A DNA stretch of 64,000 nucleotides from Hemiscyllium ocellatum (lineage: Eukaryota): positions 485,730 to 549,729 of the forward strand of contig NW_026867473.1 of assembly GCF_020745735.1 (NCBI RefSeq), written 5' to 3'. The first letter of the stretch is position 1, and every line of letters begins with the position of its first letter. Below the pieces are notes generated by a model. The model worked only from the letters and a program-made list of their open reading frames with translations, did not search any database and was not told where the DNA came from. Below, piece by piece: positions 1 through 64,000 of this stretch. Position numbers and translations under genes: made by a program.

Positions 1-1421
1 TCCATTTGTAACGGTCTGAAAAACAACTTAAGGCAGAAACCCAGATGTGTGAGAAATGAAAAAAAAAGAGTTTTTAATGGATTGACTTTTTAAAAAAAAC
101 TCAGTTCTAATTGTAAACGAACTGAATTTTGTTTTGAGTAGCCTCATTCAAAATAAAATTTGGGACCTAAATCTGAAACTGCAGAATTGATCAGATTACG
201 TAATTGAAACTAACTTAAAATTATAATGTGGTAATATTTGTCCATTCAGTAATTTTGTTTTGACCATGAGGTGATTAATCAATATATGCCTTCAACCCCA
301 CTCTACTGTGCGCTGCACAAGATTGTCATGATCAGGAAGGGTGTGCAGGTTAGAAATAAATTGAACTATTGCCAGAAACGTTACAGCTTTAAGTGTTAAG
401 TCCCCTCACAAACAAGGTTGCTATTATGACCTGTTATTTCTATTCAGTTTAATCATTAGTTTGCTTGATTCTGAGCAGCTTTGTTAGACTTCAATTTGGT
501 TTTATTTGTGAGGTGACATCATGTTCTTGGTTCTGTTGAAAATGTTTGCAGAGCTAGTTCTGCTGCAAACATACCATGTTGTGATCTGGTGATCGTTGAT
601 CTGTTGAGGAGGGACTGTGCTTGGGTAACATTAAATGTGTTATATTTGGGAAACCGTTTCTGGTTTCTACATTGTTTTTGCAATGTTAACACGGTTGGTG
701 ACAGTGAACTGCTCTTTCCTCATTCAATGCAATCAGCATGCGAGTTAAAATTTCATAAAGTCTATTATAAAGTGAAAGGCAAATCGCACAGGTTTTAGAA
801 ATGAAGGGAAAACAGATACCTTCAGGTGCTATTTTTACTTAAAATAAATAATTAAGGATTAATCTAATCCATGCTTTACAATCCAAATTCGAAACTCAAC
901 TATCTAGTTCAATCACAAGGTCTGTCTTTAAGCAGTTTACAAGTCATAGAGAAATATAAATAGAATTTCAAAAGTCTAATGTTCTAATAGTTCTTGCTCT
1001 TGAGCAAAAATGCCATGACTGTGCTATAATTGATCAAGAAACACCTTTCAATTCCGCTGTACACTACATACATATTTTTCTGGCTGGAAAAGATCATTGG
1101 CAAAGACCATTTGGAAATTCTGCTCAATTCTATGAAGAACAGATCAGTTTCACTGCTTTGATCAGTTTCACATATAACTTGAGTTAATTAATTGTTATGT
1201 CCCTGATTAAACTGGATTTGCAGGATAAAAATAAAACATTAACTGAATTATTTAACCTGCACAGTGCTTTAGGTGTTCCCAATCTGTGCATTTTAAATAA
1301 ATAGTTACATTTTACAACAAAATATCAACTGAAGAGTCATTCTTCAGGAAACAACTGCTCTAGTGAATTATGTGACCAACCAAATTTCGAATTAATTAAA
1401 GTAATCCACTCATGAACTCCA

Positions 1422-1762
1422 GGGCAGCATGGTGGCTCAGTGATTGGCATTGCTGCCTCACAGCGCCAGGGTCCCAAATTTGATTCCACCCTCGGGTGAC
1501 TGCCTGTGTGGAGTTTGCACATTCTCCCTGTGTCTGTGTGGGTTTCCTTCGGGCGCTGTGGTTTCCTACCACAGTCCAAAAGATGTGCAGGTCAGGTGAT
1601 TGTGCAGTTTAGCACAGCCATAGTGTTCAGGGATGTCTAGGTTAGGGTGCATTAATCAAGGACAAATATAAATTAGGGGGAATGGGTCTGGGTGGGCTAC
1701 TTACTGTTCAGAGGGTCAGTGTGGAATTGTTGGGCCAAATGGCCTGTTTCCATACTGTAGGA
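1422..1762 (+). mobile_element. HE1-type tRNA-derived SINE
   Basis: Head gggcagcatggtggctcagtg...gctgcctcacagcgccaggg, body ctgtgtggagtttgcacattctcc, and tail ttgttgggccaaatggcctgtttcc; matches other copies in the window. Confidence 0.85.
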
Positions 1763-2007
1763 ACTCTCCTCTTAAAACCATGGGAGTACTTGCTGCAAAC
1801 GCAGAAAATTCATTTTACATCGATGTGTTCAGGCATATGCAGAGTTCACAAATTTGCAGAAGACATGAACTAGAGGATAACAGAGCACATTGTTTATTCA
1901 AACACTGAAAATAGAGTAATATTTATTTTAATTAATATACTTGATCGATTTATTGCAATGTAGCGATCTGAAGGAATCTGCTCACATTAGTTCAGTGTGA
2001 CAATCAT

Positions 2008-2297
2008 TTAGATTAGATTTCCTGCAGTATGTATCAGGCCATTTGGCCCAACAAGTCCACACCGACCCTCTGAAGAGGAACCCATCCAGACCCATTCCCC
2101 TACCCTATATTTACCCCTGACTGATGCACCTAACACTATAGACAATATAGCATGACCAGTTCACCTGACTTGCACATCTTTGGATTTTGGGAGGAAATCC
2201 ACACAGACACAGGGGAGATTGTGTAAACTCCACATAGGCCGTCACCCGAGGCTGGAACCGAGCCTGGGTACCTGGATCTGTGAGGCAGCAGTGCCCA
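2008..2297 (-). mobile_element. HE1-type SINE (reverse)
   Basis: ttagattagatt tail, ggcccaacaagtccacacc, ...gtgaggcagcagtgc; reverse complement of the 1422 copy. Confidence 0.8.
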
Positions 2298-5015
2298 CAT
2301 TTACTTAGACATCCGTTAAAGTGGGCAACTCCAGACAGAAGCATGTTTTCAATTCATACCTTTTTCAACATTTTAGTTCATTACAAGCAGTTAACAAGAA
2401 AATAACCTTGCCCTAATTCCTTCAACAGAAATGCTTTCCACACTGGAATGCAGTATTGTTTATGCAGTGCATGCAAAATCTCCACAATTCGAGGAACGTT
2501 TTAAGAATATGTAAAAATAATTTAGAGAATAATCCATTTCCTCCAGATCTGTGCTTTAATTGGCGATATTTCCCACCTCAATAATTTTGTTAAATACAAT
2601 GACTTATTAAGTTTATGAACTCAGTGGTTATTTATGTTCATTGTGAACACATTCTCGTTCACATTAATCCACTGGTTAGTTCCTCTGATGAATATTCAAT
2701 TACAGTGAATATATTTGACGTGAGGAGTTGAGCAATGTATCCTCTGGGATTAAGTCTGTTGTACAGTTTGTTTCAGTGCTATCTCTGACTAACTTGTCCA
2801 CGGTCCTGACCATTTATAAATTGTCCAGTTCGGATACCTGAATCTCAGACAGTTCAATTTTATCTCGCGCTTCAAAACCACCTTTATCTGCCAGAAATAC
2901 AATATTTGATTAGGTGCCTCAGAATTGAGAGCCCTGACTAAGTTGTTCCAATCAGAACGAACGTTTCAGGAACAAAAGGCAGATAGCAAGAGTTTTGAAA
3001 TTGGTTGTTGACAACAAGAGATATTTGATTGAGCGAGGCAGAGGGAAATATGCTGCATATTTTCTTTGTGCCTCAGTTATGCAGGAGATGTTTCGTGGCA
3101 CAATGTAAAATCAGAATTTTTTTTTGCATCTTATTATTTGAAAACTTATTATCAGCTTTTAATGTTACTGGCAATGGTCTTATTACACTTCAAAACATTT
3201 TAATCTTTTTCAAACTAAGTAGACCGTCTGGTGCAGCAACATTCACAGGGGAAAGAGGAAGGGAGTTCGAGGTTGGAATCTAGTGACAGTGAATTGATGG
3301 CAATGCAATTCCTAGTTTTATTGCTCTGTAGTTCCCATCGAGTTTGAACAATTTGGAGCAGCTGTCAAAGTATTCTTGGATAAATGTTGAAATGTTACTT
3401 TCATTGTACAAACATTCTGGAACAATCCCTGGTTGTTGGAAGGTGTTAATAACTAACATGGTTTATAAACTGTCAAAACAGGTGAGCTGTGTTCTCCGTG
3501 ATAGTGTCGCGCTCATTGTGTTCAGGTCTGTTGTGATGTTGTGGTAGGGTCCCTGATTCTGTGCCAGGTGGCCTGTGTTCACTTACAACCTGTTAGAGAG
3601 GTATGTAACACCATCTCTTATCAGGTTACTTCAGTACAAGAAAGCAGATTGAGATGTTTGGGTGTTTGTTGGAATTCCACTCACAGAGGCCAGTGAAATC
3701 TATTCAATCGCTGTCCTGACTTGTGTCTCTTAGACATTAAACAGAATTTTGGTGGTTAGCAGCTTTTTCCAGATCAATATTTGTTCACAAGCTTTTGGGC
3801 ATCGCTAGATGGGGTTAATGGAGTAAGTGCTCAAAGAAATCCCAGCTTTTGACTTGCTGTTCTAACAATATCATTTATAAATAATCCCGAATGAAACATT
3901 TTCAAAGTATATTTGATGAGATTTTGCTTAGGCTGTTTTACTTTATATTAAACCAGTGCTGTAGCTGAATTTGATTGTTCAGTACTGTGGGGGTTTCCGT
4001 TGAATCCAACACTTGCAGCAGATGGTGATAGCTTTTCAGTTGGTCTTCCATTGCTATCTCAGACCATCCAGTACCTCTGCTAAGAATCCTTTTTCCAACA
4101 GGAGTCAAGCCAACGGAATCACTGTTTATCTCAACGGGTGTGAGCTCTTGTGCCAAAAACATGAAAACAATTTGGTGAAGAGGGGGTCTCTGGATGGGAA
4201 AGGTTAACCTTGCCTTCTCTCCACAGGAGCTGCTAGACCTGCTGAGTTTCTTCAGACGTTTCTGTCTTTATTTTGGTTTTCTAGCATTTAAAGTTTGTTG
4301 TTTCATTGAAAAACGTTCTGTTCGATTAAACACGTTCTTCAGAGAAAGGATGCATTTGAACAAATTGCAAATGTTCAGAGATATTATTGAATTTGAGTGC
4401 CCTGATCTCGAGCTGTAGTTTCACAAGAAACTATTATGAAGTAACAACACACTGCAGAGTGCAGTGGCTGCTGTAATTGGGTGGAAGTTATTTTGATCAC
4501 TCAAATAGAGAATGTCAGTGATCCCGTTCAAAATAATCAACAGAAGTTTTTTTTAAAGCATGTGTGAAACAATTAATTTATCGAAATATTTTAATAAAAA
4601 GTATTCACGGCCAGTGCTAGCTTAATGAATGACACAATGATAGGAAGGTAGGAACAAGAGGAGGGCACTCAGCCCCTCTAGTTGTTCCCCCACTTACTTA
4701 GATCATGGTGCATCTGTGAGCTCAATCCACAGGTCTCCCTTTGGCTAAAGCTCTTTAACACCTTTGTTTAACAAGCAAAAACTATCCCAGATTTACTGAT
4801 TTGACTGCCCATAACAAAGGGAGACACCATTTCTGAAAGACATTCCTGTGAGTACTGTGACACAATGAGGCTGGGATTAATTGCTCATGAAAGTAAACTT
4901 TAAATATCTGACAATTTCCAATTGAAACATCCCAATCATCATATTTCATTAATTTAACACTATACTTCCCTGGAATCAAGAAATATAATGTGTGATTGCC
5001 TTGCTAAAAATGAGG

Positions 5016-5216
5016 AGAAAGTGAGGACTGCAGATGCTGGAGATCAGAGCTGAAAATGTGTTGCTGGAAAAGCACAGCAGGTCAGGCAGCATCCAAGGAG
5101 CAGGAGAATCGACGTTTCGGGCATGAGCCCTTCTTCAGGAAGGGCTCCTTGGATGCTGCCTGCTCCTTGGATGCTGCCTGACCTGCTGCGCTTTTCCAGC
5201 AATACATTTTCAGCAG
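5016..5216. mobile_element. Short Penelope-like terminal-repeat insertion with hammerhead core
   Basis: Flanked by the 15-bp direct repeat TTGCTAAAAATGAGG (5001-5015, 5217-5231); partly self-complementary. The minus strand at 5111-5138 reads CUGAAGA-A-GGG-cucaug-CCC-GAAA-CGUC. Confidence 0.75.
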
Positions 5217-5321
5217 TTGCTAAAAATGAGGGAAGCTTCATTCCTATTATATGATTAAGAAATAGGTCTGTTCATTCAGTGAAAACACAGTCAAATCACT
5301 CAAAAGGAAACCATGATTTGG

Positions 5322-5518
5322 AGATGCTGGTGTTGGACTGGGGTGTACAAAGTTAAAAATCACACAACCCCAGGTTATAGTCCAACAGGTTTAATTGGAA
5401 GCACACTAGCTTTTGGAGTGACGCTCCTTTATCAGGTGATAGTGGAGCGTCACTCCGAAAGCTAGTTTTTTTCCAATTAAACCTGTTGGACTATAACTTG
5501 GTGTTGTGTGATTTTTAA
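5322..5518. mobile_element. Second Penelope-like family, palindromic terminal repeat
   Basis: Near-perfect inverted repeat 5353-5518 (ttaaaaatcacacaac...gttgtgtgatttttaa); a related copy lies at ~39500-39660. Confidence 0.65.
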
Positions 5519-6089
5519 AAAAAGGAAATCATGTCATCTTGTGTAGACACACAAGTGCCTCAAATAATTTTCAATTCTTCTAGTGGTTGTTTGAATCTCG
5601 AGACAGGTGTGGAAGTGTCAGACTTTTTATATCGCCTTGAGAAACAAGTTGTCATCAGTCTATTTGAATTGCTGAAGTTTGTGTGGTATTAGCATATTCA
5701 CAGCGCTGTTAGGAAGTGAGTCCCATGGCTGTGATTGAGGAAGAGGAAACGGGCAGGGAAATAGTTGAGAGTTAAGTTGAAGTCTGATATGGAGGAAAGC
5801 TTCACATGCATGTGTGCCCTTATCCTCAAGGATCACAATTTTGGAATATGCTGCCGAAGGGACATGTCAGCATGCAAAATGGAAGCTGAAGAAGGCATCT
5901 CGGCCTCTCTAGAAGGCTATTCCATTCATGGGATCATCATTAATCTTGCTGCTCATCAATCTTCCCAACACACTGATAACATTGAACCTGATTGTTTACT
6001 GTTCAACACAAGAATGGTGAATTCGTTTGGAATTCTCCACCACAGAAATTCATAGATTCAAGACTCATAGATTCTTGAAAGCGTTGTCT

Positions 6090-6395
6090 CAAGTACCTAG
6101 TGTGTTGAAGGTGTTTGGCGCACGTACCTTCATTGGTCAGAGCACTGAGTGCAGGAGTTAGGGCTTCATGTTGTAATTGTCCAAAACATTGGAATGAACT
6201 GCCAGGGGAAACGGTAAATGCAGAGCTAGGTCCCACATTGAGAAGACATTTGAACAGCTACAGGAACTGGATAGGTCTGGATGGATATGGGCCAAAGGCA
6301 GGCAAGTGGAATGAGTTTAATTTGGGAACTCTGGTCAGCATGGATGGGCTGGACCAAGGGAACTGTTTCGGTGCTGTACGACTTTATGTCTCACT
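6090..6395 (+). mobile_element. CR1 (HER1-like) LINE 3' fragment
   Basis: ggaatgaactgccaggggaaacggt...agacatttgaacagctac...gctgtacgactttatg; similar to the 3' end of the 31.4-35.2 kb LINE. Confidence 0.65.
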
Positions 6396-7016
6396 GACTT
6401 TATGGTGGATAGGCTCAAAGTTGGAAGGTGGTGAGCAAGTGAGGGGCTAGATTGGGCATGTGGGAAAGTTTGGGCTGGTAGGCTGGCTGCTGGGTAAGCT
6501 TGCGTGCACTCTGTCTGGCAAGGTGGCATCAAGGGAAATGGTAATGGTCACAGGATAATTTGGTCGAATTGTGCTTGGTAGGTGAGGGGTAGTTTGAGCT
6601 GAAATGCAGGAGGTCTGTCTTTGCCAGGCTGGTTTATGGAGAGGTGGGCAGGATGCCAGGCTGGTTAGTGCAGAGATGGGCAGGGTGCCAGGATGTTTCA
6701 GGGGGTGGAAGGTCACTGTAATGAAGTGACAGGTGGACGTGTTGTCAAAATGCAAAGCTCAGAGTCTGGCAAAATGGTAGGTTGTAAAGCACAGATGCCA
6801 AAGGAGCTAGGATGCAATGTGCACAGGTTGTCTTGGGTAAGATGAGAGGTCAGTGATCAAGGGCTGAGGTCATGTCTTGGGTAGTGGGCTTTTGTCAGAG
6901 GTTGTGGAAATGATGGTGTCAGGTCCAGTCAGGGCCAGGTTCACCATGGACCAGGTACAGGGCGGCAGGAGTGTAAATGACTGAAAGGAATTGAGATCAT
7001 ATGTCCATCTGGAATA

Positions 7017-7680
7017 TAGAATATAGAACATTACTGTGCAGTACAGGCCCTTCAGCCCTCGATGATTCCACAGGTCAGTGTAAAAATCTGAAGCCTATCT
7101 ATCCTACACTATTCCATTTTCATCCATATGTTTATCCAATGACCTTTTAAATGCCCTTAAAGTGGGCGAGTGTACTATTGTTGCAAGCAGTGCGTTCCAT
7201 GCCCCTACCACTCTCTGAGTTAAGAAACAACCTCTGACATCTGTCATTTATGTCCTCTCCTGCTAGCCATCACTATTCAAGGAAAAAGACTTTCACTGTC
7301 CACCCTCTGTTTATCTTTTATGTCTCAATTAAGTCAACCTTCTTCTCTCAAACAAAAACAGCCTCAAGACCCTCATCCTTTCCTCATTAAACCTTCCCGC
7401 CATACCAAACAACATCCTGGTAAACCTCCTCTGAACTCTTCCAAAGCTTCCACATTCTGTCTATAATGTGGCGACCAGAACAGTACACAATACTCCAAGT
7501 GCAGCCACACCAGAGTTTTGTACAGCTGCAACCTAACCTAGTGGTTCTGAAACTCAGTCCCTCTATCGATGAAAGCCAGCACAAAGTATGCCTTCTTAAC
7601 AACTCTATCAAACTGGCTGGCAACTTTTAGGGATCTGTGTACATGGGCACCGAGATCTCTCTGCTCAGCTACACTGTCAA
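7017..7680 (-). mobile_element. CR1 LINE 3' fragment (reverse)
   Basis: (atagaa)n tail, cagtacaggcccttcagccctcgatg, and RT C-terminal sequence homologous to 34400-35170. Confidence 0.8.
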
Positions 7681-8144
7681 TATGGATTGCCTTGGATGTG
7701 TTTTGTGTGATAGGGGGTTGTGTGTTCTGGGCATGAATGGGTGTATAGCAGGGTGGGGTTTGTCAATGTGAGTGGAAATTTAGGTCTAGGCAGAGTAAGT
7801 GCAGTGGTTAGTCTGAGAGATGAGGTTTGGTGGTGAACTGCGTATCAGTTTGATAGTTATTAAAGTTAAAGATTACTTGTTCATTTCTCAAATCATATTT
7901 ACATAAATACTCAGCTGTAACACTCCAAAGTCTCTGAACTTTAATGGTCCTCCATTTTTCAGAGGCCTCCAGAATTCAGATAATTGTAAATGAGATGTTT
8001 CAACTACCAGACAATTGGCCTGAGTTCAGCCGTGGCAGCCATCCTCCCCGTCCCAGTGCTCAGCTCCTGCCTGTGCTGCTGCTGCTGCTGCAGTGACCTT
8101 CCTCCCAGAGAGAACATTCTGTCTTGCATTGATAAGTGAGGAAG

Positions 8145-8450
8145 GCTCACTGGACCTGATTTCCAAGTATGGGGATGGCAAACACGAGGGGACACAACTT
8201 TAAAGTGAGGAGAGATATGTATAAGACAGATAGCAGAGGTAGTTTCTTTACTCATTGAGTAGTAAGGGTATGGAGTGCTTTGCCTGCAATGGTAGTAGTT
8301 TAAGTACATTTAAGTTGTCATTGGACAGGCCTATGCATGTACATGGAATAGTGTAGGTGGGATGGGCTTCATATTAGTATGTCAGGGCAGCGCAACATCG
8401 AGGGCCGAAGGGCCTGCACTGCACTGTGATGTTCTATGTTCTATGATTCA
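8145..8450 (+). mobile_element. CR1 LINE 3' end
   Basis: ggggacacaactttaaagtgagg...gagggccgaagggcctgcactgcactgtgatgttctatgttctatg terminal repeat. Confidence 0.8.
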
Positions 8451-8507
8451 CTCTGATTTCTCTCCGGGGGTACTGCCAGCTGTTGGGTACCTAGTACGGT
8501 ACCTAGT

Positions 8508-8820
8508 GGGGCGGCACGCTGGTTCCATGGTTAGCGCTGCTGCCTCACAGTGCTAGGGACTCTGGCTCCATTCCAGCCTCGGGTAACTGTCTGTGTGGAG
8601 TTGGCACTTTCTCCCCATATCTGTGTGCATTTCCTCCCACAGTCCAAATCTGTACAAGCTGGGTAAATTGCAAATGTTGTGTTCAGTGATTGGGAGGTTA
8701 GATGCATTAGTCAGGGTTAACCGTAGCATAATAGGGTAGAGGAATGGGTCTGGATGCGTTTCTTTTCAGAGGGTGGGTGTGGACTTGTTGGGCCAAATGG
8801 CCTGTTTGCACACACTGTAG
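8508..8820 (+). mobile_element. HE1-type SINE
   Basis: gggcggcacg...gcgctgctgcctcacagtgctaggg...ggacttgttgggccaaatggcctgtttgcacacactgt. Confidence 0.8.
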
Positions 8821-9170
8821 AATTTCGATGAATCTGCATTTCCTTGGTTTGTATTTTGTGAAACTTCTCTGCTCTTCACAGCAATCCAATGAAAGTGTCA
8901 ATTGGTGAGATCTTCAAACAGTTACTGGGGTGGGATCAGGATGTTCTTCTTCCTAAATTATATGGCAATGGTCAAGGTCGAGGGCATGTTTCTCAAGAGG
9001 GAACCAATGATCATGATCAGCAACTGGTAGGAAACAAAAATAAACTCCAGTTATGCTGTAGACTTCAGCGGGAGCATACTGGCAAACGGTTACAGCTGAG
9101 GATACATTTGAGTAACTGATAAGGTCAAATTAACAGAAACTAACATGCTCAATTGGTCATTCTATTGTAG

Positions 9171-9479
9171 AGACACCATCTTCCCCCACGCTTTATGGCC
9201 TGGTCTCCTCCTGTGAGGAGCACAGCACCGATTCGACAATCTTTGGTTGTTTGGTGATGGACTATTCCCCAGACATCACCAAGGTAACCTGGAAGAAAGG
9301 TGGGGTGCTAATCACGAATGGTGGATTGAAGACTTACCCATCCGTGAGAAACAAGAAGGGAACCTACACCCTGAGCAGCCAGTTAACCCTGCCCGGGTCA
9401 GCGGTAGATTGCCCCAGCAAAATCTACTGTGAGGTTCAACACAGCGGGTCACACAAGAGCAAAGAAATGCCATGTCCAG
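9171..9479 (+). CDS. IGHM: IgM heavy chain constant exon Cmu1 (CH1)
   Basis: Acceptor ttgtag|AG at 9170/9171 and donor CCAG|GTACGT at 9479/9480; 309 nt, phase 1 at both ends, no stops. Translation (E)[102 protein letters not shown] is a C1-set Ig domain (C...W...C) with the N-terminal SSC cysteine typical of shark mu CH1. Confidence 0.95.
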
Positions 9480-12400
9480 GTACGTATTGTGGGAACTGAG
9501 ATAAACAGAGCATCTGGCATTAATATAAATAAGGCATTATTTATAACCATTTTCACAGAATCCCCTTATACAGTACAGGAAAAAGGCCCTTTGATCCATC
9601 CAGTTTACGCCTATCAATAACAGCCACCTAACTATTCCAGTCTCATGTGCCAGCACATGATCCATTGCCTTGTGTGACTTGCCCTTGCAAGGATGCATCT
9701 CAATACTTCATACTTATTATGAGTGGCTCAGTCTCTACATGACTTATAGGTGCTGAGCTCCAGGCTAACACCACCCTCTGTTTGATTTTGTTTTCCCCTG
9801 AGATCCACTTGGAACCTCCTGGCCTTACCTTCACCCTGTGCCCCTGAGGCATTGATCTCTCCATCAAGGGGAAAGGTTTCATCCAGTTTACCCAGTCTAT
9901 GCCTAAAATAATTCTAGACATCATGATAATCTTCTCCCTAATTCTCCTCTGCTCCAAGGAAAACCCCTGTCTATCTCATCTAGTTTCATAACTAAAACCC
10001 TCCAACCCAGGCAAGATCCTGGCAAATCTCATCAATACTGCCTTCAGTGTAATCACATTCCTTCGATAACATGCACACAACGCTTCAGTATGGCCTAACC
10101 AGTGTTCTATCAAGTTCCAGTATCATCTCCCGATTCTTCATTGTCAATGTCTAGGCTAATAAAAGCAAATATCCTCCCACCTCCTTAGTCTCTTTATCCA
10201 GACAACACAGTACTATAGGGGATCGGTGGGTACATGCACCAAAGATCCTCAGGCCTTTCCAGGGTTCCACCATTCAAAATGTCATACCTCTCAGATTCTT
10301 CTGCCGAATTACATTACCTTACATTTATCCAGAATAATTTCCATTTGCAACTTCTCTTCACATACAACCAACCCTTTTATATCCTCCTTCAATCTAAAGC
10401 CATAATGCTCATGACTTACCAACATGACAGTTTTCATTTCATCTGTGAATTCACTGGTTAATCCTCCTAAATTTGAGTCTCAATCATTGGTATGTAAGAG
10501 AAATAACGTGGAAATCAACCCCAATCCCTACAGAACACCAGGAGACATAGATTCCCAGTCACCCAGACACCCGATGACTATTATCCCCTGCTCCCATCAC
10601 TCAGCCAGTTCTCGATCCAATCTGTCAAATTAACTCGGATCCCATTGGCTCTGATTATTGCTATCATCTGGACATCGAGTTATCTCTCTGAAAACTACTA
10701 TCAAATTGTTACACATGACTTTCTCTCAATAAAACTATGCTGAAAATTGTTGATTTATCTTCCAAATGAAGACTAATTTCACTTTTCAACAGTTTCCCTA
10801 CCACTGAGACTAGCTTGACAGATCTGTGTTTTCATTATTTATCGCTTCCTTTGTCCTGCGTAACAGTGCAACGTTGGCTGATCTACACTCACTTGGCACA
10901 ACTGCTGTGGCCAGACAGTAATTCTAAATTATTGTTAGCGACCCAACTATTTCATCCCTTGCATCGCTCAACCGCTTGGTATACTTTTCATCTGCCCTGG
11001 AAATATAACCACTTTTCATTTAGCAAGACAACACAGAACATCACGTCATGTGCCCTAATTTCTGAAAGTACATCACAACACTCCTCCATGATTTCTGTCC
11101 CCACATTGTCCCTCTTACTAGTGAACACTGACACAACACATTCGTTTTGACCACAACCTAATCCTCCGGCTCCACTCCAATAATAACACTTAATGGGCAT
11201 TACTGTTTCCCGAATAATTCTTTTATTATGAATGAGCCTGTAACTTTTAAAAATATTTTCCTTTATTTTGACTCCTATTATTTTCTCGTGGTCCCTTTTG
11301 CTCTTCTAATTCCTTTGTCTTTCAAACTCCCCCTTGCACGTTCTGTACTCCATACTAATTTCTATTGTTTTGAGATTTCAGTATAGACAGGAAGCCTCCC
11401 TTGTTTCTCCTTATCTCACCCTCCATGCCCTTTGGTATCCAGAGCACGTTACATTCTTGGTCCCATTCAGTGGCTTCCTGGGAAATGTCCTCCCTATGAT
11501 TTTCCTGTCTCTTTCTTAAATGTTTCACACTGCTCTGACTCAGATTTACCAATAAGTGTCAGCTTCCAGTCCACTCTGGTTAAGTCATTACCTGATCTTA
11601 CTAAAATTGTCCTTCCCCTTTTCAGAACTTTGGGCCAATTTCTATTCCTTTGCAGTACAATCTGAAATCCAACTGATTTACGATCACTGTCTGCAAAGTG
11701 CACCACCGTTGATGTTTTACCCACTGGGTCGACTTCATTCCCAAAAGTTAAGTTCAGGTTCACCCCTCTCTTGCAAGGTCTGGATTAAAATTCTCTATAT
11801 TAACACATACTTTGTTTAAATATTCTCCTGGGGGCATTTTCAGAATTGTGCTCCCTCTAAACGTTAGACAAAATGAATATCCAAGCCTATGCTGAGGAAG
11901 TTAAAAACCTCTTTTCTCATTCCCCTATTTAATTTACATATCTCTGAAATTTATCCATGTATTTGCACTTGGTCTTTTGGATCTATAGTAAGGCATATCG
12001 TGCTCTCCCAGTAGTTATGTTTGCTGTATTTTGGTTTTGAAGTACTGTCCATTTGCCTTTGTTCGAGGAGGTATCTATGATTTCATTTCTCTTTACAGCC
12101 TAAAATACTCTTGTCAGAATTGTGACAGAAGCAACATTCCGTGCCGCACACCCCTGCCCCCATCCTTTTCCATCTTTCCCTGTCTCGCCTGAAGGCACTA
12201 AATCCTGGAAAATTGAATAGCCACTCCTGCCCCGCTCTCAATATGTCTCCGTGATAGCAACAGCATCATTTCCTCATTTATGCCGGTAATTCATCTGCCT
12301 TGATCATCAGACTCTGTCATTAAAATGAATACCATCCAATGTTGCTATCTCCCTTCTGATGTTACTGGCCTATAGTTTCTATGCCTCCTTGACTCCCTTG

Positions 12401-12591
12401 CTGTGTCCTATAATTTTAGCCTTTCACATTGTCCTGATGATCTTTCTGTGTGGATCCCAGCTTCTCCAGCACTCTGCACAATTATGATTCTTGTATCCAT
12501 TAATCACAAGAAACCTTGATATATGAGAACTGATTGTATTTGTTATGAAATTCATCAGATAATTTATGCGATGTGTTTCCTAAAGGTACAG

Positions 12592-12897
12592 GTCCTCTCC
12601 CACCAACTCTTCTCCTAACTGTGAGCTCCAGTGAAGAAATCGCAAGCAGCAAGTTTGCAACTGTCGTTTGTTCAATCATCGATTTCCATCCGAAGGCAAT
12701 CAACGTGACTTGGTTGAAAAATGGCCGACGCTTGGATTCTGGCTTCTTCACGTCTCCCGTGTGTGAGGCGAACGGGAACTTCTCGGTGACGAGTCGGCTG
12801 ATGGTCCCTTATGGTGAATGGTACAACAGCGCAGTCTATACCTGCCAGGTCACTCACGAAGAGAACATTCAAAGTAAAAACATCACCGCACTCCAGG
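12592..12897 (+). CDS. IGHM: IgM heavy chain constant exon Cmu2 (CH2)
   Basis: Within ORF 12573-12962: [45 protein letters not shown]...[39 protein letters not shown]. Donor CAGG|GTAAGA at 12897/12898. The acceptor is either tacag| (exon start 12592) or taaag| (exon start 12586); both are in frame. Confidence 0.95.
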
Positions 12898-13159
12898 GTA
12901 AGAGACACATACTGGGAGAGCTACAAATCACTCTGAACTCTGATGTGAATCAAACACACTAATTTATCAGGCGTGGTAAACAGCACGGTACAGCTTCTCA
13001 TTTCCCAGCATGTCACGTATCTCATTTCAGTTTGAATGTTACATTAGCATTGCTCATAATTCAACATTTTGGCAAGTCAGAAAAGCATGTTTCCTCTCTG
13101 TTGAAGGTAGATATATAGACAGTGAGCTTTGTTAAATAGTTTGTTAAATAGTTTGTTGC

Positions 13160-13612
13160 CTGACCATGGTGGGAGAGGCATTCAGAGTGATGAATCCTTG
13201 CCTGGTAGTGGCTTCAAGGATAAGTTTGGGGGTGGAGGGGGGATATTGGAGAGATATCTAATTGAAACATAGAAAATACTGAGAGACTGAGGTCGAGTGA
13301 ATGTAAATAGATGTTTTGACTGGTAGGCGAGACTAGGATCCAAGGGCACAGTCTCAGGGTCAAAGGGGCACTGTTTAGAACTGAGATGGGGAGGAATTTC
13401 TTCAGCCAGAGGGTGATGAATCTGTGGAACTTGTTGCTGCAGAGGGCTGTGGAGACCAGGCCATTGTGTATATTCAAGCCAGAGATGGATCGGTTCTTGT
13501 TTATTGTGGGGAGAAGACCATAGAATGGCTTTAGCCCAAACGTCGATTTTCCTGCTCGTCGGATGCTGCCTGACCTGCTGTGCTTTTCCAGCATCATTCT
13601 GATCTAAACTCT
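13160..13612. mobile_element. CR1 3' fragment plus Penelope-like terminal-repeat fragment in the Cmu2-Cmu3 intron
   Basis: gggcacagtctcagggtcaaagggg...ttcttcagccagagggtgatgaatctgtggaac (CR1, +); aacgtcgattttcctgctc...gatgctgcctgacctgctgtgcttttccagca (same family as 5016). Confidence 0.65.
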
Positions 13613-14877
13613 GGATTGGCCGAACAGCCTTATTCTGATCCTCTATCTTATGATGTTGTGCTCTCAAAATGACGTGGTTAAAATATGCAGTGACCCTAAC
13701 TTGAAAATAAATCAAAATGCGTTCAATGCTTCACTCCCTGCTCAGGAATGACCTGTTGGCCTTGGACATTGTACGACATCGATTTTTATCTGGTACTGAG
13801 CTCTTTAATTTCATTCATGGGATCAGACCACAGACCAAGTGGGTATCACATTTGATGAACTGGGATAAACGTGATCTCACTGAGCCTCTTTAAGATGCTC
13901 TCTGTAATTAGTGGATGAGGCAGGAGAATAAATTCTGGTAAGAATGCTACAATAGGGATGAATGAACGAGGAACTCGAGACAGGCTGATTTAGCCTGGTT
14001 TGGGGTGGCGATGTTTACACAGTGGGTAGTGGATGTCTATAAAATTAGTGTACATTTCCATCACGTTTGTAGATTAATTTAAGACTCTTTTGTTTGGTTT
14101 TTTTTCTCCCCTGCTCTATGAAGAAATTAAAAAATGCAGCTTGGTAAATAAAGTGAAAGTACAGACCAGTCATGAACTAACTGAATGGAGGGAAAGACTT
14201 AAGGAGATGGGTGTCCTTCTCGATATCCAATGCTGTACTCAGTGCCTTGTTTTCAGATCTACTCCAAACTCAGCCCACGAGGAACAATGACATAAATTAG
14301 AGAATGACATCACACCAATAACGCAAAGTATTTTTGATCACGTTAAATACAATGAACAGAATTTCCATGGATATTCACTGCTCCTGTAGCACTTTAGAAC
14401 TCTGCAAAGAGAATAATTATTATTTCTTATAATTTGTCCAAAATTTGGGATGTGATTTGGCAGTCAGCGTGACCAGCAGCACTTGCACCTAAGGGTTATG
14501 AACATGGAAATGAACTCATTATATTCAGATTACTCTTGTCACAAGTATCTATAGATGGTCTTAAGTGAGAGACAAACTCTGAAAGAAAGGTAATTCCATG
14601 GGTTACATAATGGTATCTTCGATGATTTTACTTTTTTCACAGCTTTCACTTGTTACAAAGCCAGTGTTCTTTTGGAATAATTACACAGAGTATGTCACAG
14701 GTAATGACAAATGCTTTCACAAATCAAAATACATCAACAAGAGTAAGCATTGTTTCAGCAATGGTTGGAGTTGCCATTTTGAAGGTGGTGTCTTCACCCT
14801 GTGAAGAAGTAATCTGAAGATTAGGTGTTTGTATCATAAAGGGGCATTTTTCATTGACTATGATTTTTGTTTCATAG

Positions 14878-15186
14878 AAGATACCGAGTGCCACCCTCAC
14901 ACCGTTAAAATCCTCCCACCGCCAATCGAACAAGTCTTACTGGAAGCGACGGTGACGTTAACCTGCGTTGTGTCCAATTTTCTTCCTGGAGTCAGCGTGA
15001 CCTGGAAACAAGATAAGAAGCCTCTGAGCTCAGAGATTGCTGACCAGCCTGGACAGAATCCCGACAGCGTGATCAGCAAATTAGACATTTCAACTGAAGC
15101 CTGGCTGAGTGGTGTTACTTTTGAATGTGTGGTGAACCATCAAAATCTACCGACTCCGCTGAGAGACTCCATCCACAAGGAGAAAG
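14878..15186 (+). CDS. IGHM: IgM heavy chain constant exon Cmu3 (CH3)
   Basis: Within ORF 14829-15197: [44 protein letters not shown]...[34 protein letters not shown] acceptor (catag|aag|: exon start 14878 or 14881); donor AAAG|GTGAGC at 15186/15187. Confidence 0.95.
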
Positions 15187-15633
15187 GTGAGCGGTGAGAT
15201 TAAAACACAAAGCATCCCATGTGTAATCCAGATCCAGTTACATCAATGGCAGGCTTTGATCGGGAATGAACAAACACCGTTGGGAGCATTTATGATGCAT
15301 CTGAAGGCAGGATAACTAAGTAGCTGATTAAGAAAAAGATGGACCAAAGGATATTGTATTCTGATTAAATCAGATAAGGTGGGAAGAAACCTGGGTTGTG
15401 ATGTCACCATCAGCAATGACAATTGGACAGAATGCCCTTGTTGTGGGCTGGAAACATGGAGGCAACTTTCACATTAAACTTTACTTTTTTTACTGAACAG
15501 AATGTGTACTCTTTTAGAAAACAAAAGTGAATAAATCCCAAATTAAAAATGGCGTATTTTAATATTGAGTGAAATTGTGATATTGGTTCAGGATGTTTTT
15601 GATTGATTTATATTTGTCTAAAATATTCTGCAG

Positions 15634-16025
15634 TGATTAATCCGCTGGAGCCATCAGTGTCGGTCCTCCTGCCACCAACAGAAGAAATCTCCGCTCAGAG
15701 GTTTCTCTCCCTCACCTGTTTAGTGAGAGGTTTCTCCCCCCGAGAGATCTTCGTCAAGTGGACAAACAATGACAAGCCGGTGAATCCCAGTAACTACAAG
15801 AACACCGAGGTGATGGCAGAGAGTGACAACACTTCCTTCTTCATCTACAGCCTGTTATCCATTACAGCGGAGGAGTGGGCCAGCGGTGCTTCTTACTCCT
15901 GTGTGGTGGGACATGAAGCGATTCCATTGAAGATCATCAACAGAACAGTCGATAAATCCAGCGGTAAACCGAGTTTCGTAAACATTTCACTTGCACTGAT
16001 GGACACTGTTAATTCATGTCAATAA
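15634..16025 (+). CDS. IGHM: IgM Cmu4 plus secretory tailpiece exon
   Basis: Acceptor ctgcag|TG at 15633/15634. Translation [43 protein letters not shown]...[43 protein letters not shown]. The tailpiece has the NIS glycosylation sequon and penultimate Cys characteristic of secreted shark IgM. Internal donor AGCG|GTAAAC at 15963/15964 serves membrane splicing. Confidence 0.97.
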
Positions 16026-16067
16026 AAATCTCAAAGTTGCATTTAATAATTCAACAGAAGTAATAAA
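16021..16067 (+). terminator. Secretory-form polyadenylation signals (two AATAAA)
   Basis: AATAAA 16021-16026 overlaps the CAA TAA end of the CDS. A second AATAAA at 16062-16067 is followed by a GT/T-rich tract (gtttctttttcc). Confidence 0.7.
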
Positions 16068-17199
16068 GTTTCTTTTTCCTCCAGTTGTGAGTTAAATACT
16101 GAATGAGTTGTTTCTCACTCTGACTTACATTCCATCGGTGTAGTTAAAGTGGGTTATTAACAGGTCTAGGACAAGTGTCTTGTGCAGTTAATGTTCTCTG
16201 CTCAGATACACCCTGGGTCAGAGACAGAGTAAAGCTCACTCATTGCAGGATTCCGCCAAGTACCTTATCCATCCTAAATCCCTCTGTGACAAAATCTGAC
16301 AATGTCCATTTTATGTCAAGGGTAGAGCACGAGTTTTGAACTTGGTGTTCTTGATTCCCCTGATTGGACATTCTTATAAAATTCATGTCAGTTTTAAACT
16401 GCCACATTGCACCAATTGGAAATGTAAATTTAAGACACTTTAAAATTAAATTTGATTGGAACATACCAATCGTAAAGAGTGCAGAACAGTTTGAATGTAA
16501 CCTTTGTTTCTGGGGAACTGCCAGGGATCTTGCACCAGTGCATGAGTTGACAGAATGTAGCTTCACTTTCACACCAAAGAGAATCGACAGATAAGTTGTC
16601 GTGGAGCAGAGGGGAGGGGAACGATGAATGGTCTGTCCTCTTGCTCCCTGTGCAGAGTTTTCATGGTAGATGTCCTCTGTAATGTAACCCCGTTACTAAC
16701 AGGAACAGTCAGCTTCTTGCTTACTGTCCAAAGATTTAACATTTCCATGCAAAATAATACCTTTGAAACATGTTGGACATGCTTGGGCTCTGTTAACAAA
16801 TGATTAACATTGATTCCCCTAATCCAAAACTGGTGTTTGCATTGTCCCGGTTTGAATTCCATAGTTTTGTCTCAGTTTTCTGGAGCACATGGGATCAATT
16901 CTGGTATCGAATACCTGATATCATTTTGTTTCACATACAGAACACAAGTAGACATTTTCTAATAAACATATTCAGAAATGTTATCTCTGGGGCAGTGGGG
17001 ATTTGAACTCACGCCTTTTTTCTCAGAGACACAAATTCTATCACTGCAACAGAAGAGTTGCTCATAAAACGCTTATCTCTTCACGACGATGGGAAATGTT
17101 TCCTACAACACCAAGGTCAAATCTAATTATAGGCAATCCATTAAAATTAGAACAATAAATTAGAATAATAAAAATTGCAGTCTGGTGTAAGAACAGATA

Positions 17200-18330
17200 C
17201 AGAGAGATGATCGCAAATACACACGGAATGACACATATATGGGCTCTCACCTAAAGACACATATTGATGTGCACACTCAAATGTGCATACAGATAAGATG
17301 TCACACACGCATACTTGCACAGAGCCACACATGCAAGTGGTACTTTAACACTCACCTAAGCTCATACAAAAACTCACATACACCGAGAGAAAATTATTTG
17401 CACAAATGATCAGGGGTACTCACACATAACTATGAGAAATATAGACACACGGTAACACACAAATGGGCATGAATACATATACATTCATACAGCACAATGC
17501 GTACAGACATACACGCATGAACACACAGATACAAATTCCAAAAAATGTCCTCCCACATGTCAACTCATACAGGCACGTAAGTGCACAGAGATAAACATTA
17601 ATATCACTATTTTCCCATTTTCAGAATCACAAACATACGATGACAGAGGCAGCTTAATTATTTTTAAACCACATTGATCAGTATGTATACAATGTCACAC
17701 GTACACACAAATTCCGAGTCTCACATGCAGACACACAAGTGCATAGATCAATAAATAGAGGGGCGTTTATTAAATAAGGATAATGAGCACAAGCATCAGC
17801 AAGCATCCACAACCACTAACACAAACAAGCTTCTCAGGAGATGGTTTGGGAAAGATTGCCATACAAGCAGACATCATCATATAAATATAAACATCCATCA
17901 AAACATGACGTTGCATGCTAACATTTATTAAGCATAACATGAAAATAACCTAGTTTAGGTAGGACCTGAAACAGACACATAAGCACACATTTTAGATAGC
18001 ACTAATGAAAAGTGAACACTCACAAAGACATTACAAGATAAGCATAGGCAGCAATGAAGTGGCATACTCGCATAATGATGCTTACACAATGTGAAAAGAC
18101 CAAAATTTCGGTGCACAAACACATGAGAACACTAGCAGTAAAGGAACAGGAATATGTTTATTCATGCACAGACTCCAACATGGGCAAGAGTGAAGTAAGA
18201 GGCACTCAACCACATACACAACCATTAAAGGGAAGCCAAACACACCAAGCAGTAGGTCAAATAAATTAAGGGACACATGTACAAAAACTTATTCCTAAAT
18301 ATACAGATCCTACAAACAAAAATGTGAAGC
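17200..18330. repeat. Degenerate CA/ACAC-rich low-complexity tract
   Basis: Dense interrupted acacac/catac/cacat motifs between the secretory poly(A) signals and TM1. Confidence 0.6.
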
Positions 18331-18789
18331 AATGTCCTGACTGTGATGTCACTTATATTCACGATTTGCCAAGCAATTGGTCACTAATACATAAAGGTGA
18401 GAATCACATTTGAACTTTTATTCAGTGATGGCCACAATTTTCAACTAAAGTGCTGTCACAGCCTATATTTAAAATATAATGATATAATTAAAATAATCAT
18501 TCGTAATAAGCATTCCTCAAATAATAATATCCTTAAATAATAGATTAAAAGAAAATTAATTTGAAACATTCTGACATGGACAATGAAGAAAGAACATGTG
18601 CAGTCAGTATTTGTAATTTCTTGCTGAGAGTCAATAATGCACTGATGGATACAGATAAGAGTCACACTTGAGAAATACCTGACTGCTTTGTGAAGATGTA
18701 ATGGTCTCTAATTACATGACTTGGATACACATAGATCGATCTGGATCAATAAACGATCTAAATGCGTTCTCTCGGCTTTATATTCATAG

Positions 18790-18917
18790 ATTCAATAGAT
18801 CGCACTTGGATTGAAGACTATGAGGATGATAACAGCAACATCTGGACAACTGCTTCCACGTTCATCACCTTGTTCTTCCTGAGTATTTTCTACAGCGCTG
18901 CCGTCACTCTGGTGAAG
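18790..18917 (+). CDS. IGHM: IgM membrane exon TM1
   Basis: Acceptor ttcatag|AT at 18789/18790; (D)SIDRTWIEDYEDDNSNIWTTASTFITLFFLSIFYSAAVTLVK contains an acidic spacer and the antigen-receptor TM motif (FLSIFYSAAVTL). Donor AAG|GTGAGA at 18917/18918. Phase matches the Cmu4 internal donor. Confidence 0.95.
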
Positions 18918-19056
18918 GTGAGAATAATCACATCTTTCTCATGCCAAACAGCCCAATATGTTTTGTGAAATCTCTAAGTGTGCCATTGAATAAACATTAA
19001 ATCTGAAAGTCCCTGATCATAAATATCTGTGTCATTGCTTTATCTCTCTTTTCCAG

Positions 19057-19065
19057 GTTAAGTGA
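19057..19065 (+). CDS. IGHM: IgM membrane exon TM2 (VK-stop; completes KVK cytoplasmic tail)
   Basis: Pyrimidine tract tctctcttttccag|GTT AAG TGA, 139 nt after TM1; phase 0 matches the TM1 donor. Confidence 0.92.
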   Translation, partial: VK

Positions 19066-19494
19066 ATGAGTTGTGGACCCCTTTGATTTTCCTGATCTGC
19101 TTATCAAGGTCTCTGAATTCCCAATCTACAATCTGTCCTGTTGCTGACTCTCACAGTGAGATCATTTCAGTTTATCAGTGTGTAACTGAGACAATAATTG
19201 ATGGATTTTCGTTTTTACTTTGATATCTTTGAAATGGTTGTGGTTGGAAGAATTTGTAGCTTCCCTGTTGTTTGAAGCCCATTTGTTTTGTTTTTATTTG
19301 TTCCTTACTCAGAATGGTTGCCTACCCTTTCTGATGAGCCTTTGTATTCCCTTTCTTGTGACTGTTACTGATGTACAGAAAATTCCCACCTCACAGCGCA
19401 TGTGTTCTCGTCTCAATGTGGCACCCAACCATTATATTCACTTCTGTTAGCTTTTACATCAACTTTTTGGATAAAAATGCTTTCTGAAATGGTT

Positions 19495-19500
19495 AATAAA
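19495..19500 (+). terminator. Probable membrane-form poly(A) signal
   Basis: First AATAAA I see downstream of the TM2 stop, about 430 nt after it. Confidence 0.55.
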
Positions 19501-20065
19501 TCTCGAATGAATATGCACTAACCTTGAGTTTGCTTAATTCTTTCTTCAAGGCCAGTCAGTACTCAAACATTTTCCCACATCCTACTCCTTTCCCAGCCAA
19601 ATACTTTCACTTGTTCTGTTTGGTTGTGTTTCATCCAGTCATTTAGTTTAATGTTGCGCTGCCATGCCGCCCACGAATGTAAATGCATCTTTCACACGAT
19701 ATGCCTGATGGAACACTCCAGAGGCAGAATGATTAGAGAACATTTCCTCTTATGCACCAAAGGTCACGGCCTCGGGTCATGTAATGATACAAATGAGGAG
19801 CTTTGCTCCACCAGAAGCCTATAAAAGGCAGGCAAAGGAGTTTGAAAGTTTACTCTACACCGTCTAAACTACATGTACTCCCAATGTCCGGACAGCCTGG
19901 GTTAGTAATGCATAAATCGCCACCTAAAGCGCCCAACGAAGCATTGATCAGCCAAAAATGTCAACGTTCAGTCAGGTAGTCAGACACAACACGTGCACAA
20001 TCCAAGGGCGGATTCTCAGAACTGGAGTTTTTCCTCACACATAAATCTCATGGAGCACTATTCCT

Positions 20066-20789
20066 GGGATCTATTTGACACACCACACCTGTCAAATCCC
20101 AGGGAATGAGACTGGGATCTATCTGATACAGGGATATTACTGAACAGCAACCCTCAAAAATAATAAATCAGAGGTCGATGTTGATCAGGCAAGTCAGAGC
20201 TCATGAGTCCCTGAAATATTCAGCCATTGGGATCTATATGATGCAAGATGGAGTTGGGAACCAATCATAGCAACTGTTCACAGAGTCTGGAAACTATCAG
20301 CAGAGGGGAACATTCTCAATTTCTCAGAGTTGGTGAGGTGCATCATCCCGGGAATAGTGTTGTGAAGCAGTCACGCACCCAATCTCATAATTTTGCCTTT
20401 TGTCAAAAACGTGGCCCCTGAAACTAGATGCAACATTCCAGGTGAGACAAGAGACTGTTTGATTTCAGTCTAACATAATTACTTTGTGTTTGTTCTCTAC
20501 GGTGTTATTGATGAAGTAGGGTTTAGTTGCTCTTCTGTCCACGTATCATGGTACATTCCCTGATTTGTGCACATACACATGGAGGATCCTCTGCTCCTTC
20601 ACCCCCTTTGGGTTTACCCCCTTACTATTGTATGTTCCTCTGAGTTCATCACAAAACAAAGAAGCACGTCACCCCTCCCTGAGACGGAGATCTATCTGAC
20701 ACACCGATATTAATGAATAACAATCCTCAAAAATGATCAATCACAGGTTGATTTCGATCAGAGAAGACAAAGATCAGAAGTTCTGGAAA
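20066..20789 (+). repeat. Diverged ~109-bp direct repeat pair with recurring GGGATCTATnTGA motif
   Basis: 20108-20216 and 20681-20789 align without gaps at about 77% identity by hand count; the motif also occurs at 20066 and 20229. Confidence 0.7.
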
Positions 20790-21289
20790 CCCTGCTGCTT
20801 TCCATGTCCTTTCCCACAACCCCTCTGTCAAACTTGATGCTCTTAGCTGTTCTTCCAATATCCTAACATTTTACCTTAAATTGCTGTTAATATTTTTCTG
20901 TAATTTTGCATGATGGACCAAAGCACAGGTTGAAACAACAAGGACTCCAAACACTGAACTCTGAGAACGTACACAGTAAGGCAGCCTACATTCTGTAACA
21001 GCAAACACCCGTTAACAAATGGTTGGCAAGTACAAAACAGCGGGTGAGACTAACTTGAACTCATCAAAATAAAAGGAAAGTACTCTGGGTGTACAGAGGT
21101 GAAGGCACGACCTGGGCAGACAGAGTGGAGTTCGTTTTTTAAAATTCTTGTTTATATCCAGAATTTTCTTTCCACACAATGTAACCTTTTATTTCCCATC
21201 ACCCAAGTCCCCCACAGTCTCTTTATTTTCTGCTACTAACCATCACCAGTAAATTGAATAATTTATGTTCAAAGCCCCTCCCACCATCA

Positions 21290-22240
21290 AAGATACGGCA
21301 GAAGTAGGAAGAGCTAGAAGGAGATTGGAGTCATTTTTTCTTGTGGTGATCCATTACTGCTATTCTAACACAAGGTATTTCTGAGGGATGGTCCACTGAA
21401 GCTATGTGGATAGAACTCATAAATAAGAAGGGCATGGTTACTTTGATGCAATTGTAATAGTCCCCCCAGTAGTCAGACTGAAATTGAGTAATGAATATGT
21501 GGAGAGATCTTATTTATATGTAAGAATAATAGGATTGCAATAATCGCAAGTTTTAACCTTCCAAACATAAAGTGGGACAGTCATGATCTTAAAAGTTTGG
21601 ATGGTGAGGAATTTGGTAAGTGCTAAAGTCAATTTTCTTCATTAATATGCAGATGTAACTCTCACAGAAAGAGCAAACCTGACCTACTCTTGTGCTATAA
21701 GGCAGGACAAGTGACTGAATGGTTAGTAGGGGAGCTTTTTGGGGCCCGGGTCATATTTCGATTAGTTTAAAATATCTATGGAAAGGATTGGCATTATATA
21801 TAAGCTAAAGTTCTTAATTGAACTAGGGCAAATTTTGATAGTATGAGACAAAAACTTTCAAGAGTTGATTGGAGTAGACTGTTTGCAGCTCAAGGGACGG
21901 CCGGCAAGAGTGAAGCTTTCAGAAGTGAGATAACGAGAGTTCGGAGGTATGATGTTCCTGTTAGTGTGAAGATAAGGCTGGTAAGAGGAGGGAACACTGG
22001 AGGAATAAAGATATTCAGAATGAATAAAGATATTCATTCTTAATCTGGTTCAGATTAAGAATGAATCATATATTAGATATAGATAAGTAAGATTCAGTGA
22101 ATCTCGAAGAGTAAAAGAGGGGCAGGAACATTCTAAAGAGGGAAATGAGGAGGGCAAGAAAGGAAAATGAGATAGCCTTGGCAGATAATGTTCAAGATAA
22201 TCCAAAGAGATTCGACTAGTACATTAAGAGCAAAGGGGTA
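21290..22240 (+). mobile_element. CR1 ORF2 (endonuclease-to-RT linker) fragment
   Basis: Homologous to 32500-33400 (ggtccactgaagctatgtggatagaactc..., gagggcaagaaaggaaaatgagatagccttggcag). Confidence 0.7.
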
Positions 22241-22244
22241 GATC

Positions 22245-22690
22245 ACAGAGTCATAGAGATGTACAACTTGGAAACAGATCTTTCAGTCTCACTTGCCCAT
22301 GCTGACCAGATATCCTAAACTAATCTAGTCCCATTTGCCAGTACTTGGCCCATATCCCTCTAAACCCTTCCTATTCTTATACACAGTCAGATGCCTTTTA
22401 AATGTTGAAATTGCACCAGCCTCCGCCACTTCCTTTGGCAGTTCATTCCATACACACCACCCTCTGCATGAAAAAGTTACTCCTTAGGTACTTTCAACTT
22501 TTTCCCCTCTCACTCTAAACCTAGACTCATGAGTGTAGGTTTAGATGAGACTCCACCCATCTCAGGGAAAAAACCTTGCCTATTCACTGTATCCATGCCT
22601 CTGATGATTTTATAAGCCTTTATAAAGTCACCCCTCAGCTTCCAAAGCTCCAGAGAAATCAACCCCAGCCTATTCAGCCTCTCCCTATAT
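22245..22690 (-). mobile_element. CR1 LINE 3' end (reverse)
   Basis: catagagtcatagagatgtac...ctaatctagtcccatttgccag...cctattcagcctctccctata. Confidence 0.75.
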
Positions 22691-23280
22691 AACTCTACTT
22701 GGCTGTGAATATGTATAAGCCTAGAGGATTGGCTTCATAAATCATGTTGCATTTAATATAAATGTTGTTTTTTTGATTATCATTTAGTTTAAAATGGAGG
22801 ATGGGTGCCTTTTCAATTTATGGTGTATGGAAAGACCTGGAAAATAAACTACAACAAAAAAATGGACAAAAAGTTATTGTACTACAGATAGTGCACCATA
22901 TCATTCGTGTAAAAAATAATTCCCTGTTTTGACCGTGAAGTTAATAGAGTCTATTAATTAGTCCAGTGTTTGTAATAATTTTTATCTATCTGTCATTCTA
23001 CATTTAGTTGTTGTAGTTAATGTGTGGATTACTGCACCTCTCTAAAACTTCAAAACAAAATAAAGTAAAACTGCAAATTAAATATTGCATCTAATTACGA
23101 CAAAAAATTAGCAATACAATGACATGAAATTGGAAAGGAATGTTGAAATGTAGCCAATTCTGAGGACTACAAGAAGTTGCAAGAGATCATTAATTAATTT
23201 ACGGTATGTTCAAATAATTAGCAAATGAAGATCCACACAGATAAAGGTAAGGTATTACATCTTGGTAGGAATAATGTGCA

Positions 23281-23968
23281 AGGCGAAAGTGAGGTCTGCA
23301 GATGCTGGAGTATCAGAGCTGAAAATGTGTCGCTGGAAAAGCGCAGCAGGTCAGGCAGTAACCAAGGAACAGGAAATTCGACATTTCGGGCATAAGCCCT
23401 TCATCAGGAATGAGGAAAGTGTGTCCAGCAGGCTAAGATAAAAGGTAGGGAGGAGGGACTTGGGGGAGGGGTGATGGAGATGTGATGGGTGGAAGGATGT
23501 CAAGGTGAGGGTGATAGGCCGGAATGGGGTGGGGGCGGAGAGGTTAGGAAGAAGATTGCAGGTTAGGAAGGGGGTGCTGAGTTCGAGGGATTCGACTGAG
23601 ACAAAGTGGGGGGAGGGAAAATGAGGAAACTGGAGAAATCTGAGTTCATCCCTTGTGGTTGGAGGGTTCCCAGGCGGAAAATGAGGTGCTCTTCCTCCAA
23701 CCGTCGTGTTGTTATGGTCTGGCGATGGAGGAGTCCAAGAACCTGCATGTCCTTGGTGGAGTGGGAGGGGGAGTTAAAGTGTTGAGCCACGGGGTGGTTG
23801 GGTTGGTTGGTCCGGTGTCCCAGAGGTGTTCTCTGAAATGTTCCGCAAGTAGGTGGCCCGTCTCCCCAATATAGAGGAGGCCATATCGGGTGCAGCGGAT
23901 GCAATAGATGATGTGTGTGGAGGTGCAGGTGAATTTGTGGTGGATATGGAAGGATCCCTTGGGGCCTT
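23281..23968 (-). mobile_element. Truncated Penelope-like element with GIY-YIG endonuclease C-terminus and terminal repeat
   Basis: ORFs 23712-23987 and 23563-23904 (minus): IIYCIRCTRYGLLYIGETGHLLAEHFREHL...PVAQHFNSPSHS.KDMQVLGLL. 13-bp TSD GGAATAATGTGCA (23268-23280, 23969-23981). Hammerhead core at 23380-23407 (minus). Confidence 0.85.
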
Positions 23969-25734
23969 GGAATAATGTGCAGGTCACTTATTCAAAGATG
24001 CACATCTAAGTGAGGGAGACAAACAAAGGGATTTCAGACAATTACATCAGTCACTAACAATTTCACCACTGGTTCCAAAGGCCATAAAAATGCAAACAAA
24101 GTACCAAGTTTTATCTCTAAAGGGATAGATTTGAAAGTAGGGTCACTATAAAAATTTGGTTGACTATAATTAAGAGTATTGTTTGCAGTTCGAGTTGACA
24201 TATTATAGAATGTATGAGAGAGAGTAAAGAGATGATTTATGAGAAAGCTCCACAAGTTTCTGGCTGTGTATATCCAGGAAGAATTGTTGTGCTGTTCACT
24301 TCTCTCTTGAAAAGAAGGCTGACAGTTCGAAAATTAAGAAAGGTTTTGAAAAGAGAAGGTACAAAGAAAACATTTCACTGTGGGATAGAATATAACTCGA
24401 GGCTGTCAATATAAGATGGTACCTCAAGAAGTCGAAAAGGGAATTCAGAAGAAACCTCTTCACTGAAAGAATGATGAGAATGGGGAATATGTGACCAGAC
24501 GGAATAGTTGAAATCAATAGTTTAGATGTATTTCAAGGAAACTAGGCGAGCACTTGGAAGGGATGGGAATAGAGAATTGCAACAGGCGATTTAGATGAGG
24601 AAAGATGTGAAACACCTTGAGTAGAACATAAGCACTGGCATAAACTGATTGTGCCAAATGGTCTGTTTTTCCTCTGTAATCCTATGTAGAAAATCACCAT
24701 TGCATGAAACAACAAGTGCATTAAGAACATTTAGAAGAATTATAAAGTTTCTCACAAAAAAGTCTCAAGTATCCAGCACTGAATGTAAATGATTTTATCA
24801 CATGGCCACACTTCACGATTTGCTTGATAGCACTGAAACAGCAGGAATCACAGTCCTCTTACTAGGAGTAGGACTAACCCATCGTCCTTGCACCAATTGG
24901 GGGATCTTAATGACTTATTAATGGCCTCAGTAGGAGCTGCCAACCTGGTCCTGGGAATGTTGTGAACACTCTAGCCCTCACGGCTTCTTTCACCCACTTA
25001 CTCTGATTTCCAGTTCCCGTAGTGATCACCACCATGGACAGGAGACTGTTCCAGTGTGCAGATGGGATACCCTGTTGTGAGCCACAAGGTACTTCATTAG
25101 GAGGGACATCCTCCAGGTGTGTCACTAGGATGCAGGGGGAGGTCTCCCACACAATGGAGGACCTTACTGCTAATAAACTGCCAGCATTGGCTGGAACACA
25201 CTCTACATTGACCACCTGAGTGGTCATCCTTTCCCGAATTTGGGATCAATAACATACTACGGAGGTGGAAACTCCTTCCTTCCCTTATCATCTTCCACCC
25301 TATTATCCACCTAATGACCTTGCAGCCTGTCCCTAGAGGGCTGATAGAACCCAGTCCCATTCCAATATTCAAGAACATGAAGAGCTGGCAACCTGGTCAA
25401 AATTGTTAAAGCTTAACACAAACAGTCTTGGCCTGACCATCAAATTCTAAAGTGTAACTTGAGATGAGTTCAATAAAAATGGCAGAAGTACAGAAACAAC
25501 CACTTCCATCCGTCAGAAACACATTTCTATGAATGGGAACGGGTGGTCCGCTATTTGGAATGGAGCAGTGCATTTGAAAAAGTTAATGAGGAGCAGCAAT
25601 GTTTTGAGTTGGACGTGTGCACAGTCTGAAGCTGTTTGCTGATTCAGTTTTGCTAAAGGTTTGGCAGATACATTCCAATGAAAATCAATTAAATCTGCCA
25701 AAGTGGATATTAATACTCACATTTATGAGATGCT

Positions 25735-26486
25735 TTAACATAGAACATAGAAAGATACAACACAGAACAGGCCCTTTGGCCCATGACAGTGTGCCGAGGT
25801 CTAATCCTAATGTAAAATATAACAACCTACACACCCCTCAACTCACTGCTAAACATGTGCATGTCCAGCAGTCACTTAAATGTCCCTAATGACTCTGCTT
25901 CCACCACCACCGCTGGCAATGTATTCCATGCATTCACAACTCTCTGTGTAAAGAACCTACTCTAATATCTCCTCTATACCTTTCTCCTAATATCTTAAAA
26001 CTATGACCCCCCTCGTACCAGTCAATCCTGCCCTGGGGAAAAGTCTCTAGCTATTGACTTTATCTATTCCTCTCATTATTTTGTATACCTCAATCAGGTC
26101 TCCTCTCTTCTTTCTTCTCCAGAGAGAAAAGTCTGAGCTTATTCAACCTTTCTTCATAAGGCAAGCCCTCCAGTTCAGGCAGCATCCTGGCAAACCTTCT
26201 TTGCACCTTCTCCAAAGCCTCTATCTATTTCTTACAGCAGGGTGACCAGAACTGGACACAATATTCCAGGTGTGGTCTCACCAGGGACTTGTAGAGCTGT
26301 AGCAAAACCTCGCTGCTCTCAAACTCGATTCCACTGTAAATGAAAGCCGAAACACCATATGCTTTCTTAACAACCCTATCCACTTGGGTGGCAACTTTGA
26401 GGGATCTATGTACTTGCACACCCAGATCCCTCTGTTCCTCCACACTGCCAAGAATCCTGCCTTTAACCCTATATTCAGCATTCGAG
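25735..26486 (-). mobile_element. CR1 LINE 3' portion (RT C-terminus)
   Basis: ORF 26225-26509: RDLGVQVHRSLKVATQVDRVVKKAYG...LYKSLVRPHLEYCVQFWSP; catagaacatagaa tail. Confidence 0.88.
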
Positions 26487-28770
26487 TGAGAATGAGTACC
26501 AGAGGGCATGTAAGGAAGTTTATCAGTAAAGTACGGCTAATTAAGGGGGCTTGACCATACTCATGGACAAAAAGATATAAAGCGATCAGAGAACCAAAGA
26601 ACAGAGTGTGTATATAAGGGGTAGAAGAGACAGCGTGGATCAAGGCCTTGAAGAATTTAGAGATAGACATAAGTTTAAACTCAATACATTCGATGATAAT
26701 GAGCCAGTTAAGATCTCAGTCCTTTCTCTATAAGCACAAGTTTAAGTTTACCAGTCTTGTCCAGGCCAGCATTAAATGGGATTTTTATTTGCACTGTGCA
26801 CATCTCCTGATTTCATAAGATATCTCAGTTTTGTAAATGCAATAGAATGCATTATCCACCGTTTCAGCAATTCCTTTAATAGAAGTTGACAGAAATAAAC
26901 AACTTTCCAAAGCTGTCTTTCAACAGCCAGACTGATACAATATTCAAAAAGGATCTGCATGTACAAAGTGGGCTTGTCAGGGGGTTAAATCTTTTCAAAT
27001 TCGAAAACTAGATTCCATTTTAATTATATCAACTGGATGTTGGACACTCCATTAACAAAAGGTTCCCATATTCAAACGGTTGTTTGCAAATATAGAAATT
27101 GGATATTGATATAAAATAGGACATGCTCTTTTTTTTTGTCTTGCATACATCAGGATAGCTGCAAGGATTTTGATATTAAGGGAAACAACATTTTACACTG
27201 AACAAGTTCTGATGCTTTGGAAAGTGCACAATGATTGATCGAGATGTCCCCAGTGGAAATGGACTGGTCAGATGGTGACGGACAGTTAACAGCTAAACTT
27301 TGTTAAGTTTGCAATTGGCAGGTTGCCTGAGTGGTCAAGGCATTGCCCTGCCAAATGAGTCCGAGAATGGCCATCACCAATTTAGTCAAATCACAACAAG
27401 CATTGGCAGTTAACTGCCAATCATCACCTGGTCCATTCTCCATGCCTTTACCAATCAGCACTCATTACCCAGACAGATTAAATGCTTTCTCCCTTACCAT
27501 TGGTATTCTTGAGAGTGTCCTGATAAGTACAATACTAAAGACTTCAATAAAAAAACACTTTATTTTCATCAATACTCAAATGTCCATGTTGCACCAGCTG
27601 GCAGAGTGAAACTTCACTATAATGTATCAGGCCGACAATGAACTGGTAAAGTTCTGCACTGGTCTCAGAGGGAAACCAGCAACAATGTCCTTGTGGAGAC
27701 ATTACTTTACCTTTGATCCTATACAGCAACAATTTCAAAGCCATTGAGGAACAGGAATAAATAGAAACGAACTACATGCACATACACACAGCACACTGTT
27801 ATGTAAAGTAATAGAGAGAAATGCTGCACGAACAGGAAAATTAATTGTTATTCTGAATAGTGAATATGGCACCAAAAACACCCTTGTGATAATGACAGTT
27901 TGAAAAGCTGCCCACATTGGTTTGCAGCAGATGAAGAGTTGCTCATTCTGTTCTGGGCCCCACTCAGTTCCTACACCAGTATGTGACCATAGATTCAGAT
28001 TGTTTTTAAAGGCAGATATCAATATGCATTTGCACAGTGGCAGGAGTACGGCTATCCTATGGACAGCCCTAAAGAGATCTCACACACATTGGCTCTTTAA
28101 TAAAGAAATGGGGCAAACCTCAGAGATAGGGAAATGTAAATAAATGAACCACTAACAAGATTTCATCCAATTCGATAGTAACTGATACCTGATCACCAAA
28201 TTCAGCTGCCACTTGAAAGGATGCAAGAAGCCCCAAAAGGAGATACTCCACATTTCACTTGATTCTGTGTCACATTATCGCAAGAGAGCTTTGTAGTTGC
28301 CTTTTAGCAGACATTATTTTTATCCATAAACCACATCGGCTTGACAGAGAAGCATTGGTTCCGATCATAGATCAGAACTGAATAGTGCAGAACCACATCA
28401 TAACCCATCTCGAGAAGCTGTGTCAGTGGGTGCGTGGGTTTGCAGTGCCTCTGTGTTCTGAGCTTCGGCCCCAATCTCTCTCTGTTCCCTAGTTTTTCTG
28501 CTAAGTTGCGGTTCCAGTCAGTTTGTATTTCATCATTGTCCCAGATTATAGAGGTTTCCGTATCAGTGAGTTCACCAGGATAGCCCGTTGGGTAAATCAG
28601 CAGTGGCTCCACTGAAAAGGCTTTTAAATCCTGAGGCTCATAGAACAGCATATAGTTATCCCTATTAATTGACCTAATAATAATTAACAACATTATATTT
28701 GATCTGCTTTATTTCTCATTACTGACTGCATTGAATCTACCTCATGGGATACAGAAACTCACCAATGTGA

Positions 28771-29523
28771 GAACAGATAGTCGGGAGAAAGGGAAGGGAT
28801 AGGAGGTCGCTGTTGCCCACTTCTTTTGATGATAAGATTTATCTTGATTCAATAGGGGTCCCTCGGTGGGTGCCTGATGAGTTCAAAGCTCGTAACCAAA
28901 TTGCAGCAGGCTTTGAGTCGTCCCTGTTCTGGTGGGTCACTATTAACAAGAATGTCGATTGGATAAACTACATTTATTATAACCAAGCACGATTTATTAA
29001 CCATACTAGGGATGCAGTAAAGGGCCTGGCGGAACAACTGGATGCCACCAGTCGTATGGCTTGGGAAAATAGGCTGGCCTTGGATATGCTCCTAGCTGAA
29101 AAGGGGGGTGTTTGTGCCATGATCGGCTCTCAATGTTGCACTTTTATTCCCAACAATACGGCCCCTGACGGCTCGGTCACCCGTGCCTTGGAGGGTCTCC
29201 AGGCGCTGGCCGAGGAAATAGCTGAGAATTCAGGTGTAAATACTGATTGGACTGGCTGGCTAGAGCGGTGGTTCGGTAAATGGAAGGGGGTGGTGGTCTC
29301 AGTAGTGATTACACTTCTAGTGGTAACAGGGGTTTTAGTCGCTTTGGGCTGTTGTATAATTCCCTGTCTGCGGGGCCTGATTACCCGCCTTATTGAGACG
29401 GCCCTGATGAAGGGCGACCCGCGTACAGTAGTGGGCATTCACCTCCAGACTAATGCGGATGATCCTGAGGCTGATTGGGATAGACAGGCCATGATTATGC
29501 TGCAGAAATTACAGACTGTATAA
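28771..29523 (+). CDS. env: Endogenous retrovirus env fragment: furin site plus complete TM subunit (class I, fish epsilon/gamma-type)
   Basis: Frame open from 28771 (upstream TGA at 28768-28770). Furin site RDRR at 28795-28806; immunosuppressive domain ENRLALDMLLAEKGGVC; CX6CC (CAMIGSQCC); hydrophobic anchor VVVSVVITLLVVTGVLVALGCCIIPCL; cytoplasmic tail to TAA. No ATG, signal peptide or SU. Confidence 0.9.
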   Translation, partial: EQIVGRKGRDRRSLLPTSFDDKIYLDSIGVPRWVPDEFKARNQIAAGFESSLFWWVTINKNVDWINYIYYNQARFINHTRDAVKGLAEQLDATSRMAWENRLALDMLLAEKGGVCAMIGSQCCTFIPNNTAPDGSVTRALEGLQALAEEIAENSGVNTDWTGWLERWFGKWKGVVVSVVITLLVVTGVLVALGCCIIPCLRGLITRLIETALMKGDPRTVVGIHLQTNADDPEADWDRQAMIMLQKLQTV

Positions 29524-29537
29524 AAAGACAGGGGGGA
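29522..29537 (+). other. Polypurine tract of the env-bearing ERV
   Basis: aaaaagacagggggga directly after the env stop and just before TG at 29539. Confidence 0.75.
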
Positions 29538-29538
29538 T

Positions 29539-30756
29539 TGATATGGTTAATGTAATTTCTGCAGTTTCATGCATTCACACACACCTTACACACACACACA
29601 CACCTAACACACACACACACACACACACACACTCTACACACCTCACATACAGACACACACATACGCACACACACCTCTCTCACACATACNNNNNNNNNNN
29701 NNNNNNNNNNNNNNNNNNNNNNNNNNNNNNNNNNNNNNNNNNNNNNNNNNNNNNNNNNNNNNNNNNNNNNNNNNNNNNNNNNNNNNNNNNNNNNNNNNNN
29801 NNNNNNNNNNNNNNNNNNNNNNNNNNNNNNNNNNNNNNNNNNNNNNNNNNNNNNNNNNNNNNNNNNNNNNNNNNNNNNNNNNNNNNNNNNNNNNNNNNNN
29901 NNNNNNNNNNNNNNNNNNNNNNNNNNNNNNNNNNNNNNNNNNNNNNNNNNNNNNNNNNNNNNNNNNNNNNNNNNNNNNNNNNNNNNNNNNNNNNNNNNNN
30001 NNNNNNNNNNNNNNNNNNNNNNNNNNNNNNNNNNNNNNNNNNNNNNNGTAAGGTAATTTCTGTACTAGAACTGAGGTTTAATGAGTAAAGGCTAATTATG
30101 AGACTGATATTCAACTAGGCCATATGGGAACATGAACCAGAAGTCACCGCTGTTATGTCAGGAACATGGTAACCTTGGGCAAGATACCAAGGAATGCTTT
30201 AACTAGACACAGAGGGCAAAATACAATAGAAGCCCTTTTATGATATGCAGATAACCAAGAAATGCTTTAACCAGCAGAATTGTTAAAAACAATATAACAT
30301 TTAATTAAAGAATTGGCAGAGAAAAGCGTGAAATGTTTTAACCAATGGAATTGTCACTAATGTTTTCAAATGTAAGAATAATGTATAAATATTACTGCTG
30401 TAAAACCTTTCCGCGTGATTCTTCCTAAGTCCTTTTGGAAGACGTCCAAACTTGCAAGTTTGAATAAACATCCTTTGCTCCATTTGTGTGTCTCGCAGCA
30501 TTTCGATTTGCCACGGGAAAAGCGGTAGCCGGAGGGGATAAGGGCTGGTGCTGACAGCTTGGAGTTCGCCTCCTAGGACGGGACCTTGTGGATAGTCTCC
30601 CTTGAAGTCAAGGGTTAAAGGACAGTCCGCGGTCGGCAGAGTGTGGAGGCAGAACCCGGTTGATCTGAACCATAGCCCTAGTGTAGAGTAGTTAGCCGAG
30701 TGTCAGGGACTATTCTCCGGAAATTTAGAATACCTAGACAGAAGTCACTTATAACA
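29539..30756 (+). mobile_element. 3' LTR of the env-bearing ERV, interrupted by a (CA)n tract and an assembly gap
   Basis: Begins TGATAT after the PPT and ends ATAACA. CCAAT 30342-30346, TATAAAT 30384-30390 and AATAAA 30463-30468 lie in U3-R order. No matching 5' LTR is visible. Confidence 0.6.
29690..30047. other. Assembly gap (358 N)
   Basis: Run of N following a (CA)n microsatellite at ~29575-29689. Confidence 1.
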
Positions 30757-31320
30757 CCCTCCACCCCTGAAAACAAGGCCGTGAATCCCCACGGTCAGTT
30801 AGTTATTTACTTTTAGCTGTACTTTACCCTCCACACCTGAAAACATGTCCGTGAATCCCCGCAGTCAGTCAGTTATATACCTTTAGCTGTGCATTACCCT
30901 CCACCCCTGAAAACAAGACCGTGAATCCCCGGGGTCAGTTAGTTATTTACGTTTAACTGTATGTTACCCTCCATCCCTGAAAACAAGGCCGTGAATCCCC
31001 GCGGTCAGTTAGTTGTATACTTTTAGCTGTGCGTTACCCTCCATCTCTGAAAACAAGGCCGTGAATCCCCACGGTCAGTTAGTTATTTACTGTTAGCTGT
31101 ACTTTACCCTCCACCCCTGAAAACAAGGCCGTGAATCCCCACGGTCAGTTAGTTATTTACTTTTAGCTGTGCGTTACCCTCCATCTCTGAAAACAAGGTC
31201 AGTTAGTTATATATTTATAGCTCTGCTTCACCCTCTGTCCCTGAAAACAAGGCCGTGAATCCCCGCAGTCAGTTAGTTATATACTTACAGTTCTGCTCCA
31301 CCCTCTGCCCCTGAAAATAA
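30757..31320. repeat. 70-bp minisatellite (8 units plus a partial unit)
   Basis: Unit ccctccacccctgaaaacaaggccgtgaatccccacggtcagttagttatttacttttagctgtacttta starts at 30757, 30827, 30897, 30967, 31037, 31107, 31177 (16-nt deletion), 31231 and 31301 (partial). Confidence 0.95.
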
Positions 31321-31439
31321 GTAATAATAACACACTTCCCTATCAATATAATCTTCACCAGGACCTGTACACTTCCATGTATCTGTATAACCCCAGAACA
31401 CCACCTTATCATTGCAACCATGTCCAGATCACTCGTTTC

Positions 31440-34400
31440 TTTTATTGTTTCTTTTTCAATCGTCTCTCTGGGAATTTAGAATAAGTGAGAATGGAGGTTC
31501 GGGCAGTTGAATGTTCCTCCTGCAGAATGTGGGCAGTAAGTGTCACCGCTAGTGTCCCTGCTGACTGCATCTGCGGGAAGTGCACCCAACTCCAGCATCT
31601 CGAAAACTGCGTCAGGGAACTGAGGCTGGAGCTGGCTGAACTTCGGATCATTCAGGAGGTGGTGGGAGTTATTGAGAGGAATTACAGGGATGTACCTGAT
31701 CCTCAGGTACAAGAAGGAGGCAGATGGATTACTCTTAGGGGATGAAGAGGGACCAGGCAGACAGTGCAGGGAACTCTTGTGGCCATTCCCCTCAATAACA
31801 AGTATAAAATTTTGGATACTATTGGAGGGGGGGGAAATGACTTACCAAGGGTAAGCCATGGGATACAGATCCCTGGCACAGAGTCTGTTCCTGTTGCTCA
31901 GAAGGGAAACAGGGAGATGAGCAGAGCATTCGTCACTGGGGACTCCATGGCTAGGAGGACAGATTGGAGGTTCCAATGGAGAGAGACTCACAGTTGGTGT
32001 GATACCTCGCAGGTGCCAAGGTTTGGGATGTCTCGGATCATGTCTTTGGGATCCTTGAGGGGGAGGGGTAGCAGCCCCCAAAGGTGGTCCACATAAACAC
32101 TAACAACATCATTTAGAGAAAACAGGATGGTCTCCACCTGAACCAGAGGGGTACCAATATCCTAGGCAGGGGAGGAGGGCGGTGTGTGGAAATTTCCTAA
32201 TGCTCTTCGGGAGGGTGTAAACTAATTCAGCAGGGGGATGGGAACCTGAACTGTAGTTCCACTGTCCAAGTGGTTGAGAGTGGTGAGGTCAGAAATATGG
32301 TTTCAAGGTTGCAAGAGTGCATTGGCATGCAAGAAGTGGTTTGAAGTGTCAGGAGCATCCTGAATAAGGTGGGTGACCTTGCAGCATGGGTTGGTACCAG
32401 GAACTTCGATGTTATGGCCATTTCGGAGACATGGATAGAGCAGGGACAGGAATGGTTTGAGCACGTTCCGGGATTTAGATGGTTCAGTAAGAACAGAGAA
32501 GATGGTAAAAGAGTGGGAGGTGTGGCATTGTTTGTCAGGACAGTACTATGGTGGCAGGAGGTACATTTGAGGACTCGTCTACTAAGGTAGTATGGGCTGA
32601 GGTTAGAAACAGGAAAGGAGATGTCACCTTGTTGGGACTTTTCTGCTGGCCTCCAAATAGTTCCAGAGGTGGAGAGGATAGGTGAGCAGAGATTATTCTG
32701 GATAGGAGCGAGAGTAACAGGGTAGTTGTTATGGGGGTCTTTAACTTTCCAAATATTGACTGGAAATACTATCGTTCGTGTACTTTAGATGGATCAGTTT
32801 TTGTCAAATGTGTGCAGAAAGTTTTCCTGACACAGTATGTAGACAGGCCAACAACGGACGAGACCATATTGGATTTGGTACTGGGTAAGGAACCTAGCCA
32901 GGTATTAGATTCAGAGGTTAGTGAGCATTTGGTGATAGTGCCCACATTTGGTTGTGTTTATTTAGCAATGGAAAGGGTTAGGTATATCCCAGGGGCAAGA
33001 GTTATAGCAGTGGTATAACTGTTGCAAGTAGGGTGCAATTAGGAAAGATTTAGGATGCATAGGATGGGAAAGGAAACTTCAGGGGATGGGCACAATTGAA
33101 ATGTGGAGCTTATTCATGGAACAGCTACTGCGTGTCCTTGATAAGTATGTACCTGTCAGGCAGGGAGGAAGTGTTTGAGTAAGGGAGTTGTGGTCCACAA
33201 AAGAAGTTGAATCTCTTGACAAGAGGAAGAAGAAGGTATATGTTAGGATGAGATGTGAAGGCTCAGTTAGAGTGTTTGAGAGTTATAGGTTAGCCAGGAA
33301 AGACCTAAAGAAAGAGCTAAGAAGAGCCAGGAAGGGATGTGAAAAGTCATTGGCAGGTCAGATCAAGGAAAAACCTAAAGGTTTCTACAGGTATATCAAG
33401 AATAAAAGAATGACTAGTGTGAGTTTAGGGTCAAACAAGGACAGTAGTGGGAGGTTGTGCGTGGAGTCCGAGGAGACAGGAAAAGCGCTAACTGAATTCT
33501 TTTCAATGTACTCGCATTGGAAAATGACTACGTTGTCTCAGAGAATACTGAGATGCAGGTGACTAGACTAGACGGGATTGAGGTTCGCAAAGAGGAGTTG
33601 TTAGCAATTCTGGAAAGTAGGAAAATAAATAAGTCTCTTAAGGCAGATGGTATTTATCCTTGGATTCTCTGGGAAGCCAGGGAGGAGAGTGCACAGCCAT
33701 TGGCTTTGAACTTTATGTTGTCATTGTCAATAGGGATAGTGCCAGGAGACTGGAGGATAGCAAGTATTGTCCCCTTGTACAAGAAGGGGAGTAGAGACAA
33801 CCCTAGTAATTTTCTCCAAGTGAGCCTTACTTCAGTTGTGGGTAAAGTGCTGGAAATGATTAAAAGAGATAGGATTTATAATCAGCTCAAAAGGAATAAG
33901 TTGATTAGGGAGAGTCAACATGGTTTTGTGAAGGGTAGGTCATGCCACGCAAACCTTATAGAGTTCTTTGAGAAGGTGACCAAACAGCTGGATGAGGGTA
34001 AAGTGGTTGATGTGGTGCATTTGGATTTCAGTAAGGGGTTTGATAAGGTTCCCCAAGGTAGATTATTGCATAAAATACGAAGGCATGGGATTGACAGTGA
34101 TTTAACAGTTTGGATCAGACATTGGCCAGCTGAAAGAAGACAAAGGGTGGTGGTTGATGGGAAATGTTCACCCTAGAGTTCAGTTACTAGTGGGGTACTG
34201 CAAGGTCTGTTTTGGGGCCATTTCTGTTTGTCATTTTTATAAATGAACTGGATGAGGGCATAGAAGGATGGGTTAGTAAATTTGCGGATGACACTAAGGT
34301 AGGTGGGGTTGTGGATATTGCCGAAGGATGTTGCAGGTTACAGAGGGACATAGATAAGCTGCACAGCTGGGCTGAGAAGTGGCAAATGGAGTTTAATGTG

Positions 34401-35168
34401 GAAAAGTGTGAGGTGATTCACTTTGGAAGGAGGAACAGGAATACAGAGTACTGGGTTAATGGTAAGATTCTTGGCAGTGTAGATAAACAGAGAGATCTCG
34501 GTGACCCCAAACATAGATCCCTGAAAGTTTCCACCCAGGGTGATATGGTTGTTAAGAAAGCATATGGTGTATTAGCTTTTATTGGTGGAGGGATTGATCT
34601 TCGGAGCCATGAGGTCATGTTGCAGCTGTCCAAAACTCTGGTTTTAGAGTACTGCGTAAAGTTCCGGTGACTGCATTATAGGAAGGATATCGAAGCTTTG
34701 GAAAGGGTTCAGATGAGATTTACTAGAATGTGACCTGGTATGAAGGGAAGGTGTTATGAGGAAAAGCTGAAGGACTTGAGGCTGTTTTTGACAGAGAGTA
34801 GAAAGTTGAGAGGTGACTTAATTGAGGTCTGTAAGATAATCAGAGGGTTAGATAATCAGAGGGCATCCTTTTTTTCTTGAACGGTGATGGTTAACATAAG
34901 GGGACATAGCTTTAAATTGAGGAATGATAGATATGGGACAGATGTTCAGGGATAGTTTCTTTACTCAGAATGTAGTAGGGGGCATGGAACACACTGCCTG
35001 CAACAGTAGGAGACTCACCAACTTTAAGGGCATTTAAATGTTCATTGGATAAACATGGATGAAAATGGAATTGTGAAGGTGAGATGAGTTTCAGGTTGAT
35101 TTTACACTTCGGCACATCGAGGGCCAAAGGGCCTGTACTGCACTGTAATGTTCCATGTTCTATGTTCT
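31440..35168 (+). mobile_element. Near full-length decayed CR1 (HER1-like) LINE
   Basis: ORF1 from ATG 31491 (VECSSCRMW...CICGKCTQLQHLENCVRELRLEL: zinc finger and coiled coil; esterase remnants VTGDS and DGLHLN). ORF2 endonuclease (DVMAISETW, VVMGVFNFPNIDW) and RT (QHGFVKGRSC, LDFSKGFDKVP, SKFADDTK). 3' tail tgttccatgttctatgttct. Multiple stops and frameshifts. Confidence 0.92.
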
Positions 35169-36037
35169 GTCCTATCCCCATTCCCTATCCCTGTATCCTC
35201 CTCCAGCCCCTTCACTGCAAACTGTGTCTGTAATATTCAGTTCACAAATAGGAGACTCATCGCATGCACAAAGGTTGCTCATCAACAGACACAGTCTGCC
35301 TTTGTTTAATGCAGATTTGCCAGGATATAACAGTGCCCTGTGAGGAAGGGGCCATCACATCAACAGGGAGAGGACGTTTCCCTGTGTCTTCCCACTGAAG
35401 CTGGGCTGGAATGGAATTTCTGTCCAACAATGAATTGGCTGCTTGACTCCAGCTCCTTTTGCTGAAACAAGATACTTGAAAACTGACAGTAACTGGCCAT
35501 ACACGAGTTGGTGATGAGAAACCAGACAGAATTCATTCAGTAACTGTGTACCCTGTAAACAATAACAAAGTCATGACAGAGTACCTCCAATTGTTATTTC
35601 TGTCACCATTTTCTTTCATTTTGATTGCTTTTGGACAACAGCTTTTGAAGATCCTCAGCTTTTGTTTCTTCATTTATTGATTTCTTCTGCCCACCCCAGT
35701 CCTTGCACCATTTTGGTCATTCCGTCATTGAAGTCTCTCCTGCCCTCCACCCATCACAGACTTTCCCTTCTGCTTTCCTTCCCACCTTTCTCCTGCAATC
35801 CAAGGAATAATGCAAGTGGTTCCTTCGCTCCCGTAGTCGGTACATTATCACTCACAGAGATACAGAGATACAGAGATACACAGAGATCATCAAACCACAG
35901 GCTCAAACAGAGACTGTGTTCAGTCCCACTCCGATCTCACAGTCCAGTGACATATTTATATTCTAACATTCAAACAGAGCAACAGAGAAATAAGTCATTT
36001 CCAATTCTCTGCACGCCATTCTGTAGAGAAATCCTAG

Positions 36038-36173
36038 GAGAAAGTGAGGACTGCAGATGCTGGAGATCAGAGCTGAAACATTCCTGAAGAAGGGCATATG
36101 CCCGAAACATCGATTCTCCTGCTCCTTTGATGCTGCCTGACCTGCTGCACTTTTCCAGCAACACATTTTTAAG
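36038..36173. mobile_element. Short Penelope-like terminal-repeat insertion
   Basis: Flanked by a 17-bp repeat with one mismatch, CTGTAGA(G/C)AAATCCTAG (36021-36037, 36174-36190); hammerhead-like core at 36084-36111 (+). Confidence 0.75.
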
Positions 36174-37096
36174 CTGTAGACAAATCCTAGCCTCCAAATC
36201 ACAGCGACTATAAGATCAAAAAGGATGGCGTTAATCTCTCAATAGTTACCCACGTCAACCAACTGAATAATACTTTGTGAAGGTTTATAATTGGAAAATC
36301 TGTATTGTCCAGATGCTGTGAACATTAAATAAAAACAGAGACTGCTAGAAATACTCACTCATTTTCTCTGATGAAAGGTCATTGACCAGAAACATTCATT
36401 GTATTTCTCTCTCCACAGATGCTGTTTGATCTGCTGAGTATTTGCAGCACTTTCTGTTTTACATCATGTAGGTTCGCTCCATGTTCAGAATGCACACAAG
36501 TTATTTAATTAAAACAGATATTCCCATAGAGTTCAGGTTATGTATGATTGATATACGACAGAAATCTATTTGTACTTTACAATATTAAAGATACAATTAC
36601 AAACACAAATGTGGAGATAAACATTAAATATATGAACATAATCCATCAGGCATACAAAGAATAACAGAGATCAGAGTGCTGAGTGGTCTCACTTCATGTA
36701 CAATATCAAAGACTGGGAAACAAACTCAACATATTATATTTACAGGCTGGAATGTCCAGAGATTGAATAATTCCCATTGTCAATTTGAAAATCTTTAACT
36801 TTTGGATCAGGCTTATCCTTTTCCATAGCTATTTTAAAACTGATGTGGTAAGTGTTTGCCCACTAATATCTCAGTGACTTGCCCTGCCTTATTCCCCTAG
36901 AGGACATTAAATTTTGCCCCTTCTCTCGGAGGCCATCTACATATCGATTGAGAAGGTTTTCTTGAATAAATTTAATAAATTCCTCCCATCCATTACCAGT
37001 CTATGTTTGGAAAGTTAAGATCTCTTTCTATTATAACTTTATTATTCTTACAGCTATCAGCGACCTCCCTGCATATTTAGAACATAGACACATGGT

Positions 37097-37410
37097 GGGT
37101 GGTACGATATCTCAGTAGTTAGCACTGCTGCCTCACTGAGACTTGGGTTCTATTCCCACCTCAGGCGACTGTCTCTGTGGAGTTTGCACATTCTCCCCGT
37201 GTCTGTGTGTGTTTTCTCCGGGTGCTCCGGGTTCCTCCCACAGTCCAAAAATGTGCAGGCTAGGTGAATTGGCCATGCTAAATTGCCCGTAGTGTTAGGT
37301 GAAGGGGTAAAGGTAGAGGAATGGGTCTGAGTCGGTTGTGCTTCGGCTAGTCAGTGTGGACTTGTTGGGCCGAAGGGCCTGTTTCCACACTGTAAGCAAT
37401 CTCATCTAAT
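37097..37410 (+). mobile_element. HE1-type SINE
   Basis: Full head, body and tail ending gggccgaagggcctgtttccacactgtaagcaatctcatctaatc. Confidence 0.85.
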
Positions 37411-37414
37411 CAAA

Positions 37415-40400
37415 AAAAAAGTGCATCACAGAACAGGCCCTTAGACCACGATGTTGTGCCAAGATTTAATCCGAATGTAAAATATAGTAACTTAAACTAC
37501 GCACCCCTCAACTCACTGCTATCCATGTGCATGTCCAGCAGTCACTTAAATGTCCTCAATGACTTCGCCTCCACCACCTCAACTGGCAATGCATTCCATG
37601 TATTCACAACTCTCTGCATAAAGAACCAACCTCTAATGTCTCCTTTATACTTTCCTCTTAATATCTTCAAACTATGACTTCTCATACCAGTCAGTCATCA
37701 ATTTGCTCCTCAGTTTCCCGCTGACTCCTGGGGAATCTATGGTACGATCCCATCAAAGTGATCAAACTTTTCTTTTTTTCTCAGATCCATACACATTGTT
37801 TCACTGGGCGATCCATCAGGAACATCCTCTCTGAGTCCTGTTGTGATGTTTTCCCGAATCAAAATAGCCACTCCCCCTCTTCTCTTGCCTCCCCTTCCAT
37901 CTTTCTAATGAATAGATCATTGAGCTCGATTTTAGAGTATCTGATCTCACTACTTCTGATGAAGAGTCACTGGACTTGAAATATTAACTCTGTTTTCTCT
38001 CCACAGATGTTGCCAGACCTGCTAAGTTTCTCTAGCAATTGTGCCTGCGGTTTACCCAGCTTCAGCAGCAAGTCATAGAACATTGCAGGGCAGTACAGGC
38101 CCTTCGGCCCTTGATGTTGCGCCGACCTGTGGAACTAATCTGAAGCCTATTTATCTGACGCTAATCCATTTTCATCCATGTTTATCCAATGACCATACAA
38201 ATGCCCTTAAAGCTGGCGAGTCTACTACTGTTGCAGGCAGTGCATTCCAGGTCCCTATCCCGGAACTATCTCTGACATCTGTCTTACTCCTCAGTTTAAA
38301 GCTATGTCCCCTCGTGCTAGCCATCACCTTCCAGGAAAGAAAACTCTCACTATCCACCCTATCTAATCCTCTAATTATGTTATATGGCTCAATTAAGTTA
38401 CCTCTCAACCTTTTCTCTAATGAAAACAGCCTTTCCTCATAAGACCTTTCCCTCCATACCAGCCAACATCCTGGTAAATCTTCTGAATCCTTTCCAAAGC
38501 TTCCACATCCTGCCTGTAATGCGGTGACCAGAACAGTATGCAATACCCCAATGTAGCCACACCAGAGTTTTGTACAGCTGCAGCATTACCTCATGGCTCC
38601 GAAACTTAATCCCTCTACCAATAAAAGCTCACACACAATATGCCTTCTTAACAACCCTATCAACCTGGGTGGCAACTTTCAGGGATTATGTTCCAAGTTA
38701 GATCTTCATGCTCTTTCTTCTACTATGACTGTCATGTTAGGAAATTCCTAGTATTGGCCTTTTTTTGGTTTTAATGACATCACTGTCCTGTTTGAAGCCA
38801 TCCCCAGATGCTATCTCCCTCCTCCCCACTTTCAGGTTGTGGTTGAAGAAATATGTGCAGCTGTCTGGGCTTTTATTTCCAAATACCTTATCTTAATGGT
38901 CATAGTAACAATGGGACACAGTTCCCCAATACAGTGTTTATGTTCTGATCTATCTTCTCTCAATGCAGATCTTTGATCTAAGGTAAATTTCTACTTCAAT
39001 ACCACGGAGGGTGGTGTGTGTATTGAATGAGCTGCCAGAGGAAGTGGTGGAGGCTGGTACAATTACAGCATTTAAGAAGTACCTGGATGATGCCCGAGAC
39101 AAATCTTTCACATTGGTCTTCACCACATCAGATTTATATTCATGAAAATGGAATAAATCACAAACATAGTGACGTGATTCACTGTGATTAAAGTAATAAT
39201 ACAATAAGCAATGCATTGGATTATCATGGTTTGTGTATGTGAATTAGTGTGCGAATGTGCATAGGCAACATTAATCATCTTGCACTACTTTGACACCCCT
39301 ATCATTTTCATAGTTATCTTTTTGGTCTTAATCAACAGATAAAACATTTCTTTTCCTGTCGATTTTACCCATTAACAATTTCTCTGTACTTCCTTGGCAT
39401 TTCTAAGTTTTTTTTAGTTTTCAGTTCACCCATTTAGATTCTAGGCTAAGCTTCCCATCGTTTTTGAATTGTTTTGTCAGGATCAGTATCTTTCTTTTAC
39501 TGTGTTAAAAATCACACAACACCAGGTTATAGTCCAACAGGTTTAATTGGAAGCACACTAGCTTTCGGAGCGATGCTCATTCATCAGGTGAACAACCTGG
39601 TGTTGTGTGATTTTTTAACTTTGTACAACCCAGTCCAACACTGGCATCTCCAAATCATGACTTTCTTTTACTGTTTCATGTCACCCCGTATGCTTGGGGA
39701 CACCGATGGAGCACGAGATGTGGAAATATCATGTTATCTGTTGTTGTCTCATGTTTACGCTGTTTCTTTAGAATCTCACTTTTGAGATCCTCCCACTGAT
39801 TTGTCATTACTTTATCTTCAAATACCTGCATCCAGTCCAACTTCATCAGATTATCTCTCAAATTAAGAACATAGAAACGTACAGCACAGAACAGGCCCTT
39901 TGTCCCAAGATGTTGTGCCGAAGATTAATCCTAATTTCAAATAAGAAAACTAACCTACACACCCCTCAATTCACTGTTGTCCACGTACAAGTCCAGCATT
40001 CACTTCAATGTCTGTAATGAATCTGCTTTCACCACCACCTCTGGCAATGTATTCTGTGCGCTCACAACGCCCTGCGTAAGGAACCTAACTCTGACGTCTC
40101 CTCTATACCTTCCTCCTAACACCTTAAAACTATGACCCCTCGTGGCAGACTCATGAGATTTGTTCCCCCAGACATCAACATTTTAATCTTGTTGTATTTG
40201 TCTTGTTCCATATTTATGCTCAATGTAAATGTATTAATGTCAGCAGCTCAAAAATAGTCCCTCTCTCTTAGTTCATTCAGAAGATCAGCTTCATTTCAGA
40301 AGATCAGTTCCTGAATTGCTTTTCCTCTCACTGAGCCCTTATGTACTAAAGAGGTCAGTTAAATATGATACAATAATCTTTTTGCTCTGTGTCTTTCACA

Positions 40401-41840
40401 CTGTTCATATTGCGAGATATTTGAGAGATGAAATTCCCAAATACTCTAGTACTTCAAAATATTCAAAAATGTCTGACATACAACTCTTCCGTTTTCCTCA
40501 GAAGATTTGGTCATCACTTGTAAACTACTAGCAGTGTGGCTGCCACCTTTTTAAAAATATTTCAGCTGAACCCTTATCGCGTCTTTTGTAAATTCATTGA
40601 GTGTATCAATGAGGGCCCTGTTAACCAGAGTGGAGGAGGAGAAACAGTTGAGGATAAAGGGATGCATAGAGTCACAGAGATGTCCAGGATGGAAACAAAC
40701 CCTTAATTCCAATTTGTCCATGTTGACCAGATGTCCTGAACGCATCTAGTCGCATTTGCTAGCATTTGTCTCATATCCCTCTAAACTCTTGCTAAACATA
40801 GACCCATCCAGATGCCTTTTACGTGTATTTACATGAGCACCGCTCCCCCAGCGACCCCCTTCCCCCCCCCCCCACTCACCCCCGACTTTCTCTGGCAACT
40901 CATTCCATACACGCAACAACTTGTGTGAAAAAGTTGCTCTTTCGGTCCCTTTTAAACCTTTTCCCTCTCGACTATGCCTTCCAGTTTTCAACTCCCCTAC
41001 GCTGGGGAAAGGATCTTGGCTATTCACCATATCCACGCCTCTCATGATTTTATAAACCTCGATAAGGTCACCCCACCGCCCCCACCCCAGTCTCCAAGCT
41101 CCAGGCAAAATAGCCCCACTTGCAAGGAACTATGAATCATTCTTTTGCTAATTATCTTAGTTGTGTTCTCTATTAATGATCTCCCTGTCAGTCTAAAGAG
41201 AGACAGTAATTGCTTCCAGCACAAGGGAGGGAGAAGCTCATATTAGATACACGCTGGTGGAAGGTGACATCGATTCATAGGGTGGTACAACATGGTACAA
41301 CTTGTCCATGCTGACCAGATGTCATAAATTAATCTAGTCCATTTGCCAGCATTAGCACCAAATCCCTCTCAACCCTTCCTAATCATATACACATTCAGAT
41401 GGCATTTAAATGTTGCAATTGTACCAGCCTCCACCACCTCCTCTAGCAGCTCATTCCATACACACATCAACCTCTCCATGAAAAAGTTGTCCCTTAGGTC
41501 CCTTTTAAATGTTTCCCCTCAAACCATAAATCTATACACTCCAGTTCTGGACTCCCCCACTCCAGGGTAAGTACCTTGTCTATTTACCCTATCCAGGCCC
41601 CTCAGGATTTTATAAATCTCAATAAGGTCACTCCTCAGCCTCTGATGGTCCAGGGAAAACAGCTCCAGCCTATTCAGCCTCTCCCTTTCACTCCAACCAC
41701 CAACTCTGGCAATACCCTTCTAAATCTTTTCTGAACTCTTTCAAGTTTCACAATATTCTTCCTATAGCAGAGAGACCAGAATTGAATGTGGTATTCAAAA
41801 ATGGACTAACCAATGTCCTGTACAGCCACACCATGACCTC
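37415..41840 (-). mobile_element. Cluster of CR1 3' fragments (about 37415-37690, 38072-38690, 39865-40150, 40665-41125, 41270-41840) with Penelope-like pieces
   Basis: Repeated acagaacaggccc / catagaac tails and RT C-terminal homology on the minus strand. The last fragment continues at 51224 beyond the provirus. Confidence 0.7.
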
Positions 41841-42500
41841 TGTTGGGGTAGTTGTACTAGTGGGGTGGGCACACTGGATCTAGGGAGGGAAAAAACTATA
41901 ACTGTAACAAGTGCTTCTAATACCGGGCCTGAAATGGTTAAACTATCATGATTACTGAACTGGAAACTGCTGGCCTGGCCTCCTAATCTGATCAGAGGCT
42001 AGCTGATAGACAGCCTGTTAATTGTACCTCTGGAATTTGTAACCGGTAGACATTGCTAATTGGATTAGTTGAGCTGTCGATTGAACCATCGAAACTACTC
42101 ACTTAAATGGTAATGAACTATTGTTTCTGGTAAACCACTAATTGAATAAGCAGGACCAGTGGCCCCACAATGTCTACGGGACTGGTCGCTCCAAGGCAAA
42201 CGGACAGACAGTTCAAACCAGAGAGCGGAACGCTTTGCCCGGGAACAAGTAGCCAACAGGAAGGTCAGACGTGGACACCTGACCTGGAGCACTGGCCAGC
42301 GAGGGGTATAACTGGGGCGAAGTTGAGCAGAGGGGCAGAACGCCTTCTCCAACGAATTGCATGCTGTAGAATTCGTTGTATAGTTTGCCAGTCGTGATTC
42401 TGTAAAATAAACGGTGCTCTGCCTCAAAATAAAGAAGCTGGTGCGGTCTCTCCTTCCAAAGAACTCACAAAGACCGGAATCCCGAGATTCCGGCCTAACA
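41841..42500 (+). repeat. 5' LTR (660 bp)
   Basis: TGTT...AACA termini; TATAA 42307-42311; AATAAA 42406-42411. Confidence 0.97.
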
Positions 42501-42502
42501 TC

Positions 42503-42520
42503 TGGTGAGCCTGACGTGGG
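42503..42520 (+). promoter_or_regulatory. Primer-binding site, closest to tRNA-Trp
   Basis: TGGTGAGCCTGACGTGGG, 2 nt after the LTR; 14/18 match to the vertebrate tRNA-Trp PBS TGGTGACCCCGACGTGAT as recalled. A leader splice donor AAG|GTGAGG lies at 42596/42597. Confidence 0.6.
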
Positions 42521-43771
42521 AAGGGAAAGAGACCACGGCAAGTTGGCCACGTTGGCGGATCAGGGGGCAGACAACTTTCGGCCGAAACCTTCTAAGGTGA
42601 GGAAGCGCCTGTTAAACCTAAGGCTTCCAGTAGTTAGTTAGTCTCTTGTCTGCTCTCTGACCCTCACCAACCCAAAAAACTGATCAGTTTGGCAGCAGCA
42701 TCGCAGAATCCTGACTGGTAAGCTACCACTAACCTTTTAACTAGTACCGGTTCGAATTCGCGTTGCTTTCGGAGCTGAGCGCGCCCCTTGTTGCCAGTTT
42801 GATTCGCGTTGCTTTCGGAGCTGAGCGTGCCCCTTGTTGCCAGTTTGATTCGCGTTGCTTTTGGAGCCAAGCGCGTCCCTGAGATTATGTATTGCAGCGC
42901 TGACCGTACTTGACTGCTTGGATCCACGTTACAAAGCACTTAAGACCGACGAATCTTGCTATACACACTTGCTGCTAGCATCTACCAAACCCCGGGGTGA
43001 CAGAGGTCGGATCTCATCATCTGAACAGGGTTATCCGCACAGGCGTCTGCCTTAGACCGGTTGTTAAGAGCAGAGATCTGCCACGCGAAGGTCAGGCTTT
43101 GAAAGATGCTCTGTTTTTATCACGGTTCCCATCAGGGGAGATCCGACATGGGGGACCTGATCTCAGACCGCCGAGGCTGTAACGCCTCGGAGCATGTTAC
43201 TAAGACAGAGGGCAGGGGACTGCGACAGGCTGAGATGGGGATACAGAGACACCAACAGTATGCGTGGTTTGGCATGTATGTGGGTGACAACCAGTGTGGG
43301 GCCGGCCCAGTGAGAGAGAAAGAGTGAGTGCTGTGACTTTGACGGACATGGCGAACGGGAGTGTTGCAGGAACACTTACTCCCAGGTCTGGACCTGCTAG
43401 ACCGCGTCGGCAGCGAGGCATCGGGGTGCAGCGGACCTGCACCGGCAGCCTCTGAGAGAGAGAGAGCGTGGAAAGCTGTCCAGCAAACAGGAGCAGATTT
43501 GCAGCTCTGTGAGTATGTGAGTTTTGTTCCGTGGATTTAACGGACTGGGACTTATCTCTGTGGACTCACATTGATTTTTAGGGTTAATGACTTCTGTCCT
43601 CTCAACTTTGTGTACTGCCCCACTATCATTTTTAATTACTCTTTACTTGAAAAGGTAGGGATGCGTACAGAAAGGTGACAGAATCAGGGATGGTGGAGCA
43701 CTTAATTGTCGGACCATTACGGTTGGCCGTCCCAAGGCGGTAAATCCCGGGGTGTCCCGGGGTCAGCTTGG

Positions 43772-44090
43772 TTTTTAGATTAGATTAGATTACTTACAGT
43801 GTGGAAACAGGCCCTTCGGCCCAACAAGTCCACACCGACCCGCCGAAGCGCAACCCACCCATACCCCTACATTTACCCCTTACCTAACACTACGGGCAAT
43901 TTAGCATGGCCAATTCACCTGACCTGCACATCTTTGGACTGTGGGAGGAAACCGGAGCACCCGGAGGAAACCCACGCAGACACGGGGAGAACGTGCAAAC
44001 TCCACACAGTCAGTCGCCTGAGTCGGGAATTGAACCCGGGTCTCAGGCGCTGTGAGGCAGCAGTGCTAACCACTGTGCCACCGTGCCACC
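43772..44090 (-). mobile_element. HE1-type SINE nested inside the provirus
   Basis: Apparently little-decayed, CpG-retaining copy: ttagattagattagattacttacagtgtggaaacaggccc...gcagtgctaaccactgtgccaccgtgccacc. Confidence 0.92.
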
Positions 44091-45519
44091 CACGGTGGCA
44101 CAGTGGGTGGTTCTGGCGGGTCAACTTACTTTTGGCGGGTTTGCTCAGTTTTGGCGCGAATGCTCAGTCTGGGCGGGGTCCGTTTAGTTTTGGCGCGAAT
44201 GCTCACTCTCGGCGGGATTGCTCGCTCTGGGAGGGGCTACTCGTTATCAGGGGTCTACGACCCTAACATCAGAGAGACACTCAGGCGCGATTGTCCTGGT
44301 CCATGGGATAATCCAATGGGAAGGTCTTCTTAAATTATCATGATGACGACATGAATCATGCTTCTAACTATATCTTATTCGAAAGTTGTACCCTTTTTTA
44401 CTTTTAAACAGAAAATACCGACCAACAACATGCACAGTGCAGCATTACCATACGGTGGCACAGAGGCCACTACTACTCACCCCCTTTAAAGTGGTTTTCA
44501 TGCGACCGCTGTTTGCCCGGCATTACCGAAGCCGGCATTAGGCTCTGACATCCCCCAGCCCACTTGTTTTTGCCTATTCCTTTTTTCCCGGTGGCCGCAG
44601 ATCTCAGGTCTCCAACCAGGACCTGCGACTCAGCAGACAGTAAAGGGTTTGGCCTAGCTCATTCATCTTTTTCCTCGCGACCAGTCACTCATCTTTTGTC
44701 CGCCGACATGGCTGCTTAAGCCATTTTTTCCACTTTCATGCTCACAGATTCTTTAATGACGAGATGGGGGCACTCATTCATCTTTCCGCCTATGTCCTCC
44801 AATTTTTACTGACCTATCTTACACACCCATTTCATCCTCTCTCAGATCCACAGATTTTCCCTTATACTAAAGTGTTATGCGCGCTCATTCATCGTCTCAT
44901 TACAATTACATGCGCGCTCTTTTCGTCTTTTTACGAGTATATGCGCACTTATTTCGTACTATTATTCGTCCTCCTCCTAAAGGCTGGGGCTAGGGAGGGT
45001 AGTGCCATTGCTGCAACAGACACTGCCAGTTCCAGTCCCCAAACGGTTATTCACAGCCATGCAGGGGGCAGCTAGCAACAGCAGGGCTACCTGTCTGAAG
45101 CTACATTCTTTGATAATTAGATCATGGAGCCTGTAACTGCCACCCAGTATCAAATTGTCCCATTGAAATCTCATTCCGACTTCTATTGCCGCATGTAGTG
45201 CCCCATCCTACACCCCCGCTCACCCTTTATTTCCACTCGATGTTCTCTTTCGGATCTGAGGTTATTTCTATCGTCATTTTCTATCTTTCACTCATCTTGT
45301 TAAACCGTTGAATTTAACTGGTGTCCGCAGACTTGACATTCCGCTGGTCCCCGAGTCTCACCCCCTTTTTGAGGTCTTATACTCCCTGAGGTTTCCTACC
45401 AGGTCGCAGTAACTCCTCTTCTGGCCTCATCCCTCCATCAAAAACTCTTCACTCACTGTGCTCCTGCTGCTGTACTCTGCGTCTCATCCCCTTTTCCCAG
45501 AATTACGCTCCCTGAGGTT

Positions 45520-47720
45520 TGCTACCAGGATTCGTTACATGACCTCCGAAGAATAAACGGGGCCACAGTCACTTCAAATCTGAAGGTTCTGGACCCCGCT
45601 GTTGCACTGCAGGCGCTCACGCCTGCCTGTCATTTTTCTCTGTCACAGACCTGGCCGACGTTTTCTTTTGCCTTTCCGCTGCACCGACAGTGTCCGGAGC
45701 GTTTTTGCATTCACCTGTGCTTGAAAGCGCCATACATACAATCGCCTCCCACAGGGGTAGAGAACTTTGGCTTCGTCCTTATCATTCCCCTACTGTCCGC
45801 GGCCCCTGTTGCTGCCCTGCAGAGTTCACAAGCCCCGACGGGGGTACACCCCCTCGCAGCATAAAACGACACTCTAATAGTCACGGGAGCCCACATCCAG
45901 GGCGAACTTGTGCAGGGGGGTGTAAGCTCACCTCCCCGCCTGACACTACCCCCTCAGAGGACGAGGGTGAGATCCTGCAGGGTTTGTGCAGTTATTCTTC
46001 TTGTCAATACGTTATGCTTATCTTTACACTTTCTTTCATGTTCCTACAATAGACCCTTTTACCGGGCTTGGGACGTCTGGGTCGCTACGCTTTCCTGCTA
46101 CCAGATTCTGACCACTAGATTTGATTTTATACCTACTTGTCTGTATCTTAGGCGGTCATGGTGGCCATGCTCTGTTCTCACCCATTTGTCCCTGACTGAC
46201 AACAACTTTTGTCTGCAGCATAGGGATCGAAGCTCACCCCTTGCCCATATCCTTCAGTCTCTTCAACTGCGAGTAGTTGTTTCCAATTCACCTGTTCATA
46301 CCTTCTGCAAAGCGCAGATTCGCGCTGAAAACGGCAGGGTCACCAGGTTCTTTTATGATTCTTTTCCCTGGGTAACTCTTAAGGCCTCCTACTATCTACA
46401 AACTTTGCCTTACACAGAGGACAGTGCTACACAAAGGATTTCTGTCCTGACCTGTATAGATTGTACTCACAACTTGTTACCCGTGTCATTCACCATGTGC
46501 CCGAACTACATGATTACTCCTCTTTTTCTGGCCGGTAGGCAATGGACTGTATTCCTCTACCAGGTAATACCTCCTATTTCCTGCAGAGCATGACCTCAAA
46601 CCTCCCTTTTTCCATCTCAACTGCACTCCACCTGAAATATTCCACCTCCTGTAAATCAGTCGCTGCATTGGTAGTCCGCATGCGATTGCTGGATGTTGAT
46701 GCAGCAAACTCTCTTGTGAAATTCCATCATTCTCTATACTCCTCGTCACAATCTAAACAAAAAACATGTGTTTTCCCGGCGGTCTACCCCCACCTCGGAG
46801 TGCAGGTCGGGGAAACACTGCTTTTCACCCGCTAGTAAATTTCACTTGATTCACCCAGCCCGGACGGCTTACCCGGGGATACTCACGGGCAGCCAAGCGG
46901 CAGCATTAACGGTGAGTCACGCAGATTTGTGGTGAAATTGTGGGGGGCAGATTGGGTACAATTGGTTGCCCCTGAACTGGGAAGGGACTTGTGTTCTGCG
47001 CGCCCTCAGTATTCCACTCTTCGTCTCTGCACATAGGAGCTGACATCCTCTGCGGATTAGGACACTCTACTCATACCCTTCTTACGGGAGTATTCAATGG
47101 CATGTTACATGCATCTCAACTTACGTATTTTTTACTCTTACTATTCTCTGGCTTTTATCACGTTAAATAAGCTACAAGGATACCAGAAGCTTCCCTGTGA
47201 AGATCATGTTACACATCCATAAATATCACAGTCAAAAGGGGGGTGCAAGCTCTAGCTGACAACACTCACACATCCACTCACTAACAATCAGATGATTTCG
47301 AGCTAGAACAGTGTTAACCTCCATGCTAGCTGAGCAGCCCTTTGTGGCTCTCACTCTCTGTTTCACACAGATACGACGTCCGATATGCCCGCAGCACCTG
47401 TGCACTCTCTTTTGATTATGACACACGGCCCTTCACAAACACAGATTCTTGCATACACAAGGATTATACTTGCACCTCTCGTTCTGTATCTCGTTCGGGG
47501 GGACAAGGCCCCTCAGGCAAACGGTCCAATTTCGTCCCACCGCAAATCTCCTAATTGCCCAGAGTTTTACATTACTCACCAGGGTCCCCGTGACAAAGGC
47601 CCCCTCTCCATAATCATCATCATCCCTTATACTGAACGAGCTGAAAACACATGGGGCAACGCATGTGAGAGTTGCCCAAGGCAGTAAGTCCGTTCACAAC
47701 CGCTGGTGGGCCCCTGTCTG
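45520..47720 (+). pseudogene. pol: Fossil retroviral pol (RT and integrase remnants)
   Basis: HDLRRIN (45538-45558), FSVTDLADVFFCL (45636-45674) and FAFTCA*KRHTYNRLPQG* (45704-45760) lie in three different frames. QYVML sits where (Q)YVDDL is expected (~46007-46021). Integrase N-terminus HGATH...NRWWAP at 47650-47715. Confidence 0.8.
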
Positions 47721-50555
47721 CGGTAACATATGGAAAACTTGGTGCAGGGTCTGAACGGAGGATGACAATAACTGGCACCACTTCCTGTTGCCACGGGTCA
47801 CCATACTGCAGCAAAGCCGACCCTGTATGTTCGTGATCTCTCACCCGACAACTTTCTGGTTTGTCATTTACATGGTGTACATGCTGCAGTTGTTACAGTT
47901 CCTGCGCGATGCGTGGTGCATTCACCCATGTCCAGCCCATCTGAACTGATTACCTACTTTATATTCCTCCTGTTTTTCGGTTTGCCTCCTAAGGGAGTAA
48001 CCTGCGCATACGACAATCTGTTTTAATCACCTGTGGTGACAGTGGACATAGTTTGCCTTCCCCTATACGGTGTACTATTTCTCCCCTTTTAACTGTTGCC
48101 AATCCTTTGACCCCCTCTAGGGGGTCACCCTATTTTTTTCGGTAGAGCTCTTGGCCGGATATTTTTACTTTTCAACATTGGTTATTTCATGTCCATGACG
48201 ACGTTTTTGCGCCTGCAGCTGCTAGTGCAGATGCACAGCAAGTTATAACCGAGACTTGTACTATCTTGCATTTTCATCATTGTCCCGGAATTTATCTGCC
48301 CTGTATAGTGCTATTTCCCAATTGGCCGCAGCCTTTCCTACTGAATGTCTTCCACAGCCTGCGCACGTTTGCTTTTTACCTTTTTTCTGATTAAGAAATG
48401 CTACTACTTAGTATCTTTTTGCGTGACTGCTTTTCCGCAGTTACCTCTCCCAATACTGAATCAGTGGGGTGGTTGCATTTTTTCGCTTTTTTCTGACTCT
48501 TTCAAAATAAGACGAACAATTCCCCTACAGGATGATCTATTTCCCCCTGTTTCAATTGCCTTTTGTGGCAGCCAGTGGTCAGGGACCTTTCTTCTCTCTG
48601 ATTGGAGTTCACAAATTGCCCTGCACTCCTTTGTACAAGGTACTATTTCTTCCTTTATACGGAACCACTCTTTTTACCTCACACTGGGATCACTCTACTC
48701 TTTAGGTGACAGCTTCGTATAGATCCTTGGGCTGTGAGAAAGGTTAGGAGTTAGGCCTACCTTCACTTTTTTTCTCTCTCTCATTGTCTTGGTTGATATC
48801 TGGTTTTTCCAGTTCGGTTGCACAACTGGGTGGGGGGGGCAATCTTAGTGAATGCATTGGACATTTCGCACTGGCCCCCTCTTTCTTTTACTAGATGACT
48901 AAAGACTTCACATCCAGGAGTACTGGCATGGTGATGTCCGTTGAGTCTAATAGCAAGGAGCTTTTCAAGATCAGCTCACCCAATGGCTCCGCCTTCACAG
49001 GACTGTCCTAATGGCGGTTGTTAAATACAATGCTTTCATTTCCCATACTAGTAGGATGTTTTCTGGCTGATTTCACCAAATGTCACCCTGGGGATGGCAG
49101 GACACCTTTCACCACACTTCTGCAGCCCCATCTCCCTGGTTTAAATGTAATGTGGTATCATTACTTTTCAATCAAACCCCCCCCCCCATACGCTGGGCTC
49201 TGCACTCCTCAACAGATGCCTGCGCCTCCACCAACTCTGAGTACACGACAGCCTGCGTGTGATCTCCTACAAACGGGGAGGGACATATGGAATACATGCT
49301 GTAAGGTGACTTCCACTCATGAACCATGTAGCCGGTTTTCCGTGCGGCTGGTTGCACTACGTGACTGATGCCTCCCAATGGGAAGCCAGGCGAGTGGGGA
49401 TCTGGCGGTTATTCTCTCCAATCATGCACTACCACCTCTGAATGGGCTACGGGTGCAGGCGTACTAAATACTATCTCTCCGGTGCATGTCAGCGGTCTCA
49501 ACGTCTTTCTTTCGAGTTCATCCGATCGTGTCGCCCACGGTGGTGCGCTACGGTTTTGCTCTTGATGCTACTCAGTACTAGCTTTTCTCCTTTATGAACA
49601 ATGAATGTGGTCTGGTTGTCCAAAGAGTCCCTACTTATTTTGCCCATTTGACCTGGGGATAGGTGAATTGATCCTTTCATACAGTGGGGGGTTGAGATGT
49701 ACTGTGTGCCCAGGACTCGAACCACTGCTGTTTCAAACACACTATTGAGCCGGTTGCCACTGCCTGTGTCCGTTTTTGACGGCGATGAAACGGATGTCAG
49801 TATCTACAACTCAATGCAGTACGACTGGTTAGCCAATGACGGGTACGATCCCTCGGGTGAGGGACAACCTAAGACAGGCACAGTCGCGCTTTGACATCGG
49901 AACTGGTGGCCCACGTTCGTCATGATTTAATAAGTTCTCTGGCCTCTGTCTTCCATGTCGGACGTCTGGACGGAGCTGCTGGCCTGTGGAGCATTCTGAT
50001 CTGCGGGAACACCGGTGCACAGTACACTTTCTCACCGGGTTTCCGCTCGCTAGCACATACCTAACTGCTGCTAGTGTTCTAATTCACAATTCACAGAACA
50101 TGTTTACACTTGGGTGCTCTTTGGACTACAGACCTGCGTTCTGCAGACATCTTACTTATTTCAATTCCTCCACTCCAAATCTCTTAAGACTGTTATGTAC
50201 TCGCGTACAGTGCTCTGTTTGTCTTTTTGCCATGTTTTTGCCATGCTTGATTAATTCTGTGCTTTTGTCCTTTCCGCAGAAGTCTGCCGGAGTTGTTTTA
50301 TCTATTAACTTAGATTTGCATGTAGTTTTAATTATCTATTTGTAAATTGTGTTGCGGCGTGTTGCGCAGGGCACCCTTCATCCCAACATAACTGTCTCCC
50401 TAGAACCGGTGATTCTGGTCAAGACAACGTGCTCGGGTATGACAAAGGGACGTCTGTGGGGGCGTCTGCCGGCACACCAGATCCCGGTCACCTCGTGGTG
50501 TTGCGTTTCTTACGGCATGGGATGGTGTGGCCTCAGTAGAGGCCAAGGGAGGGAA

Positions 50556-51223
50556 TGTTGGGGTAGTTGTACTAGTGGGGTGGGCACACTGGATCTAGGG
50601 AGGGAAAAAACTATAACTGTAACAAGTGCTTCTAATACCGGGCCTGAAATGGTTAAACTATCATGATTATTGAACTGGAAACTGCTGGCCTGGCCTCCTA
50701 ATCTGATCAGAGGCTAGCTGATAGACAGCCTGTTAATTGTACCTCTGGAATTTGTAACTGGTAGACATTGCTAATTGGATTAGTTGAGCTGTCGATTGAA
50801 CCATCGAAACTACTCACTTAAATGGTAATGAACTATTGTTTCTGGTAAACCACTAATTGAATAAGCAGGACCAGTGGCCCCACAATGTCTACGGGACTGG
50901 TCGCTCCGAGGCAAACGGACAGACAGTTCAAACCATCCAACCAGAGAGCGGAACGCTTTGCCCGGGAACGAGTAGCCAACAGGAAGGTCAGACGTGGACA
51001 CCTGACCTGGAGCACTGGCCAGCGAGGGGTATAACTGGGGTGAAGTTGAGCAGAGGGGCAGAACGCCTTCTCCAACGAATTGCATGCTGTAGAATTCGTT
51101 GTATAGTTTGCCAGTCGTGATTCTGTAAAATAAACGGTGCTCTGCCTCAAACTAAAGAAGCTGGTGCGGTCTCTCCTTCCAAAGAACTCGCAAAGACCGG
51201 AATCCCGAGATTCCGGCCTAACA
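50556..51223 (+). repeat. 3' LTR (668 bp)
   Basis: Differs from the 5' LTR by 7 substitutions and one 8-bp indel in my hand alignment; preceded by the PPT aagggagggaa (50545-50555). Confidence 0.97.
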
Positions 51224-53220
51224 CCTCCCAACTTCTCATCATTGCACTGACCAATAAACGAAAGCATACCAAATGTTTTCTTCACTATCCTGTCAACCTG
51301 CAACTCCACTTTCAAGGAACTATGAACCTGCACTCCAAGGTCTATTTGTTTAGGGACACACTCCAGCACTTTACCATTAAGTGTATAAGTCCTGCTCTGA
51401 TTTGCCTTTCCAAAACACACTACCTCCATTTATCTAAACTCCGTCTGCCATTCCTCAGCCTATTGGCCCATTTGATCAAAGTCCCACTTTACTCTGAGGT
51501 GACTTTGTTCACTATCCACTGCACCTACAAATTTGTAGTTATTGTAAACTGACTGAACACATCTCCTATATTCACATCCAAATCATTTATATAAATGACA
51601 AAAGGTAGTGGACCCAACACCAATCCCTGTGGCGCACTGCTCATCACAGGCCTCCAGTCTGAAAAACAACCCTCCACTACCTCTGTCTTCCACCTTCAAG
51701 ACAGTTCTGTATCCAAATGGCTTCTTCCTGTATTCCATGTGAACTCACTGTGCTAACCAGGAGGAACCTTGTCAAACACCTTACTGAAGTTCATATAGAA
51801 CATGTCCACTGCTCTGTACTGAGTGATCCTCTTCATTACTTCTTAAATAACTCAATCAAATAGGTAAGATATGATTTTCCACACACAAAGCCATATTGAC
51901 TATCCCTAATCAGTCCTTGCCTTTCCAAACATATGTAAATCCTGTCCTTCAGGATTCCTTCCAGCAACTCGCTCACCTCCAATGTCAGGCTTATTGGTCT
52001 ATAGTTTCCCAGCTTTTCCTTACCACCTTTCTTAAATACTAACACCACATTAGACAGTCTTCCGGCACCTCACCTGGAGCTTTGATGATACATTTATCTC
52101 AACAAGGGGCCCAGCAATCACTTCGCTAGATTCTCACAGACGTCTAGGGTACACTTGACCAGGTCCTGGAGAGTTGTCCACTTTTAAGGATTTTAAGTCA
52201 TCTAGCACTTCCTCCTCTGTAATATGGACATGTTTCAAGATATTCGACGTTTCGGGCATAAAGCCCTTCTTCAGGAATGAGCCCTGAAGAAGGGTTTATG
52301 CCCGAAACGTCGAATCTCCTGTTCCTTGGATGCTGCCTGACCTGCTGGCTTTTCAAGCAACACATTTTCAGCTCTGATCTCCAGCATCTGCAGACCTCAC
52401 TTTCTCCTCCATGTTTCAAGATATCACTAGTTATTTCCCATGTTCTATATTTTCCATGTTCCTTTTCACAGTAAACACTGATGCTAAACATTAATTTATT
52501 ATCTCCCCCTTCTCTCGTGGTTCCCCACATAGGCTGTCTTGCTGAGCTTTGAGGAGCCCTATTGTCTCCCTGGTTACCCTTTTGTGCTTAATATATTTGT
52601 AAAGCCCCTTTGGATTTTCCTTAACCCTATTTGCCAAAGCTATCTCATGTTCCCTTTATGTCCTCCTGATTTTCCTCTTAAATATAATTCTATAAGCCGT
52701 TATGCTCTTCTAAGGACTCACCCGATCTCTGCCGTTTATGTCTGATATCTGCTTCCTTCTTTTTCTTGACTAGAACCTCTATTTCTCGAGTCATTTAGCA
52801 TTTCCTCCACCTACCACCTTGCCCTACACCCTCACAGGAACATACCTTCTCTGGAGTTCCATTATTTCATTTTTGAAGGCATCCTATTTTCCAGCCATCC
52901 CTTTACCTGCAAACATCTGTCCCAACCCAAACAACTTTTGAAAGTTCTTGCCTAATACCATCAAAATTGGCCTTCCTCCAATTTAGAACTTTAATCTTTA
53001 GATCAGGTCAGTGCTTTTCCATCACTATTTTAAAACTAATAGAATTATGCTCATTTGCCCCAAAGTGCTCCCCTACTGACACCACAGTCATCTCAGAATG
53101 CCTTATTTCCCAAAAAGACATCATGTTTTACACCTTCTCTACTCGGTATATCCACACACTGAATCAGAAAATTTTCTTGTGCACACTTAAGAATTTCCTT
53201 TCCATCCAAGCCCATACTGT
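51224..53220 (-). mobile_element. CR1 LINE fragment (RT to endonuclease), continuation of 41270-41840
   Basis: ORF 51836-52048 (minus): FKKGGKEKLGNYRPISLT...SQYGFVCGKSYLTYLIELF; split by the provirus and by a Penelope-like insert. Confidence 0.8.
52244..52409. mobile_element. Short Penelope-like insertion with two opposed hammerhead cores
   Basis: 15-bp TSD CATGTTTCAAGATAT (52229-52243, 52410-52424); cores at 52246-52274 (minus) and 52284-52311 (plus). Confidence 0.8.
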
Positions 53221-55860
53221 TCAATTTATCAAATGTACATTATTCTAAGGCATTGGTTTTCACATTCAAAACCCAGACTACAATTTACCCACTTATGATA
53301 GACCCATTTGATTTGAGTTCCATTGAATCCAGAGAACACGTAGACATCTACTCTTCCATATAGACAATGAAACTTGTTCTGATCCCCAACTGATGGTAAT
53401 ACTGGACCAGAATCAAACCTGGCTTGATGGATCATAGGTTTAATTTTCTGTTGCTAAGTTAGTTAATGTGGTGGTTAGTCACTGAGGCAGATTTGATCCG
53501 ACTGGATTTATCCATTCCTTTTTGGGAAGGACATACTATATGGTCACTGTTAGTGTCAGGGTCAATACTATAGATGAATAGGGTCAACAGCTTCACTTCA
53601 ATACCTGAGGGCAGACTTGATAACATATGAAGATTATGCCATGATCTTGAGAACTGCTAACATTTTTAGAGGTGCAAGGGTCTTAATTGAAATGTAAAGG
53701 TAGTGAGGATTGAGTAGATGGTGATAATCCTGTCATCAAACAGTTTGGATCAGGTGAGAGTTGGTGACAGCCTGTTTGAGTGCTCATACTGTCCCTTGGT
53801 TGGCTGTTGGTTCAGAGCCATCATCAGCTGACGATCACCAGGTGATGGTCAGAATACCCGTGTGCAGCATGATGCACCGAATGGCCTCCTGCTGCATTAT
53901 GCCAATTCTGTGATTCTGTTTTCCTCATTGTTTGGGTGTACACGTGTTTCAACACCGTATCAAAATTGAGATTGGGAATTCAGTAACAATCAATCACAAT
54001 ATCTGAACATGTTCCATTGTTTTAACTCACTGTGTTCTGTTGTACTGTGTAGTTTCTCCCCCATACCCACTCAAGCTCACTTCACTCTCATTGACAAGAC
54101 CCATCCCGGCTATTCAACTTGGAAAAGAATGATTTGCATTGATAGAATATCTGTCACAATGATAGGTCTTTTCAAACTGCTTTATGGTCAATGAATCCCT
54201 CCAACGTATAGTTGCAGTAGGAAATGTGACATTGAGTGTTCACAAACACAATGGGGTAATGACCAAATCACCAGTTTCTGCATTAATACCTGGGAGTAAA
54301 TATTGAACAGAACTCCGGGATGACATCCCCACTCTTCATCCCAGGCTGTAAAAGGAACAGGATGTGAACATAGGAGATGGCTCATTGTGAACTTCCAGTC
54401 TTCACTTGATTCAGGGAGGATGCTACAGAATCAGACATTTCCAATCCTTGCTCAAAAAGATGTGAGCTCAGTCCTCGTAATGGTAGGCCAGTCAGTTTAA
54501 TGTCAGTGAGGAGGCAGGTTTTGTAAGTAATAATCTGGGCAAAAATTGATAAACACTGGGATATTTCTAGTTCATCACAGAGCCAAGACACATTGTAAAA
54601 GGCGGCTTGTGCTTCACTAATTTAATGGAATTTTTGGATGAAGTAACAGTGAAGGTTGATGAAGGGAATATGTTGGATGCTGTTTTGGAAAACATTTGAC
54701 AAAAATGCCACATAAAAGGCTCCTGACAATGTTGAAGTTCATAAAGTAGGACAGTCGGTATTAGTTTGGATGAAATCATTGGCTACAGGACTGAACAGCA
54801 ATATTACATCTTTCCTGTTGTTCATTGACCATAACTATGTTCCGTACTCCAGCTGTAGCCTAATCTATCAATAAAACTCCAATGCTTCAGCTAGTAAGAA
54901 AATGTATGATTTTGTGACCACTGTATAATCCTCCCACTCACCTTCAAGGAATTGTGGACATTCACTCCAAGGTCCTGTCTTTCATTATGTCGCTCTCTGT
55001 TCCCAGTTCAGTGTATTGTCACACTGTCTGTCTCCCTGTGTTCACCGGTCAGTGTATTATCTCTCCATCTTTCTTTCTTCCCAGTTGTGTGTTCTCTGCT
55101 TGTCTCTCACTTTTTCCAGTTGTCTCTGTTTTTCTCTCTTTCTGTTCCCAGTTCAGTATGTTGTATCTCTGTCTTTCACTATTGCCAGTTCAGTGTATTA
55201 TCACACTTTCTGTCCTCTCTATTCTCAGTTCAGTGTTTTATCTCTCTGTTTCTCTCTATTTTTAGTTGTATGCTCTCTATTTCTCTCTTTCTCCACTCCC
55301 AGTTCAGTGTTTTGTCAGTTTATCTTACTGTATTATCAGTTCAATGTGTTGTCTCTTTGTCTTTCTCCATTTCCAATTCACTGTGGGTGTCTCTCAATCT
55401 CTATTCCCAGTTCAGGGTGTTCTCTATCTCTCTCTATTGCCAGTGCTGTCACTCCCTGTTCCAGTTCAGTGTGTTGTCTCTCTGTCTCTCTTAACTCCAA
55501 GTTGTGTGTTCTCAATTTGTCTCTCACCTCTCCCAGTTCAATGCATTCTCTGTTCTCTCTCTCCATTCCCAGTTCATTGTGATGTTAGCTTATCTCCTTC
55601 TATTGCCAGTTCAATATGTTATCATTTTTTGTCAATGTTGTCTGTCTATCTCTCACTATTCCCAATTCAGTGTCTTGTTACCCTGTTTCCTTCTTTTCCC
55701 AGTTCAGAGTGTTGTATCTCTGTTGCTATTGCCAGTTCTGTGGTGTTACTCCATTCTCTCTCTGCATTCCCAATGCAGTGAGATGTCTCTCTGTCTCCCA
55801 TTTTCAAGTTCATTGTGTTGCCACTCTGTCTCTCTCTAATCCCAAATCACTGTCTCTCAT

Positions 55861-55932
55861 TACCTGGTGGTCTAGTGGTTAGGATTCGGTGCTTTCACCA
55901 TCGTGGCCTGGGTTCGATTCCCAGTCAGGGAA
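55861..55932 (+). tRNA. tRNA-Glu(TTC), probably a CpG-eroded pseudogene
   Basis: TACCTGGTGGTCTAGTGGTTAGGATTCGGTGCTTTCACCATCGTGGCCTGGGTTCGATTCCCAGTCAGGGAA, 72 nt; anticodon TTC at 55894-55896; intact A and B boxes; no encoded CCA; a T-run terminator follows at ~55946-55955. A2:G mismatch in the acceptor stem. Confidence 0.85.
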
Positions 55933-55955
55933 CGAGTGCGTTTAATTTTTTTTTT

Positions 55956-56225
55956 GGGTGGCACGGTAGCTCAGTAGTTAGCACCGCTGCCTCACAGCGT
56001 CAGAGACCCGGGTTCAATTCCCGCCTCAGACAACTGTCCCTGTGTCAGCGTGGGTTTCCTCCGGGTGCTCCGGTTTTCTCCCACAATAGGTGAATTGGCC
56101 TGTAGTGTTAGGTGAAGGGGTAAATGTAGGGGAATGGTTCTGGGTTGGTTGCTCTTCAGAGGGTCGGTGTGGACTTGTTGGGCTGAAGGGCCAGTTTTCA
56201 CACTGTTAGTAATGTAATCTAATCA
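55956..56225 (+). mobile_element. HE1-type SINE with internal deletions
   Basis: gggtggcacggtagctcagtagttagcaccgctgcctcacagcg...ggacttgttgggctgaagggccagttttcacactgt...atctaatc. Confidence 0.85.
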
Positions 56226-56399
56226 TTACGTCTCTATTTCCAATTCAGTGTGTTGTCTCTTTCTGTCTCTAATCCCAGTTCACTGTCTTGTCACTGTCTC
56301 TCCCCATTCCCAAGGCAATATCTTGTCACTCTTTCTCCCCATTCCCAGTTTAATTTGCTCCCTCACGATCTATTTCTACTGCCAGTTCATTCTGATGTC

Positions 56400-58025
56400 C
56401 ATCATTGTCCATCCTTAATTGTGCAAAGGACAGTTAAGAGTCACTTTGCTGGTGACATAAAGGTGGGTAGGAAAATGTGTTGTGAAGACAAAACATGTGG
56501 CAAATGGAGAACAATGTGGCAAAGTGTGAAATGGTGCATTTTGGCAGAAAGAATAATAAGGCAACATATTACTGCAATACTATGGCTGAAGAGCTCAGGG
56601 ATGGAGAGGAATCTGGGTGTCTTCAGATACAAATCACAGAAAGGTATAGCAAGTAATCAGGAAGGCTAATTGTGTTACATTTTATTGTGAGAGGAATTGA
56701 AAGCAAGAGTGTGAAGGCCCTGCTTCACTTACCCAGGATGTGGGTAAGGCCTCATGTGGAGTGCTGTGTACAGTACCGGTCACCGTACTTACGTTAATGT
56801 GTTGAAAGAGGAACAGGTTTACTAGGCTAATACTCTGAAGGAGCGGATTGTTCCTTATATTTTTCTCGGGATTTACTCAATACCTGCTCTTAATACCTGA
56901 CATCTGCTTCCTTCTTTATCTTGACCAGAAACATACTTACTCTAGTTATCAGCATTCCTTACACCTACCAGCCTTGCCCTTCAACCGAGTAGGAACATTC
57001 AGTATATTAGACTCCCATTATCTCATTTTGAAAGTTTGACATTGTCCAGCCGTGCCTTTACCTGCGAGTATCTACCCACAATCAACTTCTGAAAGTTCTT
57101 GTATAATACCATCAAAATATGCCTTCCTTCAATTTTGAATGTTCACTTTTAGATCTGGTCTATCCTTTTACATCATTATTTTACAACTTACAGAATGATG
57201 TTCGCTCCCCCATTGATACCTAATTCACTTGCCCTGCCTTATCCCGAAAAGAAGGTCACGTTTTGCACCTTCTCTAGTAGGTATATCTACATACTGAATC
57301 AGAAACATTTCTTGCACACACTTAACAAATTCCTCTCCATCCATGCCCTTAGCAGTATGGTAGTCCCAGTCAATGCTTGGAAAGTTAAAATTCCCTACCA
57401 TAACCACCCTATTATTCTTACAGATAACAGATATCTCCTTACAGATTTGTTTCTCAATTTCCTGCTGACTATTGGGGTGTAAGGGCTCTATTGTACAATC
57501 CCAATAAGGTGATCATTCTTTTCTCATTTCTCAGTTCTACCTAAATAACTTTCCTGTGTGCATTCCTAGGAATATCCTCCCGAAGTACAGCAGTAATGTT
57601 ATTCCTAATCAAAAACGTCACTCCCCACCTCTCTTGCCCCTTTCTATCCTTCCTATAGCATCTATAAACTGGAATATGAAGCTGCCAGTCATGTCCTTCC
57701 CTGAGCCCCATCTCTATAATTGCTGTGATATCCCAATCCCTTTTTCCCAACCACGCCGAGTTCATCCGCCTTCCCTGTTATACCTCTTGCATTGAAACAA
57801 ATGCAGCTTAATTTATCAGTCCTACCTCATTCTCTGCTTTGTTCCTGCCTACCCTATTTGATTTGCTCCTTTCCCCAATTGTACCAGTCTCAGACTGATC
57901 TCTTTTCTGACTATCTCCCGAGGTCTTCCCCCGACAGCCCCCTCATACCCCACCTCTGCACCCTTTCCCACCCTGCACTAGTTTAAATTCTCCTGAGCAG
58001 CTCGAGGAAATCTCCCTGCCAGTAT
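56400..58025. mobile_element. CR1 fragments (RT piece on +, 56400-56850; endonuclease/ORF1 piece on -, 56880-58025)
   Basis: KSHFAGDIKVG (FADDTK-like); minus-strand ORF 57225-57407 VMVGNFNFPSIDWDY...CVQEMFLIQYVDIPTREGAKRDLL. Confidence 0.7.
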
Positions 58026-61000
58026 ATTAGGAGAGGTTGGAAATCTTACAACCTTTAAAAATATTTGAATGAGCACTTGAAATAACATAACATTCAAGAC
58101 TATGTGACGAGTACAGGGATTTGGGATGACCATGCCTTTGGTGATAGTTAATATTAGTGAGAACTCGATAGGACAAAGGGCCTTTTCTGCACTGTCCAAC
58201 GATGATTTTATGAAAGGGCTGACACAACATTTAAAGTCAAGCATTCCAAATTTGCCAGAACATTTTTGATTTCAACTACATTAATAATGTATTGGTGGTA
58301 AAAACTTCAAATCTTTAAAGAATCTCTTGAAAAACCAATCTATAAAGCCCCACAAAACATGTCATTTGTCTAAAATATGCCGTTTAGTTTAGAAATCTGA
58401 TGGAGTGCTTGGGTCATTTGGGCTCAGCACTAACCTGGAGCATAACGAAAGAACACACAAAGTTTGATCTGAGGAGTAAAAGTAAATAGGAACACAAAAA
58501 CATATGATGTCATTTCATGTGGCACCATCTCATTACTTCAGGTTATCCCCAAGTGTCTTCACCATGAACTAATTCCTTTTGAATTGTAGTCACTATTGTT
58601 ATTTATGCAAAACATACCCATCAAGTTGCACCTACCAAATCCCATAAATTGTAAGAGGGAATCGGTTTTATGATATTGATAAAAGGATGAATGCAACCTT
58701 GGTCCCTCAGGACTCCTAGCTCCTATTCAATGAATGACTGAAGTCTCAGTTGTGCCCTAATTTGATTGTTGTGTGATACCAGGTTAAATTACAGCCTCAA
58801 CTTCATATTAGGACTTAACACACAAACTTTCCTTTATAGGAAATATGATGATTAAGAATGTAGTTGAATTCACTGTTTCCTTTTATTTTTATCAGAAGCT
58901 GAAGTTCCTGACTCATGTTCCACGGACCACAACTGCCTTCCGGTACCTCACTGTTATTGAGCAGTATTCAATAATGGAAGGAAATAAAGCAAAATCCTTT
59001 CTTCACTGAAATTCATAAACCCCAAGGCCACAGGGAGGTCATTGCATTATGATTGGAAGAGGGAAGCCCAACGGATTTCCAATATTCATTCATTAAACAT
59101 CACTGAAGCTGATCATTGTCGATAATCAGATTTCTCAGCATCAATCAAGGATGAAACCATCGATCTTCCTACTCTGAAAGACTGAAAGAATGGACTGAAA
59201 GAAGTGAGCATGAATGTTATTAATAACTCCAGTGATATTAGGTAGATGAGAACACTCAAGGATGATCCAACAGAAACTAGGAACAAATACCCTGGGGTGT
59301 CACTTCATCCTCTGTACTGACTTCACAGGGAAATATCTTCAATGGCAGAAGTGTGGACCTCTCCCAATGCCATGCCATAATAGATGGTGTCACCAATCAC
59401 AGCAACCCATGGCATTGTATTAGTGGTGAATCTGGCTGCCCACTTCCCTGTGTTGTTGGTGACTATGACTCCATCATTACTCCATCATCCAGTCCTCAGG
59501 TACTGAAGCCCAGCATCAGCATGTAGACATGCCTAATGTTCAGGGGTGGGTGGGGTTGAAACAGATAATAATACAAATTACCCAAACTTATTTTTTTTTT
59601 GTAAAGAATATATGAATGATTGACTTTGGAGTTTATTAGGCTCAGCTGCTCTGTTCAGTCTTCAAGCTTCAGAAGGGACTCATTCACTCCGTTCCATCTA
59701 ACCCTCTGTACAGGTTTTCATTTTCTTCTCATGGACTTGATGAACACCTCCTTCAACGGTGCTTACAATATTTCTCTCAACTACATGTGGCACTTTACAC
59801 CATATTCTGAAAGCTCTTTGGAGAAGACATTTCTCTTGAATTCTTTATTGGTCTAAATTGTGACCATCTTATATTGATGTCATCTGATTTTTATTCCTCA
59901 TATGCAGACACCACATTTTTACACCCACATCATCAAATCCCCTCAATTTTAAACATACATCAAAGTAGTTTCCTCCTTCTCCTTCCTATGTGAATACACC
60001 ACCTCTTAAAATTATTTTCCACTGTCTTGCCCAATCTGCTCACCTTTCTGGACTCTGCTATTTTACCACAACCTTCCTCAGTATTAGCCATAATCGCCAA
60101 TTTCCTGTCATCCACATAATTGTTATACCCCTGATCTCCAGGCACAATTACTTTCAGGACTAGTACCCTGTGGAACAACACATTCTGTCAGTCTGAACAA
60201 CTAACTTTTAGCTATAGTTTCTGTTTCTAACCCTATTGTTATCCATTCTGCTACTTCTGCCCTGCATCCATGTCATTACTCTCATTTACTACTAACCGAT
60301 CTTTTAAAAGTACAGACATAAACACACCCTCCCCAATTCCTTTACATATACTGTTATGTCACCAAACAATTCAATAAGGTTTGACACCAATGCTGACTGT
60401 TCTTTATTATATCTTCAGTTCTGGAGATTTTACCATTATAGCTTTGAGTAAAAAATGCAATATCTTTCCTACAACCAACTTTAAACTAGCTGGTCTGCAG
60501 ACCCAGGTTGCATTATTACTATGATTGTGATCCAGTAGCTGAAGATGAAGCAATAAAGCCAAATACTTTCATCAAATTAATTAATTAACAAATTTATACA
60601 AAACCAGTTAGCTCAATGAGCTCCCCTTGAACTTAAGGTGTCCAAAAGTTTAAAAACAAGTTTTAAATATCTGCCAAAATGCTCACTGTTTTGATATGAA
60701 TGCATTGTCTTTCATTTAGGGGGAGGCAATGGCCTAGCAGTATTATCACTGGGCCGTTTACCCAGAGACTTTAATAAGTACTCAACTCTAATTTCACAAA
60801 GGAATATATCCTTTTTAACAAGGTATTTTTCAATGATCTTTGTCTTCTCAATGCTGTCATTCCTATTCGAATGACTGTTTTTATGGGGTCGAGGTATAGA
60901 AATATATATATGTTAATATATACTACACACACATACACACTAACGTGATCTGGGACCCTGCACCCAATTCGCCACTGCAACATGGGGGAGGTGCAACACA

Positions 61001-62109
61001 GAATCAGCAGAATGATTCTGAGATTTAAAAAGTTTCAATGAGGCCAGGTTATATAATATACATTTGTATCAGCTTGATCAATATTTAAGGTAAAGATAGG
61101 TCAAGAGAGATTGTTTCCCTGGGAAAATGTCAGGGGAGAACAGCCCAGAAATAAGAGAGAAGCGTGAAAATTCAAGGAATACCTTTCAGGGTGATAAATG
61201 GATGTGCTTTCTATACAACACCACAGAGGGCTTGAAGATAATTCAATGCTGAGACAGATCGACTTTAATCAGTAAGGGAATCAGGCATTATGGGGAAAAG
61301 GCAGGCAAGTAGAGTTGAGGGTTATCAGATCAGCCATGAATTCATTAACTGGCAAGTTTTGTCAGAATCAATGAAAGATTACAATCTGAAATGTGAACTC
61401 TGTTTCTCTATCCACTGATGCCTCCTAATGTGCTAAATGTTTCCAGAATTTTCTGTTTTGATTCCTGGCATCCTAAGGCGATGTTGAATAATCTATTGGT
61501 TTGTTTTGTTCAGTTCCTTTAACACTATACTTGAGTCAATAGTCTTGGCATTGAGAACAATTATTCTCACATTTCCTCTCGTGTTAGTTTCTCAATTTTC
61601 CCTCAGTCCATTGAGGCTATGGTGAAACTGAGAGTTCAATAATTACAACAGAAGGTAAACGAAGATTTACTGACCTGGCCATTGGAGAGTAGAAGCTGCC
61701 AGATGGTACTTGAGACAGAGACATAGAACATACAGCATGACAACAAACTCTTCAGTCCAACCTGTTCACGCCAACCAAATATCCTAAATTCATCTAGTCC
61801 CACTTGCCAGCACTTGGACCATATCCCTCTAAACCCTTCTTGTTCATATACTCATTCAGATGCCTTTTAGATATTGTAATTGTACCAACCTCTATCACTT
61901 CTTCTGGCAACTCATTCCATTCACACACCACCCTCAGCATGAAAAGGTCCCCTCTCACCCTAAACCTCTGCCCTCCAGTCCTGGACTCCCCACCCCAACA
62001 GACTTTGTCTATTTACCCTATCCATTCCCCTCATGATTTTATATACCTCTATAAGGTCACCTCTCAGCCTCTGATGCTCCAGAGTTAACAGCCACAGCCT
62101 ATTTAGCTC

Positions 62110-63710
62110 TCTCAATAAATCAAACCGAGTTTGAAAAGATTTGTAACTCAGGTTGAGATTCTGGATGTGAGTTTGCTCACTGAGCTGAAAGGTTTGGTTT
62201 CAGATGTTTCATCACAGGCAAGGTAACATCATCAGTGAGCCTCCGGTGAAGTGCTGGTATTCTGTCCCACTTTCTATTTACGTGTTTAGGTTTGTTTGGG
62301 TTGGTGATGTCATTTCCGGTTCTTTTTCTGAGAAGATGGTAGATGGGTTCCAAATCAATGCATTTGTTGATAGAATTCCTGTTGCCATGCTTCTTGAAAT
62401 TCATGTGCTTGTCTCTGTTTGGCTTGTCCTAGGATAGATGTGTTGTCCCAGCCAAAGTGGTGTCCTTCCTTACCTATATATAAGGATACTAGTGAAAGTG
62501 GGTCATGTCTTTTTGTGGCCAGTTGATGTTCATGAATCCTGGTGGATAGTTTTCTGCCTGTTTGTCAAATGTAGTGTTTATTACAGTCCTAGCAAGGTAT
62601 TTTGTAGATGACTAGGAGAAAGTGAGGACTGCAGATGCTGGAGATTAGAGCTGAAAAATGTGTTGCTGGAAAAGCACAGCAGGTCAGGCAGCATCCAAGG
62701 AGCAGGAGAATTGATGTTTCGGGCATAAGCCTCAATTCTCGATTTTGTAGATGATGTTTGTTTTGCACGCTGTATAGGTGGTTTTCTTCTGCTCTTTGAA
62801 GTTCTACAGTGCTGCAGTGTGTGGTGGATCATTGAAATACTGTCCTAATGCAGCTTTGTTTGTGGGTGTTGGGATGATTGCTTCTGTAGTTCAGTATTTG
62901 GTCCATATGTGTTGTATTCCTGTGGATGTTCATTTGAAAGTCCCCATTGGCTGTCCGCTCTACTGTGACATCTAGAAATGGCAGGTTATTGTTGTTTTCC
63001 TCCTTCTTTATGAATTTCATGCCAGTAAGGATACTATTGATGATCTTGAAGGTTTCCTCTAAATTGTTTTGTTTACTGATGACAAAGGTGCCATCCATGC
63101 AACGAACTCAAAGTGTGGCTCGGATGGTTGGGAGAGTTGTTTGTTTGAGTCTCTGCATTCCTGTTTCTGCGAGGAACCCTGATCTCAGTGATCCTATGGG
63201 TGTTCCATTGATTTGCTTGAGGGTCCTGCTATTGAAAGTGAAGTGAGTGGTGAGGCATAGTTCCACCAGCTTGATGATGTTGTCCTTGCTGATCAAGTTG
63301 GTGGTGTTTGGTGTATGTGTCTTTGGTTTTTCTAATAGCGAAGTCAGTGTTTCTTTGGCCAGGTTGATGTTGATGGATGGGAACAGGGCTGTTACGTCAA
63401 AGGAGACCATTATGTCATCCACTTCTTTCTTGGTGTCTTTGATGAGGTTCAGGAGTTCTTAGGTGCAGTGATAGGAGTACTCTACTAAGTGCTTTAGACT
63501 TTTGTGGAGTTCCTTGGCTAGTCTGTATGTTGGTGTCCCTGGTAGTGAGACTGTGGGTCTGAGGGGGGCTCCTGGTTTGTGAACTTTGAGTAGTCCATAG
63601 AAGCATGCTGTGTTGGATCTGTCTGGTTTCATTTTTTGGAAGTCTGTCTTGTTCTCTCCTGATTTCTTAAGTTTTCTGAGTAAGGCTATGATTCAGTTCT
63701 CCAGTTGAAA
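62110..63710 (-). pseudogene. Penelope-like element RT and GIY-YIG fossil, with a nested terminal-repeat insertion
   Basis: MVSFDVTALFPSI, FTFNSRTLKQINGTPIGS, DGTFVI and LPFLDVTVER...LNYRSNHPNTHK (ORFs 62829-63422, minus). Nested insert 62612-62741 has the 13-bp TSD ATTTTGTAGATGA (62599-62611, 62742-62754). Confidence 0.85.
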
Positions 63711-64000
63711 CCCTCCAACCCTGGCAACATCCTTGTAAATCTTTTCTGAACCTTTTCTGCACTCCAAGCAACACTTGTCAGGACCTTACCATTAAGTGTA
63801 TAAGTCCTGCCCTGATTTACCTTTCCAAAATGCAGCACCTCACATTTATCTAAACTACATTCCATCTGCCACTCCTTGGCCTCGTGGTCTATCTGATCAA
63901 TATCCCATTGTACCCTGAAGGTGCAGTGTACAGTAAAGAAGTTTACCTCAAATGTTGGTGTCATCTGCAAACGTACTCACTATACCTCCTGTGTTCACAT
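63710..64000 (-). mobile_element. CR1 RT fragment
   Basis: Minus-strand QMTP (FADDTK region)...KEWQMECSLDKCEVLHFGKVNQGRTYTLNG. Confidence 0.75.

Follow-up and report, generated by a model that had tools for sequence, protein, structure and literature searches.

The MaLR, LARD, Morgane and MER4-group elements are non-autonomous LTR elements without pol function. MaLR elements are of class III (ERV-L) origin, with 5-bp duplications and neither pol nor env, and LARD and Morgane are plant elements, LARD having a long non-coding interior with conserved RNA structure. The mouse VL30 elements are described in PMC4859993 as non-autonomous, with intact primer-binding site (PBS) and polypurine tract (PPT), 4-bp duplications and stop-filled gag and pol remnants; in that account 42 of 86 have identical LTRs, and they are complemented in trans, probably by an MLV-type reverse transcriptase (RT). 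In the koala, the Phascolarctos endogenous retroelement (PhER) is reported as an 8-kb element bounded by direct terminal repeats; it has a site for tRNA priming, resembles env to a limited extent and is unable to code for protein (PMC5696478). A further account gives about 30-40 full-length copies (PMC6112702). Among cartilaginous fish, whose ERVs have been extensively catalogued, env-bearing ERVs have been reported from six species (bioRxiv 2021.11.23.469661), and the supplements of that work may hold the family of the element described here.

This element occupies positions 41841-51223 on the plus strand of the window (the whole 64-kb stretch of DNA that was analysed) and is a retrovirus-derived sequence of 9.4 kb with nearly identical ends and a non-coding interior. 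It is probably a class I retrovirus-derived copy with broken genes, belonging to a non-autonomous family that spread by means of the proteins of a related intact retrovirus. This reading is based on cis signals that are intact, a 4-bp duplication of the integrase type, RT and env in broken form, the failure to detect RNase H, integrase or gag, an interior that has kept its CpGs, and the similar interiors found in public contigs. Like VL30, the element combines intact cis signals and a 4-bp duplication with broken coding remnants; unlike VL30 (4.1-6.3 kb, without env), it is 9.4 kb long and bears an env remnant. It resembles PhER, by description alone, in near-proviral length, terminal repeats, a priming-site-like sequence, an env remnant and the lack of coding capacity, and differs from it in its unrelated host and its recognisable RT remnant. 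Its features, in window coordinates, are as follows.

41837..41840, plus strand: left target-site duplication CCTC, 4 bp; same four bases at 51224-51227
41841..42500, plus strand: 5' LTR, 660 bp, TG...CA
42503..42520, plus strand: PBS-like sequence starting with TGG, 2 nt past the 5' LTR
42756..42880, plus strand: leader tandem repeat, unit of about 46 bp, close to three copies
43772..44093, minus strand: SINE within the interior, 322 bp, 87% like the copy at 37095-37417
45302..45885, plus strand: front half of a class I RT, broken, with at least three frameshifts and three stops
45865..46593, plus strand: open frame of 242 codons, the longest of the interior, in phase with the env remnant
46882..47025, plus strand: remnant of the env SU end, with one stop; 48% identity to the Env of a ray ERV along 50 aa
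47026..50544, plus strand: 3.5 kb without significant protein match; TM-like and integrase-like motifs at chance level only
49921..50099, plus strand: 179 bp present in the window and skipped by contigs of runs X2, X9 and X10
50545..50555, plus strand: polypurine tract, 11 nt of pure purine, abutting the 3' LTR
50556..51223, plus strand: 3' LTR, 668 bp, TG...CA
51224..51227, plus strand: right target-site duplication CCTC
51228..51800, minus strand: host LINE split by the insertion, resuming left of 41837 (right flank: RVT_1, E 0.018)

With its direct LTRs, target duplication, PBS-like site and PPT, this is an integrated LTR retroelement. The 5' LTR contains TATAA at 42307 and AATAAA at 42406 and 42428, and the PBS-like site is presumably tRNA-Trp-like, a putative assignment. 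A previous sequence-only reading of this DNA had reported LTRs of 660 and 668 bp that differ by seven substitutions (five at CpG sites) and one 8-bp indel, a perfect 4-bp CCTC duplication, a PBS and a PPT; the LTR figures were re-derived identically, the duplication is present at 41837-41840 and 51224-51227, and the PBS-like site begins at 42503 and the purine tract spans 50545-50555. That reading had overlooked the env remnant and the SINE inside the element. Both flanks match one other LINE copy in the window, roughly in register, and appear from this match to be a single minus-strand LINE, which we take to be CR1-like. The strict empty-site motif had no match within the 64-kb window.

The two LTRs diverge by 1.06%; of the seven substitutions five are CpG-type and two are not, so that the differences are CpG-biased, and there are no 1-bp indels. 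At the shark rate assumed in PMC4422223, this divergence corresponds to about 24 Myr, or to 7 Myr when non-CpG sites only are used, and with the rate of 7e-10 per generation given for the epaulette shark (PMC10587355) it corresponds to millions of generations. The recent insertion claimed from the roughly 1% divergence is thus right as to the figure and right as to youth only in relative terms, the age under the assumed shark rate being about 7-24 Myr; it is by sequence divergence only that the insertion counts as young. In a host with a slow clock, LTRs that are 1% apart may be millions of years old, so the insertion may be fixed.

The interior tells a different age, since in a single element the decay of open frames and the identity of LTRs can yield very different ages. 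For the 352-bp RT core, 0.27 indels would be expected from the LTR clock, and at least three have a probability of 0.003; with the LTR indel rate set to its upper bound this becomes 0.19, and as that rate rests on one event, the frameshift excess alone is not decisive. The interior has a CpG observed/expected ratio of 0.63 and the LTRs have 0.59-0.61, compared with 0.30 for the remainder of the window and 0.18-0.26 for the interrupted LINE (six 1-kb windows inside vs 53 outside, Mann-Whitney p 7e-6). In methylated DNA, a sequence old enough to lose its genes should lose its CpGs first. The retained CpGs therefore argue against an alternative that we consider quite improbable, in which a single old insertion decayed in place, its LTRs were homogenised by gene conversion, and the copies in organisms B and C (below) are orthologues.

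In agreement with the claim that no long open frame is left, the longest frame of the interior has 242 codons, a length reached in 1 of 200 base shuffles and in 7 of 300 Markov-1 simulations. The plus strand holds somewhat fewer stops than the simulations (207 vs 228 +/- 12). Pfam returned chance matches only, with a retroviral family in none of six whole interior frames and none of 30 pieces of 200 codons, and likewise chance matches only in three leader frames. Neither Rfam (41000-52000) nor PDB sequence searches with the element-encoded sequence gave a match or anything relevant, respectively. The 242-codon frame had no usable match in a protein atlas search; possibly it is decayed env SU, although the similarity is not significant.

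Two protein remnants of the interior, and no others, stand up statistically: the front half of RT and the SU end of env. The first was recovered by a frameshift-aware aligner, with references taken from L003, the record of an intact retrovirus, and from 68 related Pols. It scored 116 with the best single Pol protein (shuffles 38-70) and 147 with a profile built from 35 of the 68 (25 shuffles gave 54 at most); its identity to the best eight references is 35-41%, with 3-4 frameshifts, and it has stops at 45722, 45758 and 45862. A 61-bp internal duplication, 75% alike, was also observed within it (45343-45403 and 45469-45529). The second came from a HMMER search of one frame (45499-49098) against 1.84 billion proteins, which gave two matches at E <=0.001, both to 46882-47025, the better being a TLV_coat-bearing Env of Narcine bancroftii (P0001, XP_069755174.1; E 9e-5). 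A word-index protein search with the env region gave none at E 10, and there were no env relatives among viral contigs.

Signals for the RT thumb, RNase H, integrase and gag were at shuffle level in the interior by frameshift-aware alignment, so an autonomous provirus with open gag and a pol of RT, RNase H and integrase is not what the locus contains. Of the pol motifs said to be scattered over several frames, the RT remnant stands above chance and the integrase-like and RNase H-like motifs do not. The integrase zinc-finger motif seen by eye at 47644-47760 had its score reached by 52 of 100 shuffles (4 of 60 for the best single reference), the integrase core motif at 49667-49905, also by eye, by 37 of 100 (1 of 60), and the RNase H-like motif was equalled in 18 of 100. 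Neither a putative second env near 49.2-50.4 kb nor the TM motifs between 47.15 and 47.4 kb rose above shuffle level, and for gag, 3 of 22 tests beat all 40 shuffles, with low scores and in inconsistent places. On the Pol profile, 1 of 43 interior pieces of 150 bp scored >=55, vs 17 of 27 from unchanged L003 pol, a contrast that is overstated to an unquantified degree because the reference set, which is without close cartilaginous-fish relatives, gave L003 closer relatives in the profile and so favoured it. The RT-to-env spacing is 1125 bp vs about 3670 expected, and 3520 bp lie 3' of the env piece vs about 840, from which it follows that about 2.5 kb of pol is missing and that a similar length of unassigned sequence is found at the 3' end.

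As to its class, the RT remnant had its top scores among the 68 Pol proteins (100-116) with ERV-type Pols of birds, bats and snakes, compared with 62 for the L003-like Pol, 38-60 for Gypsy-like ones and 38-70 for shuffles; by these scores it is closest to class I RTs. The env SU-end remnant matches a TLV_coat-bearing, gamma-type Env, its TM part not being significant. Genus-level affinity is limited by the 35-41% identity to the nearest references, in a set that holds no close cartilaginous-fish Pol. Judged by these similarities, the element appears to be a class I (gamma/epsilon-like) ERV derivative. MaLR/LARD-like behaviour had been proposed for it, for which VL30 and PhER prove the better comparisons: unlike MaLR, LARD and Morgane as generally characterised, it is class I-like, and its 4-bp duplication and its class I RT and env remnants set it apart from MaLR in duplication length and RT class. 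With cis signals intact and no coding capacity it is probably a non-autonomous ERV of the VL30/PhER kind; by this comparison it would be a member of neither VL30 nor PhER that works like both.

Further copies are visible in other sequencing runs: 10 of 13 listed runs, from three organisms (A, B and C), contain 14-37% of the element's words. No RNA run is among those listed as containing it, which says nothing about expression. Contigs of four runs (X1, X2, X9 and X10, covering the three organisms) were compared over 44150-51800 and covered 30 of 30 bins in X1, X2 and X9 and 27 of 30 in X10. Interior contigs match the window at about 96-98% in all three organisms; among the matches listed, long interior contigs are 2.2-3.7% from the window and LTR contigs 3.4%, figures that leave out one shallow X1 and one shallow X2 contig. 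Because interior and LTR diverge equally between copies, decay would predate their split. An assembly artefact, with collapsed LTRs or read errors that break the frames, would fit an indel at 49177, which is common to all four runs and lies in a C homopolymer, so that some window-only indels may be errors; it is nevertheless barely credible, as the contigs of four independent runs reproduce the interior and the LTR differences show the CpG bias and absence of 1-bp indels described above.

The main interior contigs have depths of about 220-370 (X1) and 670-1130 (X2), and most listed unique LINE-variant joints 14-29 (X1) and 45-110 (X2). Organism A thus shows about ten times the depth of unique LINE variants, which hints at several copies only, depth being no copy number. 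In organisms B and C the depth is 4-6, compatible with one copy. The latter figure fits the single old insertion with converted LTRs, as does the equal divergence of LTR and interior between organisms; against it are the depth in organism A, far above the level of unique sequence, and the 3.4% LTR distance to B and C, which exceeds the 1.06% within the pair and needs conversion or paralogy. Copies 3% away, with an LTR pair 1% apart, would not be orthologues unless conversion has acted, and are likely to be separate insertions. The depth in organism A could also reflect segmental or tandem duplication of one decayed provirus, with no retrotransposition, and the flanks of the other copies are indeed not visible, their loose ends being swamped by LINE. 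We hold this to be very improbable, because it leaves young LTRs around a CpG-rich decayed interior unexplained and because LTR bins are deeper than interior bins.

Whether the copies share their coding breaks bears on a further alternative. In the stop just after the LPQG motif of RT, the X2 contig of depth 666 and X9 agree with the window at the final base, where one shallow X1 contig differs; at the env stop no difference appears among those listed, though flanking differences in the same contigs do. Near-identical copies with the same breaks had been proposed as a check, and the interiors are in line with it at 96-98% in four runs, the shared break being shown, among the differences listed, at one base. 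The run contigs depart from the window by about 42 small indels and the 179-bp piece, with some of the indels common to A, B and C, and several contigs run on with 50-200 letters missing from the window near 46.85, 47.79, 48.77 and 49.73 kb. Since several contigs carry sequence without a window counterpart, the window copy is not the family's typical form, and the family may hold more pol than it does. It is therefore conceivable, though unlikely, that the family is less dead than this copy, others keeping more pol or an open env and the window copy being further deleted and riddled with indels. The small indels, the at least four run-on points, the longest open frame lying in frame with the env remnant, and the shallow, more divergent contigs at 45.17-45.44 kb favour this; yet the shared interior, 96-98% identical, is without RT thumb, RNase H or integrase signal, and among the differences listed there are some that flank the env stop and none at the stop itself.

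Trans-copying of a non-autonomous family is accordingly the reading we prefer. The earlier claim that decay is older than the insertion, from which copying in trans would follow, finds two independent supports, in the CpG retention of the interior and in near-identical non-coding interiors from four runs and three organisms, namely deep contigs 96-98% alike in A and presence in B and C, with flanks not visible. In an ancestor, some 2.5 kb of pol would have been deleted from between RT and env, after which the interior would have drifted free of coding constraint over many cycles of copying, with selection on the cis signals only. RNA transcribed from the LTR would be packaged and reverse-transcribed by a related intact ERV and integrated through the LTR ends, and the window copy would have landed in the LINE long after its interior had decayed. 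Helper packaging has been shown for VL30, whereas here the helper is inferred. Neither a helper nor a second insertion site turned up in the window or run contigs, and the LTR-PBS junction was absent from metagenome contigs. The Narcine bancroftii Env is full-length (676 aa), and its match of about 50 aa at 48% marks a relative and no candidate helper.

The mechanism is already known from VL30 and PhER, and the family itself is apparently undescribed in the literature searched, where no description of it was found (Repbase and Dfam lay outside that search). The claim of a large derivative at near-proviral length holds at 9.4 kb, but such length is not new, PhER having 8 kb. Parasitism of retroviruses of the VL30/PhER type would extend to a likely cartilaginous-fish host. 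As Pfam finds nothing in the interior, ERV screens seeded with Pol or Env would mostly miss such elements.

Several signals near the 3' end may concern related families. At 49846, the depth exceeds the main interior level about 50-fold in X1 and X2 and about 20-fold in X9, so that a piece of roughly 100 bp (about 49800-49900), far deeper than the remaining interior in A and B and without a protein match, is likely to be shared with a much more abundant family. An X10 contig matches to 50563, eight bases into the 3' LTR, and continues with 255 letters of other sequence, possibly the same interior with a different LTR. Two joints near the PPT, one skipping 161 bp (50140-50302; X9 and X10) at 4-10 times the interior depth and one skipping 47 bp (50426-50474; X1 and X2), point to putative sister families. 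The sense strand at 44100-50555 is A-poor (A 0.21, AT skew -0.17), with a similar skew in the right flank; for comparison, L003 pol and env have A of 0.32-0.34 and AT skew of about +0.2. The different-LTR contig, the deep piece at about 49.85 kb and the A-poor strand hint at a long-lived retroviral satellite lineage in cartilaginous fish, whose near-full-length, CpG-rich, A-poor RNA would outlive its genes, swap LTRs and helpers, and share interior modules with more abundant sister families, a speculative and rather unlikely proposal.

The SINE at 43772-44093 has 5.1 CpG per 100 bp vs 2.5-3.3 in four other copies in the window and so looks younger than these; its 5' end carries a short inverted repeat (44070-44106). 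It is putatively HE1-like. A table in PMC3747384 gives sharks and rays as the host range of HE1. Together with the match of the env remnant to a ray Env, this makes a cartilaginous fish the likely host. Elsewhere, the window holds a 70-bp tandem array (30686-31321), a degenerate array of 35-37-bp repeats (54976-56382) and an ARAGORN tRNA-Glu call (55861-55933) that adjoins a SINE copy and may be SINE-related.
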